Notes under the pieces: model-generated | Told to the model about the DNA's origin: nothing | The model's database searches: none | Seen by the model: the letters and a program-made list of their open reading frames with translations, nothing else | Position numbers and translations under genes: made by a program | NCBI GenBank assembly: GCA_038496445.1 | Contig: JALMLS010000322.1 | Location: 1,116,001-1,180,000 of the forward strand | DNA length: 64,000 bases | Source of the DNA: Trichosphaerium sp. ATCC 40318 | Lineage: Eukaryota; Protista; Tubulinea | Direction of reading: 5' to 3' | Shown: positions 1 through 64,000 of the stretch, in pieces | Numbering within the stretch: the first letter of the stretch is position 1 | Layout of the letters: each line of letters opens with the position of its first letter

Positions 1-3000
1 TCTGCAATTATCGATTTTCTTGGTATGCTTCTAGTTTTTTTTTTTTGTCTTTCAGTTGACAGGACATTCCCCTAATGACTTTACAATTTAGAAGCTACAG
101 AATTAGAAAACGAATATTTATTTACGCGAAGTTCAGATGCTGTATTGCGACAGCAGGTGGATGATCGAATATTTGACATAAGGTTCAACCAACGCTTGTG
201 TTTCGCTTTTCAACTAATTTTTTCTCTTTTTTTAACAGCATGGTTGACAGTCCACCAATTGTAAGTGCACTTATCCTTGACTATCTTAAGGCTATGCCAC
301 ATCCATTAATACCATGGGATTTCTATGATTCATGTTTGGGCGCTTTTGAAGTGAAGGACGCGGTACGAACAATTTTTTTTTTGATTTGTTGATTTATTGA
401 TATCAATGCTTCAGGCTGCTCGTTTCGAGATTGCCAATTTTGTGCTTCGCAAAATTCCACTGTTGAACTTGGCTGTATTGCGCAAGTTGTTCGCATTCCT
501 CCATACGTACAGCGCGCAAAAATCAGATAAGATTAAACAGCTTGGGTTAAAGTTCTCTACTCTTGTTTTCAGACCTAAAAACGAGCGATGGCAGAGGAAG
601 AATTCTCAAAAAGCTCAAAAAGCAACTCGAGCTATGATGACTAATTTTGATGAAATCTTTGGTGATTTACGTTCACCTGATAATCAAAATGATGTTTGGA
701 ACAAAGGATCTGAAATTCTGGATCTAGAGCTTGAACAATTCCCAGAATACAAGGAAGAGGACCGTGATTGGATGGTAAACCTGGTTTTTTTCTCTTTTTT
801 TTTCTAATGTTTTTGTGCAGGCTAAAGTTTTGGAATTTATGAAGGACAAGCACTACGAAGGTGATGAAGAGTTTGAGTACGTCATCTGTATACAAAACTT
901 TTTGCTTAACCAGGTGTAGTTCTGGCGAAGGTGATCTTATACATCACCCACAGACCGAGTCTATTCCGACTCCTCAACCTCCGAAACAAGAGGTCCAACA
1001 GCCAAAAAAAATAGTCAAAGAAATGCCACCGAAAGCACCTTTGCCAAAGCCTAAATCACTGGTTCAACAAGAAGAAGAGTTGTGGGATATTGATGTACGG
1101 ACATCATAGTGCTTTTCTTATACTTGAAACTAATATTGCTGCAGACTGGTGACCTTGATGAATGGGGCGACGATGAACAAGCTTCTGGCTTAAAGGATAA
1201 GATTAAGTTGTTAACTGATGATTGGGACGAAGACGATTTTAACAACTCTAACGTTTCAACTGGTTCTGAAGAGTCTAGCAGTGGCTCTGTTGATTTTTTC
1301 GACCTTCAAAACAGAGGAAAATCAGTACGCTATGAGAAATTTCTTGTTTTGTTTCCCTTCGATGTATATATTCTAACCACTATACTCTTCTTAAGATTGC
1401 AAGTATTAAAACCAAACTTATTGCATACATTGACAAGAAGACATTCGTTAAAGTAGAAGCTGAAAGCGAAGCAAAAAAACTGGAGAATTTATACAAGGTA
1501 CTTTTACATAGTCTCGTTGTCTCATCTTTCTAATACTTTGTTCCCTAGTCTATTGACTTGTCTGATAAGCTCAAAGCTCACTTCTTTGGTGATAATGAGC
1601 AACAAGGAGATTCAACGCCTGTTAAACAAGAAATCAAAGAAGCTCCTAATAAGGAGAACAAGGCTCCAACTCCATCCGTTGTACTACCTCCAACAAGTCC
1701 TATAACGGACATAGAGCTTCCATTGCCTGCAGTGGCTGCCTTGAAACCAAAAGCATCTACCTCAACTGTGTTGGATCCGCCATCCATGGTTATTTCTACG
1801 CCAACAAAGCCTGCTGTCGTTAAGGATGATAATAGTCTTGATAATAGCAAGTCTTATGGAGATATGGACTTTAGCGAGTCTGAGTCTGAGGTACGTCTTT
1901 TACTGCAACAAAAAGTAGCGAAAAACGTGCTTAAACTTGTACTAGTCCTTTGAGGATTCAGAGTCGGATTCTGAGCAAATGAGACTTGCTGCAAGAGAAC
2001 AAGGACGCAGACGTATGAGAAGTCGTAACTTTGTAATATCAAAGAAAGTTGCAAGACGTATGGCAAAGTCTGCCAAGTCAGGTGTATTTTCAGGTGCGCA
2101 CTACCCCCGGCCCGATTTGTAATTGTACTATGTTTTAACCAAAGGAGATAGGGTTGACACTAGATCCAAATCCAACCGCCGATACTACTGCTCAAGATGA
2201 TGAGTTTAAATTTGAGAACTTACAGGCTCTCAGACGAGAGATAAAGCAAGCCCCACCTGCAAGACGAAGTAGTAGCTTGAAGGTATGCAGTATAACACAG
2301 TCTATAAAAGATGGTTTCAATTGAACCATTATTCTTGAAAGTTTGTGAAACCTTATTCTTTTTTTTTAAGGTTCCTGGTGACACTGACACGCCTGAACTG
2401 CGTGAATACGATATGACTATATTAGGATCTGGCATGAAGCGTAGTGCGTCATCATACACGCGCCTTCGATCCCCTAGATCGCCTACTAATATGAAAACTA
2501 CAAAATACCCTAGAATGGGTGCTGGTGTGGAACAGTGCGTGTTTTTTGAACCTAAAACGTTTTTTCCTGAAGTTTCCTCTAACTTAATTTGCTAGTAGCT
2601 CTAGTGCGGACTCGTTTAGGACTCCACCAAAACGTAATAAATCAACACGAGATGGACGTATTGCTGCTAATCTAACAGCGTTAAGTGCACGTTTGTCTGC
2701 AAGACATAAGGCGAAATCAATGAGACTACGTAAAAACAAGATAGGTGGATCACCACCTGTTGTGCCAAGAAGAGACGGATTGTCTGATATAGAGCAGCAA
2801 CATAGACGTCTCCAACTATTGAAGAAACTTCATAAGTTGGAGGCTGAAAAATTTAAGGATATGTTAGACGATGACATAGCAAACAGTCAGTACGTCTCTA
2901 AAACTTGTGGATAGCTTTCTAATTATCATTTTACTAAAACTCTTTTTTTGAAGGTCTGACGATGAATCTGAGTCCTTTATGGATGAGAGTGAGGAACGGC

Positions 3001-3170
3001 AAACGCCCAAAGGAAGCCCTGCTAAACCTAAGTCTATTTTAAAGAATAGGCCAGCACCAATGTCACCTAGACAACAATTCTTGTTGGATATTCAACAGGT
3101 TGTACGTTTGAAGAAAGCGAAAAGGCAAAGTGAAATAGCTGCGCTAAGAGCAGCAAGCAAAGAGTTTTAA
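1..3170 (+). CDS. RhoGAP-domain protein with long low-complexity tail and C-terminal WH2-like motif (multi-exon, 5' part outside window)
   Basis: Exons give 'ALILDYLKAMPHPLIPWDFYD...KIPLLNLAVLRKLFAFLH...LGLKFSTLVFRP' (RhoGAP helical core). These are followed by Pro/Ser/acidic exons and a last exon 'RQQFLLDIQQVVRLKKAK', with stop at 3168-3170. Confidence 0.75.
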
Positions 3171-3391
3171 AACAAAAAAAGTGCTAGAATGTAAAACATA
3201 GTTTGTAAAGTAAATCAAGTGATACACCCATAACTACAGTGGTCAGGTAGTGGTTTTTGGTAAAACCAATCAGTGAATCAAAGCAGGAGAAAGAGAAACT
3301 TCGAAGAGAATGCCTCACGTTAAGTATTGTTAAGTCTTACACGAAAATCATTCTTTACAACCTTACACATCAACAACAACACCTCTAAACA

Positions 3392-5161
3392 ATGGCCAAA
3401 CCTACCTCTCGTGTTACACTATCCCATGCCACTCTTGTTCAAGCACTAGCTTGTGATGTATCCTCAAAAATGACAGTAACGGCTTCACTCAAGGCACCGT
3501 TAATTGAAACAGATGCCCATAAATCTAGGTCTCCCGTTGACGTTGTATGTGCCGTTGATGTTAGCGGTTCAATGGCAGGTGTTAAGCTCCAATTAGTCAC
3601 CCGTTCTTTAGAGTTTATGGTTTCTGTGTTAAAACCTACTGACCGCTTGGCAGTCGTTGTGTTTTCGGATGGCGCTCGTCTTTGTTTCCCGTTTGTTAAC
3701 CTAACCGAGCTTGGCAAAAAAACAGCCCTTGATTCGATAAGAAGTATTCGCGCTTCCGGACAAACTAATATCTCTGCCGGGCTTCATATGGCCTTAGATC
3801 TTGTTAAACAAACTCCTTCGTCTGCTAATGTGTCATCTGTTGTCCTGTTTACTGACGGCTACGCCAATGTTGGCATTACCAAAATCGAACCGCTTTGTGC
3901 TAGTATAAAGGACCGTATAGCCGCCATTGATGATACGGCTTGTTCTATTAATGCTATGGGATTTGGTAACCATGACGCCGAGTTTCTAACGGCTATAGCT
4001 GAAGAGGGAATGGGCATGTTTTATTACGTCGACAAGCCTGACTCTATTGCCACGGCCTTTGGCGATGTTATTGGCGGATTATTAAGTGTAGTTGCGCAAA
4101 AAGTTAAGATTACTTTGGAGGCCGCAGACGACTCTGTTGTCATTGAATCTGTGCCGACAGGTTACACAAAGACTAATCCTATCCCTGGTAAAACCTCTAC
4201 GGTATGTATATCACTTGGCGACTTGCTGAGCGAAGATAAAAAGGATTTTGTTGTTTTCTTAAAGGTACGTACCTGGAACTGCGTTTTTTTTACTTTTGGT
4301 CGTAAGCGCTTATGTTTTTCATTTAGTTATCGCCTCACTATACCTCTGCCATCCAGTCTCTTCTCAAAGTGACAGTTTCTTACCATAATTTAATCAGCGA
4401 CACCAACGAATTGTCAACAATGGACATTAAAATAGCAAGGTACGATCCCAACACCAGCAATTTTATGCAAAAAAAAGTTGTAAAAACAAATTTATCTTAC
4501 TAATTTCGTGATTAGGCCAAAAGCGAGTGAGATCACGGCTGAACAAAAAATTCCAAATGTGGGTGTCCTTAGACAAACACGTCGTATCCAAACAGCTGTA
4601 GCAATGAAGCAAGCACTCCAGCACTATAACGCGAACAACGTTCATGCTGCCAAAAAAGTGATTCTAACCGCTATGACTACTTTGGCAAAAGAAGCAGCAA
4701 AAGATACAACAATAGCGAACTTGCTACAAGATTTGAAACAATGCCTTCAAAAAATGGACCAAAAGGGCGCTAGAGGATATTTAGTATCTCAAAGGCAGTC
4801 TCACATGCAACAACGGTCTAACGCAATCAATACTTGCTACTCCAACACTCGACAAATGGCGTGTCAACAAAGTACACGTGCTTATGTTAATAAGAATACT
4901 TTACCAGGAAAGTCAGGATATGGTCCAGTGAGAGTACGTGGCACTCGTTCTTGGTACCAACGCTCACATTTTTATCAGCAACATCCAAACCATCCCAGCA
5001 CCAATAGGTACACTCCCTATGTAGCACCAAACTGTTATCCACAAGCGCAACAACAGCACCCTCAACAACAGCAACAGCAACAGCGCCCTCAACAACAACA
5101 ACAGCAACAACGCCCTCAACAACAACAGCAACAACTCCCTCAACGCCAACGATTTCATTAG
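3392..5161 (+). CDS. von Willebrand A (VWA) domain protein with Gln-rich C-terminus
   Basis: 'DVVCAVDVSGSM' (DxSxS MIDAS), 'GQTNISAGL', 'VVLFTDG', 'AFGDVIGGLLSVVAQ'; introns near 4264-4328 and 4440-4516; polyQ tail. Confidence 0.85.
5040..5150 (+). repeat. CAA/CAG polyglutamine repeat with ~27-bp (P-Q7-R) periodicity
   Basis: 'ccctcaacaacagcaacagcaacagcg' recurs about three times and encodes QQQHPQQQQQQQRPQQQQQQQRPQQQQQQLPQ. Confidence 0.9.
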
Positions 5162-5435
5162 CCCCGACACATTGCCAATGTGCCAGCTGTATTTTTATGA
5201 ATAAATTAGTCTTTTTGTTTATCGTAGGTACATTCATTGTTTTTTATTGGAAAGAAAAAGTGTACTATTCTGTTCATTTCCAATCCGAATAGGATATTAG
5301 AACTACTCCGCATCAAATTTGCAGCTTATTTCCAAGTTGGTACATTTTTTGTTGTTTATTGTTAATGCACGTTGTCTACTGTACAGCTTGCTACACCCAG
5401 CTTGTAAAAAACTTGTGTGTTTTGTCAATATTTGG

Positions 5436-8400
5436 CTACAATTGGATATTATCAAATGTAGTAGGTGGTATCTTAAGGCCAACAGCACGTGTTGTACAGT
5501 GCTTGTTACTTGCATTGAAAATAAACAGGTATCGAGTAATAATGTGGTCCTCATTCGACTAAATCATAATGATTAGCGTCAAAACGAATCAATACACAAA
5601 ATCCATTGTGGTCTTGACAAAAAAAACCCGAAAACAACTAAAGCGTACAATAACGTAGTATGGATTAGCTTTATAGCCTCCATTGATGACCTCACATAGT
5701 GCCATAACTTGTAATCCAGATGTACCAAACATAGACTTTGTCCAACCCTAAGAGCAATCCAAAATAAGACGAGAGCAATGCACAGGTGCTTTAGCATCGA
5801 TAAAATAAATAAGAACGTACACTACCGGTTTTGGCATAACTGAGGGAGGTTCCAGAGTCTGGCGCCAGGTAAATCCCATTACCATAGACAGCACCTGTAG
5901 TCATGAACTCGGTACCACCTAAGTTAGTAATGTTAGAAGACAACGTCTCTTCTCTCTTTTTTTGTCAAGCAAATCATTTCATTGATTTGGACGTACTGTA
6001 GTTCTTGAGACCTTGACGCAAGATACAATGCCAATTGTTGAAAGCACTACCATGGAAAGCATAGAAAGAGCCCTTTTTCTTCTTTTCTTGTTGAAATTTA
6101 AGCTCCTTCTTCGGTGGGCAACTAAGAAGTAACAGTTGTATTGTAGTTCCTATTTGAGTAATACGCTAAATTCATGTGTAAATAGAAGCAACTCACTTGA
6201 AGCGATAGTAATTTGGAAAAGGCAAAAACATAGCGTTATGGTTGTGCGTACATCTGAAGGTTTGAGTGAAGACATGTGCGCCCTGTTACTTGTCAAGCAC
6301 CACCTCAAGAGAGGATAACACAAGATGTCAATACCGTCAAGATATTCCTTGATCGTTGGGCTATCTGGAAACTTTTGCAAATCCGCAATAGAAGGGATCT
6401 TCTCCAAGACATTACCCACTTTTGTCTTGTCGGGTTTTCCTGAAGAATTCTTGAATGTGTGTATAACCTCTTTACCTCCTACAACTTGCTAATACCCATG
6501 GTAAGAACAGTAACTTGTAATCCAACCACGGCCAAAAAAAGACGTACGCGGACTTCTATAGCATTTGGGAATGGGTTAAAGCGCTTAATGTCTCCCATCG
6601 CAGCTACAATACATAATCAGCATAATCAAATTGCAATAGGTCATTTGTGAAGGTCTTACCCGCTTTGGTGGAACTAATGAGGAGATCGACGACCTGACCC
6701 TTCGATTTAATAATGGCGGCAACATCAACTCCCAATCCATATTGATCGTAACTGTACAGGCAGAGTGGGGAATCACAAATAGAAGGCTTTAACATCTCGA
6801 AAGCCAATGGTTTGTTGCATATGACACATGTCTTTGTACATCGCATCGTATTACCGACAAGCTCATTGGCCACGTCCAAAAACAAATGTGTATTGGTTGG
6901 TGGCCAATGTTGTCTCATGTAATCCTAAAAATTATACTGTGAGCCAACGAACCCACTAGCGTGCAAAGAGATAAAAATAAAAGCAGATTCCCATACCTCA
7001 ATACGTTTTTGTAATTGCCAAGCAAGTCCGAAACTAGCAACGTCCTTTAAGTATTTGGCGTCCAGAGCACCGTCTCCAGTCTGGTAGAGTGACAGTGCAG
7101 GCAACTATAGTTTTGATAAGACAAACAGTTGATTGGGCTTTAGTTATCATTTACCTTGTAGGCATCCATGTAGTATGGTGCAACAAGTTCTATCTGTATG
7201 ACAATACGCTTGTTGGGATTTATACCCCAAACTTCACACAAAATATCTGACAAGAATCCTCGAGGATCCAACGCCATACGAACTGTGTAATCGCCTGTAG
7301 TGTCTGTGAGCACTGCAATGTTCTGTTTGCCATGCAACTTTTCATATTCTGCAACATGTTGATGAATCTTGGAAGATGTCTGACTGGTGTCTTGATGGAA
7401 TGTATCATCGTCAAAGTCCATTCTAGTTTATTGTCATCAGCGACAAAAAGATTGAAACTACAAGTTGCTCAGCGTACCCGAAATCACCATCGTCATCTGA
7501 AAATGCACGGACACTCTCGAAAAGCTTTGTATGGGTTAGCGAGGATTACAACAAATCATCTTGTTCTTTAAACTTACAGAGGCACGGCCTTTGCTCTTGA
7601 ATTTGGGTTGCTTGTTTACAGGGAACACAGGCGATGGTGGTACACCTATTTTGTCAGCGTACTCCTTTACTACCCTATTCATTGCGCTTGTAATCGATCC
7701 TAATGTTCCTATTCTTTTTTGTGAATAATAGAGTAAACTATTTTGTCAATTGGACAAATGTTAATATGACGCGTACCCAACTCAACGACACCATCGTTAG
7801 TGAATAACATGTACTCGCCACGTTCAATGTTGTCTGGTATCATGAGCGTCACAGTTCTTTCTGTATCCTCATCATCTGCCTTCATTGTGAATACGAGGTT
7901 ATCGCAGTCATCCTCTTCCACATCTGAAAAAAAAAACCAGGTGAGTGTTAATCGAGGTAACAAAGGGGTGATGAAGACCCGTCATTACCTGTAACTAATG
8001 AAGAACCCGTTGTAATACATTTTTGACATATCAATGAGATTTGGTCAGCACGAGAAGCTGGTACAGACGACTCTAATGTGCTATCACCTCCAGTGGGTTT
8101 TGGATCTTTCTTTTTTGGCTTATCAGGCGTATTCGCTGTTACCACTTTGACATTCTTCTTTGGTCTCTTTTTCTTTTTTTCAAGCTCAGCTTCCTTCTTT
8201 TCTACGGCATCCTTATTTTCAGCACTAGAAAGTAGGTAAATAAACTCGAACTAGCATAAAATAGTGCGCTGTGAACAAAAAAAGCGTACCGGCCTATGCG
8301 ACCAGAACTAGATCGTCTGCCTTTAGTAGGACCAGTTGGGGAGCTTTTAGGTGCAGTGGATGGGCTACCAGTACCTAACAAGCAGTCAACACGGTACATC

Positions 8401-9398
8401 TATCAATTTTTTTTTCACTGTTTTAATTCCTAATATGTACCCCGCTTCTTTCTGCCTGGGCTCTTGCCATCCTCTCCATCTTCCCCATCTTCTCCACTTT
8501 CGCTATCAGAATCATTATCTTCCTGGGGGATGTTAAATTTGTAGGTGTTGGGGGGAAGATTCAAATAACAAAATTATCGTGCCTCTATTACAACGAATTT
8601 GGACTGTTCAAGCAAGTTGTCTTTGTGTGCCCAATGTTTAGAGACAGTCAATGCTTTGTTCTCTTCCTCAGGTACTTTACCAGCTACCGTGGAGGCGCTT
8701 TCATTTAATCCAGAAGATGCACGACCTACTCCATCTATGCCTTTTCCCTTGCGACTGCGTGTTGCCTTGCTGTCGCCATAAATTACTTTAAGATATATCT
8801 GTCCGGACACTGTGTCTTTCTTCTTCCTTTTGGAGAGCGTGAACCAATCATCCAATACGTCTTCGTCCTAATTAAGGCAGTTAATCATGGACAACGTAAA
8901 TTAACAAAGAGGATATACGTACCTGTATCATGTTTGTATTGAATTTAATGGTCAGTATGCCCAAAAATTTATCCTTGAAAAAAGTATGCTTCTCCCATAC
9001 ACGGACTACTACACCCGCAAAGTCTGCGCCCTTTACTTTACTATTTTTATTCGGTCAGTTTAAAAAAAGTATGAACACTAAATGCGCCACGGAGCTAAGC
9101 TACTGTAATTTTGAGGCTACACACAAATACGTAACGTCATACGAGCGTGGGTAACTGAAACTGAAGCAAAAACGTACAACTTTAGCGTGTCGTTCCAGAT
9201 CGGATTAGAGCTGTTCTTGTGAGAGTTAGACTTCTTTTGTTCGGTAGCATCACCCTTCTGGTCTAAAATATCGACAGTGCAATATATTTTACGCGAGCTC
9301 GCCAGGTTTTTACCCTTGCCCACTGGTTTTGATTAGTGCTGGAATAAAATTGTGTAAATAGCCATTGACGCACCAACAACACGTATCTCTGCAGACAT
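5436..9398 (-). CDS. C2-domain + PARP6/PARP8-like mono-ADP-ribosyltransferase (multi-exon)
   Basis: N-terminal C2 ('MSAEIRVVVGKGKNLA...SSNPIWNDT...VRVWEKHTFFKDKFLG...DDWFTL...SGQIYLKV'). Cys-rich segment 'CVICNKPL..LKPSICDSPLC'. Catalytic segments 'FYAFHGSAFNNWHCILRQGLKN', 'GAVYGNGIYLAP', 'MALCEVI', 'EDHIITRYLF'. Confidence 0.8.
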
Positions 9399-9530
9399 TA
9401 TAGGATCTTTTACCGACTACGGATCCCTTTACAAGCGTTCACCAACAACAAAGTTATTTATGGCTTTAAGCGAAAAGCGGACGAAGAGTCTTTGAAGGTC
9501 AATTTTTATGTACTACAACGTTCACTCTTT
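9399..9530. promoter_or_regulatory. Putative bidirectional promoter (C2-PARP / SPY)
   Basis: Divergent ATGs at 9398 (-) and 9531 (+), 132 bp apart. Confidence 0.55.
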
Positions 9531-12500
9531 ATGGCAGACCAGTTTGCACTGTATAAAAAACTAGCAGTTGTAAGCAATGAGAGCTCTGACACGCTCATTG
9601 CACGCATAAAAGTACAAACTTGATGACATTTTGCTTCTACGCACTGCAATGATCTAACAAGGCGTAGAATGAATTTTTGCGTGGAGCTTATTCTGTAGTT
9701 CCCCAATTGGCCAGCGAGCTAGAGAAATCACCTGGAGCATTGCATCAACTATACGGGGGATTGTTTAATGGTATTCTCAAAACTAGAAGCGACACTCAAT
9801 CGTTTAGGGCTCGTAAATCGTGTCAATGGCGCTGAGGCAGCTCGTACGAGAAAAGGAAATTACAATAGTTAAATATTGACAGTTTACGCTCAGACGTCGC
9901 GGTACGCATAGAATCAGCTATTAAAAAAGCTACCAGTGGTGGAATGGCAACTTGTGATGCGTTGGATGAAGCTGGCGAGTTTCTGGGCGTCCTGCACAAG
10001 GAAAATGGAGATCTCATCAAGGCGGTTAGCAAACTTTCTCATTTACCAAATTAATTGAGTGTCAGATTGCGTGCTTCTCGACTATTTTGATGCGCAACAC
10101 TAGCCAGGATCCAAACGCAATTGGTATGCACTTTCTAGCTGTGTGCACCGTTGATATGGGCACAAAATTAAAGATGAATGGAGATGAAATTCGTGGTAGG
10201 AACAAAGAGTTTAAGCATTAGTTAGTAATCACGTTTTGTTTTCAGGTGTTGAACTCTACCAAAAGGCACTCACGATAGCTCCTACATATGCACCAGCGCA
10301 CTATAATATAGGCGTAGTGCACGCAGAAAAAGGAAATCTAGATAGCGCGCTAAAGTGGTTTGAATCATGCTTGCAACACGATCCAGGTTGTTCTGAAGCC
10401 ATGTGTAATGTTGGCGTTATACATAAAGAACAAGGCCGACTTGATGATGCCATTTGCGTCTACAAGAGGACAATAGAGGTAGCTGACATATTAAGCTTTG
10501 TGTTATTTCTAATGCCATCTATAGCTGAATCCGGCGTTTACACTTGCGTATCATAATGTGGCGATTGCGCTTACAGACAAGGGAGTTGTCCTAAAGTTGC
10601 AAGGAAAATTCAAAGAAGCGATACAGTTGTACAAAGAGGCGCTTGTATACAAACATGATTATGCTGATGCTTACTACAACCTCGGGGTTGCATACACTGA
10701 TATCAAGAAGCATATGAGAGCGGTACGCAATTAGTATAGAGCATACATCCCAAAAGTGACTGGCATCCAAAGCTTCAAATGTACAACCTTGCCATTACTT
10801 TCAACCCTCAGCACGTGGCAGCAAGCAACAACTTGGGTGTACTTTACAAGACGTTGAACAATGTACCACTCGCTGTAGCTACGTTCTCTCGAGCACTTGC
10901 AATCAAAGGACCTCATTTCATGCAAACTATCAATAATCTAGCGGTATCGACTTTAGGCGTTGTTAATAAAACCTTCTTACCTGTTACAGGTCGTGCATAT
11001 TTTAGCGAATCAACTAAGGAAGGCCAAAAATATTCTGGAAGAAGCCCTAGCACCTGCCGTTGTCTCAGGTACAATCAGATTTTTGAATACTGGTAACGAT
11101 TGTAGAGTGTGCTTGTACACCAGGTCATGTGGCTAACACATGGAACAACTTGGGAGTTGTATTCAGAGAAGAAGGAGACATCAAAAAGTCTTGTGTATGC
11201 TTTGCAAAGGCTTTGGCTTTAGACAAGAATTGCCGTAACGCAGGACACAACCGCTTGCTTGCCCTCAATTGTATGTTAAACAATTTAGTTAATAGGATGT
11301 TAATACAATTGAGTTTTTAGATCCAGAGGATTTGGACTTGAAAGTAGTGTGGACCGCACATCAATCGTGGGCTACCACATTTAAAGAAGTGTTTTCTCCT
11401 GTACCAGGGAAGCGAGAGGCGTCAAAAACCCGACCTATAAAGGTTGGGTATGTGTCTCCTGATTTCTTTACCCACTCAGTATCCTACTTTATTGAGACTG
11501 CTTTAAAGCACCATGACCCTAAACGAGTGCATATAACATGGTAATGCCGAACAAAGAGGTGGTTTGCTTTTTATAGTATTCTAACGCGTTGTACTGTAGT
11601 TACTCAAGTGTCGAGAAACCAGATGCCAAAACAAAGCGATTGCAGTCATACGCACATCGATGGGTAGATATTCACCAGCTATCAGCTGATGCTGTAGCAG
11701 ACCTAATTGTCAGTCACGAGATTGATATACTAGTTGATCTTGCAGGACACACTGCCAATAACAGATTAGATGTAATGGCCAAGGGCACGTGCCTTATCAT
11801 AGCCTTATGATTGAAAGGTTTAGATACGACCCTATTAACTTTTTTTACAGGTGCTGCGCCAATCCAGGTCACTTGGATAGGATATCCCAACACCACTGGA
11901 TTAACTAACATAGATTATCGCCTAACAGACAGTGTGGTTGATCCAGTGGGAACAACACAAGAATACAGCGAACAACTGGTTAGGTAAATATGGAATAATG
12001 ACACTTGGTTTTTTAAGGCTGAGACTCTATCGTTAGAATACCTGGTTGCTTCCTCTGCTACACTCCAATAGAAAACCCACCACCCGTGTCTCCATCGCCT
12101 TGTGTAACTAACGGCTACGTTACATTTGGATCGTTCAACAATGTGTGCAAGGTGACAGCGCCACTGTTAGACGCTTGGTCCAACATATTACAGCGTGTGC
12201 CTACAGCAGTAAGTGCACTAATGTGTCATCCTTTTGTCTTACCTATTATCTGATAGAGGTTAGTACTAAAATCTAAAGCTTTTGGAGACATGGCGCTATG
12301 TGATAAGACATGGTCCGAATTCAGGAAGCGAGGGATAGACAATCACAGGTACCTCTAAGAAACCAAAGCTGTGTTTGCGCTTACCCTTTCTCAAAGAATT
12401 AAATTACTATCATTTGTACCTGCAACAACCTCTCATCTGTCGTGCTATGACACCATGGATATAAGGTACAAATCTCTGCAAACCATACAGCGCTAACTTA

Positions 12501-12960
12501 ATTTCACAACAGTCTGGACACTTTCCCTTACGCTGGTACTACAACAACAGCTGAGTCCCTTCTTATGGGTGTGCCTGTCGTTACGTTGCAAACCAACACA
12601 GAACAAGACAAAACTGGATGGTCCTACTTCCACGCAACAAATGTTGGTGTAAGCATCCTACACGCTATCGACGCCAAAACATGGATTGCCCAGAGCATAC
12701 AACAGTATCAAGATATTGCAGTGAGCATGGCATCTGACAAGGACGCCCTAGTAAAAATAAGGCAAAGGCTACGACAACAGATGTTATCTTCTCCTTTTTG
12801 CGATGGTACGCTACATAGACACCGCGCTATACAATGCGTTCTCAATTGGCCTTTAGGTAGTGGTTTTACAAAAAAATTGGAGGGGATATACGAACAAATG
12901 GTGGACGATCCTTCGGCGTTACAGACTACACAGCAAAACGTTGCACAAAAAAAAGAATAG
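9531..12960 (+). CDS. SPY: SPINDLY-type TPR-containing GT41 O-fucosyltransferase/OGT
   Basis: Multiple TPRs ('AHYNIGVVH','AMCNVGVIHK','ASNNLGVLYK'); 'VGYVSPDFFTHSVSYFIE'; 'IDILVDLAGHTANNRL'; 'APIQVTWIGYPNTTGL'; 'LDTFPYAGTTTTAESLLMGVP'. Confidence 0.92.
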
Positions 12961-12995
12961 AATCTTGATCAATTTGTATGTACATAAATATTTAC

Positions 12996-15900
12996 TCAGT
13001 CAGAGCTGGGTTCAACACTCTCCTCTTCTTTGACATCGGTCATTTCGACATCTTTGTCTGAGTCTGATTTGGCATTGGCGTCACCATCATCGCTGTCCTC
13101 ATCGTCGAAACTAGGTTCGTCATCGTCATTGTCTGCGTCAGTTTTTTGTTTTGGATTACTACTCTTTTTCTTGATTGTGATGGACTTTCTCTTTTTGGTA
13201 TCGACCTTTGTCAATTTAAGTTTTGTCTGTTTTTTCTTTGTATTCGGCGAAGGCTTTGACCCACCATTCAACGACACTGGAGAATGCTTGACCTTGGGCA
13301 TGGTCGGTTGTGTAACGCCTGAAGGCACTGAAAATTGCAAGGTTCGTGCTGCTTCACCTCGTAGGTAGGCATCACTCGCTGTATTGATTGCACGAAGCAC
13401 ACGTATGCACCGTTTATTGAGTAGGGAGGCAGATGGGAATGAATCAAGTGCGTACAGCGCTAAAGCTTACGTGAGAAGAAGTTCTGATGTGCAAGAACAA
13501 AACTGAGAAGAAGTTTTCTGAATTGATGTGCGAGAACAAAACCGGTCACGTACTTTTTGCTTTCTGTGTCGCCAAGTTTGCATCAAAATTTTCCTTCTGC
13601 TCACTCTTTAATTTGTCCAACTCCTTTGACGAAAAACTATCAGTACACGTGTTTTTAAAGAAAAAGGGATAAGAACATACCAAAGGAATATTAGCGGACT
13701 GCTTCTTTTGTACAAGTTGTTCAAAAGCAGGTCCTGAGAAGTTGAGCGTAGCGTCGTCCTTTAATTTCAGTATCTGACCAAATCCATGCTTGTAAAACGC
13801 ACAAAGTAGACTTTTATCATGTGGCTGAGACTCCCACCACCAAACAGGAGGTTTCAACTAAACATTAAAAGTCAACCAACATTTGTAGGTAAAAAAAATA
13901 GATTATTTTGGAGTACCCTGAGGATTGGGATTTGCTTGAGTTTACTCAAGTTTGGTCCAAACGTCTTGAAGACGCCCTGTAGGTCGTTCAATACGGCCAA
14001 TCTATTGCTCCACGTGGATGATGCACGTGATGCCATTTTAACAAAATCCTAAAAAAGTGTGAGTGGCCTGCGCCAGTCTAGATTATACCCAACTAAAAAA
14101 CTGCAAATGGGTTCTTATTAACGAGAATCGTACATCTGTTTTGAGGACAGCGTGAGTCTCTACCTTTACAACCAGTTTAGGTTTAGGCGACTGCTTTAGC
14201 TGGTTGCAAACGAGCTGGTACGATGAAATCTCGTATGTTCCCGGGAATCCAGGCAAGTCTAAAGTGAGTGTCTTTGTGTCCTTGTTGATGATGTTGTGAT
14301 CCATCAGAAACGGAGTGCCATTAGGTTCTGTCTCTGGTTTGTATTTGACCAATAAAAATCTAGTCTCACTACCCCAAGTCTTATCTTCTTCCTCTTCTTC
14401 AATAATCCTATCAGAACCGCGTAAGTCTCGTGCAACAAGGTGTAACACAACAGGGTAATAAATAAAGAGTGATTGTAGCGTACTTTACAGTAAGTTTAGC
14501 TCCTGGTTTAATTGTTGGCGATTCCTCTTTAGTGGCATTACCGTTGATTGATACAACCTACACACGCTCTCTGTCAGCGAACGGGACTAAAAAAAGCAAT
14601 ATTGAGGAGTGTTGTTGTTTGTGCGTACCGATGCACTGCTGAACGTTGATGACGTTGGCATTTCTCCTTTAGAAAGTATATTGGCAACAGCACTTTCAAG
14701 TTCTTGTCTTGCCTGTTTGTGCAATATCTGAAAAAAAAAGATTGTAAGTTGATTTGTGTGAATTCATTGACCGCTAAGCGAGACAAGAGAAAAAAAACTG
14801 AAAAAGCGTACAGTACAGAGCGTGCCAAAGAACGTCTTCTTGCCATCAAGTACCAACCCGTTTTTTTTCTTTGCTGTTGTTGTGTCGGGTTTGACGTCAG
14901 TTTTTTTCTGTTCCTTGGTTGACTCTGTCTTTTTGTTCTGTCCGTTGGAGGTTGTGTCCTCCACTTTCTTTTTGTCGTCGCCTTTTGCATCATCCTTTTT
15001 TTGTTCTGTCTTGTCAGATTTGGGTTTAGCCTTAGGCGGTGACGGTTGCACAAAGCGAACACCGTTGAAAAAGGCAGCAATCGTGTTCTGTGCAAAAGTG
15101 ATGACCTCATCCTGCGTTATCGCCTTTAAGATGTTGCCCTCACGCATGATAGTATCCCAACGTCCATAACCATACTTTAAGAGCTCTTTACGGAGGTTTT
15201 CTCGCTGTTTTTTGCTCCAAAGGGTCTCAGGCGGAGGTGCTTTCGTCTTTTGCTTTTTCTTTGCAGGCAATACGAAATCTTTGTCGTTTGCGTTTGATTT
15301 ATCGTTGTACACGTTGCCTTCTTTGTAATACCGCTTGCGCTTACGCTTTGAAGAAATTGTAGCTTGCAAGGTACGCGCTCTGAGCTGTTCCTCCGGGGTA
15401 AAGGCAGAACTAATGGTGACAAGGGTGAGGAGGTGCGACACTTCAGTCATAGGACCGTCCGCTATAAATAGTTGGTTAAAAACAAAGCCTTTACAGAAGT
15501 GCCATGTGGCAAGACGTACAACCAAAGGCAGAACGTGTCTCCACAGCGAGCTTGGCCCTGGCTATCAAGGTCTCAACATCAGTGAAAAATTTGGTCTTTG
15601 ACTCAAGTGTGTTGAGAGAGCCATCCTTGATCTGCCCAAGCAACATTGATGCGCTCTTGTATTCCGGTAGGACCTTACTCCAGAATTCAGGATCGTCGTA
15701 ATCGATCATATCTTCTTCATTAGCTACGAAGCTAGCTTTTGAAAAGTTGATTTGACTTTGACTGCCTACCACAAGATTTAATCAGAAAATAAAAAAAAAC
15801 AGGATAAAAAAGCGAATATTGACGCATTCGTACTCTCTGCTTTTGTTGGATCGTATACGACCTTCACACCACGTTGTAGGATATTGGCAATGTCTTCAGA

Positions 15901-18900
15901 AAGCATAGCCTGTTCTAGAGCCTCTTCGTCCTCTTCAGTTTGTGAGAAGAGATGATAGGCACCATGCTAGATACGAACGCACAAACATTAGCAACATACG
16001 AACAAATTCTCAGCTGTACGTACCTTTAAGAGATTATCAATCTCCTTGGCAGCTAGCGGTGTGTTGCCACCAGTGCCGAGAATGGCTTGGTTGAGACCAA
16101 GCTTCTTAGAGGCAATGGCAAACATCTTGGCTTCATAGGTCCGTCGAGTGATGAGGCGATACACCTTAACGTCCTTTTTTTGTCCAATTCTGTGACAACG
16201 AGCCTAGCCAAACAAAGTGAGTTGATATCAACTTTTGATAGAGCCTAAAATACCTGAGCTTGCAAATCATTTTGTGGATTCCAATCGGAATCAAAGATGA
16301 TTACAGTGTCCGCGGCAATGAGATTAAGTCCAAGCCCACCGGCACGTGTTGACAAGAGGAACAAAAAGCTGTCGCCACCTTCTCTGCTTTCGCCCTTGGT
16401 AAAGCGGTTGATTGCAGCTTTGCGATCCTCTCTGGATACACTACCGTCCAATCGCTCATATGCATATTCGCGATGTGATGCGTAATCCTCGATGATATCC
16501 AAGACGATTCGCATTTGAGAAAAGATGAGAACCTGAAACACGCAAGTCAACAAACAACTATTTGTCACCAGGTGCTGTTTTAACGTTACCTTGTGATTCT
16601 CTTTTTGTAGTCTAGGTAAGAGCTTGTCTAGAAGGACCATCTTTGCTGATGATCGTATGAGAAGCTCAGAGATCTCGGTAGAGCTGGACAAGTCCTTTGA
16701 CATTTTATCCTCAGCGCCCTTTATCAAGAACGGGTGACAACACAATTTACGCAATTCCATGAGGGTGTTCATCAAGGAGGGACCTTTAGAACCCATGCTT
16801 AAAAAGTCTCTGTTGCGCTCAGTAATGGCACGGTAGTATTGCTAAAAAAAAAACCACGGTTAACAATCGATAATTTGTTTCCTTTCCTGGGTACCTTCTG
16901 TATGCGCGTCAATTCGACTTCAATCACTGTCTCCTCTTTCATTGGCAACGTCTTTTCAACGTCTTCTTTAACTCGACGAAGAATATAAGGAGCGAGTGCC
17001 TTTTGTAATCTCTTTACTTCTTTGCTGGTTTCCACGTTTCCAAACTTGCGTTGAAAGTCTTCATACGTCGGAAATTTGCTTGGATGCAGAAAGTACAACA
17101 TTGCCCAAAGCTCTTCTATGTTGTTTTGTATAGGTGTACCAGTTAATAGAAGATAACTATATATCACAGTCAGCAAACATGACCAACTAAGGGTACTAGA
17201 CGTGCGTATCCACTCGAAAGCCATCCATAAGAGTCTCAAAAAGCTTGGAGCGCATGTTCTTCATTCTGTGCGCTTCGTCAATAACGACGTACTTCCAAAA
17301 CGGTTTGGACAATGCCTCCTCGTCTTGAATTATCTACATACAACACATAAGACAGAAACAAGGTGTAGCAATTACTTACCAGTTCATAGGTGGTAATCAG
17401 AACATTGAATTTGTACAAGTTCTGTACACCATGCTGTTCATTCAATTCGTACTCCCTCAATCTGTCTAGGGTTGGCGTAAAAAATGTAGTTTTTTCAGTG
17501 GTTGGGGCCAGTATAGTACCTCGTGCAGCTCTACGGCCATGATAGACGAGAACGTCAAGATCCGTCCACGTCTCAATTTCGCTTCGCCATTGGTCTACAC
17601 AGGACAGCGGGCTCACTACCAGGAAGGGACCACGCATCTAATACATCCAATATTAGATAAACACACGTATAGTTGACATCAAAACCGCGAACGTACTCCA
17701 AGATTGCGATGCAGGTACGAAAGCATGGAGATTGCTTGGATTGTCTTACCCAGGCCCTAAACAAAAGAATGAATAAACCAACGGAAATAATAATTAGTCT
17801 AATGACAAGCTCTAGAGCCAAATGCTCTCAGTAATTTTTAAATAACGTACCATTTCATCAGCAAGTATGGTGTTTCTCGTGTTTAGATATGAAAACACAA
17901 GCCATTCATAGCCTTCTACTTGATAATCCCTGAGTACAAGATCTGGTCTTGCAAACTCTGGCACTGAATTATCACGTTTCCATGCTGCCATTGGTTTTTT
18001 GCGTGGTTGCTTTACAGCCAAGTATTTCAGTTCCGATTCGTCAGGCAGCTCAGATCGCTCTTTCCATTTCTTCACCCTTTTGAGAACGTGTTAATAATTA
18101 TCTCGTATTGCAGATGGCGGGCTATAAAAACCGAGAATGAAAACAAAAAAGAGTTGCCAACTTACACTTTTGGGAAGTGTTTGTCAATATCGTTCTTTGG
18201 CTCCCAATACACTTCTTCGTAATCCATTTTTTCGAATTTACACAGGTACTCCACATTATCGCCATCGCCTACGTAGTGTTGTTACTAACGGTGATGGAGC
18301 GCGCGAATAAGATGAACAAACCTTCTTCTGCCATAATTTGTTCAACCTTAGCGAGTGCCGAATCAAAGAGAGGATCGTCCTCCCCTCTTGCAGCTGTACT
18401 CTTTTTATACGCTGCGATTCTGTTCTTTCCGTTAGAATACTCCAAGGCAGCCTCTTTAGTGATCCACTCCAAGTGTCGATAAGAAGTGTCATCGTATTTT
18501 ACAAGGTACTCGACAACGCTACAAAAAAAAAAAGGGTGAGACATTTTTGTAAATTTTACTTTTTTTTTTGAAAAGGTGCCATACTCTTCATCTCCTACTC
18601 TTCTGTCGAAAATCTTGTGAAGCTTACATCCATCATCTTCCATACGATCGCTTTCAGAATCGGAAGAGTCTTCCTCAGGTTCATCTTCTCTTTCAGAATC
18701 CCAAGACGAAGACGAATCCGAGTAATACTTGTAGGCAGGTTTTTCACTTTCGGTGTCGGTCTCGGTTCTTCTTGTTGTGATGACCTTGCGCACCTTTATT
18801 GGTGCTTTCTTTTTTGGCTTCTCCACAGTCTTTTTTTTCTTCTTGGGCTTCTTTGGCTTCTTCGGCTTCTTGAGTTTTTTAATCTTTATTTTCTAGGGAA

Positions 18901-19409
18901 ATAGGTAACTCTTGTGTGGGTACGAGCGCACGTGCGGCCAAATAGTACCTTTGTGTTTGCTTTTTTTTTCAAAGGCGAATACTCCTCATCGGAAGCCTCT
19001 GATCCCTCACCAACCACCCAGTCCCCTGGAGTTTCTTCCCCATCGTCGGTTTTTGGGTTTTTGGAAGGTCTAAACAAAAAGCAATCAGCAAACTACGTAA
19101 TAAACGCTCTGTGCTTTTTGTCGTTCTAACCTCTTTACTTTAATCTTCGATTTAGTGGCCCTAACGCATGTGTGAGCGAACAGCAATTTTATTCGAAGGT
19201 AAAAAATGCCGCGGTTTTCATTTTCTTCGATGGCAGCATAACTGTAACGGCTGAGCATGTTACCTTGGTTTTTTTGGCTTTTTAGCTTTTTTCTGTCGTT
19301 TTGGAGGAGGTTCGGCGGTTTCTTCATCTTCAGGGTCTGCGTAACTAACAACACGCCTCTTTCGCGTGCTTCTCCGCCCTCCGGTAGTTATTGCGAGTTG
19401 GTCCGTCAT
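12996..19409 (-). CDS. CHD chromatin remodeller (tandem chromodomains, SNF2 ATPase, SANT/SLIDE; CHD6-9-like)
   Basis: Chromodomain '[17 protein letters not shown]'; '[10 protein letters not shown]', 'TILADEM', '[11 protein letters not shown]', '[35 protein letters not shown]'; 'KYGYGRW' and 'PVWWW...DKSLL..FYKHG'. The start MTDQLAI at 19409 is inferred. Confidence 0.92.
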
Positions 19410-19532
19410 TTCTGACAAAGCTTAGTATAGTTGCAGGATGTACTTATTCTGCTGCTTCAACTCGAGCAGTGTCACCAATTGGCGCGGTTTTAGTTCAACT
19501 GCTGTACAGTTATTTTGAGCGAAATTTTAGAC

Positions 19533-21201
19533 CATGCCAAACTCCATTGACCGTTTTGAAATGCACCCTCTGACACATTCAAAAGTCTTAAAACAACGCC
19601 CCGAGCCAATTACACAATGCGTTCTTCACTGAGGCCTTACAAGGCCGTTAATAAGCGCCCATTTGCGCCAGTGCTTGTTGTGTATATCATTACGTTAGCA
19701 TTGCTGTGTACTACACTGTACAAAGCGTAACCGCTGATTTGGTTTATGTAGCACGTATAATTTACTACGCTGCTACCTGCAAGCAGAAGCCTCAGTACAG
19801 TTATTGCATTGAAGGAGAAAAAGCAAGCCCATACTTTGTCTGTGCGCGATACAGAAGCCACAATGTAGCTTACCAAGCGTAGACAATTACATAGTTAACT
19901 TCGGGCACGTTTATTTCATTGATGCGGTTACAAGGGTCACCAGGAGCCCCTATCAAATCGTAGAGACCTACATCAGCAAGTTTTGGGGTACTATCCTCGT
20001 TATTGGTGCGTTTACGAGCCTCCAATCAGCCACGTCTTACATCATTTCTTAGACAAGGACTTGATGACAACAACACGTGACGAATCTCATTACCACGAGG
20101 TGCGCCTTATGTCCCCACAAAACACAAGAGGGATCATCGTAGCAGGTATCCAATTGTATGTTTTGACGTGCAACGTAGATGATAGCACATGTCCCTCTCG
20201 CTTACATACCAGGAGCATCGACGGCTCTTGTTATTGGAGGTGGAGATGGTGGTACCTTACAACAAATGATAAAACACACAACGTTACATGCTACCTTGGT
20301 CGACATAGACAGGGCTGTACGGCGTTCTAACTAGTTTGATGTTTCCAAAAAACATGTGGCTCATTACCCAAAAATAGGTGATATCCCTGTCAAAGAAGTA
20401 TTTGCCACACCTGAGAACTGGCTTTGATAGTTCAAGATCAACAGTCATCAATGCTGAAGGAGCTGGTTGGATCAAGAAGAGAAAGGCAGAAAAACCACCA
20501 CGTACATATTAGGTCTATATATCGGTACAATTGCTCACGAAAATACCAGGCAAGTTCAACGTCATAGCTGTAGACTCGACAGACTATGGCCAAGCCACAA
20601 CACTGTTTACAGACGCTTTCTACAGCGACCTTAAGGATCTGCTAAAACCAGGTACTATATCCCTCCAGTGACGTTACGCCATGCTCTAACAAGTGATTGC
20701 ACGGTCAGGTGGCATCATAGTACGCAACATTGACTCGGGTGCAGTAGGATTACATTCGCTTCAAAAGGCGTACCAACACTACAGTGAGATGTTTAAGCAC
20801 GTGTACTTCTTTAACTCGTACATCTCAACATATATATCCGGTCATTACTCTTTTGTGTTCCTGAGCGACGACGTTCATCCATTCAATACAAAGGTAAGCA
20901 AAAGCACAACTGCTTTTATTTTACCTGTTTGGTTTTTCTTTGCTGAAAGACAATGTCAAGGTGGATTGGAGCAGGTTCACACCTGACCTTGGGAAAATGA
21001 AGTACTACAGCAAAGGTAAGCTTTCGGGCCCAAAAAAACCAAACAACAACAACATCAAACGCTTCATTAAAAACAAGTGTGAGCTTACTTGTAGTAGAAA
21101 CACATTACGCGTGTTTTGTGCAACCTGCGTTTGTCCAAGCGATTATGAACTCTAAACTGGAGTGGGCACAACTTTCAAATTCAACTTTGCCTGGGACGTG
21201 A
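19533..21201 (+). CDS. Spermidine/spermine synthase family aminopropyltransferase (5' exons uncertain)
   Basis: 'DLMTTTRDESHYHE', 'MIAHVPL..ALVIGGGDGG', 'LVDIDR', 'FNVIAVDSTD', 'LLKPGG'; stop TGA at 21199-21201. Confidence 0.8.
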
Positions 21202-21535
21202 AACTAGCGCGTGGGAGCTCGTCACATAGTGTATATTAATTCAAAAAATTTTTGTTTGTGGCAAAAAAGCAGCAAAGCTAAAACGAAAAATCGAAAAGCC
21301 AAATGAGGTATATTGTCACCGCATTTGTTTGTGTTTTTACTTGTTTAAATACATGCATTGTTCAAGTACTGGACACTTTTTGCATTGACCCAGGTTGGTC
21401 TGTGGGTGGTCAAGAATGCTTCATTGTGGCAGTTTTTTTTGGGAGATTTTCGAATGACAGCAAAGTGCTCCTAATTGTGACCAACAAACCTCCAAACAAA
21501 ATTTTCGATAGAGTAGCGCTGTTTGGCGGCGTTGT

Positions 21536-24500
21536 ATGAGCAAATATTCGAAAATGCATAAAATATTGCCATTTAACAAAGTAAGAGAAGCTGTGTCTGG
21601 AGACAGGCGTAGACATCAAGGAAATGGATATGACTTGGATCTCACGTATATTGAAGATAACATAATTGGTAAATTACAACGTTTTGCAGGCTATCTTTTG
21701 ACGTTGTTTAATTGCGAATTGTAGCCATGTCGTTCCCAGCGGCGGGGATCGAGGCTGCTTGGCGAAACCACATTGATCACGTTGTTAACTTTCTCAAAAA
21801 GGCTCACGGCCAGAATTTTATGATTTGGAACCTATCAGAGCGAACATACGATTTTGACAAATTCGACAACCAGGTACATTTTTATTTCATAAATAAACCT
21901 TGAGCACGCATGAGAGGCTTTTGAGGACACTTTTGAGCGCTTGTGGCTTACTTAAGCACAGATCCTGCATCTGCCTTTCCCTGATCATCACCCACCTCCA
22001 TTAACACGTCTATTTCAAATTGTACAAACAACAGACAACTGGATAAGGGCCGACAAGCGAAATGTCTGTGTAATACACTGTGTGGTACGTAATTTTATTG
22101 ACATGGCGTCACAAAATTCGACCTACGCGTCGTCATTGAGCTCGCGCGCTTTTCTATTTTTTGGGTGACACTTGAACCGATATTATTTATCACAATAGAA
22201 AAAAAAAAACAAAAAAAAAAAGATTACAACGTATTTATTTTACACGTTGCCAGTAGCATGTCAGTACTCGTATTTGCCGGGTATTTTTTTTTTTGTTTTG
22301 CCTTACAAAAAAAAATTTAGGGAGGTAAAGGAAGAACAGGAACAGTAATATCCGCCTGTCTTTTCTTCAGTGGCAAGTATTCTACTATAAATGATGCCAT
22401 TGAGCACTTTGCGCGACAAAGATCAGCAGCCGGACGAGGCGTGACACAACCTAGCCAACGCCGATACATACAATACTTTGCCAAGGTCCTCACACAGATG
22501 AAACCCGTGCGCTTGACGGAAATACGATTAGTGCACGTGGCCGTAGGACCCGTGAGTGCCAATAAGGTACAATCCCGAAATTTCGTGTTTACCCAAATTT
22601 CGTTTGTACAAAGTAACTGCGCCATTACTACTACGAGTCCGATACACACCTAAAATCCGTTTCAGACAAAATTACCCATTTTATATGATACGGCCCGCTA
22701 GCGAACAAAAAAAAAGAATTAATCACGTTTTCTAGGAGTACGGTTTGGAGGTTTACGACTCGCCTTATCTTGGTAAACTGCTGTATATGTCCTATCCTGG
22801 CCCTTCAGCGTTATTAAATTTTAATATAAATATCGATGTCAAAGGCGATATTTACATAAAGGTCCGTTACTTTCTTGGCTGTTTTTTTCCTCTCCTGTGA
22901 GTGTTGTGCTAACTTTTTAATTCTCGTTCAGTTCACAGAAAAGAGCGCCAAACACACAAAAAAGGATCGCTTCTTTATTGTTATGCACGCTTCATTTGTT
23001 AGTCAGAAGCATTATCACTTTAATAAACGAAATCTGGACACCCTTGAATTTGATAAAAAGTACGCTTTATTGAAGGCGACCTCAACTCCTGTCCGACCTT
23101 ATAGGGCCACCATTAATCGACTGTTTAGGTTCGCGGATAATCTTTCTGTTGGCATTAAATTTGGGCCACCACAGAGTCCAAGTGCCGAACCTGAAGTGGA
23201 CAAAGTCATCGAAACAATGCGAAATGTAATCAGCCCCACATTTCGTCACAGCTGCAACCACTAATATTCCTTTTAGAGGTACTTGGAAGAGAAGAGCAAC
23301 GAGCGAGAGAGGTCATCATACGTCCATGGCAATGGCGTAGAGCAACCAGCCATGTCTGTTAATTACGTAGACCCACCCCCATTTGCACGTGAGGAAACAG
23401 AGCTCCCTCCTGATTCCTGGTCCAGGTACAAACACAATGCAACTTGATTTAGTCTGTAAAACCAAGTCCTGTCATTCATCTTTATCCGCACACCTAAACA
23501 CCAGAATATCCTCAATATTAATCACTGTTTGTAGAGCGAAGCCTAAAAAACGTGCAGATATTGGACCACCGCTACCTACAAAATTAATAAGTGTGAACGT
23601 GCGTGTGGTGAAAGCTGTTTTTTTTTTTTGAAAATAAGTAATTTCAGATTTTATGTTGAATTTGTATTCTACGCCGTTGAAATCACCTTACTGGTTTTAT
23701 TGTAGTCCACTAGCGATTTGCTTGCGAATGCCAATGTATCACGTGATCCACCACTGCTGGACGCTATAGAGCAAGACGAACGCGATTTTAACGAGCCATC
23801 ACAGCCTCTCAACCCACCACAGAACAGCTTCGCTGCCGCACAGTATAACAATATGCCTAATCAACGCAATTCACCAACAAGAGATCGTTCCAACGGATAC
23901 AGTCACAACAAGAGCGTAGCATATCCAGTTCCACTTGACACATTCTCCACAGCACTGCAAAAAATAGAAACACACAAACGTCGATTATCACAGCTAAACA
24001 GCGATCGGCCTGATATGTCAGGTACACGCAGCAACGACGCGCAAACCACCACTGGCGGAGTTAAAAACAACAGCGCCAGCAGGCGACAGATGACCAAGAG
24101 CAGCCAGTACGACAGTGCCATCAAAGCAAGGCCATCAGGCGCTTTGCGTTCGTCGTCACCGGCCACCCGCGCCAAAAGCACACAAATTTCACCTAAGAAA
24201 AAAGAGATGGCGACGCGTGTCCCTCCTTCCTCGGGGCGTGTTGCAACTAACCGCAACACTGCCCAAATATCGGTTGCTGGGACGCCGAAAGGGAACGCCA
24301 AGACGCCACGTTCTCAGACACCGTCCTCGCACTATGTCCAACTTTCAGAGCAGCTGCAAGCCAAACAAAAGGCTGTAGGCGCTGGAAAACAGAGCAGAGC
24401 TGCTAGGATAGCTGCGCTGCCTAAAGCTCAAGTGTTGTACAATTTTAAAGCCAAGTACCCTGAGGAAATTAGCATGGTATGTGCACGTGGCATACCCTTC

Positions 24501-24664
24501 TGTACGACTAACTTTTTATTGTTTAGCGCAGAGGAGATGTTGTTCGCATCACTTCTCGAGCATACGAGAATTGGTGGTTCGGCTATGTGCAGGGACAAGA
24601 CGCTCTTGCTGTTACAAAGACAGGGTACTTTCCTAGCAAATATGTACAAATACTGGATGCCTAA
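21536..24664 (+). CDS. PTEN/tensin-type phosphatase + C2 with C-terminal SH3 domain
   Basis: 'GYDLDLTYIEDNII.AMSFPA', 'FPDHHPPPL', P-loop 'HCV|GGKGRTG', 'TQPSQRRYIQYF'. The last exons read 'AQVLYNFKAKYPEEISM|RRGDVV...ENWWFG...GYFPSKYVQ' (SH3). Confidence 0.85.
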
Positions 24665-24908
24665 GATAACACCCGTCCGTTTCCCTTTCCTGTCTTGTGC
24701 TTTCCTTGTACTTTTAGAAAATTAATGCAGATATTAAAAGAAAAAAAATGAAACTAAAAAAAAAATACACAATGGCCGCTATTTGTGGTTTTTATAGATT
24801 ACAATATTTGCTTTATTTAATATACAACATTTTTTGTTTCTATTTTTCATTGTGGAGCAACAGATCCAAATACACGGACGACTGGTCCACGGACTTGTTT
24901 CAGTTTGA

Positions 24909-25439
24909 CTATTGTGCCTTTGAATACGTCCTGTTGCGGGGCTGAATGCCTGTATGTGACGTGTGGACTGTACTGGCGGCGCTGGCATCCAAAGTGTCGA
25001 GCAAGTTCCTGACATCTGTAATGAAGTGCCCAGCTGCAATCACGTGTTTTATGCGTTTTGCAAAGTGGTTGTGTCGCCGTTTCATGTTTGTTATGATAGC
25101 CCTGCCGTTATTGTACTTTCTTTCCAAGCTCGGCCAGACTGCTGAGAAATCGGAGATGAATGCAGCTGTATCGAAACCTATGCAATCGGGTCGTAAGTAA
25201 ATATCAACTGAAAATGCAACGATCGTACCAAGCCTAGTTGAGTAACAATCTAGAGTCAGATGAAGACCACCTTCTAGGCTAAGGATAACTACGTATAGTG
25301 GAGAGCTTTGTTGCATTGTATGTAGGTGTTTTGGCTTTGTGTGGTTAATGTACCGTTTCGCCACATTCATACATTGAGAAAACTCAACTCTTTTTCTACG
25401 ATGAAACGTAATCTGCCTATTCAATCGATCAAGTTGCAT
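24909..25439 (-). CDS. Hypothetical intronless 176-aa protein
   Basis: Long ATG-initiated ORF filling the gap between the PTEN-like gene and CDC73, with CCAAT 24 bp upstream. No motif recognised. Confidence 0.5.
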   Translation of the reverse strand: MQLDRLNRQITFHRRKRVEFSQCMNVAKRYINHTKPKHLHTMQQSSPLYVVILSLEGGLHLTLDCYSTRLGTIVAFSVDIYLRPDCIGFDTAAFISDFSAVWPSLERKYNNGRAIITNMKRRHNHFAKRIKHVIAAGHFITDVRNLLDTLDASAASTVHTSHTGIQPRNRTYSKAQ

Positions 25440-25621
25440 TAGTTATTGGCCAGTAAGTTAAACCAATCAGCGATCGTTAGGTGAACAAGATTCTTGAAAA
25501 ATGTAGGCAGTTAAAGAATAGAACGTGCTTAGAATGTTCGCAATTAAGTGACAGTAGCACGTTGGTCGTCTGTCTTCCCCTCAATTGCGTTACAAACACT
25601 TTCTTCAACAAGCAAGGCGCC

Positions 25622-27700
25622 ATGGCAGACCCTCTAACGCTTCTACGCGAATTTACGATAAAGAAACAACCAGTAGAGCAAGACAAGGACGGTAATTTCA
25701 TATTCGGCAAGTATAGCATACCAGGGACAAAAGAAACACGTTTTAAAGCAAAGACTGGTGGTAAATACACATTAGAGGCGGTTGCGTTTTTATTACGCCA
25801 CGCTAAACAACTGCATCATGCGTACATGGTAAAACAGTTGACATCTCTTATTTTGTGTTAAAACGCGTTCAGGTGCAATGTAGAAAGTTCAAAGTACCGT
25901 CAGTATCGCTGGTAGACAAGAAACAACTCTTAGAGTACTTGGAGGGCAAAATAGCCGACTGCCCTCAAATCGACAAGTCTCTTGACGTCCCAACAATATT
26001 AGAACAACAAGATGTTGACATGACTGACGCGCCGGTACACATTTAGTGACCCTTTGAAATTTTATGATTACACAGTCTCATGCACATGTGTACTCTTGTA
26101 TACTTTTTGGCGTTGTATGTGGGGCTGACATGGTTGCATTAAGGATAGAAATGTGGCACCTCAGGCAGAGGAGGAACCAGATCTAACCAAACCCATGGAA
26201 CTCAGTCAAAAGGAGCAAAAAGAGAGAGAAGAGCACGCTATGCGGTTAGAACGGAGAAAGCGATCCTCAAATGAACAAAAGAGCGAAGGAGATGTCAGGT
26301 ACAGTACCCTCATCAATGCACCACTGCTCCCTTTATCTCTTTTTGTGAAAGTTGGCGCTGACACGTTGTTTCATGTAGATCCTTTGCGGAGGAGTTGGGC
26401 GTGTCTGCAGATAAACTGAAGCAAATGAAAAAGAAAAGAGGCAAGCGCAAACGCGGGGAGGTGACTATCACGATTGATACCAGCATTCCTCACCGAGATG
26501 TATGTGTGTTGTGTCACATTGCACGTGTCACATGTCACGTTGAAATGATGCTATTTTTTTTTGTGGTGAATTTTTTTTTATTCAGTTCAATTTACAGTGC
26601 CTTGCATGCACAGTTGTGCTTATATCGTCATAGACTACATTTATAAAGAGGACATCAACAATGACAAGAGCCATCATCAAGAGAGAGCGACCGCTGTACA
26701 CTCGAGAAACGATATTACAAAGCAACGCGAAGGTGCTACAATTCCTTATTTTTGTGCTAACGTGTTGCTGTGCTAGAGTTTTGTGAAGCTATTGGATACC
26801 ACAAAGGACATACTCAAAATGCAAACTAAACCAACGAAGCGACGCCGCTACAACAGATATGAATTTGAAGAAAAGAAAGTGCTCAAAGAAAAGCTTGAAG
26901 TAGAAGAGTTTGAGATTGACACACGTGGTTCTAATCTCTCAAAAAAGCCAGCGTGCGTGCTGCGGACTACGCAAGAATTTTACTTGGCTTACCATTGCAT
27001 TCATAGTCAACACCGTGACGCTCGAGAGTCTAGTCGTTCCTCGAGCAGGCATCGTAGGGAGTCGTCTCGTTCCTCCAAAGGTACTTGAATCGGTTTTACA
27101 CCATGCAGCCCAATGTTGGGCATGTACTCATATCAACGTTTTAGTGTTGGGGACGCCTATAATTATTGTCCCTAATGATCCTACAGCGGTTATTAATATT
27201 TCGAATGTGCGTGCATTCTTGCAGGATGGACAGTTCAAGCCTACCCATAAAACTGGTCGAAAAGAACAACTTACAATGCTCACTGCGCCTAATGGCACCA
27301 AGTACGAGGTCATTGATAGCGCTACACGTCTGGAGCGCCGTGATTGGGCGAGGATAAAGGCGGTCTTTGCGCAAGGGCCAAAGTGGCAATTCAAAAATTG
27401 GCGTATAAGCAACCCAGTCGAACTATTTAACAAATACAAGGTACATCACGAAAAATGATGATTATTATACGCGTTTTGACACGTCTAATTTTAGGGGTAC
27501 CATGTACATTACGATGGTGAGGCCGTACCACCTACCATAAAGGCCTGGAACGTTAATATTCTATCGGTGCGCTTACAAGTGTGTGATTCGTTGCGCTTAC
27601 AGTTAGCAGGTAAACAAACACAAGCGACATCTCGATAAGACGGCTTCACTAAAATTTTGGAAGTCAATGTGATCGAAGTCGACTTACACCTCCCTGGCAC
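25622..27700 (+). CDS. CDC73: Parafibromin / Cdc73 (PAF1 complex); 3' end approximate
   Basis: 'MADPLTLLREF', 'YTLEAVAFLL', 'TPIIIVP', 'DWARIKAVFAQGPKWQFKNW', 'LKFW'. Confidence 0.92.
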
Positions 27701-27917
27701 CCATTAATATCCCGACTTGTCAACCAAAGACTCAAAAGCAAGCAGTGGACAGCATATAAAAGTGAGAGGCCTTTTAATTTTAGGGGTTTTTTTTTTCCTT
27801 CTTGTACAAGTGTTCATTTCTACACACATCGAGGATGAAACAGCAGCAAACTGCATCAACCACTTCAGCTACCTACCTCATTGTAATTAATAAAAAATAA
27901 TGGATATGCTTGCACAA

Positions 27918-28911
27918 CTAACTGGTCTTCAGCGCACGCTCCCTCTCGTCGATTGCAACAATGTCTGTGGCGCAATGCAAGTCAGTGTCAAAATTAAACC
28001 AAAAAGTCATAACAATAAAAATAAAACAATAAAAATGAGGCACGTACCTTTGGCTGCCTGTTGTAGTTGAATAAGGTTCATCAACTGCTTCAACGCCATC
28101 ACAGGGAAGCTCAAGTATACACACCACGTCCACATACCGTAGCTGAAGCCTATGTCGATTCGTGTTTAGAGAGTGTTTTGTACTCGATTTTAGTACCTGC
28201 AAAGTTAATGATAGGTCCGGTGAAGAAATGGGTCAAATACAGGGTGATGAAGAATGCCTCGTTGCCGAAGCACAAAGTAAAGAGCGTAACGCGGCTAGTG
28301 TAGTAGATCTGCAACAAAAAGTTTTGTTTCTCAGAGACGTCTTTGTGACTGTTGTTGCCGCTTGATAACGAACTAAAAATGTATGTGTCAACGTGGCATG
28401 TGAACACTCTCCCAAAAAACAAAAAAATCTACAAGTCATTTTGGCCAGTCTGTACCTCCACAAGTGCGTGTAATGGGACGTGAGATCGAGAGCAACCAGG
28501 AACATAAACATGTGGATCCAACTAGGGAAGAAATTGGCCAATACCATGAGGAGAGCGGTTGTTGATGCCCTGTCCGTCACCATATCCAGCACAGATCCGT
28601 AACGCGAGCCTTGTTTGCATTAAGCTGAGCGTTTTACAAACGTTGCTGACGCACTTTGGTTCAATAAACGAGCGGCGTAGCCGTCGAACGCGTCCAGAAA
28701 TTGCGACAGGCCATAGCATACCAAAAAGACGTATGGACTATCGAAGCAGACGTAAAAGGCAGCAAATGCCAGGCCAATGCGCGCATAACCTTATTTCGGG
28801 TAAGTGTATACCTTTGGAGGTTACTAAAGTGTGCAGGTTGCCCACGTAGAATTTTTGCACGGTTTGCGTACCAATCAAGTTGGGCACTAGAAAGTAGATA
28901 CTTGTGGGCAT
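27918..28911 (-). CDS. PIS1: CDP-diacylglycerol-inositol 3-phosphatidyltransferase (PI synthase)
   Basis: 'IYFLVPNLIG', 'LDAFDGYAAR', 'LDMVTDRAST', 'LDLTSHY', 'LCFGNEAFF' (CDP-alcohol phosphatidyltransferase motif). Confidence 0.92.
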
Positions 28912-29089
28912 GGTGTCGTGGTTTAGATGGTATTGAGCCAAAATTGTTGACGTTGGATTGTTATTGACTGTGTGGTTGTTTCGGATTTCCTTAACCGACC
29001 AAAAAATACAATGCTCACGTGGTACTGAAAAAAATGGTTCTTTATTTACACTATTGTACAACACCATCCGATGATCGAAGGGAAAAGGT

Positions 29090-29952
29090 TCAAATGACAA
29101 TCTCGAGCGTGTTGCACGCGTTGCATATCATGTAGAGGCCGGGAAGTGCATGATTCATTACCGCAAACGAAGGTTTACAATTACACCGAGTGCTGTGTGC
29201 GCTGCACAATGAGTCTAGCACGTTTGCTACATGTGCAAGAGAAATACAGTCCGTCTATAATAGCAGTAAGAGTTAGTTGTCATTACAGAAAGGAGAGATT
29301 GTCGCTCAATAAAAAAAAAAAAGGAAGAAGATTGGCCTTTGTACACACCTTCGTGTCTACGCGCATACCGCACACACACGATATAAATCTACCCTGTCCG
29401 GTTGACATGAGCATACTTTTTTGACAGACGGGGCAAAGGCAAGAATTTGGTGTTTCCTAATAGCCGTTAATCACAAATTATTTCCCTCGTATTTTAGAAC
29501 GCTATGCGTATTTATAGGCAACGGGTAGCGTACTTGGGCCCTTTGTAGTTCCTCAATCTCCTGTCTCTCAAACTGTTCAGCTGCCATCCTTAATTCTATG
29601 CTACGTGAGTTGTTGCGCGTTATATTTGTACTGTACCCTCTTCGCGTAAGTCTTTGTACATTGCTTCTTCCATGAATTGCATCAGATTTACATAGTCGTC
29701 GTGTGAAAGCTCTTCATCGAAGCACTCTTCGCGTTTAAAGTTGTCCCACGCGTTGTTGATAAGATTTCTTACAACTTGCGTTTTATTATTTGTGCCTGCC
29801 AACCTACGCTTATCTTGCATCTGTTGGCGCAATGTTTTGGCTTGATCGAAACATTTTGTAAGGAAGCGCCGTTTCCACGCCTGCTTATTTCTGCCATGTG
29901 CTACGCCTCGCTTTGTTAATGCGGCATCTCTACGTGCAGTGCTACGGTCCAT
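29090..29952 (-). CDS. RPAIN: RPA-interacting protein
   Basis: N-terminal 'WKRRFLTKC..AK..RQ'; 'CPVCQK'; C-terminal 'HSTRCNCKPSF...MICNACNTLEIVI*'. Confidence 0.75.
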
Positions 29953-30056
29953 GGTATAAAGTGTAAACTAATGTTATTTTGAAGAATTTTTCAGTGGCGG
30001 ACACAAGGACGAGTCAATACAAGTATTACATTCCAGGTCAGCACTTAAAACACGCC

Positions 30057-30867
30057 ATGTCCGACAATTTGCGGTCCTTCAAGTGTATTGATCTCCCAGA
30101 GGAAGTGGACGAAGATGCCATTAGTGTAAGTTTTACAGAACGCATTGCTGATGCAAAATGTTACGTGAGACGTATTATAAATACTTACGCATACTACAGC
30201 AATACTTTTCACAGCATGGAGATGTAGAAGACGTCAAAATAGAGATCGCTGAGGACGACACGCTTGTGGCAACGGTATACCACGGTTTTATAGGCTTTAT
30301 CGTGAAAAAAACTTGTAGGTGCGTATGGGGAGACCAGAGCAAGCTCTTGCTATGCTTGAAGCTGGATCACATGTTATTTCTGGCGTAACAATCGCAATGG
30401 AGGAGATGGAAACAGATGACGGCGAAGATACATTCATGACAGTTGTATGTCATCCTGGTTTTTTTTATGTTATTATTTACCATCTACCACACCTTTTATC
30501 TTTGTAATGTTTGCACAGGTGGCTCAAGGCGTTAACGCTTCCATTGCCACTTTCAATTTGAAGGGAGAGGATCACACTTTGGGCAACACAGTCCGTTATA
30601 TGCTCAATAAAAAGTACGTTACATCCACAAAGCGGTTGGGTACAAACTAAGAGTGAGCGTAGTCCCAATGTAGAGTTTGCTGGTTACTCCATTCCTCACC
30701 CGTACTCCAATTTGTTGAAGATTCGCGTTCAGACGAAACTAGGAGAAGCTGCTGTAGAATCGCTGAAGCAGTCATTGCGTGATTTGACAGACATGACCAA
30801 CCACATACTGGACACCTTTACACAACAAGTCGATCAATACCAGGAGAGCAATATGGACATGTCCTAA
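30057..30867 (+). CDS. POLR1D: RNA polymerase I/III subunit AC19 (RPB11 family) with N-terminal RRM-like domain
   Basis: C-terminal half 'TFNLKGEDHTLGNTVRYML..PNVEFAGYSIPHP...IRVQT'; N-terminal half 'LPEEVDEDAISQYFSQHGDVEDVKI'. The two halves are joined by in-frame GT-AG introns. Confidence 0.8.
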
Positions 30868-31083
30868 GCGCCAATAGCTCAGTCGCTGCTGTCCTAATAG
30901 TACAAAGTTGCACTAATCTAAAATTTCTGTGGCTTGCCTTGGCCTGTTTGCCCTTCCATTTTTTCACGTGAGAACATCAACCAATCCTTGTAAATTGTAC
31001 AAATAGATCATTCCATGTGGGTTGAGCCAGTCGTTGTTGCTTAAGGCCGGTTTGTTCTTCATTAAGCTCAAAAACGTCTCGCT

Positions 31084-31414
31084 ATGGCCAATCAAGACTA
31101 TACCCAACCTACCGCCTGCGCTGAGGCTAAAAATGCGCACAATGAGTGTTTTTTCGCTTGGTTACAGGACGATTTCCTAGCTAATCCTGCAGGGCGTACA
31201 ACGGTGAAAAACAATTGCGATGCGCTTTGGCAAACGTATCAGGACTGTTTAAAAGTGCGTGTAGCAATTTTTACACGTTTTGACGTGAATTTAGCTCAAA
31301 CTGGGTGCTATTGGCCTGAAAGATATTACGCGTATGCCAGGTGCAATACAAGGAGACTTAGATGGTTGGGTAGCTGAACTTGAGTCATGGGGTGATGGGG
31401 ACATTTCAAAATGA
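31084..31414 (+). CDS. TRIAP1: Mdm35/TRIAP1 twin-CX9C-type mitochondrial intermembrane-space protein
   Basis: 'CAEAKNAHNECFFAWLQDDFL...CDALWQTYQDCLK'; one intron at about 31255-31294. Confidence 0.75.
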
Positions 31415-32319
31415 AGGGAAAAATTATATTAAAGAAAATGTATTACAGTTTGTTTTGCATGGTGTAAAGTTAATACACAGATGTACAGAAGTTTTAGTAA
31501 AAAGTGCAAACCAACATATTTGTTTCATTAAAGTTGGCAAAACCTGAAAAATACCCAAACCCAATAATTTATCATTTGACAATACATTATTTTGACTAAT
31601 ATAAACAAAAATAAGTTTACAATAAAACTAGTACTTAATGCCACGATAACCAGCAGGGTCTACTGTCTCTTAAAAATAGAAAATGTCAGTAGACTATCAG
31701 CAGACATTTTAAATACCTTTAAAATGGTATACAACAAATACAAAAGTACTCTCATGCTCAGCTATGTGATTTTTTTTAGTGAAGTCTGTTATTAACAACA
31801 CTTCATTTGCTGAAATTGTCTTTTTGCTGTTTAAACTCGTTTATTTTAGTTGTTGCTTTTGTAACATGATCCTCATATGTACTAAGCTTGGCTTCTCAAA
31901 TCATTTTTTTTTTTATTTTATTTTTTACAAGCTAGGAGCAGCTACATGCTATTGATGATGCAGCTGTCACACGAGTGCTTGGCACATCTTCTTGGTGGAG
32001 GGTGGGCAACCACATCAAAATCATATTAGGTGGTGATTAAGCCTTGATCAAACCAGTTAAGTTTCTGGTCACCCAATATCAAAAATCTTATCGATTGGCC
32101 AATCAACTGTTCCCCATTGCTTTCTTCTGTACCCTGTGGAGGCCAGGTCATTCCTGACTTCTCAAATCATGAACTTTGGCAAGAGCTTTTGGGCAGACTA
32201 GTGTTGGTTTTTTGTTTTTCATTTCTTGTTTTATGTAATAAATTTGCCATTTAATCTCCAAGCACTTGATGCAGTGAGGACAGGCAAAATTATCAAACTT
32301 ACACAGTACTGGAATCGGG

Positions 32320-32460
32320 ATTTTGACCCATACAAAACCCGTATGGAACCTGTACTTTTGACCTGTACTTAACCTGTACAGGTTCTGTACTTTTGACCCA
32401 TACAAAACCTGTATGTGACCTGTACTTTTGACCTGTACTTAACCTGTACGGGTTCCGTAT
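32320..32460. repeat. 35-bp tandem repeat (~4 units, alternating variants)
   Basis: Units 'cttttgacccatacaaaacccgtatggaacctgta' and 'cttttgacctgtacttaacctgtacaggttctgta'. Confidence 0.9.
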
Positions 32461-33184
32461 TGTTGATCAGTACTTTACCCATATGGGTTATGTATGGGAT
32501 CTGTACAGGTAGAGTACAATTAAATAATATGAAAAATTGTAATTATTGGATACAGAACATACTCCTCTTTTTTCCATACAATGTATGTACACATATATCA
32601 CATGTGTGTCAAAACCACAACCATCAGTATACACTTGCAATCAAAAAAAAAATTTGGCCATCAAATTTTGTTTGGATTTGGTGATCAAAAAATCCAAAAA
32701 AAAATTACTGCAATTAAATGGCAGCTTGTAATCGTAAGGTACAAAAACATGTATTATTAATAGATGAGGGTGTTTTAAAGTTATTAGGGCATTTATTTAA
32801 AAAGTAGAGGAGAAAACTTAATAAAGTGCAAAATGTAGCTTTTTGCTGAATTTTGAATAACTTTGGTCTGACTGTATGAACTGCTCAGAAAATGTAGCAT
32901 TAGGTATATTTAGGTACGATGCATGGTTTCATGGTGGTTTGGGGATCAACTCACCATTTTTAGGCAAAAATGACAGAAAATATATATTTGGAGTAGTTTA
33001 AGGATATTATGGCCTAATAGCTCTATTAAACCACTTTTTAAAGGTGATTATGGGTTTCAAGCATTTTTCTGAAATAGTTGTTAAGTTGTGGATATTAAGT
33101 TGGGTTTTAGGACAATTAAGGCATGATGTCTAAAATATCTCCTCAAACAGGTCAAAAACATGGTTGTTTAGTGGTAATGGGGTT

Positions 33185-33235
33185 GTAATGTAATGTAATG
33201 TATTGTAATGTGTTGTAATGTAAATGTACTTGTAA
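33185..33235. repeat. Degenerate (TGTAA)n microsatellite
   Basis: 'tgtaatgtaatgtaatgtattgtaatgtgttgtaatgtaaatgtacttgtaa'. Confidence 0.8.
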
Positions 33236-33307
33236 TAGTTAAGAAAACAATAAACCAATCCATCATTTTTACTATTTTGTGTACACAATTATAACTGCTG
33301 ACACATA

Positions 33308-33510
33308 TTTTGACCCGTACCTAACCCGTACGGGTTCCATACTTTTGACCCATACAAAACCCATACGGAACCCATACTTTTGACCTGTACTCAACCTGTA
33401 TGGGTTCCATACTTTTGACCGGATTAAACCCGTATGTAACCTGTACTTTTGACCTGTACAAAACCTGTATGGGATCTGTACTTTTTGACCTATACTCTAC
33501 CTGTACATTA
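33308..33510. repeat. 35-bp tandem repeat (~6 units), same family and orientation as 32320-32460
   Basis: 'ttttgacccgtacctaacccgtacgggttccatac' and variants. Confidence 0.9.
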
Positions 33511-34502
33511 TCCATACTCCTGATTTTACTACTGCATCACTTAATGCCTGTGTTGTAGGTGAGAATTGCAATAAAAACTAAAACTCAAAAGTATCAACAG
33601 CTAATTTTATTTTATGAAATACACTTGAACAACAAGCAAAAAAATCATTTGCTTCATACCAAGCATGTAAGCCTTCCACATATTGTTGGGCATTCATCTT
33701 TGCAAAATTGCATGATGTCACCAAAAACTACATGCGCGTGTTGTATTTTAGATTTAATGGTGACGTTTTGTGATTCCTTGCTCTTTGAATGGTCCATGTT
33801 GAGCATGCAAGTTTTTATTGTTAATGTTAGGCCAACACCTTTACCAATAAGCTAATTACATACCTAAGTGACATTGGATGTTGAAAGACCATTAACAAGC
33901 TTTTTACACATTTTTGTGTTATAAGACTTCATTTAGATCTGTTTTTGATCATTTGTTTTAGATTTTTAACCAAAGTCACTTCAGTATTTTGTATTCTCTT
34001 TTTGAATACAACTGGGTATCATTTATGGGGATAGTTTTATGTAAAGTTTACTTAATACACTTAAAGTACCCCCATTAGTGAAACTTAATGACAATACTAA
34101 AACTGTAATGAGTAGTAAAAAACCAGTTTTGTGTAGTCACAAGGTGGAAATCTTTGATACCAGCTCAAAGATTTCCTAAAAAACTCAGGTTAATTGCAGC
34201 TCACATGGGCTTTGCTGTTGCCTTAAGGTGCTTTAGTATGCTGCCAATGGTAAGTAATAGTGATAATTATTGCATTAAGTGAGTGCTTTAACAGTAAGAT
34301 TGCCCTATAGAAGCCCCATTGCTTTTTTCTGTACCTTGTGGAGGCCAGGTCATTCTTGGATGATTTTGATGTGGTTGCCCACCCTCCACCAAAAAGATGT
34401 GCCAAGCACTCATGCAACAGCTGCATCATCAATAGCATGTAGCTGCTCCTAGCTTGTAAAAAATAAAAAAAAAAACTTTATGAAAAAAAGAAGTTGTGTA
34501 AA

Positions 34503-35551
34503 CAGTGGCATTGGACAGAATGCGAATCACATGTTTTGGGCACGTTTTGGGCACGTTTATTTTCCACGCAAAAGACACATTTTGGACACGTTTTGGGCAC
34601 GTTTTTTTTCCACACAAAAGGCACATTTCTCTTCCACATGCTGGCCACGCAAATCACACATTTTGGACACATTTTGAGCACATTTATTATCTACGTTTTG
34701 GGCACGTTTTGGGCACGCATATTTGCCACGCATATCGCACATTTTGGGCACGCATAAAACACCACTTTATAGAGGAAAAGAAAATAACAGTTTATTATGA
34801 TACATAACACATAACGATTACAAAGAGGTTTGGTACAATTATTACAGACTTTACATAAAACTATCCCCACATAAACAATACCCAGTTTATATCAACCAAC
34901 TTCATGTTTTTGCCATTTTACCTGCTTTTTTTGCTAATCCTGCCTTATTGTAAATACTTAAGCAAGAACTTACCTAATTAGGCAAAAATTCTCAAATCTA
35001 ATAATAGTCTTTAAAAAGGGGTTTAATGGAGTTATTGAGCCATAATATCCTTAATCTACCCTAAATATCTATTTTCTATCGTTTTTGCCTTAAAAAAAGG
35101 CACCAAACCCCAAACCACCATGAAACCATGCATCATACCTAATAGTGGGCCATACTTCGTTTTTTAAAGGATTCATACTAGTAGACCTGAGTTATTCATG
35201 AAAAATAGGAAAATCAAGCAATTGTTGGTTTTTGGGTATTTTTAGATTTTTTCGCCTACTTTTAGAGCCATGCCGATACAAACCTAACTATTGCTTACTT
35301 GGGTGAAAATACATGTTTTATTGTTGACGATCGGAGGTGATCGGCTTTGGGGTGAGATGGTTGAGTTTTGAGTTTGTCAATTTTTTTATTTTGAATTTTT
35401 CTCCAATTTCTATTAAGGACAGGTAATGGTTAAAACACGCAAATGGCACGTTTTGGGCACGTTTATTGCAAATATACAACACGCAAATGGCACGTTTATT
35501 TTCCACACAAATGGCACGTTTTAAGCACGCGTATTTTGTCCGACTCCACTG
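34503..35551. mobile_element. Non-autonomous DNA transposon-like element (CAGTGG...CCACTG TIRs, TTTTGGGCACG subterminal repeats)
   Basis: Left end 'cagtggcattggacagaatgcg' vs reverse complement of the right end 'cagtggagtcggacaaaatacg'. GGCACG arrays at 34532-34752 and 35440-35530. No matching TSD. Confidence 0.6.
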
Positions 35552-36856
35552 CTATTGGAAATCAACTAACTGGCTATCAGACTTTAAAAACTCCTGGAAA
35601 GACTGGGGTGCTGGTTTACCTCCTCCACCTGAGCCTCCTCCATTACCAACCTCATCTTTTACAAATACTCACACTAATAGTATCATATCTGCTACACCAA
35701 TCTTTCCTGTAACTCTCAGATCCACCAGAAAAAGGTATAAATATTACTCAGACTATGAAAGTTCAGATGGTGATAGCTCTGAGGAATGGGATTTAAACCA
35801 TTTATTCTAACATTGTAACACTTGTACTAAAATTGCATGTGTGGTTATTGTTGTCCACAGCACAATAAACCCACCAAAATTAAAAAAAAAAAAAATAGTT
35901 GAGTCTTGCCTACTTGATCTATTAGTGGATGGTGGAGTTAGTGAGCTAATCTGTTTGTTAACATAAGTATACATCATATTCATGAGTTTGTGTTATTGAG
36001 TTATACTGCATTGTATCTTGTTTGTGAGGCCTTTTAAACACTTTTTTAATGCTGCATAAATGATCAAGCTTCAATCTAAAGTTGATAATTTTTAAGGACT
36101 TTGTAGAAAAAAAGAAAATAACAATTTCTTACAATACATATCACATAACAATTCTAAAAAGGTTTGATACAATCATTACAGGGGCAGTCTCAGCCTTAAT
36201 TCAACTTTTTCCTGTTCTATGAGTGATAAAAGTAGATTTATTGGTTATAGCCTCTTCCCATATAATTACATATTTTGGTATGCCTACAATGCACAAATAA
36301 GGCCTCAAACTCAAAAAAATTGTTTATTTTATATTTCTCCTACCAACACCTACCAGACTGTAATTACTATAAATTAGCTTTACACATCACATACTTTTGC
36401 ACATTTGCAGCAAATGATAACTTTGGATGAAAAAGGTAGAATTCAGATAATGTTTCTACTTTTGCCTAAAACTCCCTGGTTCATGTTAAAATAGTAATGT
36501 AAAGCCCTATTTAAGTGTTTTTGGTGAATTCATTACTTGAATTCACTTATTTACACTTTAAAACACTGTGTAATGAATAACAGAAACTGTTTTACATTCT
36601 GAAGTGGCTATCTATTTTTTTAGTGTCTTTTTTGGTGTGATCCTTGAAGTCATTATTTTTTTTCTTTGCATTGTCAGTCTTTGTGTATGCTCTCACTTAT
36701 CTACAAAACTGTTATCAACATTTTGCCTTCTAAACATTAACTAAAAGCATGTACAAGGCACATACTGGTACACATACAAAGCCATATTTCATCTATATTG
36801 AACTCTTTTTTGCCAATTTAAGGCCAACTGACTACAAAAACAATCTGAGATTTATT

Positions 36857-38074
36857 TCACAATTGTATTATCATGACAGTTACATTATCTGTGCTTCCGC
36901 CCTTTATAGCCCCAACTAACAATAACTTGGCTTGTACAGTTGTATTGCTCTAATTCAAAATAAGTACAACCCTTGTGCAACCAGCATACCTCATCTTTGA
37001 TTATGTCAACTGCTGCTTGTGGTTCAATAACATCCCATACCTAATACCCACATGAGCTATCAATGGCTTTGTTACAAAAAGCATCATACACCATCACAAG
37101 CCAGTATCACATGTGTGTCCCTGGCAGTCAGTACAGTGCGCACAAAATGAGGTTCATTTGTTATGTATTTACTGGACTTCATGTGCATATCACCTACCAT
37201 ACATTATTTGAATACTGCACAATAATGTTTCCAGATAACGTACCCAATGACCGTGTGATTGCCAACATGCCATTGACACGCCCATTTTTTACAAATCCGC
37301 CAACATCAGTAACACGCTTTGCTTCCTCGGGATCACTAGCAGCGTGGTCCTTACACTTTATAAGCAACATGATAAGCCGTGAAAGCAACCAACCTTTGTG
37401 AGCACATTTGCCTTGCCATCTGATACCAGAATCGCACGTGAGTCGCCAACATTAGCCACATAAAGTACCTGCAAGTAATTGCATTAGCCAAATTCTTCTT
37501 GATAACATGTGTGCTGAAGGGTTGAAAACAACTGAAAAAACAAAAAAAACAAAAAAAAAAAACGTTTAAATCCACCCGTTAAATCGTACCCTGTCATCTC
37601 CTTCCTTTTTAAGTATGGCACTAACAACGCAAGCCCCAGCGGCTGGCACAGTCGGCTTCATCGCAGCGTCACATTTCTGGAAAGCACTCCAAAATGTGTC
37701 TTTAGTAATATTTCCCTTTGCCACCTCTTCTAGGATGTGCTATAGCGCGTTGGTCTAGCAAACGACAGATCGGTTACATACCTCGTGTAAATGGCTTTGG
37801 CAAAATAATGACGCGCCCTTGCCTCCATGACCATCGTGAACCTACTACATTTAACATCATCTTCAGTAGACGTCAAACAAGGTACAGCAAAGTAACCAGT
37901 AGTGTTTTCCCCACCAAACTTATCAATTATCGTGTGAGTATCCTAGTACGTATTAGGGACGCTATTCAGAGCAATAAATAAATAACGTGCCTCCATTTTG
38001 CGCCTGTGCCTAGAATTTCTATCTGCAACGACGCCCACGGCTTTAACAGAAGTGTAGGATGCCTTTGTAGCCAT
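36857..38074 (-). CDS. PP2C/PPM-family protein phosphatase
   Basis: 'RRKME|DTH', 'DGHGG', 'VANVGDSR', 'DH...EAKRV...GRVNGMLAITRSLG', 'ACDGV', 'DNVTVMII'. Confidence 0.92.
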
Positions 38075-38757
38075 TGTTGCGCACTCAGAGGGCTGTTTAG
38101 TGGTTTTTGAACGGTCCGGACTTTTGAGCAACTCGAAAAAAACGCAGACGTACAAATTCCTAAGTTATCAAGTGCACCTGTAATGCTCGGTAAATTGCTA
38201 CTATACGTAGCAGCGGCAGTGTTGCTACATGTGACATACGTAGCGTCACTGAGTATGTACAAAATTACTTAACGTTTCTAACGATGTCTTTGCGTTAGGA
38301 CAGACTAATTTACGCCAAGCCAATGAGAATTTTACGCCAACAACGCAGGTGAGTAGCTACACGTAGCTAAAGCATAATAATATGACGTAGATTGTGATAG
38401 AATGCGCTGGCGTACTTCTAATGGCAGCGTGGGGGTCAGCCATGCTCTATTCCGATATGAAGCCAATCAAAGCCTCTAGAGTAAACGCAAACATGTACGT
38501 AACACCATTGTAGCGTGTAATGGTAATGACATTGCAAAACTGGACTAATCCAATCAAAATCGTCGTGTATATGTACTAACACACTACTCTAGACCGTACA
38601 ATTCGTTCTTGCACAGCAAAAGTTTTATGACATTTAATCACAGAGGGAAACAATTATTTTCAAAATTGAACAAGCAATAAACGTTCATGTACACATGTAA
38701 TTGCGTTGACGCTTTAACCTGCCAAGTTTTTAGTCAACACTTTTTTTAATTTCACAA

Positions 38758-39272
38758 ATGTTACAATCATTCAGCCGCACAGCTTACCTGGCCAGAGGAA
38801 TCAACACTACGTCTTCCATCCGCTCAGTAAAGACATTTAACCCACAACACATCTATTCGAAGCCTACAAAACGCGCAGGCCGTGTACTAAGGTCCCGCGT
38901 GCGCAATCAGGCACAAGAACATGGTGTTAACCCAAACATGTGCAATAGGCACATAAAAGAACATTTAATGAAGCTAGGTGAGTAGGCGTGCGTTTTTAAG
39001 CGTACCATGGTACTTTTTGTCTTACATCACTAACAAGCGTAGGTGTGCAAGGTTTTAACCCATCCAAGAAGGTAAAGCAAGAGATGGAGTGGGAAAAACA
39101 AGGCTACGATGTTGACTTTCGCTCCAGTAAGGAACTGCGTAGCGACCCTGAATTCATGGAAGATATTGAACGACAAGCAGAAGCAGAGATGATAGAGCAA
39201 TTGAAGAGCTCAACTACAGCCAAGATAAAAAAGAACAAAAACCAACAAAGACGATTGCAGGACGACGTTTAA
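38758..39272 (+). CDS. Small basic protein with mitochondrial-type presequence; possibly mitoribosomal mS33-like
   Basis: Arg/Ser/Thr-rich N-terminus 'MLQSFSRTAYLARG'; 'KRAGRVLRSR' resembles the mS33 motif; one intron at about 38978-39042. Confidence 0.45.
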
Positions 39273-39473
39273 AAGGCTTTAAAACATGCATGTCACAAAA
39301 CAAACATTTGTATAAATTGAATTGATAAAAACGTGGATAGGACTATGCGATGTAAGCAGGTGGTGTTTTTTGACAGTTACATTTCTGTTATTTCAAAACA
39401 AAATGATCATAATTGCGAAATTGCCTCATATTTCCGTTAAGGCCTACATTGGCATTAAAAAAACAGTGACACT

Positions 39474-41482
39474 ATGTTGAAAGTACTCGGAACATCTCGT
39501 ACACTCTCGTCTCCGCGTGTAGCTGGAGCGAACAGCCGCATTTCAACTAAAACGACCCATAAACGTGCAGTTTACGTTCGACAACGCACTAGAGGTGTTG
39601 CAACGTTCGAAGGTTAGTAATTGTAGCTAATCACGTATAAACCTTACTGTAGCGGATATTGCGTTGAATGAGGACCAAATAGAGGTGTTTGAAACAGCTA
39701 GAACATTCGCGCAAGAACAAATGGCTCCACACGCCGCAGAGTGGGACGAAAAGCAGATATTTCCAGGTACAAGAAGTATTCACCAGCTAAAACAAAATCA
39801 AATGTCATCTCAAGTCCAAAACATCGCCAAGGGCATAAACTTACACGAGAGTAGTTGATACGCTCAGGCAAGCCGCTGAACTGGGTTTGGGAGGAATTTA
39901 TGTGTCTGATGGAGATTTGGGTGGCAGTGAAATGACAAGATTGGATGCCGCCATTGTATTCGAAACGCTCTCAACCGCTTGCGTATCGACAACCGCCTAC
40001 CTTTCAATACACAAGTACGTCTCAGCTCGTGCCACACTATGCGTGTGGTGACAAACATGGCATTAATGTGATGATACAACAACATGATGATGCAACAACC
40101 ATAGCATATTAGTGTCATGATCCATTTTAAACTTGTAAACACATGTGGCGCTGTTTGACTGTTTGTAGCATGTGCGCTGGCATGGTAGACAAGTACGGCA
40201 CACAGAAGCAAAAGGAACAATTTCTACCAGGTATTTTGTACTTTTTGTTTATTAACCCAATTTTTAGACTCTTTTGTTTATTAAACCAATTATGTCAAAG
40301 CCTAACTACCTTAAGGCCTTTGCAGCATGGAAAAACTTGCATCATATTGCCTCACTGAACCAAACGCTGGGTCAGACGCTGCAGCGTTACGCACACAAGC
40401 AAAGGAATCTGGCGGTGATTGGATTCTAAATGGGGAAAAGGTAAGTTATCTCTCGCGATCACAAACACACTTGACAACAACCGCAGCTTTTCCAAAGTAT
40501 TCACCATCAATGTGTAGGCTTTTATCAGTGGTGCTGGGTCAAGTGACGTGTACCTTATAATGGCACGAACAGGAGAAGCTGGTATGCCAAAAACTGTACA
40601 ATCCTGAGGAAAAAGAAGCCTAATCCTTTTTTGTTTATCATTAGGTCCAAAAGGTATTTCTTGTTTTATCGTACCGAAAGATGCACCTGGCCTCTCTTTT
40701 GGGAAGAAAGAAGCCAAGGCAAGTTGAGATTAAGATTTAGTGACGAAAATAAATGAATTTGACTAGCTTGGGTGGAATTCACAACCAACTCGCCAAGTCG
40801 TCATGCAAGACTGTAAAATTCCAAAGGAAAATATGTTGGGTAAACCAGGCCAAGGCTTCGAAATAGCGATGGTTGGCCTTGATGGTGGCAGGATCAATAT
40901 TGGCACGTTGTCACATGCTTTACAATACCCTTCCAGTTTGCTAACAGCCTCAATGCAGCGGCATGCTCAGTAGGTGGTGCTCACGCCTGTCTCAAACTAG
41001 CCAAAGAACACGCCACTGTGCGCAAAGCGTTTGGTAAACCACTATCCTCACTACAAAGCATTCAATTCAAGTTGGCTGACATGGCGACAGACATTTATGC
41101 GTCCAGAATGCTGGTGCGTTGTATTTGAGTAGTGCTTTCTTATCTCATAACAACATTTCAAAAGGTGCGTAATGCGGCCAAGCTCATGGATGCGAACGAC
41201 CCGAGTTTAACGGTAGGCGCTGCAATGGCAAAACAGTTTGCAACTGATAGGTGTTTCAATGTACGTAGAGAGAATTAGACTCGCTTCGAGTAAATGATGT
41301 AACAAATGCCTTGATAGGTTTGCAATGATGCACTTCAAGTTTTTGGAGGCTACGGTTATCTCAAAGAGTACCCCATTGAACGGTATGTGCGTGATTTGCG
41401 TGTACATCAAATTTTAGAAGGTACAAACGAGATTATGCGTGTCATAATATCCCGCAAATTGCTAAGTCACGACTTTCAATAA
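39474..41482 (+). CDS. ACAD8: Isobutyryl-CoA dehydrogenase (acyl-CoA dehydrogenase family)
   Basis: '[15 protein letters not shown]', 'LNGEK.FISGAG', 'GWNSQPTR', '[13 protein letters not shown]', '[31 protein letters not shown]'. Confidence 0.93.
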
Positions 41483-41539
41483 AAATATCTTGTACACAAT
41501 GTTGGGTTGCCATTACAAAAAAAAAACTTGAGTGCAACC

Positions 41540-42400
41540 TTTTACAATTCGACGTGATAGTACGACTCCATTGGTGCTAGTAGCTTTTCAAAGTTATAGC
41601 ATCCCTCCTTCATACCGTATACAGGCTTATCTGCTACAAGCTAAAAGTGCACAACGCGTCAGTATAGGCGTATCGAGAAAGCTTTCTTCAAAGTGTAGTA
41701 CCTGTTGACAAAGGTTGGTACTGGTCAGGTGCTTGGCACGCAATAGCATGCACAAGTCATTGCAATTCCTACGAAGATGGTCGCAAGCTTTATGTTTAAG
41801 TATCATTCGGACACAGCTGCGAACTTGTTTCGCCAGGGGATCGTCCTCGTAATGCAGAGCGTTTGAGTCCGGTCCCTCCAACTTGTGTATAACCTGTATT
41901 ACGTGCGAATGAGCATGATAAAATATAAAAAAAAAAGACATTTCTATCAACACATACTGTTTCAATAAGATTCTCTAGCTGGGGGTTCCATTTGAGCAAT
42001 AAGTCTACTAGGTCTTTCTTGTGGACTGCGTCGTATTGGTTTCTTTTACCTCGCAGCTGTTTTGGTATCAGCGCTTGAGCCATTTTGTCCAAGCGCTCTA
42101 TCACCTCGCCTACATACTCGTCCGCCTCCGGTACGCGCATAAATGTCTTCTTGTTAGGTTTGTGTGGCCTAGACCAATCAACAGCTTGAAAATGCGCACG
42201 TTAGGCATGCCACGTGATAATAATAATAACATGCTTACCATTTACGCTGACTATTACCATCAACACCAATAGCGTCGTTATATGCATGGATACAGAAATT
42301 ATGGTACCAGATACGTTTGTTCAAGTTTATTATGACGAAATCTTTTTTAACATCTCAGAGCTGTGATAAGTCCACGCTGAAACTTAACGTCCGTGCTAAC
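41540..42400 (-). CDS. Hypothetical spliced protein (start uncertain)
   Basis: Consistent GT-AG-linked exons ('WPHKPNKKTFMRVPEADEY...', 'KHKACDHLRRNCNDLCMLL'). No family recognised. Confidence 0.55.
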
Positions 42401-42568
42401 TTACCAAAACTGCTGTGACGGTGCTACTGCGATGCAGTGCGCCTCACAAACAAAAAAATACACAGGTCGTTTCGAGTTAAGTTGAGATTGTTCGCTTTTA
42501 TTAATAAGTATACGTAAAAAGTCTGTTTTTGTGATGCGAGAGCTGCTAAATACTACAAAAAAGGGGTG

Positions 42569-45500
42569 TCAAAGGTTCTGGTACAGATGGCTTGATCCCG
42601 ACATAGTCGCGTTTTCGTCGTAAATGCCGCTAACATTGGCGCTGTCCATTTGTCCACCTCGGCTAGCAACTGCTTGATACGCTTTGGCACCACCAGCAGT
42701 GGCTGCAGCTGCAACTACAAGGACTGCTGCAACAATACCGATTATAGCCTATTTGAGCAATAGACTAGTTAGTTTTATAATAAAGCCAGCGCAAGACACA
42801 AAAAATAAAGGGACGTACAGCTACACCGAGACTGGCTTTTGGCGTGGCAACTGCTGAAGGCGCCTGAAATACGGTACAAGCAAGATCGATGGATTCGCAG
42901 CCAGTGGTTTCGTTACAGTACGCAACTTCACAGACGTCCGGACGAGCCACACATTCCACTGGTTTCGTAGTGCAATTCCCTGTAGCCTCATCGCAGAATG
43001 CTATTTTGCACTTGGATGTGTTCTCTGGGATGCACTCCGTTTCAGTTCTGTTCTCGTAAACACATCGCTCAGCGCTTGTAGTTGCATTACCATTGCAAAA
43101 ATCGTTGGTGCAGGGGTTGCCGTCATCACAAGCAATCTTTGGATCGATTCTGACATTACTGCATTCTGTAACAAAGTCACAGGTATCTATCGTGCACATA
43201 TCGTTATCATTGCACGGATCAAGGTTCGCTTTATAGCTACATTTTCCAGTATCTGCATCACATGTGTTGTTACCACATTTAGTATTTGGCGCACAAGTGA
43301 TAGGTGTCGCAACACACGACCCTGTTGCAATGTCACATTGGTACGTTGCGCATTTATCGTTACAAACACCAGGGTTCTCTGGAGTGGCTACGCCAAACTG
43401 ATCTTTGCCAGCACACTGTGTGAAAAACGGTTAATCACCAGAACTTGGGGGTGGGATTGATAAAAATGGAATGGATGAATACACGTACGATATTATTCTG
43501 TGAGTCCGTAGGGTCGCAGGTAAGACTTACAATCTTGCCACCAACACTACGCTGGCACAAGTTGCACTCTCTATTTGCACGTATAACGCAGCCATTATAT
43601 GGCATGGATGGATAGGTGCCCGCTGGTGGTCCTGCAGGGTCACAACCTGTTACTGTACATGCGTCCTGGTCCACACACAGTGCTGCGTGGGAAGCACGTT
43701 GACACCCACCAACACGCTGACATGTAGCAACAACACACGCATCAGCACTAACGCAAGCATTTTCTAAACGAGTTATATTAGTCCTCCAGTCATGTCACAC
43801 GCGAAGAACCAAAGCAACGAAAAACCTCTCCCAAACAAAAGAAAATCAGATTTTCGAACGCACTTATTGCAGAATCAGTGTGTTTGCACTCTGGTCCATG
43901 GGGATTGTAGTTACCACCTATAAGTGTAGGTGCGTTTTCAGGACCAGGTGGATTTTGGCAGACATCGTCTGTGCAGACGTCCCCATCATTACACTGAGCA
44001 AGGCCTAACACACAACAATTAGTAAACCAAAAACAATTGTACAGGTTAAGAGTCCTATGAACCATTTTTTGAATATTTCGACAGTACAAAAAACGCAATC
44101 TAAACCAATTGGTCTATATAAGTGTACCATTGGGACCAACAGGATTGTGCGGCAAATGTTGACAACCTACAGCATGAGAGGCGCAAATGTCTTGAGTGCA
44201 AGGGTTTCTATCACCACAGTCGTTTGGGCAGAGGCATTGGTTACCACAAGCGCAGAACCCTTTGCATGCAGCACCACAGGAGCTACTGCCCTTACACAAG
44301 GTTTCAACAAGGTTCTTACGGACTACTGCAAGATCTTCTGGTCTTGCTGTTGGTGAAAAAAAGGCATGGGATGCATCATTTTCGACTAGTCCTAGCAAAG
44401 CTTTCTTGTCGATACCTTCTCTGCTATTCGGGCCCGATGCTTGTTTGCCAACGCCCACAACATAAACAATATAACCTTCGCCCTGTGGAGGAGGCTTGGT
44501 CAATACGTCTTGGTAGATGTGTTAGCGATCACATTTGCTATTTTCTCCAGCAACAGACAAATGCCGGGGCAAAGGGGGTTAGCACGTACTTGTCCTGATG
44601 AGATTTTCCCAACCTCTGTTGTTTCCGTCTTGCCTATTGTTTACGCCATCTGTCATAACAATCATGACACGTTTAACACCAGGCCTAGCTCTTGACAAGG
44701 CTGATCTCGCTTTGTCAATGCCACAAGGGATGCATGTCCAGCCTCCCAGTTTGGCATAGTTCCGGTAGTTTTGAGAAATGTCGGTCAACTTGTGGATCAC
44801 GCTGTTATGATCTGCTGTAAGTTCCAAGTCTATCTTTTCTTTACCCTCAGTAGAGTAGGATGATATACCTTAAACAGCAAAAAAAAGTTAGATTATTGAA
44901 TTACACTTTGTGGAAAAGGTAGTCGACTGACAGTCAACATCGACTACGGCCAGAGAACTGTATTTTTTCAAAGAAAACCGCACCAAATCGGACCAAACCA
45001 GGTTCAGGAAAGCTTCTAACTACTTCTCGGGCCCAGGCCGCTACGTTTCGGAGTTTTTCATGAAGTCTCATGGATCCTGAGTAATCCAACACTGTACACA
45101 CGTCAGGCAACCCCACCAGCAAACAAATAACGCACCAAATACTAGATCTAGAGGCTCGACACACGTTTCTTTACAAGCAGCCGTCTTTGCAAAAGCGTTT
45201 ACAGCTGTGCCAGGATAAATCGCGTCTAGTCTGAAGTGTCCAGGCAAAAAGTGGAACGTTGTGCCATCAGTGTAAGTCATTCTAACAGAACCGAGCGTGT
45301 CAGAATAAATGGTTCAATTTTGTTTTTGTTTCATTTGACAAAGAAGGGCTACTCCTGAACCAACAACAACAATAAAATAGAGTAAAAAATTGTGACGCAC
45401 TTGCAAACATGGTTGTTCGTTGGATCAAGCCACAAATTGCTAACATCTCTGGCGCTCACTGCTGCGTTTCTAATGTAACGTACACAGTTGCGCGGGTGTT

Positions 45501-45998
45501 TGCCAAGTTCACCTTGTGGGCCTCCATATATTGCTGTAACTACTTCTACAGGACCTCGGTTGAAACTACTTCCATCAATGTGCATGAGCGGCAGTACGGT
45601 GGTGTCTAATTTGTTCAGCGTTTCACAAGAGCCAGGACATTGTCTAAACACTTGATTCTAGGTGTCATTTAGTGGGAGTGCTTTTTTGCAGTGTAAAATG
45701 TGTAAATAGAATCCCGTACTGTGGCGAATTGGTAAATGTACGAAACAAAGACGTGACCAGGCGCTGGGTGATTATAGTGCACAGCAAACCGTCTCCCAGG
45801 AGCGTCGTACGCAAGGTAAGCGTCGTATCTGCCCTAATTGATTTTTTGGATGAGCTACAAGCGTATAAAACGTCTAATGGACCGAACCTTTTGAGTTGGG
45901 TCGTCACTGACTAGCACGCGGGCAGAAAACACTTGCGGCGATGCGCAAGTAACTGCAACAAGTGCTGATACAAATATCAGTATCAAACCTTGAAGCAT
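42569..45998 (-). CDS. Type I membrane protein: signal peptide, VWA (MIDAS), Cys-rich CxDxxxCTxDxC repeats, TM, short Tyr-motif tail (Sib/integrin-beta-like)
   Basis: 'MLQGLILIFVSALVAVTCA'; 'LDYSGSM'; 'VMIVMTDG'; repeats 'CDDGNPCTNDFC','CNDGDVCTDDVC','CGDRNPCTQDIC'; TM 'AIIGIVAAVLVVAAAATAGGA'. Confidence 0.8.
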
Positions 45999-46176
45999 CG
46001 CTTGCAGCAGTTGATTTTTTGAATATGGAAATTTATTTCCGCATTTGGTCAATACTCTGCGGCAAAGTGAAACAAACAAAAATTACTTTATAAGCGAACT
46101 ACACGTGCAAGGTTTTTACTACTGCAACTCTCAGGTAATTTGTGAGAGGGAAAAAAGCATTCACAATACATTAGCG

Positions 46177-48680
46177 CTAACACAAGTGCATAAACTGCTC
46201 TTTGTTCTGCTCAGGAAGACTGGCTAATTTGAAAGGGATGTGCGTCACCGATTGGTATCCTTCTTGTCGCGTTGGTAGCTCCAACTTTTTGCGGAAAATG
46301 TTGTACGCTATTCCAGGTACTGGCTTCACGCCTTCAACAAGCTAAAACGAGAGTTAACAATGAACTTGGTTAAAAACTTATTCCATTTCCCATAACGGTT
46401 GGATTAAAAACGATGACCATGAAAATAAGAAAAAAGCAAATCCGACATCCACACTGTATTGTACGTACCCAGCGGTAGTTGTTGAGGTGTTTGGCCAACT
46501 CAATAGAAGTAGACATTACGAAACATCGGACGCGAATGCCGTGCTTAAGTGCGAGTTGTAGATATGGTTGTCTGAGAGAAAAAAATCCAAGTAAGTACAC
46601 TTGGAGTGTAGACCAGGTTTTTATGGCGACTTACCTTGATATTTTACTTGGATTTGTGTTATCTATGACTACATTTCGGCCACCAATGAGTGCAGTAGAC
46701 GCCGCTTTTAAACATTTTGCTATTTGGTAGTGTTAAGTTTGAAGTACGATTCCTTACATGTCCGTGTACCTTTAGTTTTGAGAATATCGCGATTAATTCT
46801 AGTGTATCCATTTGCTGCCATAATCGTCTTGGCAAACGTTGATTTTCCGCTGCCAGGATAGCCCACCTACGAGAAATGCAACATTAATAAACAGCTTGAG
46901 TCTAGTTCAACTCGAAGTGATTTGTTGTTTCAAGAACGCACAAGTATGATCATCTCCTGTTGTGTGCCAATGTAATCGCTTGGGTTGTGTGTGCCTGGGT
47001 CATCACATAAGGCCTGCAAGTCTTCAGGCGAAACACCGTCCCATCCAAAAGCCTCAGGTCCGGCATCCTGGAAGTACTCTGTCTCTGTTTTGAAAGCAAT
47101 GGACAAGTTCCATGCAAACTTCCTGTCAGAGCAACTAAAGTCCTTCTTTCGTGACCCAACAGCAGGTCTACCAGCAGCATCACCGACGTACATACAATTT
47201 GTCTTATCTACAAAAGAAAAAAAAAAGGTTAAAACAGGCCTTTGTTTGGGTTGCTATGGCGTTTACCTGGAGTAATGCCATCGTTGAAACTGCTGCACAT
47301 GAGATCCCACATGGCCAAGTTTGGTTTTCGGAACTCGTCACCAGTAGTAGCGATAAAGGCTTGTATTGGAAAACCAAGTTCGGCAGCGATATCCTCGATT
47401 TTTCCTTTAATGTCGTCCAGCTTCTGTTTGCCCTTGCTGATGCCGGCTTGATTTGTGAATATTACAATTTTGTGCCCGTCACTGCGAGCCTTATGCAACT
47501 TCGAGTGCATCGTCATAGGGAACATCCACTCCCAGTCATGACGATCTGTTGGGAAGCGGCGCCCGGATTTGGTTACGATCAGAGTAGAGTCCATGTCGAA
47601 GCCTGTTATCCGTGCGGAACCTTGTATACCCGGTGGATTGTACACAAGGCATGTAGAATGCATTGACCAATTGCTAGACCCCTAAATGATAACAGGTCAG
47701 TTTAGGATTGTCAACGGAGAATTGTACCTTAGGTTCAGCAGGTTTTGTTGTTGTTCTTTTTGACGTCCTGCCGACATTTGAGATGGTTGAAGCCTAGAAG
47801 AAATCTATGTTAGTCCCACCAGATATTTATCACACGTGTTAACATCACGGCACGCACTGTATTAACGCTTCTTAGCGGTTGTTTGGGTTGTTGTGCTATT
47901 CTTGTGTGTCCGTGCTGTGTCATGCTTAAAGCGCTTCCCCAGATTTGAGAGCCATGATTTGACTGTGTTGGGTTGACTCTGTATGCAGGCTTTGAAGTCG
48001 ACGTAGTAGGTCCTCGTGGCACGCCTGCAAATCCAGAATTCTTGTGAGGTGTCAATGTTTGACATAATGCGTCCACAGAGGGACGTGCAGCATGCAGATT
48101 TAGTGCGTTCTCAATGGCCGAGATGCCAAACAAGCCGTTTTGTTGTCGCGCGTGCATTGATTGGAATGGCGCTGAGGATAAAATTTGCGATATTTGCTGG
48201 TTTGGTAGTGATGTATTGTATCCCTGCGACGCTTTACCGCCATTTGTGCGTTCAACAAAAATTTGCGCGGTACGTTCGTGGAATTGCTTCAACCACGTCA
48301 AATCTTCCTATTCAACACGTTCGTTTTAGTTGTGTATTTTAAAATAAAAAGTTGTACAGGCCATGGAATGGAGAAAGGATCTTCTTCCTCTGCTACTACG
48401 TATGTAGGGTCCACCTCTGCAGAACCTAAACGGGTGTTAAAGCCGACAAGCCAAACAGGTTCCACGAAAACCTAACACTGTGTCTAAACATACACGCTGT
48501 TGTGGAAACACAGCACTTGAGCGTATCCGCGAGCTCTGGGAAGTCTTTTGTAATTTCAAAGATTTCAGTTGCTGCAACGATTTCTGGTTTAGTCTGATGC
48601 TTAACAACGTAGTCATGCTCTCTGGTAGTGAGACTTCCAGCTCTGCGTAAAATTTCAGCGAGTAGTGCAATCTGCGACAT
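46177..48680 (-). CDS. PNKP: Polynucleotide kinase 3'-phosphatase with long non-FHA N-terminal extension
   Basis: 'GFDMDSTLI', '[10 protein letters not shown]', 'FRKPN', 'YVGDAAGR...[10 protein letters not shown]', P-loop 'GYPGSGKST'. The N-terminal exons splice in frame; the start is approximate. Confidence 0.88.
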
Positions 48681-49050
48681 AATTTAAAAGAATAGAGAGA
48701 ACGCATTTGACTCATGGTTTGCCTAGCGCTGTAAGCACGTGTTGACACTATTGCCTCTTACACGCACTCTTTTAACGCCATTTGAGTTCTGTTGTGGCAG
48801 GCAAATGTTCGTAAAACCAAAAATGTACTGTTGGCTGTGACAAATCTTTTTTATTGCTTCTCTTCGTCATCACGCGTTTTTTCATTTTGTTGAACGTTAC
48901 CGCGGTCTGCTGGGGAGCGCGTACAAATCGGATAATTGAGTGATTTCTTCCAAGCGACGTAAATTTGTTGTCCCGAGAACACCAGATAAGGACTGCAAAG
49001 CTGATTGGTGCAAACTGCGAAAGCAACAACGCAAACATCACTAAAATAAC

Positions 49051-52000
49051 ATGCGCGTTGCTATTATAGGTTCTGGCGTAACTGGGCTTGCTGCCGCCTC
49101 ACATCTCCACAAACACGGTGCGCGCTGCAAACCTAACGATACACTATTTTTCTCGTTTGTATCTCGCAAACAAACCAAAACTAAATTCGTTTTGTCAGGC
49201 TGCGACGTTGTTGTCTATGAGGCAAGCGATCACGTTGGTGGGCACGCTCACACCCAATACGTTAACGGTAAGTACTTTTGTGCGAGCTGCGTAAAAAAAA
49301 AACCTACAGCGTCTAAGAACACTCTAGGTATACCTGTAGATACAGGTTTTATGGTTTTGAACAGAGTTACGTATCCAAACCTTCTGAAATGGTTCAAAGA
49401 GAGCGGTACGCAAAAGCAAACTTTTCAAAAAAAAAAAAGCTCTAGCTCCCTTTTGTGTTACGCTCTCATACTCATTAACTCTCTCAGGCGTGCTGTTAGA
49501 GAACTCGGAAATGTCGTTTTCTGTGAGTTTGAGCGACGCAAACATAGAGTGGAGTAGCGATGCGCCGTTTGCTTCCGCTGTACGTTTAAAACTATCGCTA
49601 TTGTATTTTTCCGTGCTTCGTGCGCAAAGGATTTATTCCGTTTCGCCTTTTTGCACTTTTTATCAAACTGCGACAAAAACTTATTGCAAACATAGTCTAG
49701 CTACTATAGTCCCAATTTTTACGGCATGTTGTACGATATTACGCGATTTAAGCGTGATGCAACGCAGTTTGTGGAAAATAAAGAGCCAGACACTACAACA
49801 ACCATGGAGCAGTTTTTGCAAAAACACGTACGACCGCATTTCCCAATTCTCAAAGGTCGGAACATTTAGTTTCCGATCGGGCCAATTTCGCGTTTGTGGA
49901 TCCAAACCAAAGACGAAAACTGCCCCATATACTCCATGTCCCTACCATCTCCTTACATTCTTTTTTTGTAGGGCTACGGCTACTACTTTATACACTACTA
50001 TTTGGTACCAATGATGGCAGCGATTTGGTCATGTGACACGGGAGATACACTCAAGTTTCCAGCCCTGTTTCTCTTGAAGTTTTTTTATAATCACCACCTA
50101 CTCCAAGTATCTGGTAGACCACTATGGCTCACTGTCAAAGGCCGCTGTGCGGATGGCTACGTTAGTAAGGTATGGCCTACCAGAAAAACAAACAATTCAC
50201 CAGTCATTGACAACGTGCTACATAGGTAACAGCTCCTTTTGCTGACAAGATTCATGTAAACAATCCAGTAAAGGAGGTGTATGCTACCTCTACCGGCAAA
50301 GTAAAAGTAGTGGCTAATGATGGTATGTCTTTGTTTGAACCAATACATAGTTCATATTATATTTCGTGACTAATGGGGCCGCTTAGAGGATGAGTTTGAT
50401 CGTGTCGTCTTTGCAAACCACGCACCAGATGTCTTGAAGATACTAAAGGATGTATTGCCTGAAGAGCAAGATGTACGTTGCGCTAGTGTTGGAACTTTTT
50501 CTGACGTGTGGGTGTTGTTAGATCCTCAGCAAATTCAAGTACCAAGAGAATGATGTATGGCTCCACCACGACACTTCTCTCATGCCTAAAAACCCTGCAG
50601 CATGGGCCTGCTGGAATTTTATTGGAAATAGTGACTGTACGAGAAAAAACCCATTATCGACACTTGTGCTGTTGCTGACTGCTTGGTTAGTGGGATGTTG
50701 CGTCACATATTGGTTGAAGCGGTTGCAGAACATTGAATCAAATGATCAACCCATCTTCGTTACCCTTAACCCTAGCACTCCACCAAAGGCCGAGCTTGTT
50801 GTGAATCACTGGAAGGCATCACACCCAGTGCCATCATTGCACACTATCAATTCGGATGACCTCTTTTCAAAAATTCAAGGAAAACGAAACATGTGGTTTG
50901 CAGGTGCCTACCAAGGCAACGGTTTCCATGAAGATGGCTTCAAGAGCGGTATGGCTGCTGCCAATGACTTGTTGCAAGGTACGTTCTAAGCGCCATACCT
51001 GTTGTGGCCTGTGGCTAACAGATTATTCGCTAGGACCATGGAAACCACTTCCAAACAATGTCATGCATCCGATCGGCATGGTCGATTCAATGTGCCGCAA
51101 TGTTGTCCTTTCGTACCTCAAGTCAACCATCTCATCTGGTACACTCGAAGTACACGACATTGGACATGGTGTCGTACGTCTTTTGTTATTATTACTGGAT
51201 TCTCTCTCTTGTTCTTGTGGCAAATCGACTAACACAGATGGACTTTAGACTACCATGGGCGATGGTAAGGAACCAAAGGCTATTCTGACTGTAATGCGTC
51301 CACAGTTTTACTCCAAGATGTGTTGGCGTTCCGCTCTAGGTACTATCACCCACACAGGTTATTGTTAGGCTGTTCCAGCTCACAATATTTCTAGGTCTTG
51401 CCGATGCTTTCATCGCCGGAGACGTATTGTGTGATGACCTTTGCATCTTGTTTGAACTCATTGTAAACAACAGAAAGAAGAAAGGTACGATATATCACTT
51501 TTTGGTTAAAGACAAGTTGTCTTTGTTTGTGATTGTAGTCGCTCACTCGCTTCTGTAGAAGGTGCTATTGCACCTAGTTTGATGACATCCATACTTGGAC
51601 AATTGACAGCTTACTGGACGCACCAGAGCCGAAATAACTCGGTTAACAACACGCGTCAGAACATTCACGAACACTACGATCTAGGCAATGACTTTTTCAA
51701 ACTGTTCTTGGACAAATCCATGTCGTACTCTTGCGGTATTTTTAACAAACCAGACGAAAGCCTTTACGACTCTCAAATGAACAAAGTGAATCGGTTGATC
51801 GAGCTCGCTTGTGTCAAACCAGGAGATCGTGTGCTGGAGGTAAGGAGGAGCCTTCAACCAATGACCTTATAAGTTATTAACCTTGTTTTCTGTAACAGAT
51901 TGGTTTTGGTTGGGGTACAATGAGTATTGAGCTGGCCAAGTTGGGTTGTAAGGTAACTGGATTGACTTTATCATCTGAGCAGAAGAAATACGCAGAACAG

Positions 52001-52854
52001 CGTGCTAAAGAAATGGTAAGTTAAACACGTGCATGACCCAATATCAGTGAGCTCAGTGTCGTTATCAGTATCCACCTCCATCACTTACACTCGCACTCTT
52101 AGGGCGTTGCTGATAATATCTCTTTTGAGCTTGTAGATTACAGACAGTATGTACCTGAGCAGAAGTTTGACAGAATAGTTTCTTGTGAGATGCTGGAAGC
52201 AGTTGGTACGATTGGCTCAATATAAACTCCTTTTTTTTTTACTTGTTCTTTAACATATCGACTAACTGTTGGCACTAGGTCATGATTATTTGCCTGACTT
52301 TTTTGATGTTTGCAACAAACTCCTCGGGCCAAATGGTATCCTGGTTGTCCAGGTCATTACTATCCCCGATAGCCGATACGAGGAGTACCGCAGGACAACA
52401 GACTTTATTCAGCAATACATCTTCCCAGGAGGTCACCTTCCATCCCTTGGCGCACTAACAGAGGCCATGGGCAAGAAGACGCCATTCATGGTGCGTATAT
52501 TGTAATTTGTTCTTTGTGGTTTTTACTGACCGTGGTTTGTTCCTATCAAGGTTGAAAGCGTTGACAATATTGGTCCACACTACGCAACAACATTACGTCA
52601 TTGGTTGAACCTATTCAGAGCCAAGGTACATTTCTCACAACAAGTTGTAATGTTTACATGGTACAATGTTGCTAAAATTGTGATTCTAGATTCCTGAAAT
52701 CAGATCTCAAGGATTCTCTGACGAATTTATTCGCACGTGGGAGTACTATTTTCAATACTGCGAAGCCGGGTTCAAGACAAGAACTTTGTCTGATTTACAT
52801 ATAGTGTTCACGCGCCCTGGTAACTATGATCTAGATACACAATTGTACAAATAA
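49051..52854 (+). CDS. Fusion of FAD-dependent oxidoreductase (COG2907/UfaD-like) and cyclopropane-fatty-acyl synthase-type SAM methyltransferase (UfaM/CFA-like)
   Basis: 'MRVAIIGSGVTGLAAA','VGGHAHT','VDTGFMVLNRVTYPN','WFAGAYQGNGFHEDG'. After an in-frame intron (50979-51033) come 'NIHEHYDLGNDFF.LFLDKSMSYSC','VLEIGFGWG','SCEMLEAVG','QYIFPGG','YYFQYCEAGF'. Confidence 0.92.
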
Positions 52855-53505
52855 GTAAAACTATTTTTTTTCCAAAGTTGCTTTATTGCTTTTATGATAG
52901 ATACTAACTACAATTAACTTGTTTGACCTCGATAATCACATTGAAAATCCAATGGATAACAGTACCGTACTCTAAAAAGCGTATTCCTGGCATTTTGACC
53001 TACCTGTCTTTACTTTGGCTGTAACTTTAATGTGTAATTCTACATATCATATACGCCTGCCAATGCGTTTATACCTTGGTCTGTTACAAGGTGGCTTTGC
53101 AAACTTACTGTGTACACCGCTGCATCCTATAATACTTGCATGACACTGGCGTTTAAAGGTCATTTGAAAGCAATTCACAGCAGTGGCTAGGATCGTGATA
53201 AAGACCTTCAACTCACGTTTTAAATCCGATAAGAGCAAATACAATATTATTCCATATTCTTTTTCGTTCTACAAACAGCTTGTTGAGTAAGACAGCTTGA
53301 GATTTTTGTAATTATCGCACAAGAAAAAAAGTTGTACTTTTCTAACCAAAATAACTTAACAACTTATCTTTGTGTCTTTACTTTGTTTACTTGTTAACTT
53401 GTTAATACAGTGCTTGGGGGTTTCTATTTACAAAGGGGTTGGTGAATTAGTGGTATGTACAATTTGATACAAAGCGAGGTTTGAAAAAAAAAACTGGAAT
53501 GAAAT

Positions 53506-56244
53506 CTAGTTCATTTCGTCAAGTTTGGTGTATGTCGCAGCAGCCATTATCACGTCGCTGTTCAAATCTCTTCGTAGGTGAAGGACACACCTCTCCAATG
53601 TGTGGTAAAGTTTGACGTGGTTTTCCATCAACGATAATTCTAAAAGGGGTTAGTGGCTAATCTCAAGAACACTAGTAAGGTAATCACAAGCTGCTCATTA
53701 AAAGCGCGCAAAGTTTCATGTGCGAGTAATGCTTGGGTGTACGTACTTCGCCATGTTTCTCTTTGGGACTTGTACAAGCAGTCGCGCATCATCGCCTTTG
53801 TAGGGTTCGATAGGAGCTGAGAATAGTCGCTCAATCCAACGTTAGGTACGATTGTTATATCTCCCTGTTTGATGCAGTTAGACAAACAACGATTTCAATA
53901 AAAGCAAGGACAGCAGTCCTGTCCGCATAGTGACCCGTTTTTGAAAAGATTGTAATGGTAATCACGTACCTTGTATTGCTGTGACACCAAGTTATGTAAC
54001 ATGTTCAACTGTTGTGGCCACAAACCAAGATGTTCGAGCTGTTCGATTAAACAATTAGCACACGTGTACATACATATTTCTGCAATACAAAAAACCGTGC
54101 GTCTCAATGTGGTGTACCTGTAAGATGCGATGCTTAAGTTCGGACGTTATACAATATGCTGCTTTACTAAGCAAGCTGTCGTTGATCTGATCTGTAGAGC
54201 TAATGAATGGTATAACGTGGGGATTAACCTAAAAATAAGGTCAACAAAACGTGCATGTGAATACTGAAGAGTAGGGTTTACCTGAGAAACAATAAAGTGA
54301 TTCACGTTAAACAGCTCACGCAACCGTATCATAGGCAAGTCATTCTCAACGCTGCCATCAGAGCACTTGATGCCCTTAGGATCATACCGTCCAATATTGC
54401 CATTCTCGTCTTTTGATTGAAGCTAAAAAACCGACGTGAATAACAAAAAGACATGCTTAAAAGCCAAAATGTAAAATATAGATGCCACGCGTGTAAGTAG
54501 ATTGTTGAAGCTCTAAATGTGGTTCACCTACCTCTACAGGTTCGTATAAAAATGCTAGCGCACATGAAGCGAGTGCTGCAGAGAAAACAAGAACCTACCC
54601 GAGGTTTAACGTCAACGTGAGGAAAACAAACAAGTTCAATGACTAGCGCGCGTACATTAGGTGCTGTGATGTAGTTTAAGAGGCGCGGATGATCGAACGT
54701 CTTGTTGCTGCACACTGTAATGTTGAGGATACAGCCAGTGCGCTGGTATGCCTCTTGAAAGGTGACATTGCCGATATTCGATCTAATGCAATCACCGAGC
54801 TTATTGATGTCCATCAACACGCCTAGAGACTGGAATCAACAAAAATAACGGGCGATGATAGAGCTAAAGAGTGGAAAGAAGGATTGTTTGTACCTTTTGT
54901 CATTAATCGTGCCAATTTTCTGTTTAGTGATCCTTCAGAATCGAATGCCTCAAATTGTAGATCTTCAAATTCGTTTTCAAGCATCTTTGAGAGCTCAGAT
55001 CTGGTCTTTGTACCTAAATTCATCTTTTTTTTAAAATGGATGCCTCGCCATTGTTTAAAACTTTTTTCACTAGCGTACCAACGAATGAAGCAATAATAGA
55101 ACCAATACTAGATCCAGAAATAATTTTGGGTAAAATATCTAGATGAACAAATCAGAAAAAGCGAATAACTTGTCCAGTTTTAGTTCTTTTTTTTCTATTT
55201 TGGATTTTTTTTGAAAAAAGATCTTCTCGACGTACCATTGTCGTGTAATACTTTGATGACACCCAAATGGTATAATCCTAATGTAGCACCACCACTGAGA
55301 CACAATGCTGTTCTACCATATGCTTGACGTGCGGCAAAGAAGAATTCAAACTTTTGCTGCGTATTAATGTAAGTAGAAATCACGTGGCAGTATTTTCGTT
55401 TTTGGATTGTGTGGGTTCAAAAATAAAAGCTCCGTTGATACAGCTAACACAGACCACGTGGGTAATGGTGTAATCTGTGCTAGGCGCATACTCGGGTATT
55501 CTGTAATTTGGGTGACTAGCGCTAGAGCCGCGGTTTTGGTACCTGTAGAGATACTGTTTTAAAGTTGCTGTGACATATGATGCGAAGAAGCTCGTCTGTT
55601 TCGTTTGTGTACTCCTCTATCAATTGTTTGGTACCAAAGTAACATTTCTCGTATAGTTTTGGGTTTCCAATGCCGGAAAAATTACGTCGCATCCCTTTAG
55701 GAAGATTATAAGCAAAATGTCGTCCCAAAAAAAAAAAAAAAAAAAAAAAAAACAACAAGAAAAAAAATTGTACCGTTACGGAGGAATAATAAAACTTCTT
55801 GAATATTCTCTGCGCTCAGTTTTGCCTTGTAGTATCGTAGCATAGCTAAGCGGTTTCGAATTGTTGTGTAGTCGTAAATATTCGATTCATCCATCTCTTT
55901 CCATTCATTGTTTCCTGAAATTCGCGTTAAAGGGCTGTGGCTTCGGGTATAGCAACACTACCTAGCTTTTTGTCGAGGGATAACGCTGCTTCTTTCCAAG
56001 TGGCGTAATCCTCGCTACTATCGAGTACATTGGTCAACCTTTCAAGTTCTTCTTTGTCTGGGTATACTGTTGTGAGTAGTGCCTAAAAATGTTACACTCT
56101 GAATTCCGCTCACCACGGAGATGTATATACATGTGCTGGTGCCCTTTAGAAGGGTGGCGCACAAAAGTAGGCTTTTTGCTCAAAGGTTGTTGAATGTACC
56201 TTTGGTAAGAACGCACTAGCTGCCCAGTACGCGTATGAAGTCAT
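53506..56244 (-). CDS. Patatin-domain triacylglycerol lipase (SDP1/TGL3-5 family)
   Basis: '[21 protein letters not shown]', 'IISGSSIG' (GxSxG), '[14 protein letters not shown]', '[10 protein letters not shown]', '[25 protein letters not shown]'. Confidence 0.9.
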
Positions 56245-56698
56245 TTTTATGCTAGAAATTTACTACTGTACTTGGGTTATCCTGCCAATCACAAACTTTC
56301 AGTTACTTATATAGATACCTAGTGCTAAAGTGCTGGGTGTGGCTGTTGACTTATTTGAATTTTGAAATGATTTTTGTTTTTGCTGTCGCTTAATGTGGCG
56401 TCTTTAAGCACTGCGAGCCCATACTGTAGTAATGATTAAATGCAACTTACGACACTGACCCATGTCTGTGTAGCATCGTAAAACGTCAGTATGCGAAAAT
56501 AGTTTCAAGGAAGCCAATTCAGGTATTACTACCAATCCAACTATTAAAAATTTCTGATTTGTATTTATACATGGTGGAACTACAACGTAGATCATATGTG
56601 GCGAAATTGCTATACATGATGACGTGATGAATTCCTCTGGGAGTTCAAATATGATTAACCAATTTAGAGACAGATCGCCACTACTGTAGCCAATGAGG

Positions 56699-58492
56699 TT
56701 ATTGAGGTTTTACCTTTGGGTGTGGAATGTATGGCACGCCACTGCAAATGAGTTTAAGCGCTTGCCAATGTATACCAGCAAAGACCTTGAACGTCATCAA
56801 AGGATGCTTCGCTAAGATCCACAGTAGATTAGATTGTGTCACTTCATGCCTTTGCACGTGCAATGACGCCTATGACAGAAAAATTGGTATGTAAAGTAAA
56901 AAAACCCTTCCGTACAATAAAATTGAGCTTTTGTGTCGTTTCGTGTGTCATAAGCCAAGTCATCTGTAGCAAACGGGTTAGTACGCTGTTTCAGTATAGA
57001 AAAATTGGATGCATACATTCCAGTTCTCGTTGGGCGTATCGTACTTTGCTCGATAGTCATAATGCATTTTAAAAAATGGAGAAACATGCCTGGACAACGC
57101 CGATATTAGCAGATAGACTCAAAGGCAGAAGAAATAAAAACCATGACGTACATTATTTTAGTGAATTTGTCTGTCATTCTCTTGGGGTTTAGTGGAGTGC
57201 AGGCGTGGGTGTAGTAGCATTTTTCACCCCTAGCACAAATGAGTTAGATTTACTGGCGTTGATCGGTGTATACAGCGGTACCAAGGTGTGTTGGTTACTT
57301 CAGAGAGCATGGCGACCAGCTTGCCAGATTCATCCTTGCACCAATAATACGAGATTGGATTAAAAGTGTATCCCCAGTACCGCCAGTTTGTAAGCAAGTA
57401 AACCTTACCTAACATTAAAACAGGTTAGTATTTCTGAAATGCAGGAAGCTGCCTTATGTTCAAAAACACAAACCTGACACTTTCTTTCCTGTATCTTGGA
57501 ATACCTTTTCGTGCACTTGTTCACGACTCAAGTATTCTGATTTGCGTAAATAACCCAACGCTGGCTTTTGTGAGTCTCCTACAAGTGAACTGTTTTTAGT
57601 TCATCATTTATACTAGATATTGACCTTTGACCAGTGCGTACCTGTGTCATTGCTTGACCATAGCCAATACTGATCAAAGGCATAATCAGTATCATCGTTG
57701 AGTTCAATCATCATCATGAAAACATCATAAGAAAATTTATGATCACGTGGCGATGTATCCGTCTTGAAACGACGATGGAATACTGATCCAGCGTAGATGT
57801 ATTTCTCTACATGAAATGCTCTGGATGCTAGAATCTTTTCATTCGGGCCGTTCAGGTCGCCGACAAGTCCAAATAAATTGAGTACAACGAGCACTTGGTA
57901 GGTCATATCGAATTCCCACAACTGATGTGCAAAATTAGCGGCTAAAACGTCCGCTTTGTGATTGTTTTGATAACCTGTCAACTGTCAACAATGTGTTCAA
58001 CCGTGTCGTGGAGGATAAGGGTGTTACCTTGACCTGCTGTGAGTAGCGCTACAATCGTGTTATTCACGCCATCCGCTTTGTACGATTTGGTGCCATAAAA
58101 CCCCACTTCGAGGCATCTGTTAGCGAGATAAAGCAAAATCTCTGGTATTATAACGCCACTCAACACGCCGAACCTACAATGCGTTAAAACAATACGGATT
58201 TAACGCTCACCATAACGCAGATACCACTGACGCTGCTATCCATACAATTACGCGCAACAGGGTTGACGCAAAACTCGTTCTTAGCGCCTACTGTTCTTCA
58301 ATCATTACGCAAATGCGCTTAAAGTACCTTTGAGTGTATATTGACGCATGACAAGAGATAAAGAACGGTAGTTGTAAAAGCTGGTGCGGTAAAAAGTTTC
58401 TCCTTGTGCCTCAGGACGATATTACTTGCTACTTGCCGCCATTGCGCTTGTAAAATGCCAATGGCGGTTAGCTGTACGAGATATCTTATCAT
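56699..58492 (-). CDS. DUF1365 (UfaO-like) protein with N-terminal degenerate membrane delta-9-desaturase remnant (3' end uncertain)
   Basis: DUF1365 motifs 'GSVFHRRF...HKFSY.VF', 'YWGYTFNPISYYWC', 'EVTNTPW.E', 'HVSPF', 'PLMTFKVFAGIHWQALKL'. These are preceded in frame by TM segments and 'NNTIVALLTAGQG|YQNNHKA...WEFDMTYQVL..L..FGLV'. Confidence 0.85.
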
Positions 58493-58636
58493 GACGATTC
58501 CCTTTATTCGCGCTATATCCTAATGGCACGTTATATAGCGTATGCACCAAATGTAGGTTTATTGCGCTTGAGACAGCATCACTTAAGCGAGTAGACGAAG
58601 TCGCTCTTATAAGTGTTCCAAAAAACCTAAACCACT

Positions 58637-61192
58637 ATGGCCACTATTCGCGACATTGTACTAGGCATACGCCACGCGGTATGTAAGCGTATTCACATAC
58701 CATACATTAACAATTATCAAGACAAGCGCTGCAGATAAAAACCAGGTTCAAAAATTGACTTCGGAGGAATATAGAGATATACAGCGGTTCAAATTACGTG
58801 GGTAAGCGCAAAATAACAAGTAATGTTTTTTGAGTTGTGCACGTGGTTTGGATAGCAGATCTACGCCAAAACAAAACGCAAAACAGTCTGTGTATACGCC
58901 CTAACACTGTCCTTTAGAGACGAAGAATTTGAGATAAAAGCCTACGCTCCTCACGTATTCCATCACTTGCGCAAGATACATGGTATTAGCGCCAAGTCCT
59001 TTTTGGTGCGTCTTCTTTTTTTTGTAATGTCTGTTTTCGCCTGTCTTGTATTGCTTGTATCGTCCATTGTTACAAACGGTATTAGGGTTCTTGGATATTA
59101 CCCGCTAAAAAAGAGGATGTAACCCTGGATGAGTCGACAGGGCGGTCAGGATCAATGTTCTACATGACCGAGGATAAGAAGTATTTTTTCAAGACGATCC
59201 TACACGCAGAGGCACGTGTCGATGGTTGTCACTTTTTGTTTTTGACATTGGCACAGGTTGGTGCGTTGATGGTAATGTTAGAAGACTACGTCAAGGTATG
59301 CCCGGTTTTTAACAGTGAGTTTCTTGTGGATATTGAGTTGCCTACTACTACAGCATTTGAACAAACACAAGCGATCTTTCATAATGAAAGTCTTTGGGAT
59401 GTATCGCTTAGAAACTGGACGGTAATGACGGTGTAGTAAACATGCTTTGACTGATTTCCCTATTAGAACAGTGAAGCCAACACAAACATGGTTGATTGTT
59501 ATGGGTAATGTGTTACCTACAAGACTGAAGATACACGAAAAGTACGGCTTTCTGAACGGTTTAGTAAAAGTTAATTGTTGTGTTCTCAAGATATGATTTA
59601 AAAGGACGAACAGCAAAACCTGGAAAGAGTTACGCTGAGCGTGGAAAGACGTCTGAAGGACCTGTGAAGGATAATGAGATTAATAGAATATTAAAGTTTA
59701 TTCAGTACTACTACTACAACCACCTCTGTAAACAGTGCTGACAAAGGTTAGTGAAGACGACAAGAAGTTATTCATCAAGCAGGTGACGGACGATATAAAT
59801 GTAAGCACTTTTTTTGACGCCAGTTTTTTTGACTTAAATAATTGTTTAGCTTCTTGGCAGGAAAAATATTATGGATTATTCCCTGTTAGTTGGTTAGGCC
59901 CAATTCTTATTTACTTTTTGTAACATCCGTGTGACAGGTATTCACCATGTTGGGGAACTTGACAAGGACGAGATGGATAAAGTAGATCAAGTTATTGAAA
60001 CTGGTTCTGATCCTGAAAGGCCACGTGATATTGCAGAAAATGCTTCAGAGGTTCATCTTTAAATATTATTTCTTGTGTATTTGTATTAACTCTTCTTGAA
60101 GGATGAAAAATCCAGCGATTCTGGAGAAGCAAAAGCACCAGAGAGTGGTGCTGAAGAAAAAACAGAAAAGAAACATGGAAGGCAAAGGAAGAAGGCTGTA
60201 TCTGAGGGCGCAAAATCTAAGCCAAAAAAAAAGAAGGAATCATTTGGCGAAAACTTGTATACTGTCATGGTAATACCCCATGAATTAAGGTCTTTCTTTA
60301 AAACCAACGTAGGTTGACGATATAGCTCCGCTTAAATCAGATATAAACACGTGGGACACCAAGAAGATATTGGAAGAGGAACGTTTCATGGCAGAAAGCT
60401 GCAAAAGGTATGTTTGCTTATTGCTAGCCATAATAACGGTTTTTTTCTTCAAGTCCTTTTGGATTCGGTATGGAATGTGAGAATCCTACCACTGGTGGTA
60501 AAGAGGCACGACATGCGTAATAGACATATCGTGAATAATTGTGCTGATATATTAGATTGTGTTTATAGGCATCATCGATTGTCTCACCAACTACCATCTT
60601 GGCAAGCGTGTTGCTCATTTTATGAAAAAGTTTATTTGGTATGTGACTCTTTAAGGCATTTCGTTTAGAAACCAACATCACCCTAATTTTGTGCGCTTAG
60701 GGAGTCTTCAACACTATCAACGGCATAACTTTTCATTTCATTAGAGTACGATGTACTAATTGTGCTAACTGTAGGTCCGTGCCGAGTTTTATGCTGAAAG
60801 ATTCTGGCATTTTATGACCCACGATTTAATCGGTGAAGAAGTAGATCCAGACAAGGAAGAAACAAGGCACGTGACCTTTTTATTTTCAGTGTACGTTTCA
60901 ACTCAAATTGTACTAACTAGCAGCTCGATTAGGATAAAGACAGACGAGCCACAGCTCATTCCAGAGCTTCGTGTTAACACTGATAGGTAACCCATTACCC
61001 ATTCAGTTAAATGTTCCTCCTTACACATGTGCCAATAGGGTAAGAAAGCGCAGTCGTAGTTTGGGATATGGCAACGTACGAAGGAACACCATCAGCGGGC
61101 ACACGCCGTTTAAAGGTGAAAAAAAAGAAGGAGAAGAGAAAGATGGTGGCAACAAGGATCAGGACGCTGAAGAACAACATTCTTTTGAGTGA
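58637..61192 (+). CDS. Phosphatidylinositol phosphate kinase (PIP5K/PIP4K family)
   Basis: 'IKAYAPHVFHHLR', 'GRSGSMFYMTEDKKYFFKTI', 'YDLKGR', 'MDYSLLVG', 'IGIIDCLTNY'. Confidence 0.9.
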
Positions 61193-61597
61193 GATCGGCA
61201 TGCTATTCAGTTCTTGCACATGTCTTTCGAGTAAATACCAATCCTATTAATAAATAACGTTACGCCAGCACACCTCTTGTTCGTACGATTAGGCTCTTGC
61301 GACATTCAATACCAACTATTATACTGTTGCTGGCTTGCAATACAGCTTGATACAGCAGCAAATACGATTAAAAGAGCTGATATGTGCAATGGGCTAAAAA
61401 GGCAAGTCAATTCAAACTTAGACTTAATTAATTTACTGTTTCTTTTCTTTAAAAACGTTTACAATCTATCTGATGTGGCATAGCTGCTAAATACCAACAA
61501 ACAGCAGTAAAACTGTGTTAATAGTAACGTGCTTTACATTGTGCGACACCTTATTTGGATCCATTACAGTGCAGGTTATTGTTCAAGCTAGTCATAA

Positions 61598-62716
61598 TCA
61601 AGTGAAATAGTGAATATATTGAATACCCATTGACTCAACAGCCTCTTTTGTAACTTTAGAAAAGAGTGTTGCAACACGTTTTAGCGATTTGAGATATTTC
61701 AAACAATCATTTGTAATATTATCACATCCACACAGTTTGAGGTGTTCAAGGTTGATCAATGTCTTTAAACCCAAGTCTGTTATCCTAGGGGAATAAACAA
61801 GATGAAGGTATTTGGCATTAATCAATGCTTTGATGCCATCATCTGTAAGATTATTTCTCCCACCATTAATACGAATTGACTGCACATTGCAAAGGAGTCG
61901 GAGCCACGAATCCTTTGGGTCAGAAAGATGAATCTCGTGAACATCTTTGAGTGCCTTGATCGCTTCAATAGTAATAAGACGTGTAGAACCAGTCAGCTTA
62001 ATTGTGTGTACACCAACAAGACTTTGGATTGCTTCATCTGTTACTACACGCATGTAGCTCAGGTCAATATTATGCACACCAGCAAGCGACATTATACCTT
62101 TAGCAGTCACATGAGTTTCATTCAAAGCAATAGTGTGCACTCCAGCGAGTGCTTTTACACCTTCATCTGTCACTTGTGTACCCTCCAGATTAATATTATG
62201 AACACCTTTAAGGGCTTGTATACCTACATTTGTCACTTCAGTGTAACTAAGATCAATTGTATGAACACCAGCAAGTGCTATAACACCTTCATCTGTCACT
62301 TGAGTGTAACCAAGATTAATCTGATGAACGCCAGCAAGTAATTTGACACCTTGATCATCAATATCAGCCTCAAAAAGGTTGATCGTATGTACTCCAGCAA
62401 GCCATTTCATACCTTCTGCTGTTATATAACTTTTATGAAGAGCAATGCTATGGACGCCTGCAAATTGTTCCAGAAGCTCATCTGATGGAAACCCCTCAGA
62501 ATCAAATGCCAGCAATTTGATTTCTGTGTGTTTCATGATCCCTTTATGTTTTACAACCTGTTTCGCTTGTTTAGCCGTCCTTATCCTCACACTATGATAG
62601 CCGATAATGTCATGAATAATAGAAGAAAAGAGACAACATGTTTGACAAGCTGCAAATCGATCTTTTATATTTTCTAAAATACTTGCTAGAATCTCGATAG
62701 GTATATCCAATAACAT
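61598..62716 (-). CDS. Intronless F-box + 22-aa leucine-rich-repeat protein
   Basis: F-box-like 'LLDIPIEILASILENI....ACQTC'; 66-bp tandem repeats encoding 'LAGVHTIDLSYTEVTDEGVKA'; a single 372-aa ORF. Confidence 0.9.
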   Translation of the reverse strand: MLLDIPIEILASILENIKDRFAACQTCCLFSSIIHDIIGYHSVRIRTAKQAKQVVKHKGIMKHTEIKLLAFDSEGFPSDELLEQFAGVHSIALHKSYITAEGMKWLAGVHTINLFEADIDDQGVKLLAGVHQINLGYTQVTDEGVIALAGVHTIDLSYTEVTNVGIQALKGVHNINLEGTQVTDEGVKALAGVHTIALNETHVTAKGIMSLAGVHNIDLSYMRVVTDEAIQSLVGVHTIKLTGSTRLITIEAIKALKDVHEIHLSDPKDSWLRLLCNVQSIRINGGRNNLTDDGIKALINAKYLHLVYSPRITDLGLKTLINLEHLKLCGCDNITNDCLKYLKSLKRVATLFSKVTKEAVESMGIQYIHYFT

Positions 62717-63370
62717 TGTTTCAGCACTAGTAGTATTTTAGAATGATATTTAAACAACAACAGAGGTTCTTAATAATATAAGAAACGTAGTAGGTGCATT
62801 TAACCTGAAATAACGCCATTTTAATTTAAAACGTTGTCATCACATTTCAGGTCAAACAAACCACGTCGTTGTATTTAATTTTTACCTTCGATTAATGCTT
62901 GCGTTAGACACCTGGTTGCATCGTTTGTTACTTCCATCCATGGTTACCGCCTACGTTCGTTGGTATATTGCAACCCAGCGAGCTTGTTTTCTATGAGAAG
63001 TGTGACACGCGTTAAATTTAAAACTGTTGACTGTGTGAAGACCAAAAAACTTACTTTGTCGTAGCACGTGGCTACGTGAAAACGCAATGAGATACATTCT
63101 GCAGGCATTTCTGCTAAGCGTACTCTGGTAGGACGCTTTGGTACTATCAAAGCAAAACGAACGTTAAAGCCATTCAGCTTAACAGCTCTGGGAAAGTATG
63201 TGATGTGCATAGTGAAGCCAACTGGATATTTTTTTTTGAGATGAGAAAGTCGTATTTAACAATCGATTTTGTACGCTCTAACGTTGGAATCGACGGTATT
63301 CTACATTGGAGGCTCTACCGAAAAATAGTTGCACAACAAGTAAAGAGACTTAAAGACAAAGTTGGTTCGT

Positions 63371-64000
63371 TTATTGCTTTGCAGGTGTGCCTTCATAAGC
63401 CAGTTTCTCCTTGAGTACAAAGTCCCAAACAGTAGTCAAGCGCTTGTTAATATCAGCACGTGTGTCGTTACTAGTTTTTTGGTCCCACTGATAAAAACCT
63501 GTACCGGTCTTGATACCTTAAAAAAAAGCCAAGTTAGCAAAAAGCACTCCCAATTATAAAGTTTAGACGCACCAATGTGATTGTCGTCAACCTTTTTCTT
63601 GAGTGTTTTGCTTACAGTAGTGTCTTTGCAAAGCACCTTAAGCATTTCTGATTGGGCTTTACATGTTGTGTCCAAACCACTTACATCTTTTTGCATTAAC
63701 AGACCAGTGATACACATACGTGGTCCAAGCATAAACTTTGCTACTTTATCAATTTCTTCAGCAGTAACAATTCCCTTATCAAGTAGATCGTATACTTCCC
63801 GGTACATAGCATGTTGTAGCCTGTTTGTAATAAATCTGAATCGCGTCAGTGAGGTAAAACAAATGGTTGATTAAACTCGTCCAAAAAAAGTACCCTTGTA
63901 GTGGTTTTTGCAGCAATACTACAGCCTTGCCAGCTGCTTCCAAAATATCTGAAACAATTTTAATGTTCTCATCTGAGGAGTCTTTCATCTTTGTGACTTC
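63371..64000 (-). CDS. 3-hydroxyacyl-CoA dehydrogenase family protein (3' part; 5' part outside window)
   Basis: 'GKAVVLLQKPLQG|FITNRLQHAMYREV..L...G....EEID......GPR', 'GIKTGTGFYQW'. Confidence 0.85.

Follow-up and report, generated by a model that had tools for sequence, protein, structure and literature searches.

A Trichosphaerium locus with two fused genes whose domains, as judged by homology, correspond to a four-part bacterial operon of the furan fatty-acid type

The window analysed (64,000 nucleotides) comes from the nuclear genome of a marine amoeba, Trichosphaerium sp. ATCC 40318 (MMETSP0405). A locus of three genes, bounded by the outer start codons at 49051 (G1) and 58492 (G3), was found where the original prediction had placed it, on the strength of single-exon Pfam matches, a homology model for G1 and transcriptome contigs (X1) for G2 and G3. 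G1 and G3 are convergent and lie 3.8 kb apart, with the lipase gene G2 between them. The genes and their parts are as follows.

49051–52855, plus strand: G1, UfaD-type FAD oxidoreductase fused to a CMAS methyltransferase, 19 exons, 837 amino acids (homology-guided model with GT..AG introns, Pfam on exons, tblastn of bacterial operon proteins, X1 31-mer share).
49051–50978, plus strand: G1 exons 1–10, FAD/NAD-binding amine-oxidase-type domain, amino acids 1–411, with an N-terminal GSGVTG dinucleotide motif (blastp).
51034–52855, plus strand: G1 exons 11–19, CFA-synthase-type N-terminal domain and CMAS catalytic domain, amino acids 412–837, with the SAM motif VLEIGFGWG (blastp, motif).
52350–52352, plus strand: Gln codon where E. 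coli Cfa has His266, which binds bicarbonate (alignments).
53506–56244, minus strand: G2, DUF3336 and patatin TAG lipase of the SDP1/TGL type, 14 exons, 520 amino acids (12 introns from spliced X1 contigs).
56699–58492, minus strand: G3, desaturase remnant and DUF1365, 10 exons, 440 amino acids (X1 contigs; model identical to MMETSP protein P0020).
57838–58492, minus strand: G3 amino acids 1–175, truncated delta-9 acyl-CoA desaturase remnant (blastp, His-box alignment, hydropathy, helices of the structure model).
56699–57811, minus strand: G3 amino acids 184–440, complete UfaO-type DUF1365 domain (Pfam, alignment, pLDDT).

All three genes are expressed and spliced. Spliced X1 contigs gave minus-strand GT..AG introns for G2 and G3; the G2 intron at 55695–55773, which crosses a poly-T run, was placed by inference. 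P0020, the database protein with which the G3 model agrees over all 440 residues, is the ORF of an MMETSP0405 transcript. The G1 model is based on homology, and its product would have 831 instead of 837 amino acids if intron 2 ends at 49327. One X1 contig covers the last exon of G1, and the 31-mer share observed in X1 was 0.46, compared with 0.474 predicted from the exon models of all three genes and 0.263 predicted with the G2 and G3 models alone.

Pfam and full-length alignments bore out the protein families originally proposed, namely an FAD oxidoreductase–CMAS fusion, a DUF3336/patatin lipase and a DUF1365 protein, and the Pfam families for amine oxidase, CMAS and DUF1365 all matched on single exons. 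For G1, the single-exon values were E 4e-11 (Amino_oxidase/NAD_binding_8) and E 2.5e-20 and 8e-13 (CMAS). By blastp, residues 13–422 of a Cupriavidus operon FAD protein (431 amino acids) aligned with G1 amino acids 2–411 at 40% identity (E 7e-100), and the first half of G1 combines an N-terminal dinucleotide-binding motif with full-length similarity to operon FAD proteins, the two features looked for in the UfaD type. Residues 6–403 of a Legionella operon CFA-family protein (405 amino acids) aligned with G1 amino acids 425–825 at 37% identity.

The second fused gene, G3, contains a DUF1365 domain (PF07103) that was detected with E 1.4e-46 on P0001, a part of G3, and with E 2.5e-15 on a single exon. 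Residues 6–246 of a Legionella operon DUF1365 protein (256 amino acids) aligned with G3 amino acids 189–436 at 33% identity, and the domain was modelled at pLDDT above 90. The N-terminal desaturase remnant of this gene had been overlooked in the original prediction. Of the three His boxes of a desaturase (HxxxxH, HxxHH, HxxHH), the first two are missing from the remnant and the third is GQGYQNNHK, so a di-iron centre could not be bound; Pfam FA_desaturase was not detected on pieces of G3. Hydropathy placed hydrophobic helices at amino acids 59–102, and helices were also present in the structure model. With its iron-binding histidines lost, the desaturase part most likely serves solely as a membrane or lipid-droplet anchor. 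Corallochytrium P0002, from a related fusion, aligned with G3 from amino acid 87 onward (blastp).

The protein encoded by G2 is an intact lipase by sequence. It has DUF3336 (E 1.6e-14) followed by a patatin domain that Pfam matched weakly (E 3e-4, on one exon), and the motifs GGATLG at 175, GSSIG at 202 and DGS at 352 supply the GxSxG element and the catalytic Asp of SDP1/Tgl-type enzymes.

The assertion that the FAD, DUF1365 and CMAS families are operon neighbours in bacteria held up well. In 80 bacterial loci the order FAD–DUF1365–CMAS was near-invariant, with the FAD gene directly upstream in 50/52 loci and the CMAS gene directly downstream in 48/50; a delta-9 desaturase was the first gene in 18 of the 80, and a cluster of DUF1365–CMAS fusions was also present in bacteria. 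In Rhodobacter sphaeroides, UfaM is RSP2144, a CFA-like methylase, UfaD is RSP1091 and UfaO is RSP1090, a DUF1365 protein; in Rhodopseudomonas palustris ufaD, ufaO and ufaM lie side by side as RPA2571, RPA2570 and RPA2569, and formation of the furan acid 9M5-FuFA depends on these three genes, which also suffice for it (PMC7380195). The R. sphaeroides gene that follows ufaO, RSP1089 (402 amino acids, CMAS-sized), is dispensable, UfaM being encoded elsewhere, and position alone is therefore no proof of UfaM function. The gene order RPA2571–2569 is the one link from an operon-type CMAS to a proven UfaM (PMC7380195).

The CMAS part of G1 scored best against CMAS genes that follow DUF1365 (273–279 bits, versus 167 for E. 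coli Cfa), and with its SAM motif it is thus closest to the methyltransferases encoded directly after DUF1365, which points to the UfaM-type subtype. In the trees and alignments, the bacterial UfaM, UfaD and UfaO families were represented by operon-type homologues.

The same two-domain architecture could instead indicate a cyclopropane fatty-acid synthase of the plant type (compare Sterculia CPS and cotton GhCPS1/2) that forms dihydrosterculate-like acids, with the FAD domain and the DUF1365 protein either oxidizing or desaturating this product further or being unrelated to it. Eukaryotic FAD–CMAS fusions with a proven product are known only from Sterculia and cotton (GhCPS1 and GhCPS2); the products are cyclopropane acids, and the oxidase domain of these enzymes is dispensable for cyclopropanation (PMC3132707); G1 moreover keeps the equivalents of Cys139, Glu239 and Tyr317 of E. 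coli Cfa. The bicarbonate-binding triad of that enzyme, whose side chains are needed for cyclopropanation, is Glu239, His266 and Tyr317 (PMC11387697), however, and in G1 it is incomplete, with Glu and Tyr retained but His266 replaced by Gln. Alignments placed Gln at this site in G1 and in 54/54 bacterial CMAS genes following DUF1365, whereas His was found in E. coli Cfa, MmaA2 and 14/15 second CMAS paralogues; apart from G1, this comparison covered bacterial enzymes. Nor was any cyclopropane acid obtained with the oxidase-linked, operon-type CPS homologue of Agrobacterium in yeast, with GhCPS3 or from Arabidopsis tissues (PMC3132707). A cyclopropane synthase at this locus is accordingly considered unlikely.

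Taken by sequence, G1 and G3 are two fused genes that jointly carry all four parts of the bacterial operon for furan-type fatty acids. The locus is probably the amoeba's version of a conserved module of four parts that modifies fatty acids, of which the bacterial form is the operon (delta-9 desaturase)–UfaD–UfaO–UfaM. G1 would supply the UfaD-type FAD desaturase and the UfaM-type SAM methyltransferase, and G3 the desaturase-derived membrane part and the UfaO-type DUF1365 domain. By analogy with Rhodobacter and Rhodopseudomonas, from which every chemical step and the product are inferred, the G1 methyltransferase would act on a membrane or droplet lipid and convert a cis-monounsaturated acyl chain, by methylation, to a methyl-branched trans-olefin and not a cyclopropane; the FAD domain of G1 would then add a second, conjugated double bond, and the DUF1365 beta-barrel of G3 would close the furan ring with O2. 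The UfaO activity in question for G3 is the predicted O2-dependent formation of the furan ring from 11Me-10t,12t-18:2. As a Ufa-like assignment the original prediction is supported, but it is less new than was assumed: the Arabidopsis genes AT3G23510 (UFAM1/UFAD1) and AT1G30130 (UFAO1), which encode lipid-droplet proteins, were given these names in 2024 (PMC10940516, PMC12712439).

The linkage extends beyond this genome, since genes like G1 and G3 were also paired, head to head, in two eukaryotic contigs (L004 and L012) whose lineages are only ~25% identical to each other. It is conceivable, but highly improbable, that G1 and G3 are adjacent by chance and functionally unrelated in Trichosphaerium: orientation and spacing are unlike those of the other eukaryotic loci (the Trichosphaerium genes are convergent, with another gene between), and the Arabidopsis homologues lie on different chromosomes, as judged from their gene identifiers (PMC10940516). 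By our own estimate, however, the prior for two named genes lying within ~4 kb of each other is near 1e-4 when the genome spans tens of megabases. The same pairing is found again in the distant contigs L004 and L012 and at almost every bacterial locus, and three different fusions (FAD–CMAS, desaturase–DUF1365 and the bacterial DUF1365–CMAS) also connect the families. Chance adjacency is disfavoured.

Desaturase–DUF1365 fusions formed a eukaryotic clade; besides G3, they were found in Corallochytrium and in six metagenomic clusters. The Corallochytrium fusion has all three His boxes intact, and its N-domain is ~50% identical to bacterial-type acyl-CoA delta-9 desaturases; in a further contig (L013) the upstream neighbour of the fusion gene differs. 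A tentative extension of the conserved-module reading is that the four-gene bacterial module persists in several microbial eukaryotes as two neighbouring fused genes, in which the partner of UfaO may be a membrane di-iron desaturase domain, intact in Corallochytrium but, in Trichosphaerium and others, degraded to an inactive anchor. The proposal that the cluster is operon-derived fared less well, as the DUF1365 domain of G3 was placed in an old eukaryotic clade and the eukaryotic domain in the desaturase tree does not fall inside the operon-linked bacterial clade.

The lipase had been counted as a member of the cluster, and the position of G2 between G1 and G3, together with a 5' UTR that begins less than ~200 bp past the 3' end of G3 on the same strand, could suggest a true three-gene metabolic cluster in which an SDP1-type lipase frees furan acyl chains from lipid-droplet triacylglycerol or remodels them. 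The basis for its membership is a plant finding, the assignment of Arabidopsis UFAM/UFAD, UFAO1 and SDP1 to the proteins of lipid droplets (PMC10940516, PMC12712439, PMC13247531). Against it, a patatin gene was found in 0/80 bacterial module loci and was not found adjoining the gene pair in L004 or L012, no X1 contig bridged G3 and G2, and a single intervening gene is the expected leftover of a local rearrangement. Where a metabolic cluster calls for at least three non-homologous, co-regulated pathway genes, the locus has two linked genes with four pathway domains, in a linkage that recurs. Such a three-gene cluster is quite doubtful, and G2 probably became a neighbour in this lineage only, although the lipase might act at lipid droplets together with the G1 and G3 proteins.

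Furan fatty acids are potent radical scavengers that occur in algae, plants, fish and food. To our knowledge, eukaryotes have not been shown to synthesize them, and a linked two-gene counterpart of the bacterial pathway, in an amoeba that can be cultured, offers a small, testable candidate set. If the two-gene proposal is true, two genes would give eukaryotes a compact way to make furan fatty acids, and the desaturase would be indicated as the partner that originally activated oxygen or supplied substrate for UfaO; the desaturase–UfaO fusion, with one intact form (Corallochytrium) and several degenerate ones, is a natural experiment on the partner needs of UfaO. The Gln-for-His replacement may provide a simple sequence rule that separates DUF1365-linked methyltransferases from true cyclopropane synthases, and, should it hold for proven UfaM enzymes and plant synthases, many 'cyclopropane synthase' genes could be re-annotated. 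Plants have related genes, but neither the linkage of G1 and G3 nor one of the fusions appears to have been described before.

Among known systems, the bacterial UfaM/UfaD/UfaO pathway shares three protein families with the locus, physically linked in both, and the G1 and G3 domains align full-length at 33–40% identity with proteins of the same operon type; the amoeba genes differ in being spliced, nuclear and pairwise fused (FAD with CMAS, desaturase remnant with DUF1365). The C-terminal half of bacterial-type acyl-CoA delta-9 desaturases aligns with the N-terminal part of G3, but in G3 His boxes are missing or spoiled. SDP1 and yeast Tgl3–5, patatin TAG lipases, resemble G2 in having DUF3336 and then patatin with a Ser-Asp dyad; no difference was seen at the sequence level, and G2 is unusual only in where it lies, with G1 on one side and G3 on the other. 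Like G1, the cyclopropane synthases of plants (Sterculia CPS, cotton GhCPS1/2; PMC3132707) have an N-terminal FAD oxidase domain fused to CMAS, but their cyclopropane products are proven and G1 has Gln at the bicarbonate-binding His site of E. coli Cfa. No plant proteins were among the best 120 matches to the eukaryote-clade profile, and the plant genes may thus belong to another lineage of the family. Arabidopsis UFAM1/UFAD1 has the same FAD–CMAS fusion as G1, with a separate DUF1365 protein alongside, and the putative furan-acid role of these proteins and UFAO1 was inferred from the same bacterial homology; the Arabidopsis genes differ in being unlinked, and in UFAO1, for which no desaturase part has been reported.

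Gene models were built for the FAD oxidoreductase-methyltransferase fusion gene (G1), the TAG lipase gene (G2) and the gene joining a desaturase remnant to DUF1365 (G3); for G2 and G3, transcriptome contigs from sequencing run X1 were placed on 52700-58650. Together with the neighbor of G1, the genes are as follows:

46930-47663, minus strand: polynucleotide kinase 3'-phosphatase gene (Pfam PNK3P, E 1.6e-34)
49051-52855, plus strand: G1, UfaD-type FAD oxidoreductase fused to a UfaM-type methyltransferase of the cyclopropane synthase family (CMAS); 19 exons, 837 amino acids, modelled by homology
56244-53506, minus strand: G2, DUF3336/patatin lipase of the SDP1/TGL type; 14 exons, 520 amino acids, from X1 contigs
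58492-56699, minus strand: G3, desaturase remnant and UfaO-type DUF1365; 10 exons, 440 amino acids, from X1 contigs and a database peptide

The region is eukaryotic DNA, rich in introns and with a G+C content of ~40%, and 46% of its 31-mers were present in run X1. A 123-residue exon translation, compared with 1.84 billion representatives, matched an MMETSP0405 peptide at 99% identity; the taxon id of that peptide, 498012, belongs to Trichosphaerium sp. ATCC 40318 (Amoebozoa). All segments skipped by spliced X1 contigs were GT..AG on the minus strand; bacterial contamination was ruled out by the introns and the spliced transcripts. In G2, a single intron, spanning a poly-T run, was inferred from sequence. 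The final G3 protein is identical to P0020, the ORF of an MMETSP transcript. For G1, all introns (18/18) were GT..AG with donors mostly GTAC or GTAA, likewise in G2 and G3, with two candidate acceptors for intron 2, and the last exon was covered by one X1 contig. The exon models of all three genes predict an X1 word share of 0.474, close to the observed 0.46, while G2 and G3 alone give 0.263. The original prediction of three genes at this locus is confirmed.

Several features of the transcripts were recorded alongside. The 40 introns of the three genes strongly favor GTAC(G) donors, and some spliceosomal introns are very short, namely 58174-58210 (37 nt), 58288-58327 (40 nt) and 56870-56915 (46 nt). 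A long poly-T/poly-A stretch at 55718-55771 lies within a lipase-gene intron, and contigs from X1 and X2 both break there. In run X2 (2024, much larger), G2 was represented by spliced pieces, and G1 and G3 by their ends, at 95-99% identity; the same species, or one closely related to it, is present in that other sample.

The bacterial pathway provides the reference for these domains. In Rhodobacter sphaeroides, UfaM (RSP2144) methylates cis-vaccenate, the NAD/FAD-binding protein UfaD (RSP1091) yields a conjugated methyl-diene, and the DUF1365 protein UfaO (RSP1090) inserts O2 to give the furan fatty acid 9M5-FuFA; the adjacent R. palustris genes RPA2571, RPA2570 and RPA2569 are ufaD, ufaO and ufaM, and are necessary and sufficient (PMC7380195). 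A eukaryote-clade DUF1365 profile, run against metagenome contigs, returned 80 loci, nearly all of them bacterial, and added little on eukaryotic synteny. Where the contig left room, 50 of 52 loci had the FAD gene directly upstream of DUF1365 in the same orientation, and 48 of 50 had a CMAS gene directly downstream, confirming the claim that these families are operon neighbors in bacteria. A gene for a delta-9 acyl-CoA-type desaturase directly preceded the FAD gene in 18/80 loci, making the desaturase a recurrent fourth member of the module; G1 and G3 jointly carry all four families. Residues 2-411 of G1 aligned along their whole length with the bacterial operon protein annotated as "FAD-dependent oxidoreductase" (40% identity). 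Residues 425-825 did so with its operon partner, the [quoted passage not shown], at 37% identity.

Two plasmid-borne operons were found in distinctive settings. On a Legionella lytica plasmid (L001), the operon is followed by DUF2878, DUF1295, DUF2177, SDR and photolyase genes, and on a Streptomyces plasmid (L003) it adjoins an ECF sigma/anti-sigma pair. These settings resemble the sigma-E singlet-oxygen regulon of R. sphaeroides and the SAK1-dependent genes of Chlamydomonas (CFA1, CFA2, one with DUF1365 and one with DUF2177), all induced there by singlet oxygen via SAK1 (PMC4067076). Homologues of DUF2878 and DUF1295 were absent from the window.

G3 consists of a complete DUF1365 domain (residues 184-440) preceded by what is left of a delta-9 acyl-CoA desaturase (residues 1-175). 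From residue 87, it aligned with the Corallochytrium limacisporum protein P0002 from residue 195 on (42% identity, E 3e-87), in which Pfam FA_desaturase is followed by DUF1365. Histidine boxes 1 and 2 are missing from G3, and box 3 reads GQGYQNNHK versus GEGWHNNHH in the alignment; residues 59-102 are membrane-like by hydropathy. An AlphaFold2 model built from a 59-sequence alignment gave a beta-rich DUF1365 part with pLDDT >90 and low-confidence helices for the N-terminal remnant. Fold searches returned only weak matches, to nitrobindin, FABP-like Ycf58/Rv0813 and the polyether spirocyclases OssO/OlmO (Z 6-7.5, target TM 0.43-0.54). These matches are compatible with a calycin-like barrel around an acyl chain, which is offered as a lead and not as a classification. 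Invariant His, Glu and Arg residues are present in the eukaryotic DUF1365 clade.

Fusions of desaturase and DUF1365 were also found in Corallochytrium and in the metagenomic clusters P0142, P0004, P0003, P0008, P0005 and P0015, with all three histidine boxes retained solely by Corallochytrium. In the DUF1365 tree, the eukaryotic and fusion domains formed a single clade (support 100/98) amid bacterial operon proteins, so G3 is not a recent transfer. Descent of the fusion's desaturase from the operon desaturase was considered and dropped: the four eukaryotic desaturase domains clustered together, outside the operon-linked bacterial clade rather than nested in it, and the database proteins that matched the Corallochytrium domain best were not operon-linked. 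For the gene pair itself, derivation from the operon is plausible. In a separate observation, a 61-member Actinomycetota cluster of ~578-amino acid proteins (ESM Atlas) joins DUF1365 to CMAS, which is a third fusion type among members of this module.

Linkage in other eukaryotes was found at some loci and not at others. A G1-like gene and a fusion gene stand head to head, ~1.3 kb apart, on contig L004, whose other genes include ribosomal S3Ae, EMP24 and ENTH, all eukaryotic; the FAD domain of this G1-like gene is ~50% identical to that of G1. On L012, an intron-containing G1-like gene, cut off by the contig end at the position corresponding to G1 residue 457, faces P0142 head to head across 1.9 kb. 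The fusion proteins of these two lineages are just ~25% identical. The upstream neighbor differs on L013, and contigs L005, L006 and L007 end too near the gene to show its neighbors. The G1-like gene of L004 (6414-8680, minus strand), from an AT-rich eukaryote, encodes the FAD domain followed by the N-terminal domain of CFA and ends where the CMAS catalytic domain begins; the catalytic part was not found anywhere in the 19.5-kb locus, and the gene may be truncated or reflect a low-coverage assembly error.

The lipase gene is intact and expressed; its product matches DUF3336 (E 1.6e-14) and carries the GGATLG, GSSIG and DGS motifs of patatins. Its 5' UTR begins <~200 bp past the 3' end of G3, in the same orientation, but no contig linked the two. 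No patatin gene was present among the 80 metagenome loci, and the lipase gene was missing from all other loci examined. By analogy, the one tie to the pathway would be the plant lipid-droplet data: UFAM/UFAD, UFAO1 and SDP1 all occur on Arabidopsis lipid droplets (PMC10940516, PMC12712439, PMC13247531). The polynucleotide kinase 3'-phosphatase gene directly upstream of G1 is unconnected with lipid metabolism. Elsewhere in the window, G+C falls to 0.34-0.37 at 32000-38000, and the GC skew is strongly negative between 36 and 38 kb.

The methyltransferase domain was then compared with related enzymes. The G1 domain scored 273-279 bits against CMAS genes that follow DUF1365, versus 167 against E. 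coli Cfa, and ~80 bits against short second CMAS paralogues. In Cfa, the catalytic bicarbonate is bound by His266 with Glu239 and Tyr317 (PMC11387697). At the His266 position, G1 has Gln, as do all CMAS encoded after DUF1365 (54/54); His occupies the site in 14 of 15 other CMAS paralogues of the same loci, in Cfa and in MmaA2. Judged by sequence, the Gln distinguishes the DUF1365-linked methyltransferases from the proven cyclopropane synthases in this comparison, Cfa and MmaA2. It fits a carbocation that is resolved differently, for example into a methyl-branched olefin of the kind UfaM makes, and we infer that the signature may be linked to the product. A tuberculostearic-acid-type BfaA/BfaB reading was dropped, since BfaA belongs to another flavoprotein family.

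The Ufa-like interpretation thus stands in part, supported by homology, linkage and fusion. Among plant fusions, those of Sterculia and cotton make cyclopropane acids, with a dispensable oxidase domain, and an Agrobacterium operon homologue gave no cyclopropane acids (PMC3132707). Arabidopsis AT3G23510 (FAD and CMAS fusion) and AT1G30130 (DUF1365) have been named UFAM/UFAD and UFAO1 purely on homology (PMC10940516, PMC12712439, PMC13247531); eukaryotic Ufa-like genes were therefore already known. Neither the desaturase fusion nor the eukaryotic linkage was described in the literature found mentioning DUF1365. Beyond the plant homologues, named in 2024, this analysis adds the fusion of a desaturase with UfaO, the conserved linkage in eukaryotes and the Gln signature.

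Follow-up and report, generated by a model that had tools for sequence, protein, structure and literature searches.

Locus and transcript

The window, that is, the whole stretch of 64,000 nucleotides that was analysed, belongs to a genome assembly of Trichosphaerium sp. ATCC 40318 that comprises 70.3 Mb in 642 contigs. On its minus strand, a single spliced transcript extends from 58551 to about 56561, as evidenced by contigs from three public runs that stem from two studies (run X1 from a 2015 study, runs X2 and X3 from one 2023 sample). X1-X3 are not registered as RNA; their cDNA nature has been deduced from the spliced contigs and from remnants of the SMART template-switch oligo at 58551. 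The gene contains nine introns, all of which were found to be GT..AG on the minus strand when the splice dinucleotides were checked. Its features are as follows:

58493..58551, minus strand: 5' UTR; the cDNA begins at 58551, where an X2 contig has a loose end of SMART oligo
58328..58492, minus strand: coding part of exon 1, residues 1-55 (contigs X1/2, X2/5 and X3/10)
58288..58327, minus strand: intron 1, 40 nt, GT..AG (joint 58286/58327 in X1 and X3)
58211..58287, minus strand: exon 2, residues 56-81, where a TM3/TM4-like hydrophobic stretch begins (X2 contig 4)
58174..58210, minus strand: intron 2, 37 nt, GT..AG (joint 58171/58209 in X2 and X3)
58028..58173, minus strand: exon 3, residues 82-130, from desaturase TM4 through the 'NSxxH' region (which reads ANRCLE) to 'VALLTAGQG' (hhalign, BLASTP to P0002)
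57975..58027, minus strand: intron 3, 53 nt, GT..AG (joint 57972/58026 in X1, X2 and X3; at most 149 nt on the shorter side)
57805..57974, minus strand: first part of exon 4, residues 130-186, QNNHK and the desaturase C-terminal helices (WEFDMTY..FGLVGDL; BLASTP, hhalign, custom HMM)
56699..57804, minus strand: rest of exon 4 and exons 5-10, DUF1365/UfaO-like domain, residues 187-440, with the stop codon (Pfam, contig joints)
57579-57641, 57409-57473, 57230-57281, 57090-57151, 56964-57016 and 56870-56915, minus strand: six introns within the DUF1365 part (contig joints)
56561..56698, minus strand: 3' UTR; contigs stop near 56561-56570

The first ATG of the transcript lies at 58492 and opens a frame of 440 codons that runs to a stop ending at 56699. 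The 440-aa product is exactly P0018, a protein from the transcriptome MMETSP0405 of the amoebozoan Trichosphaerium sp. ATCC 40318; P0018 was the query in all full-length searches. One X2 contig of 1314 nt reaches from 56561 to 58289 and on into exon 1, which places DUF1365 and the N-terminal exons on the same RNA. An earlier interpretation based on the letters of this DNA alone (hereafter the sequence-only reading) had predicted the intron at 57975-58027 and proposed to look for junction reads across it. The intron is real, as it is skipped in contigs of X1, X2 and X3, the spliced joint being present in all three runs. In addition, the peptide that was obtained by removing it spans residues 65-170 of P0018, and a single transcript carries it in the reading frame of DUF1365. 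The same reading had named transcripts in which DUF1365 starts independently downstream as evidence that would speak against it; the contigs do join the N-terminal exons to it, but an extra internal transcription start is still compatible with them, as is translation from Met152.

A second copy of the locus, 100% identical, is found on contig C276. The plus-strand neighbour has its 5' end at 58615, marked by the same SMART oligo, and the two 5' ends, at 58551 on the minus strand and 58615 on the plus strand, point to a common divergent promoter of about 63 bp.

The DUF1365 domain

The C-terminal 250 residues of the protein are, to judge from the profile match and the conserved columns, apparently an intact DUF1365 domain. 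Residues 189-436 match positions 1-234 of the 235 in the Pfam profile DUF1365 (PF07103) with E=1.7e-62 and 211.5 bits, the cut-off being 25. Across 80 bacterial homologues, 42 columns reach a conservation of 95% or more; P0018 is identical in 34 of them and shows conservative changes in several of the remaining eight, and the residues that are conserved throughout the DUF1365 family (H.R, NP..YY, ENTPWE, KHVSPF and HP) are present. The nearest bacterial DUF1365 proteins display 32-42% identity. A word search with P0018 recovered stand-alone DUF1365 proteins only, without closer relatives, and Foldseek with the full model matched the DUF1365 part only weakly to beta-barrels, nitrobindin and Ycf58. 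DUF1365/UfaO proteins are an oxygenase class that has been recognised only recently and for which, to our knowledge, neither a cofactor nor a reductant nor a structure has been described.

At the biochemical level, synthesis of furan fatty acids in R. sphaeroides and R. palustris has been described to involve UfaM (a methylase), UfaD (a flavin desaturase) and UfaO, the DUF1365 protein, which adds O2 to the methylated diene acyl chain of phospholipids to give the furan fatty acid (PMC7380195). The O2-dependent formation of the furan ring has been demonstrated only with the proteins of these two species (PMC7380195). The Trichosphaerium protein resembles UfaO (RSP1090 of Cereibacter/Rhodobacter sphaeroides and RPA2570 of R. 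palustris) in its full-length DUF1365, in its near-invariant residues and in the presence of UfaD- and UfaM-like exons nearby. The gene product is likely to be a furan-fatty-acid enzyme, with a presumed furan chemistry. The bacterial UfaO proteins are stand-alone and have about 250-280 aa, whereas the Trichosphaerium protein adds an N-terminal membrane region of 186 aa that is partly desaturase-derived.

A desaturase remnant at the N-terminus

The desaturase relationship was established against a reference of 26 bacterial-type acyl-CoA delta-9 desaturases, which served for the profile, the custom HMM and the His columns. hhalign pairs residues 87-182 with columns 211-310 of the desaturase profile at a probability of 97.8% and E=1.3e-12, and the custom HMM reaches 52.9 bits over residues 65-184, corresponding to HMM columns 180-298 of about 320-354. 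BLASTP of the remnant to the intact domain of the fusion protein P0002 (residues 195-293) gives 38% identity with E=8e-18. When the whole 70-Mb genome was scanned in six frames with profile A2, exon 4 by itself scored E=5.1e-6 at 57811-57975. The language-model neighbours of the N-terminal region are FA_desaturase clusters as well. Pfam FA_desaturase (PF00487) is not significant against P0018 (E=0.21), and its six-frame scan of the genome left the locus unmatched even at E<=10. Pfam and NCBIfam run on single exons recovered DUF1365 and no desaturase, apart from a weak NCBIfam match of exon 4 to DesA_fam_desat (E=0.0058), and a sequence search of residues 1-185 against the PDB produced chance matches to PsaJ only.

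At the structural level, the AF2 model of residues 1-186 finds its closest PDB counterpart in human SCD1 (4zyo; probability 0.97, E=0.14, 80 columns, 2.8 A), a weak match that is not independent, given that AF2 folding used a desaturase-rich alignment, and that involves an N-terminal model of moderate confidence (pLDDT 68). A wide structural search with this model yielded mostly generic long-helix matches. The comparison with FA_desaturase and SCD by profile and structure, which the sequence-only reading had suggested as a check, has come out in favour of homology, clearly through hhalign and weakly through 4zyo. The full-length AF2 model (pLDDT 84, pTM 0.74) predicts a confident long helix at residues 55-102. 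Kyte-Doolittle analysis finds one hydrophobic stretch in P0018, with its peak at residues 59-99, that is modelled as helix with pLDDT 86-88; because this is one continuous helix in the model, a hairpin and a single span look alike in it. Confidence in the AF2 model is lowest at residues 136-147, where the His-box loop used to be (pLDDT below 50).

When set against the bacterial-type acyl-CoA delta-9 desaturases (DesC-like, PF00487), residues 65/87-184 align to profile columns 180/211-310, an alignment that runs from TM4 and the 'NSxxH' region through the third His box to the C-terminal helices. P0018 lacks boxes 1 and 2 as well as about 180 columns on the N-terminal side of the profile. A complete desaturase domain, of about 250-300 residues with four TM helices, is not present in the protein, and homology to the membrane fatty-acid desaturase family is confined to the C-terminal third. 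The remnant is the TM3/TM4 hairpin region together with the C-terminal cytosolic helices, that is, about the last third of a desaturase domain. The desaturase origin that had been claimed for the N-terminal region consequently holds for residues ~65-184 but not for residues 1-64, which match nothing: in hhalign, the desaturase profile gets no better than E=0.73 with residues 1-86, and Pfam and NCBIfam find nothing there. Residues 1-55, encoded by exon 1, are helical and moderately hydrophobic. In the MAFFT alignment, 'RHKEKLFTAPAF' falls opposite the first His box and 'NIHS' opposite 'EDxHS', in both cases without statistical support, and a desaturase derivation of residues 1-64 is not claimed.

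Membrane desaturases depend on conserved histidines as ligands of their di-iron centre. Thirteen His columns, those of the three His boxes among them, are conserved in at least 25 of the 26 bacterial enzymes, and P0018 credibly keeps one of the 13, the H of QNNHK. This motif replaces the third His box, and the 'NSLAH' position reads 'NRCLE'. Upstream of QNNHK neither an HxxxxH nor an HxxHH box is present, P0018 being devoid of the full arrangement (HxxxxH, HxxHH and HxxHH plus further conserved His). The column count thereby bears out the observation of the sequence-only reading that the third box has become QNNHK and that the first two are not evident. With a single conserved histidine left out of 13, and the histidines being essential for the di-iron centre, the remnant cannot desaturate. 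It is almost certain that a desaturase remnant stripped of its histidines is fused in frame to DUF1365 at this locus. Other genes of the desaturase family are detected in the genome by profile scans, on contigs C53 and C15.

A family of eukaryotic fusions

P0018 is a member of an undescribed eukaryotic family of desaturase::DUF1365 fusions. When exon 4, in which the junction lies, was used for an exhaustive HMMER search, longer proteins came up that match across the junction. At least eight lineages carry the fusion (P0018, P0002, P0004, P0025, P0008, P0003, P0005 and P0013). P0002 (EukProt Clim_evm28s156, 574 aa), whose prefix Clim we take to stand for Corallochytrium limacisporum, contains a full FA_desaturase domain (E=3e-20) with 13 of 13 His, followed directly by DUF1365. 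It is similar to P0018 in domain order, in the tight junction and in its placement in the same clade of the DUF1365 tree, and differs from it in having the whole desaturase domain of ~270 aa with the complete set of histidines, where P0018 has the last third only and 1/13. P0004, P0025 and P0008 (600-642 aa) show a near-full-length desaturase domain with 7/13 His, and P0003, P0005 and P0013 are truncated like P0018, at different points. These six proteins, of metagenomic and transcriptomic origin, share with P0018 a desaturase-derived N-terminus with degenerate His boxes joined to DUF1365, and lie on contigs that look eukaryotic. HMM columns ~200-300, adjoining DUF1365, are kept in 8/8 fusion lineages, and the motifs NN..VALLT.G.G, WE.D.TY and FG..WDL are preserved in the retained C-terminal module. 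The junction itself comprises about 5 residues in P0018 and few residues in P0002, P0005 and P0013.

The search for desaturase-DUF1365 fusions in eukaryotes, which had been recommended from the sequence alone, thus succeeded in finding an intact member, P0002, in addition to degenerate ones. The remark that such a fusion is not known from described proteins is right insofar as a full-text search of the DUF1365 literature, in the text accessible to it, found no description of a desaturase::DUF1365 fusion, but the fusion is not a one-off, since at least eight lineages carry it. The family is nevertheless rare, as only three proteins cover >90% of P0002 in a word search of 5.8 billion proteins.

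Several of the fusions are uninterrupted single ORFs on metagenomic contigs with eukaryotic genes, which argues that the fusion is not a gene-model artefact. These intronless homologues bear on the possibility that the desaturase similarity is spurious or the gene model wrong, the locus consisting of two genes or of an untranslated 5' UTR with a chance resemblance to desaturases. Such an explanation could draw on the non-significant result of Pfam FA_desaturase and on the first 64 residues, which have no relatives, but it is extremely improbable. Besides the metagenomic single-ORF fusions, it conflicts with statistics that do not depend on Pfam (BLASTP, hhalign, the custom HMM and the six-frame scan) and with the joining of all exons in spliced contigs of two studies, in which the first ATG opens the 440-aa frame.

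Quick phylogenetic trees with long branches group the eight fusions with three eukaryote-like sequences in one DUF1365 clade (SH-aLRT 99), apart from the 80 bacterial loci, and unite the four near-full-length fusions in one clade for the desaturase domain (SH-aLRT 96). Both trees are compatible with one fusion event and a subsequent decay that took place once or repeatedly. Two eukaryote-like members of the same DUF1365 clade are devoid of the desaturase part: P0011, in which a plain hydrophobic helix forms the N-terminus instead, and P0171, which has no such helix. The helix of P0011 fits a simple anchor role, and both proteins also show that the desaturase module is dispensable.

Bacterial gene order and origin of the fusion

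The sequence-only reading had suggested that a desaturase often heads the bacterial oxidoreductase-DUF1365-CFA operon and had considered the fusion a fossil of it. The bacterial sample was made up of the 80 DUF1365 loci most similar to the eukaryotic domain. An acyl-CoA desaturase is located within 10 kb in 19/80 of them, and in 18/80 it lies on the same strand, about 1.3 kb upstream of DUF1365, so that the suggested arrangement is true of about a quarter of the loci. Locus L036, for example, displays the order FA_desaturase, Amino_oxidase, DUF1365, CMAS, CMAS, and L102 has the same core. The desaturase tree places the fused domain outside the sampled operon-linked bacterial desaturases, which leaves direct descent from the operon unproven. 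Of three top-match desaturases, one belongs to the operon, the second does not and the third lies at a contig end. The coexistence of intact and degenerate eukaryotic fusions suggests instead that the immediate ancestor was a eukaryotic desaturase::DUF1365 fusion and not the operon itself.

Gene neighbourhood and the plant pathway

In the window, amine-oxidase exons (UfaD-like) start at 49051 and CMAS exons (UfaM-like) occupy 51579-52502, both on the plus strand, about 4-9 kb from the fusion gene. The minus strand shows a weak Patatin match (E=3e-4, under Pfam's cut-off) at ~55.2-55.4 kb. Homologues of the pathway in a eukaryote have been reported from Arabidopsis, where AtUFAO1 (AT1G30130) is a DUF1365 protein and AtUFAMD1 (AT3G23510) a fusion of UfaM and UfaD, both of them located on lipid droplets (PMC10940516). 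The oxidase and methylase parts, which are fused in plants, are found close together on one strand in the window. For AtUFAO1, the paper gives a DUF1365 domain only and mentions no desaturase-derived part (PMC10940516).

Probable maintenance of the remnant

The frame of the remnant stays open across three introns with correct phases. Between P0018 and P0002, identity amounts to 38% in the remnant and 45% in DUF1365. In the pair P0004/P0025, which represents another lineage and not Trichosphaerium, dN/dS is 0.23 (range 0.23-0.36) for the degenerate desaturase part and 0.18 for DUF1365, with dS saturated.

These observations are relevant to whether the remnant could be a functionless leftover that decays neutrally and is heading for loss, DUF1365 working alone. 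The loss of all catalytic histidines except one and the large deletions that leave HMM columns 180-298 would agree with such a state, as would the variation in the extent of truncation among lineages and the bacterial and plant DUF1365 proteins that work or exist without a remnant (PMC7380195, PMC10940516). We nevertheless consider it improbable, in view of the open frame across correctly phased introns, an identity to the intact homologue of 38% against 45% for the enzyme domain, the low dN/dS of the degenerate part in P0004/P0025 and the same C-terminal segment being kept in every lineage.

Possible roles of the remnant

The reading that we favour, and hold to be reasonably probable as a whole, is that of a desaturase-derived pseudoenzyme module that anchors or scaffolds a UfaO-like enzyme. 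In SCD1, both termini are cytosolic. It is from this topology, together with the lipid-droplet location of AtUFAO1 (PMC10940516), that we infer the anchor role. By analogy with these proteins, there is a slight preponderance in favour of the remnant acting as an anchor and, at the same time, as a fixed scaffold that would set DUF1365 at the cytosolic face by its lipid substrate.

According to this proposal, P0018 would descend from an ancestral eukaryotic desaturase::DUF1365 fusion, of which Corallochytrium harbours an intact survivor. Its desaturase part would have decayed to a pseudoenzyme module in Trichosphaerium and in at least six other lineages, the C-terminal piece of the desaturase being retained directly against DUF1365 in every case. 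The remnant would hold the UfaO-like domain at the cytosolic face of the membrane, beside its acyl-chain substrate, and probably makes a fixed structural interface with this domain. The gene or genes of the neighbouring amine-oxidase and CMAS exons (UfaD- and UfaM-like) may then supply the substrate.

The retention of the whole C-terminal cytosolic module in 8/8 lineages, and not of a mere TM helix, also allows for a role beyond that of a tether. The remnant could be a conserved pseudoenzyme partner of the UfaO-like domain, forming part of an acyl-chain tunnel, assisting the hand-over of the phospholipid acyl chain or providing a docking site for an electron donor (e.g. cytochrome b5) of the O2-dependent UfaO reaction. 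The tight junction and a conservation near that of the enzyme domain are in line with this alternative, as is the fact that no reductant of UfaO is known (PMC7380195). We judge a partner of this kind to be rather unlikely: the predicted His-box loop falls below pLDDT 50 at residues 136-147, and P0011 and P0171 of the same clade do without the desaturase module, P0011 having a simple hydrophobic helix only.

An extended version, which we regard as unlikely, would see in the desaturase-derived module a subunit, conserved but non-catalytic, of a machine for furan fatty acids in eukaryotes, kept after the loss of its iron site for the substrate path or for the docking of an electron donor to UfaO. 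The Corallochytrium protein would in that case be bifunctional, coupling delta-9 desaturation directly to a downstream modification of the acyl chain. Should the subunit reading be true, no pseudoenzyme with an integral-membrane desaturase as its ancestor would have been described before this module.

Implications for furan fatty acid synthesis in eukaryotes

The fusion bears on the eukaryotic route to furan fatty acids. A natural fusion to a desaturase hints at where and with which partner UfaO may work, namely at the membrane, beside the enzyme that makes the precursor double bond. The intact, half-decayed and truncated fusions constitute, in addition, a comparative series in which the role of a desaturase scaffold without its chemistry can be followed. 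Trichosphaerium itself becomes a candidate eukaryote for the synthesis of furan or related modified fatty acids, given that its fusion gene lies close to UfaD-like and UfaM-like exons. An amine-oxidase gene adjoins the fusion gene on two other contigs.

Genomic context of the fusion gene

The minus-strand gene that joins a desaturase remnant to DUF1365, the amine-oxidase exons, the CMAS exons and a weak Patatin match together constitute a candidate fatty-acid modification cluster. The features surrounding the fusion gene are:

from 49051, plus strand: amine-oxidase/NAD_binding_8 exons
51579-52502, plus strand: CMAS exons
55198-55383, minus strand: weak Patatin match, inside the region ~53600-56000
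about 58678-58720, plus strand: GT..AG intron of the plus-strand neighbour of the fusion gene
61598-62716, minus strand: intronless F-box ORF of 372 aa with many LRR_6-type repeats

On the bacterial side, the locus at 922727-935701 of ERZ25039603 contig_8948 is an extended operon, in which the order is CMAS, DUF2878, DUF1295, DUF6134, Lipocalin_2, FA_desaturase, Amino_oxidase, DUF1365 and CMAS.

According to the loose ends left by the SMART oligo, the cDNA 5' end of the fusion gene is located at 58551 and that of its plus-strand neighbour at 58615. Only ~63 bp separate the two, and the region 58551-58615 is thus a very short divergent promoter shared by both genes. By eye, the plus-strand neighbour is phosphoinositide kinase-like; a Pfam search with one of its exons gave no match.

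Splicing and structure of the fusion product

The 63-nt intron of the fusion gene at 57579-57641 is subject to alternative splicing in the public run X3, where the use of another acceptor reduces it to 52 nt (57590-57641). This isoform is probably non-productive, since the 11 nt added to the transcript shift the frame.

The structural model of the DUF1365 portion of the 440-aa product (residues 187-440) is of high confidence and shows a beta-rich barrel with a long helix (396-426) C-terminal to it. The best PDB matches of this portion, both weak, were nitrobindin and the FABP-like Ycf58, which are hydrophobic-ligand barrels.

Related sequences in the genome

The whole fusion locus is present again in the Trichosphaerium genome at 45336-49420 of contig C276 (loci L002 and L004), with 100% identity over at least 3.3 kb; this copy is a haplotig or a duplicate made by the assembly, unless the locus itself was duplicated very recently. 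An intronless desaturase-like ORF of 303 aa is also found on contig C15 at ~279464-280375 (L014:1312-2223, minus strand of L014). It carries the boxes HRKFIH and HNNHH, while the second His box is not obvious in its sequence, and its Pfam score of 26.6 bits falls under the cut-off; this ORF may encode a further desaturase that is unusual or degenerate.
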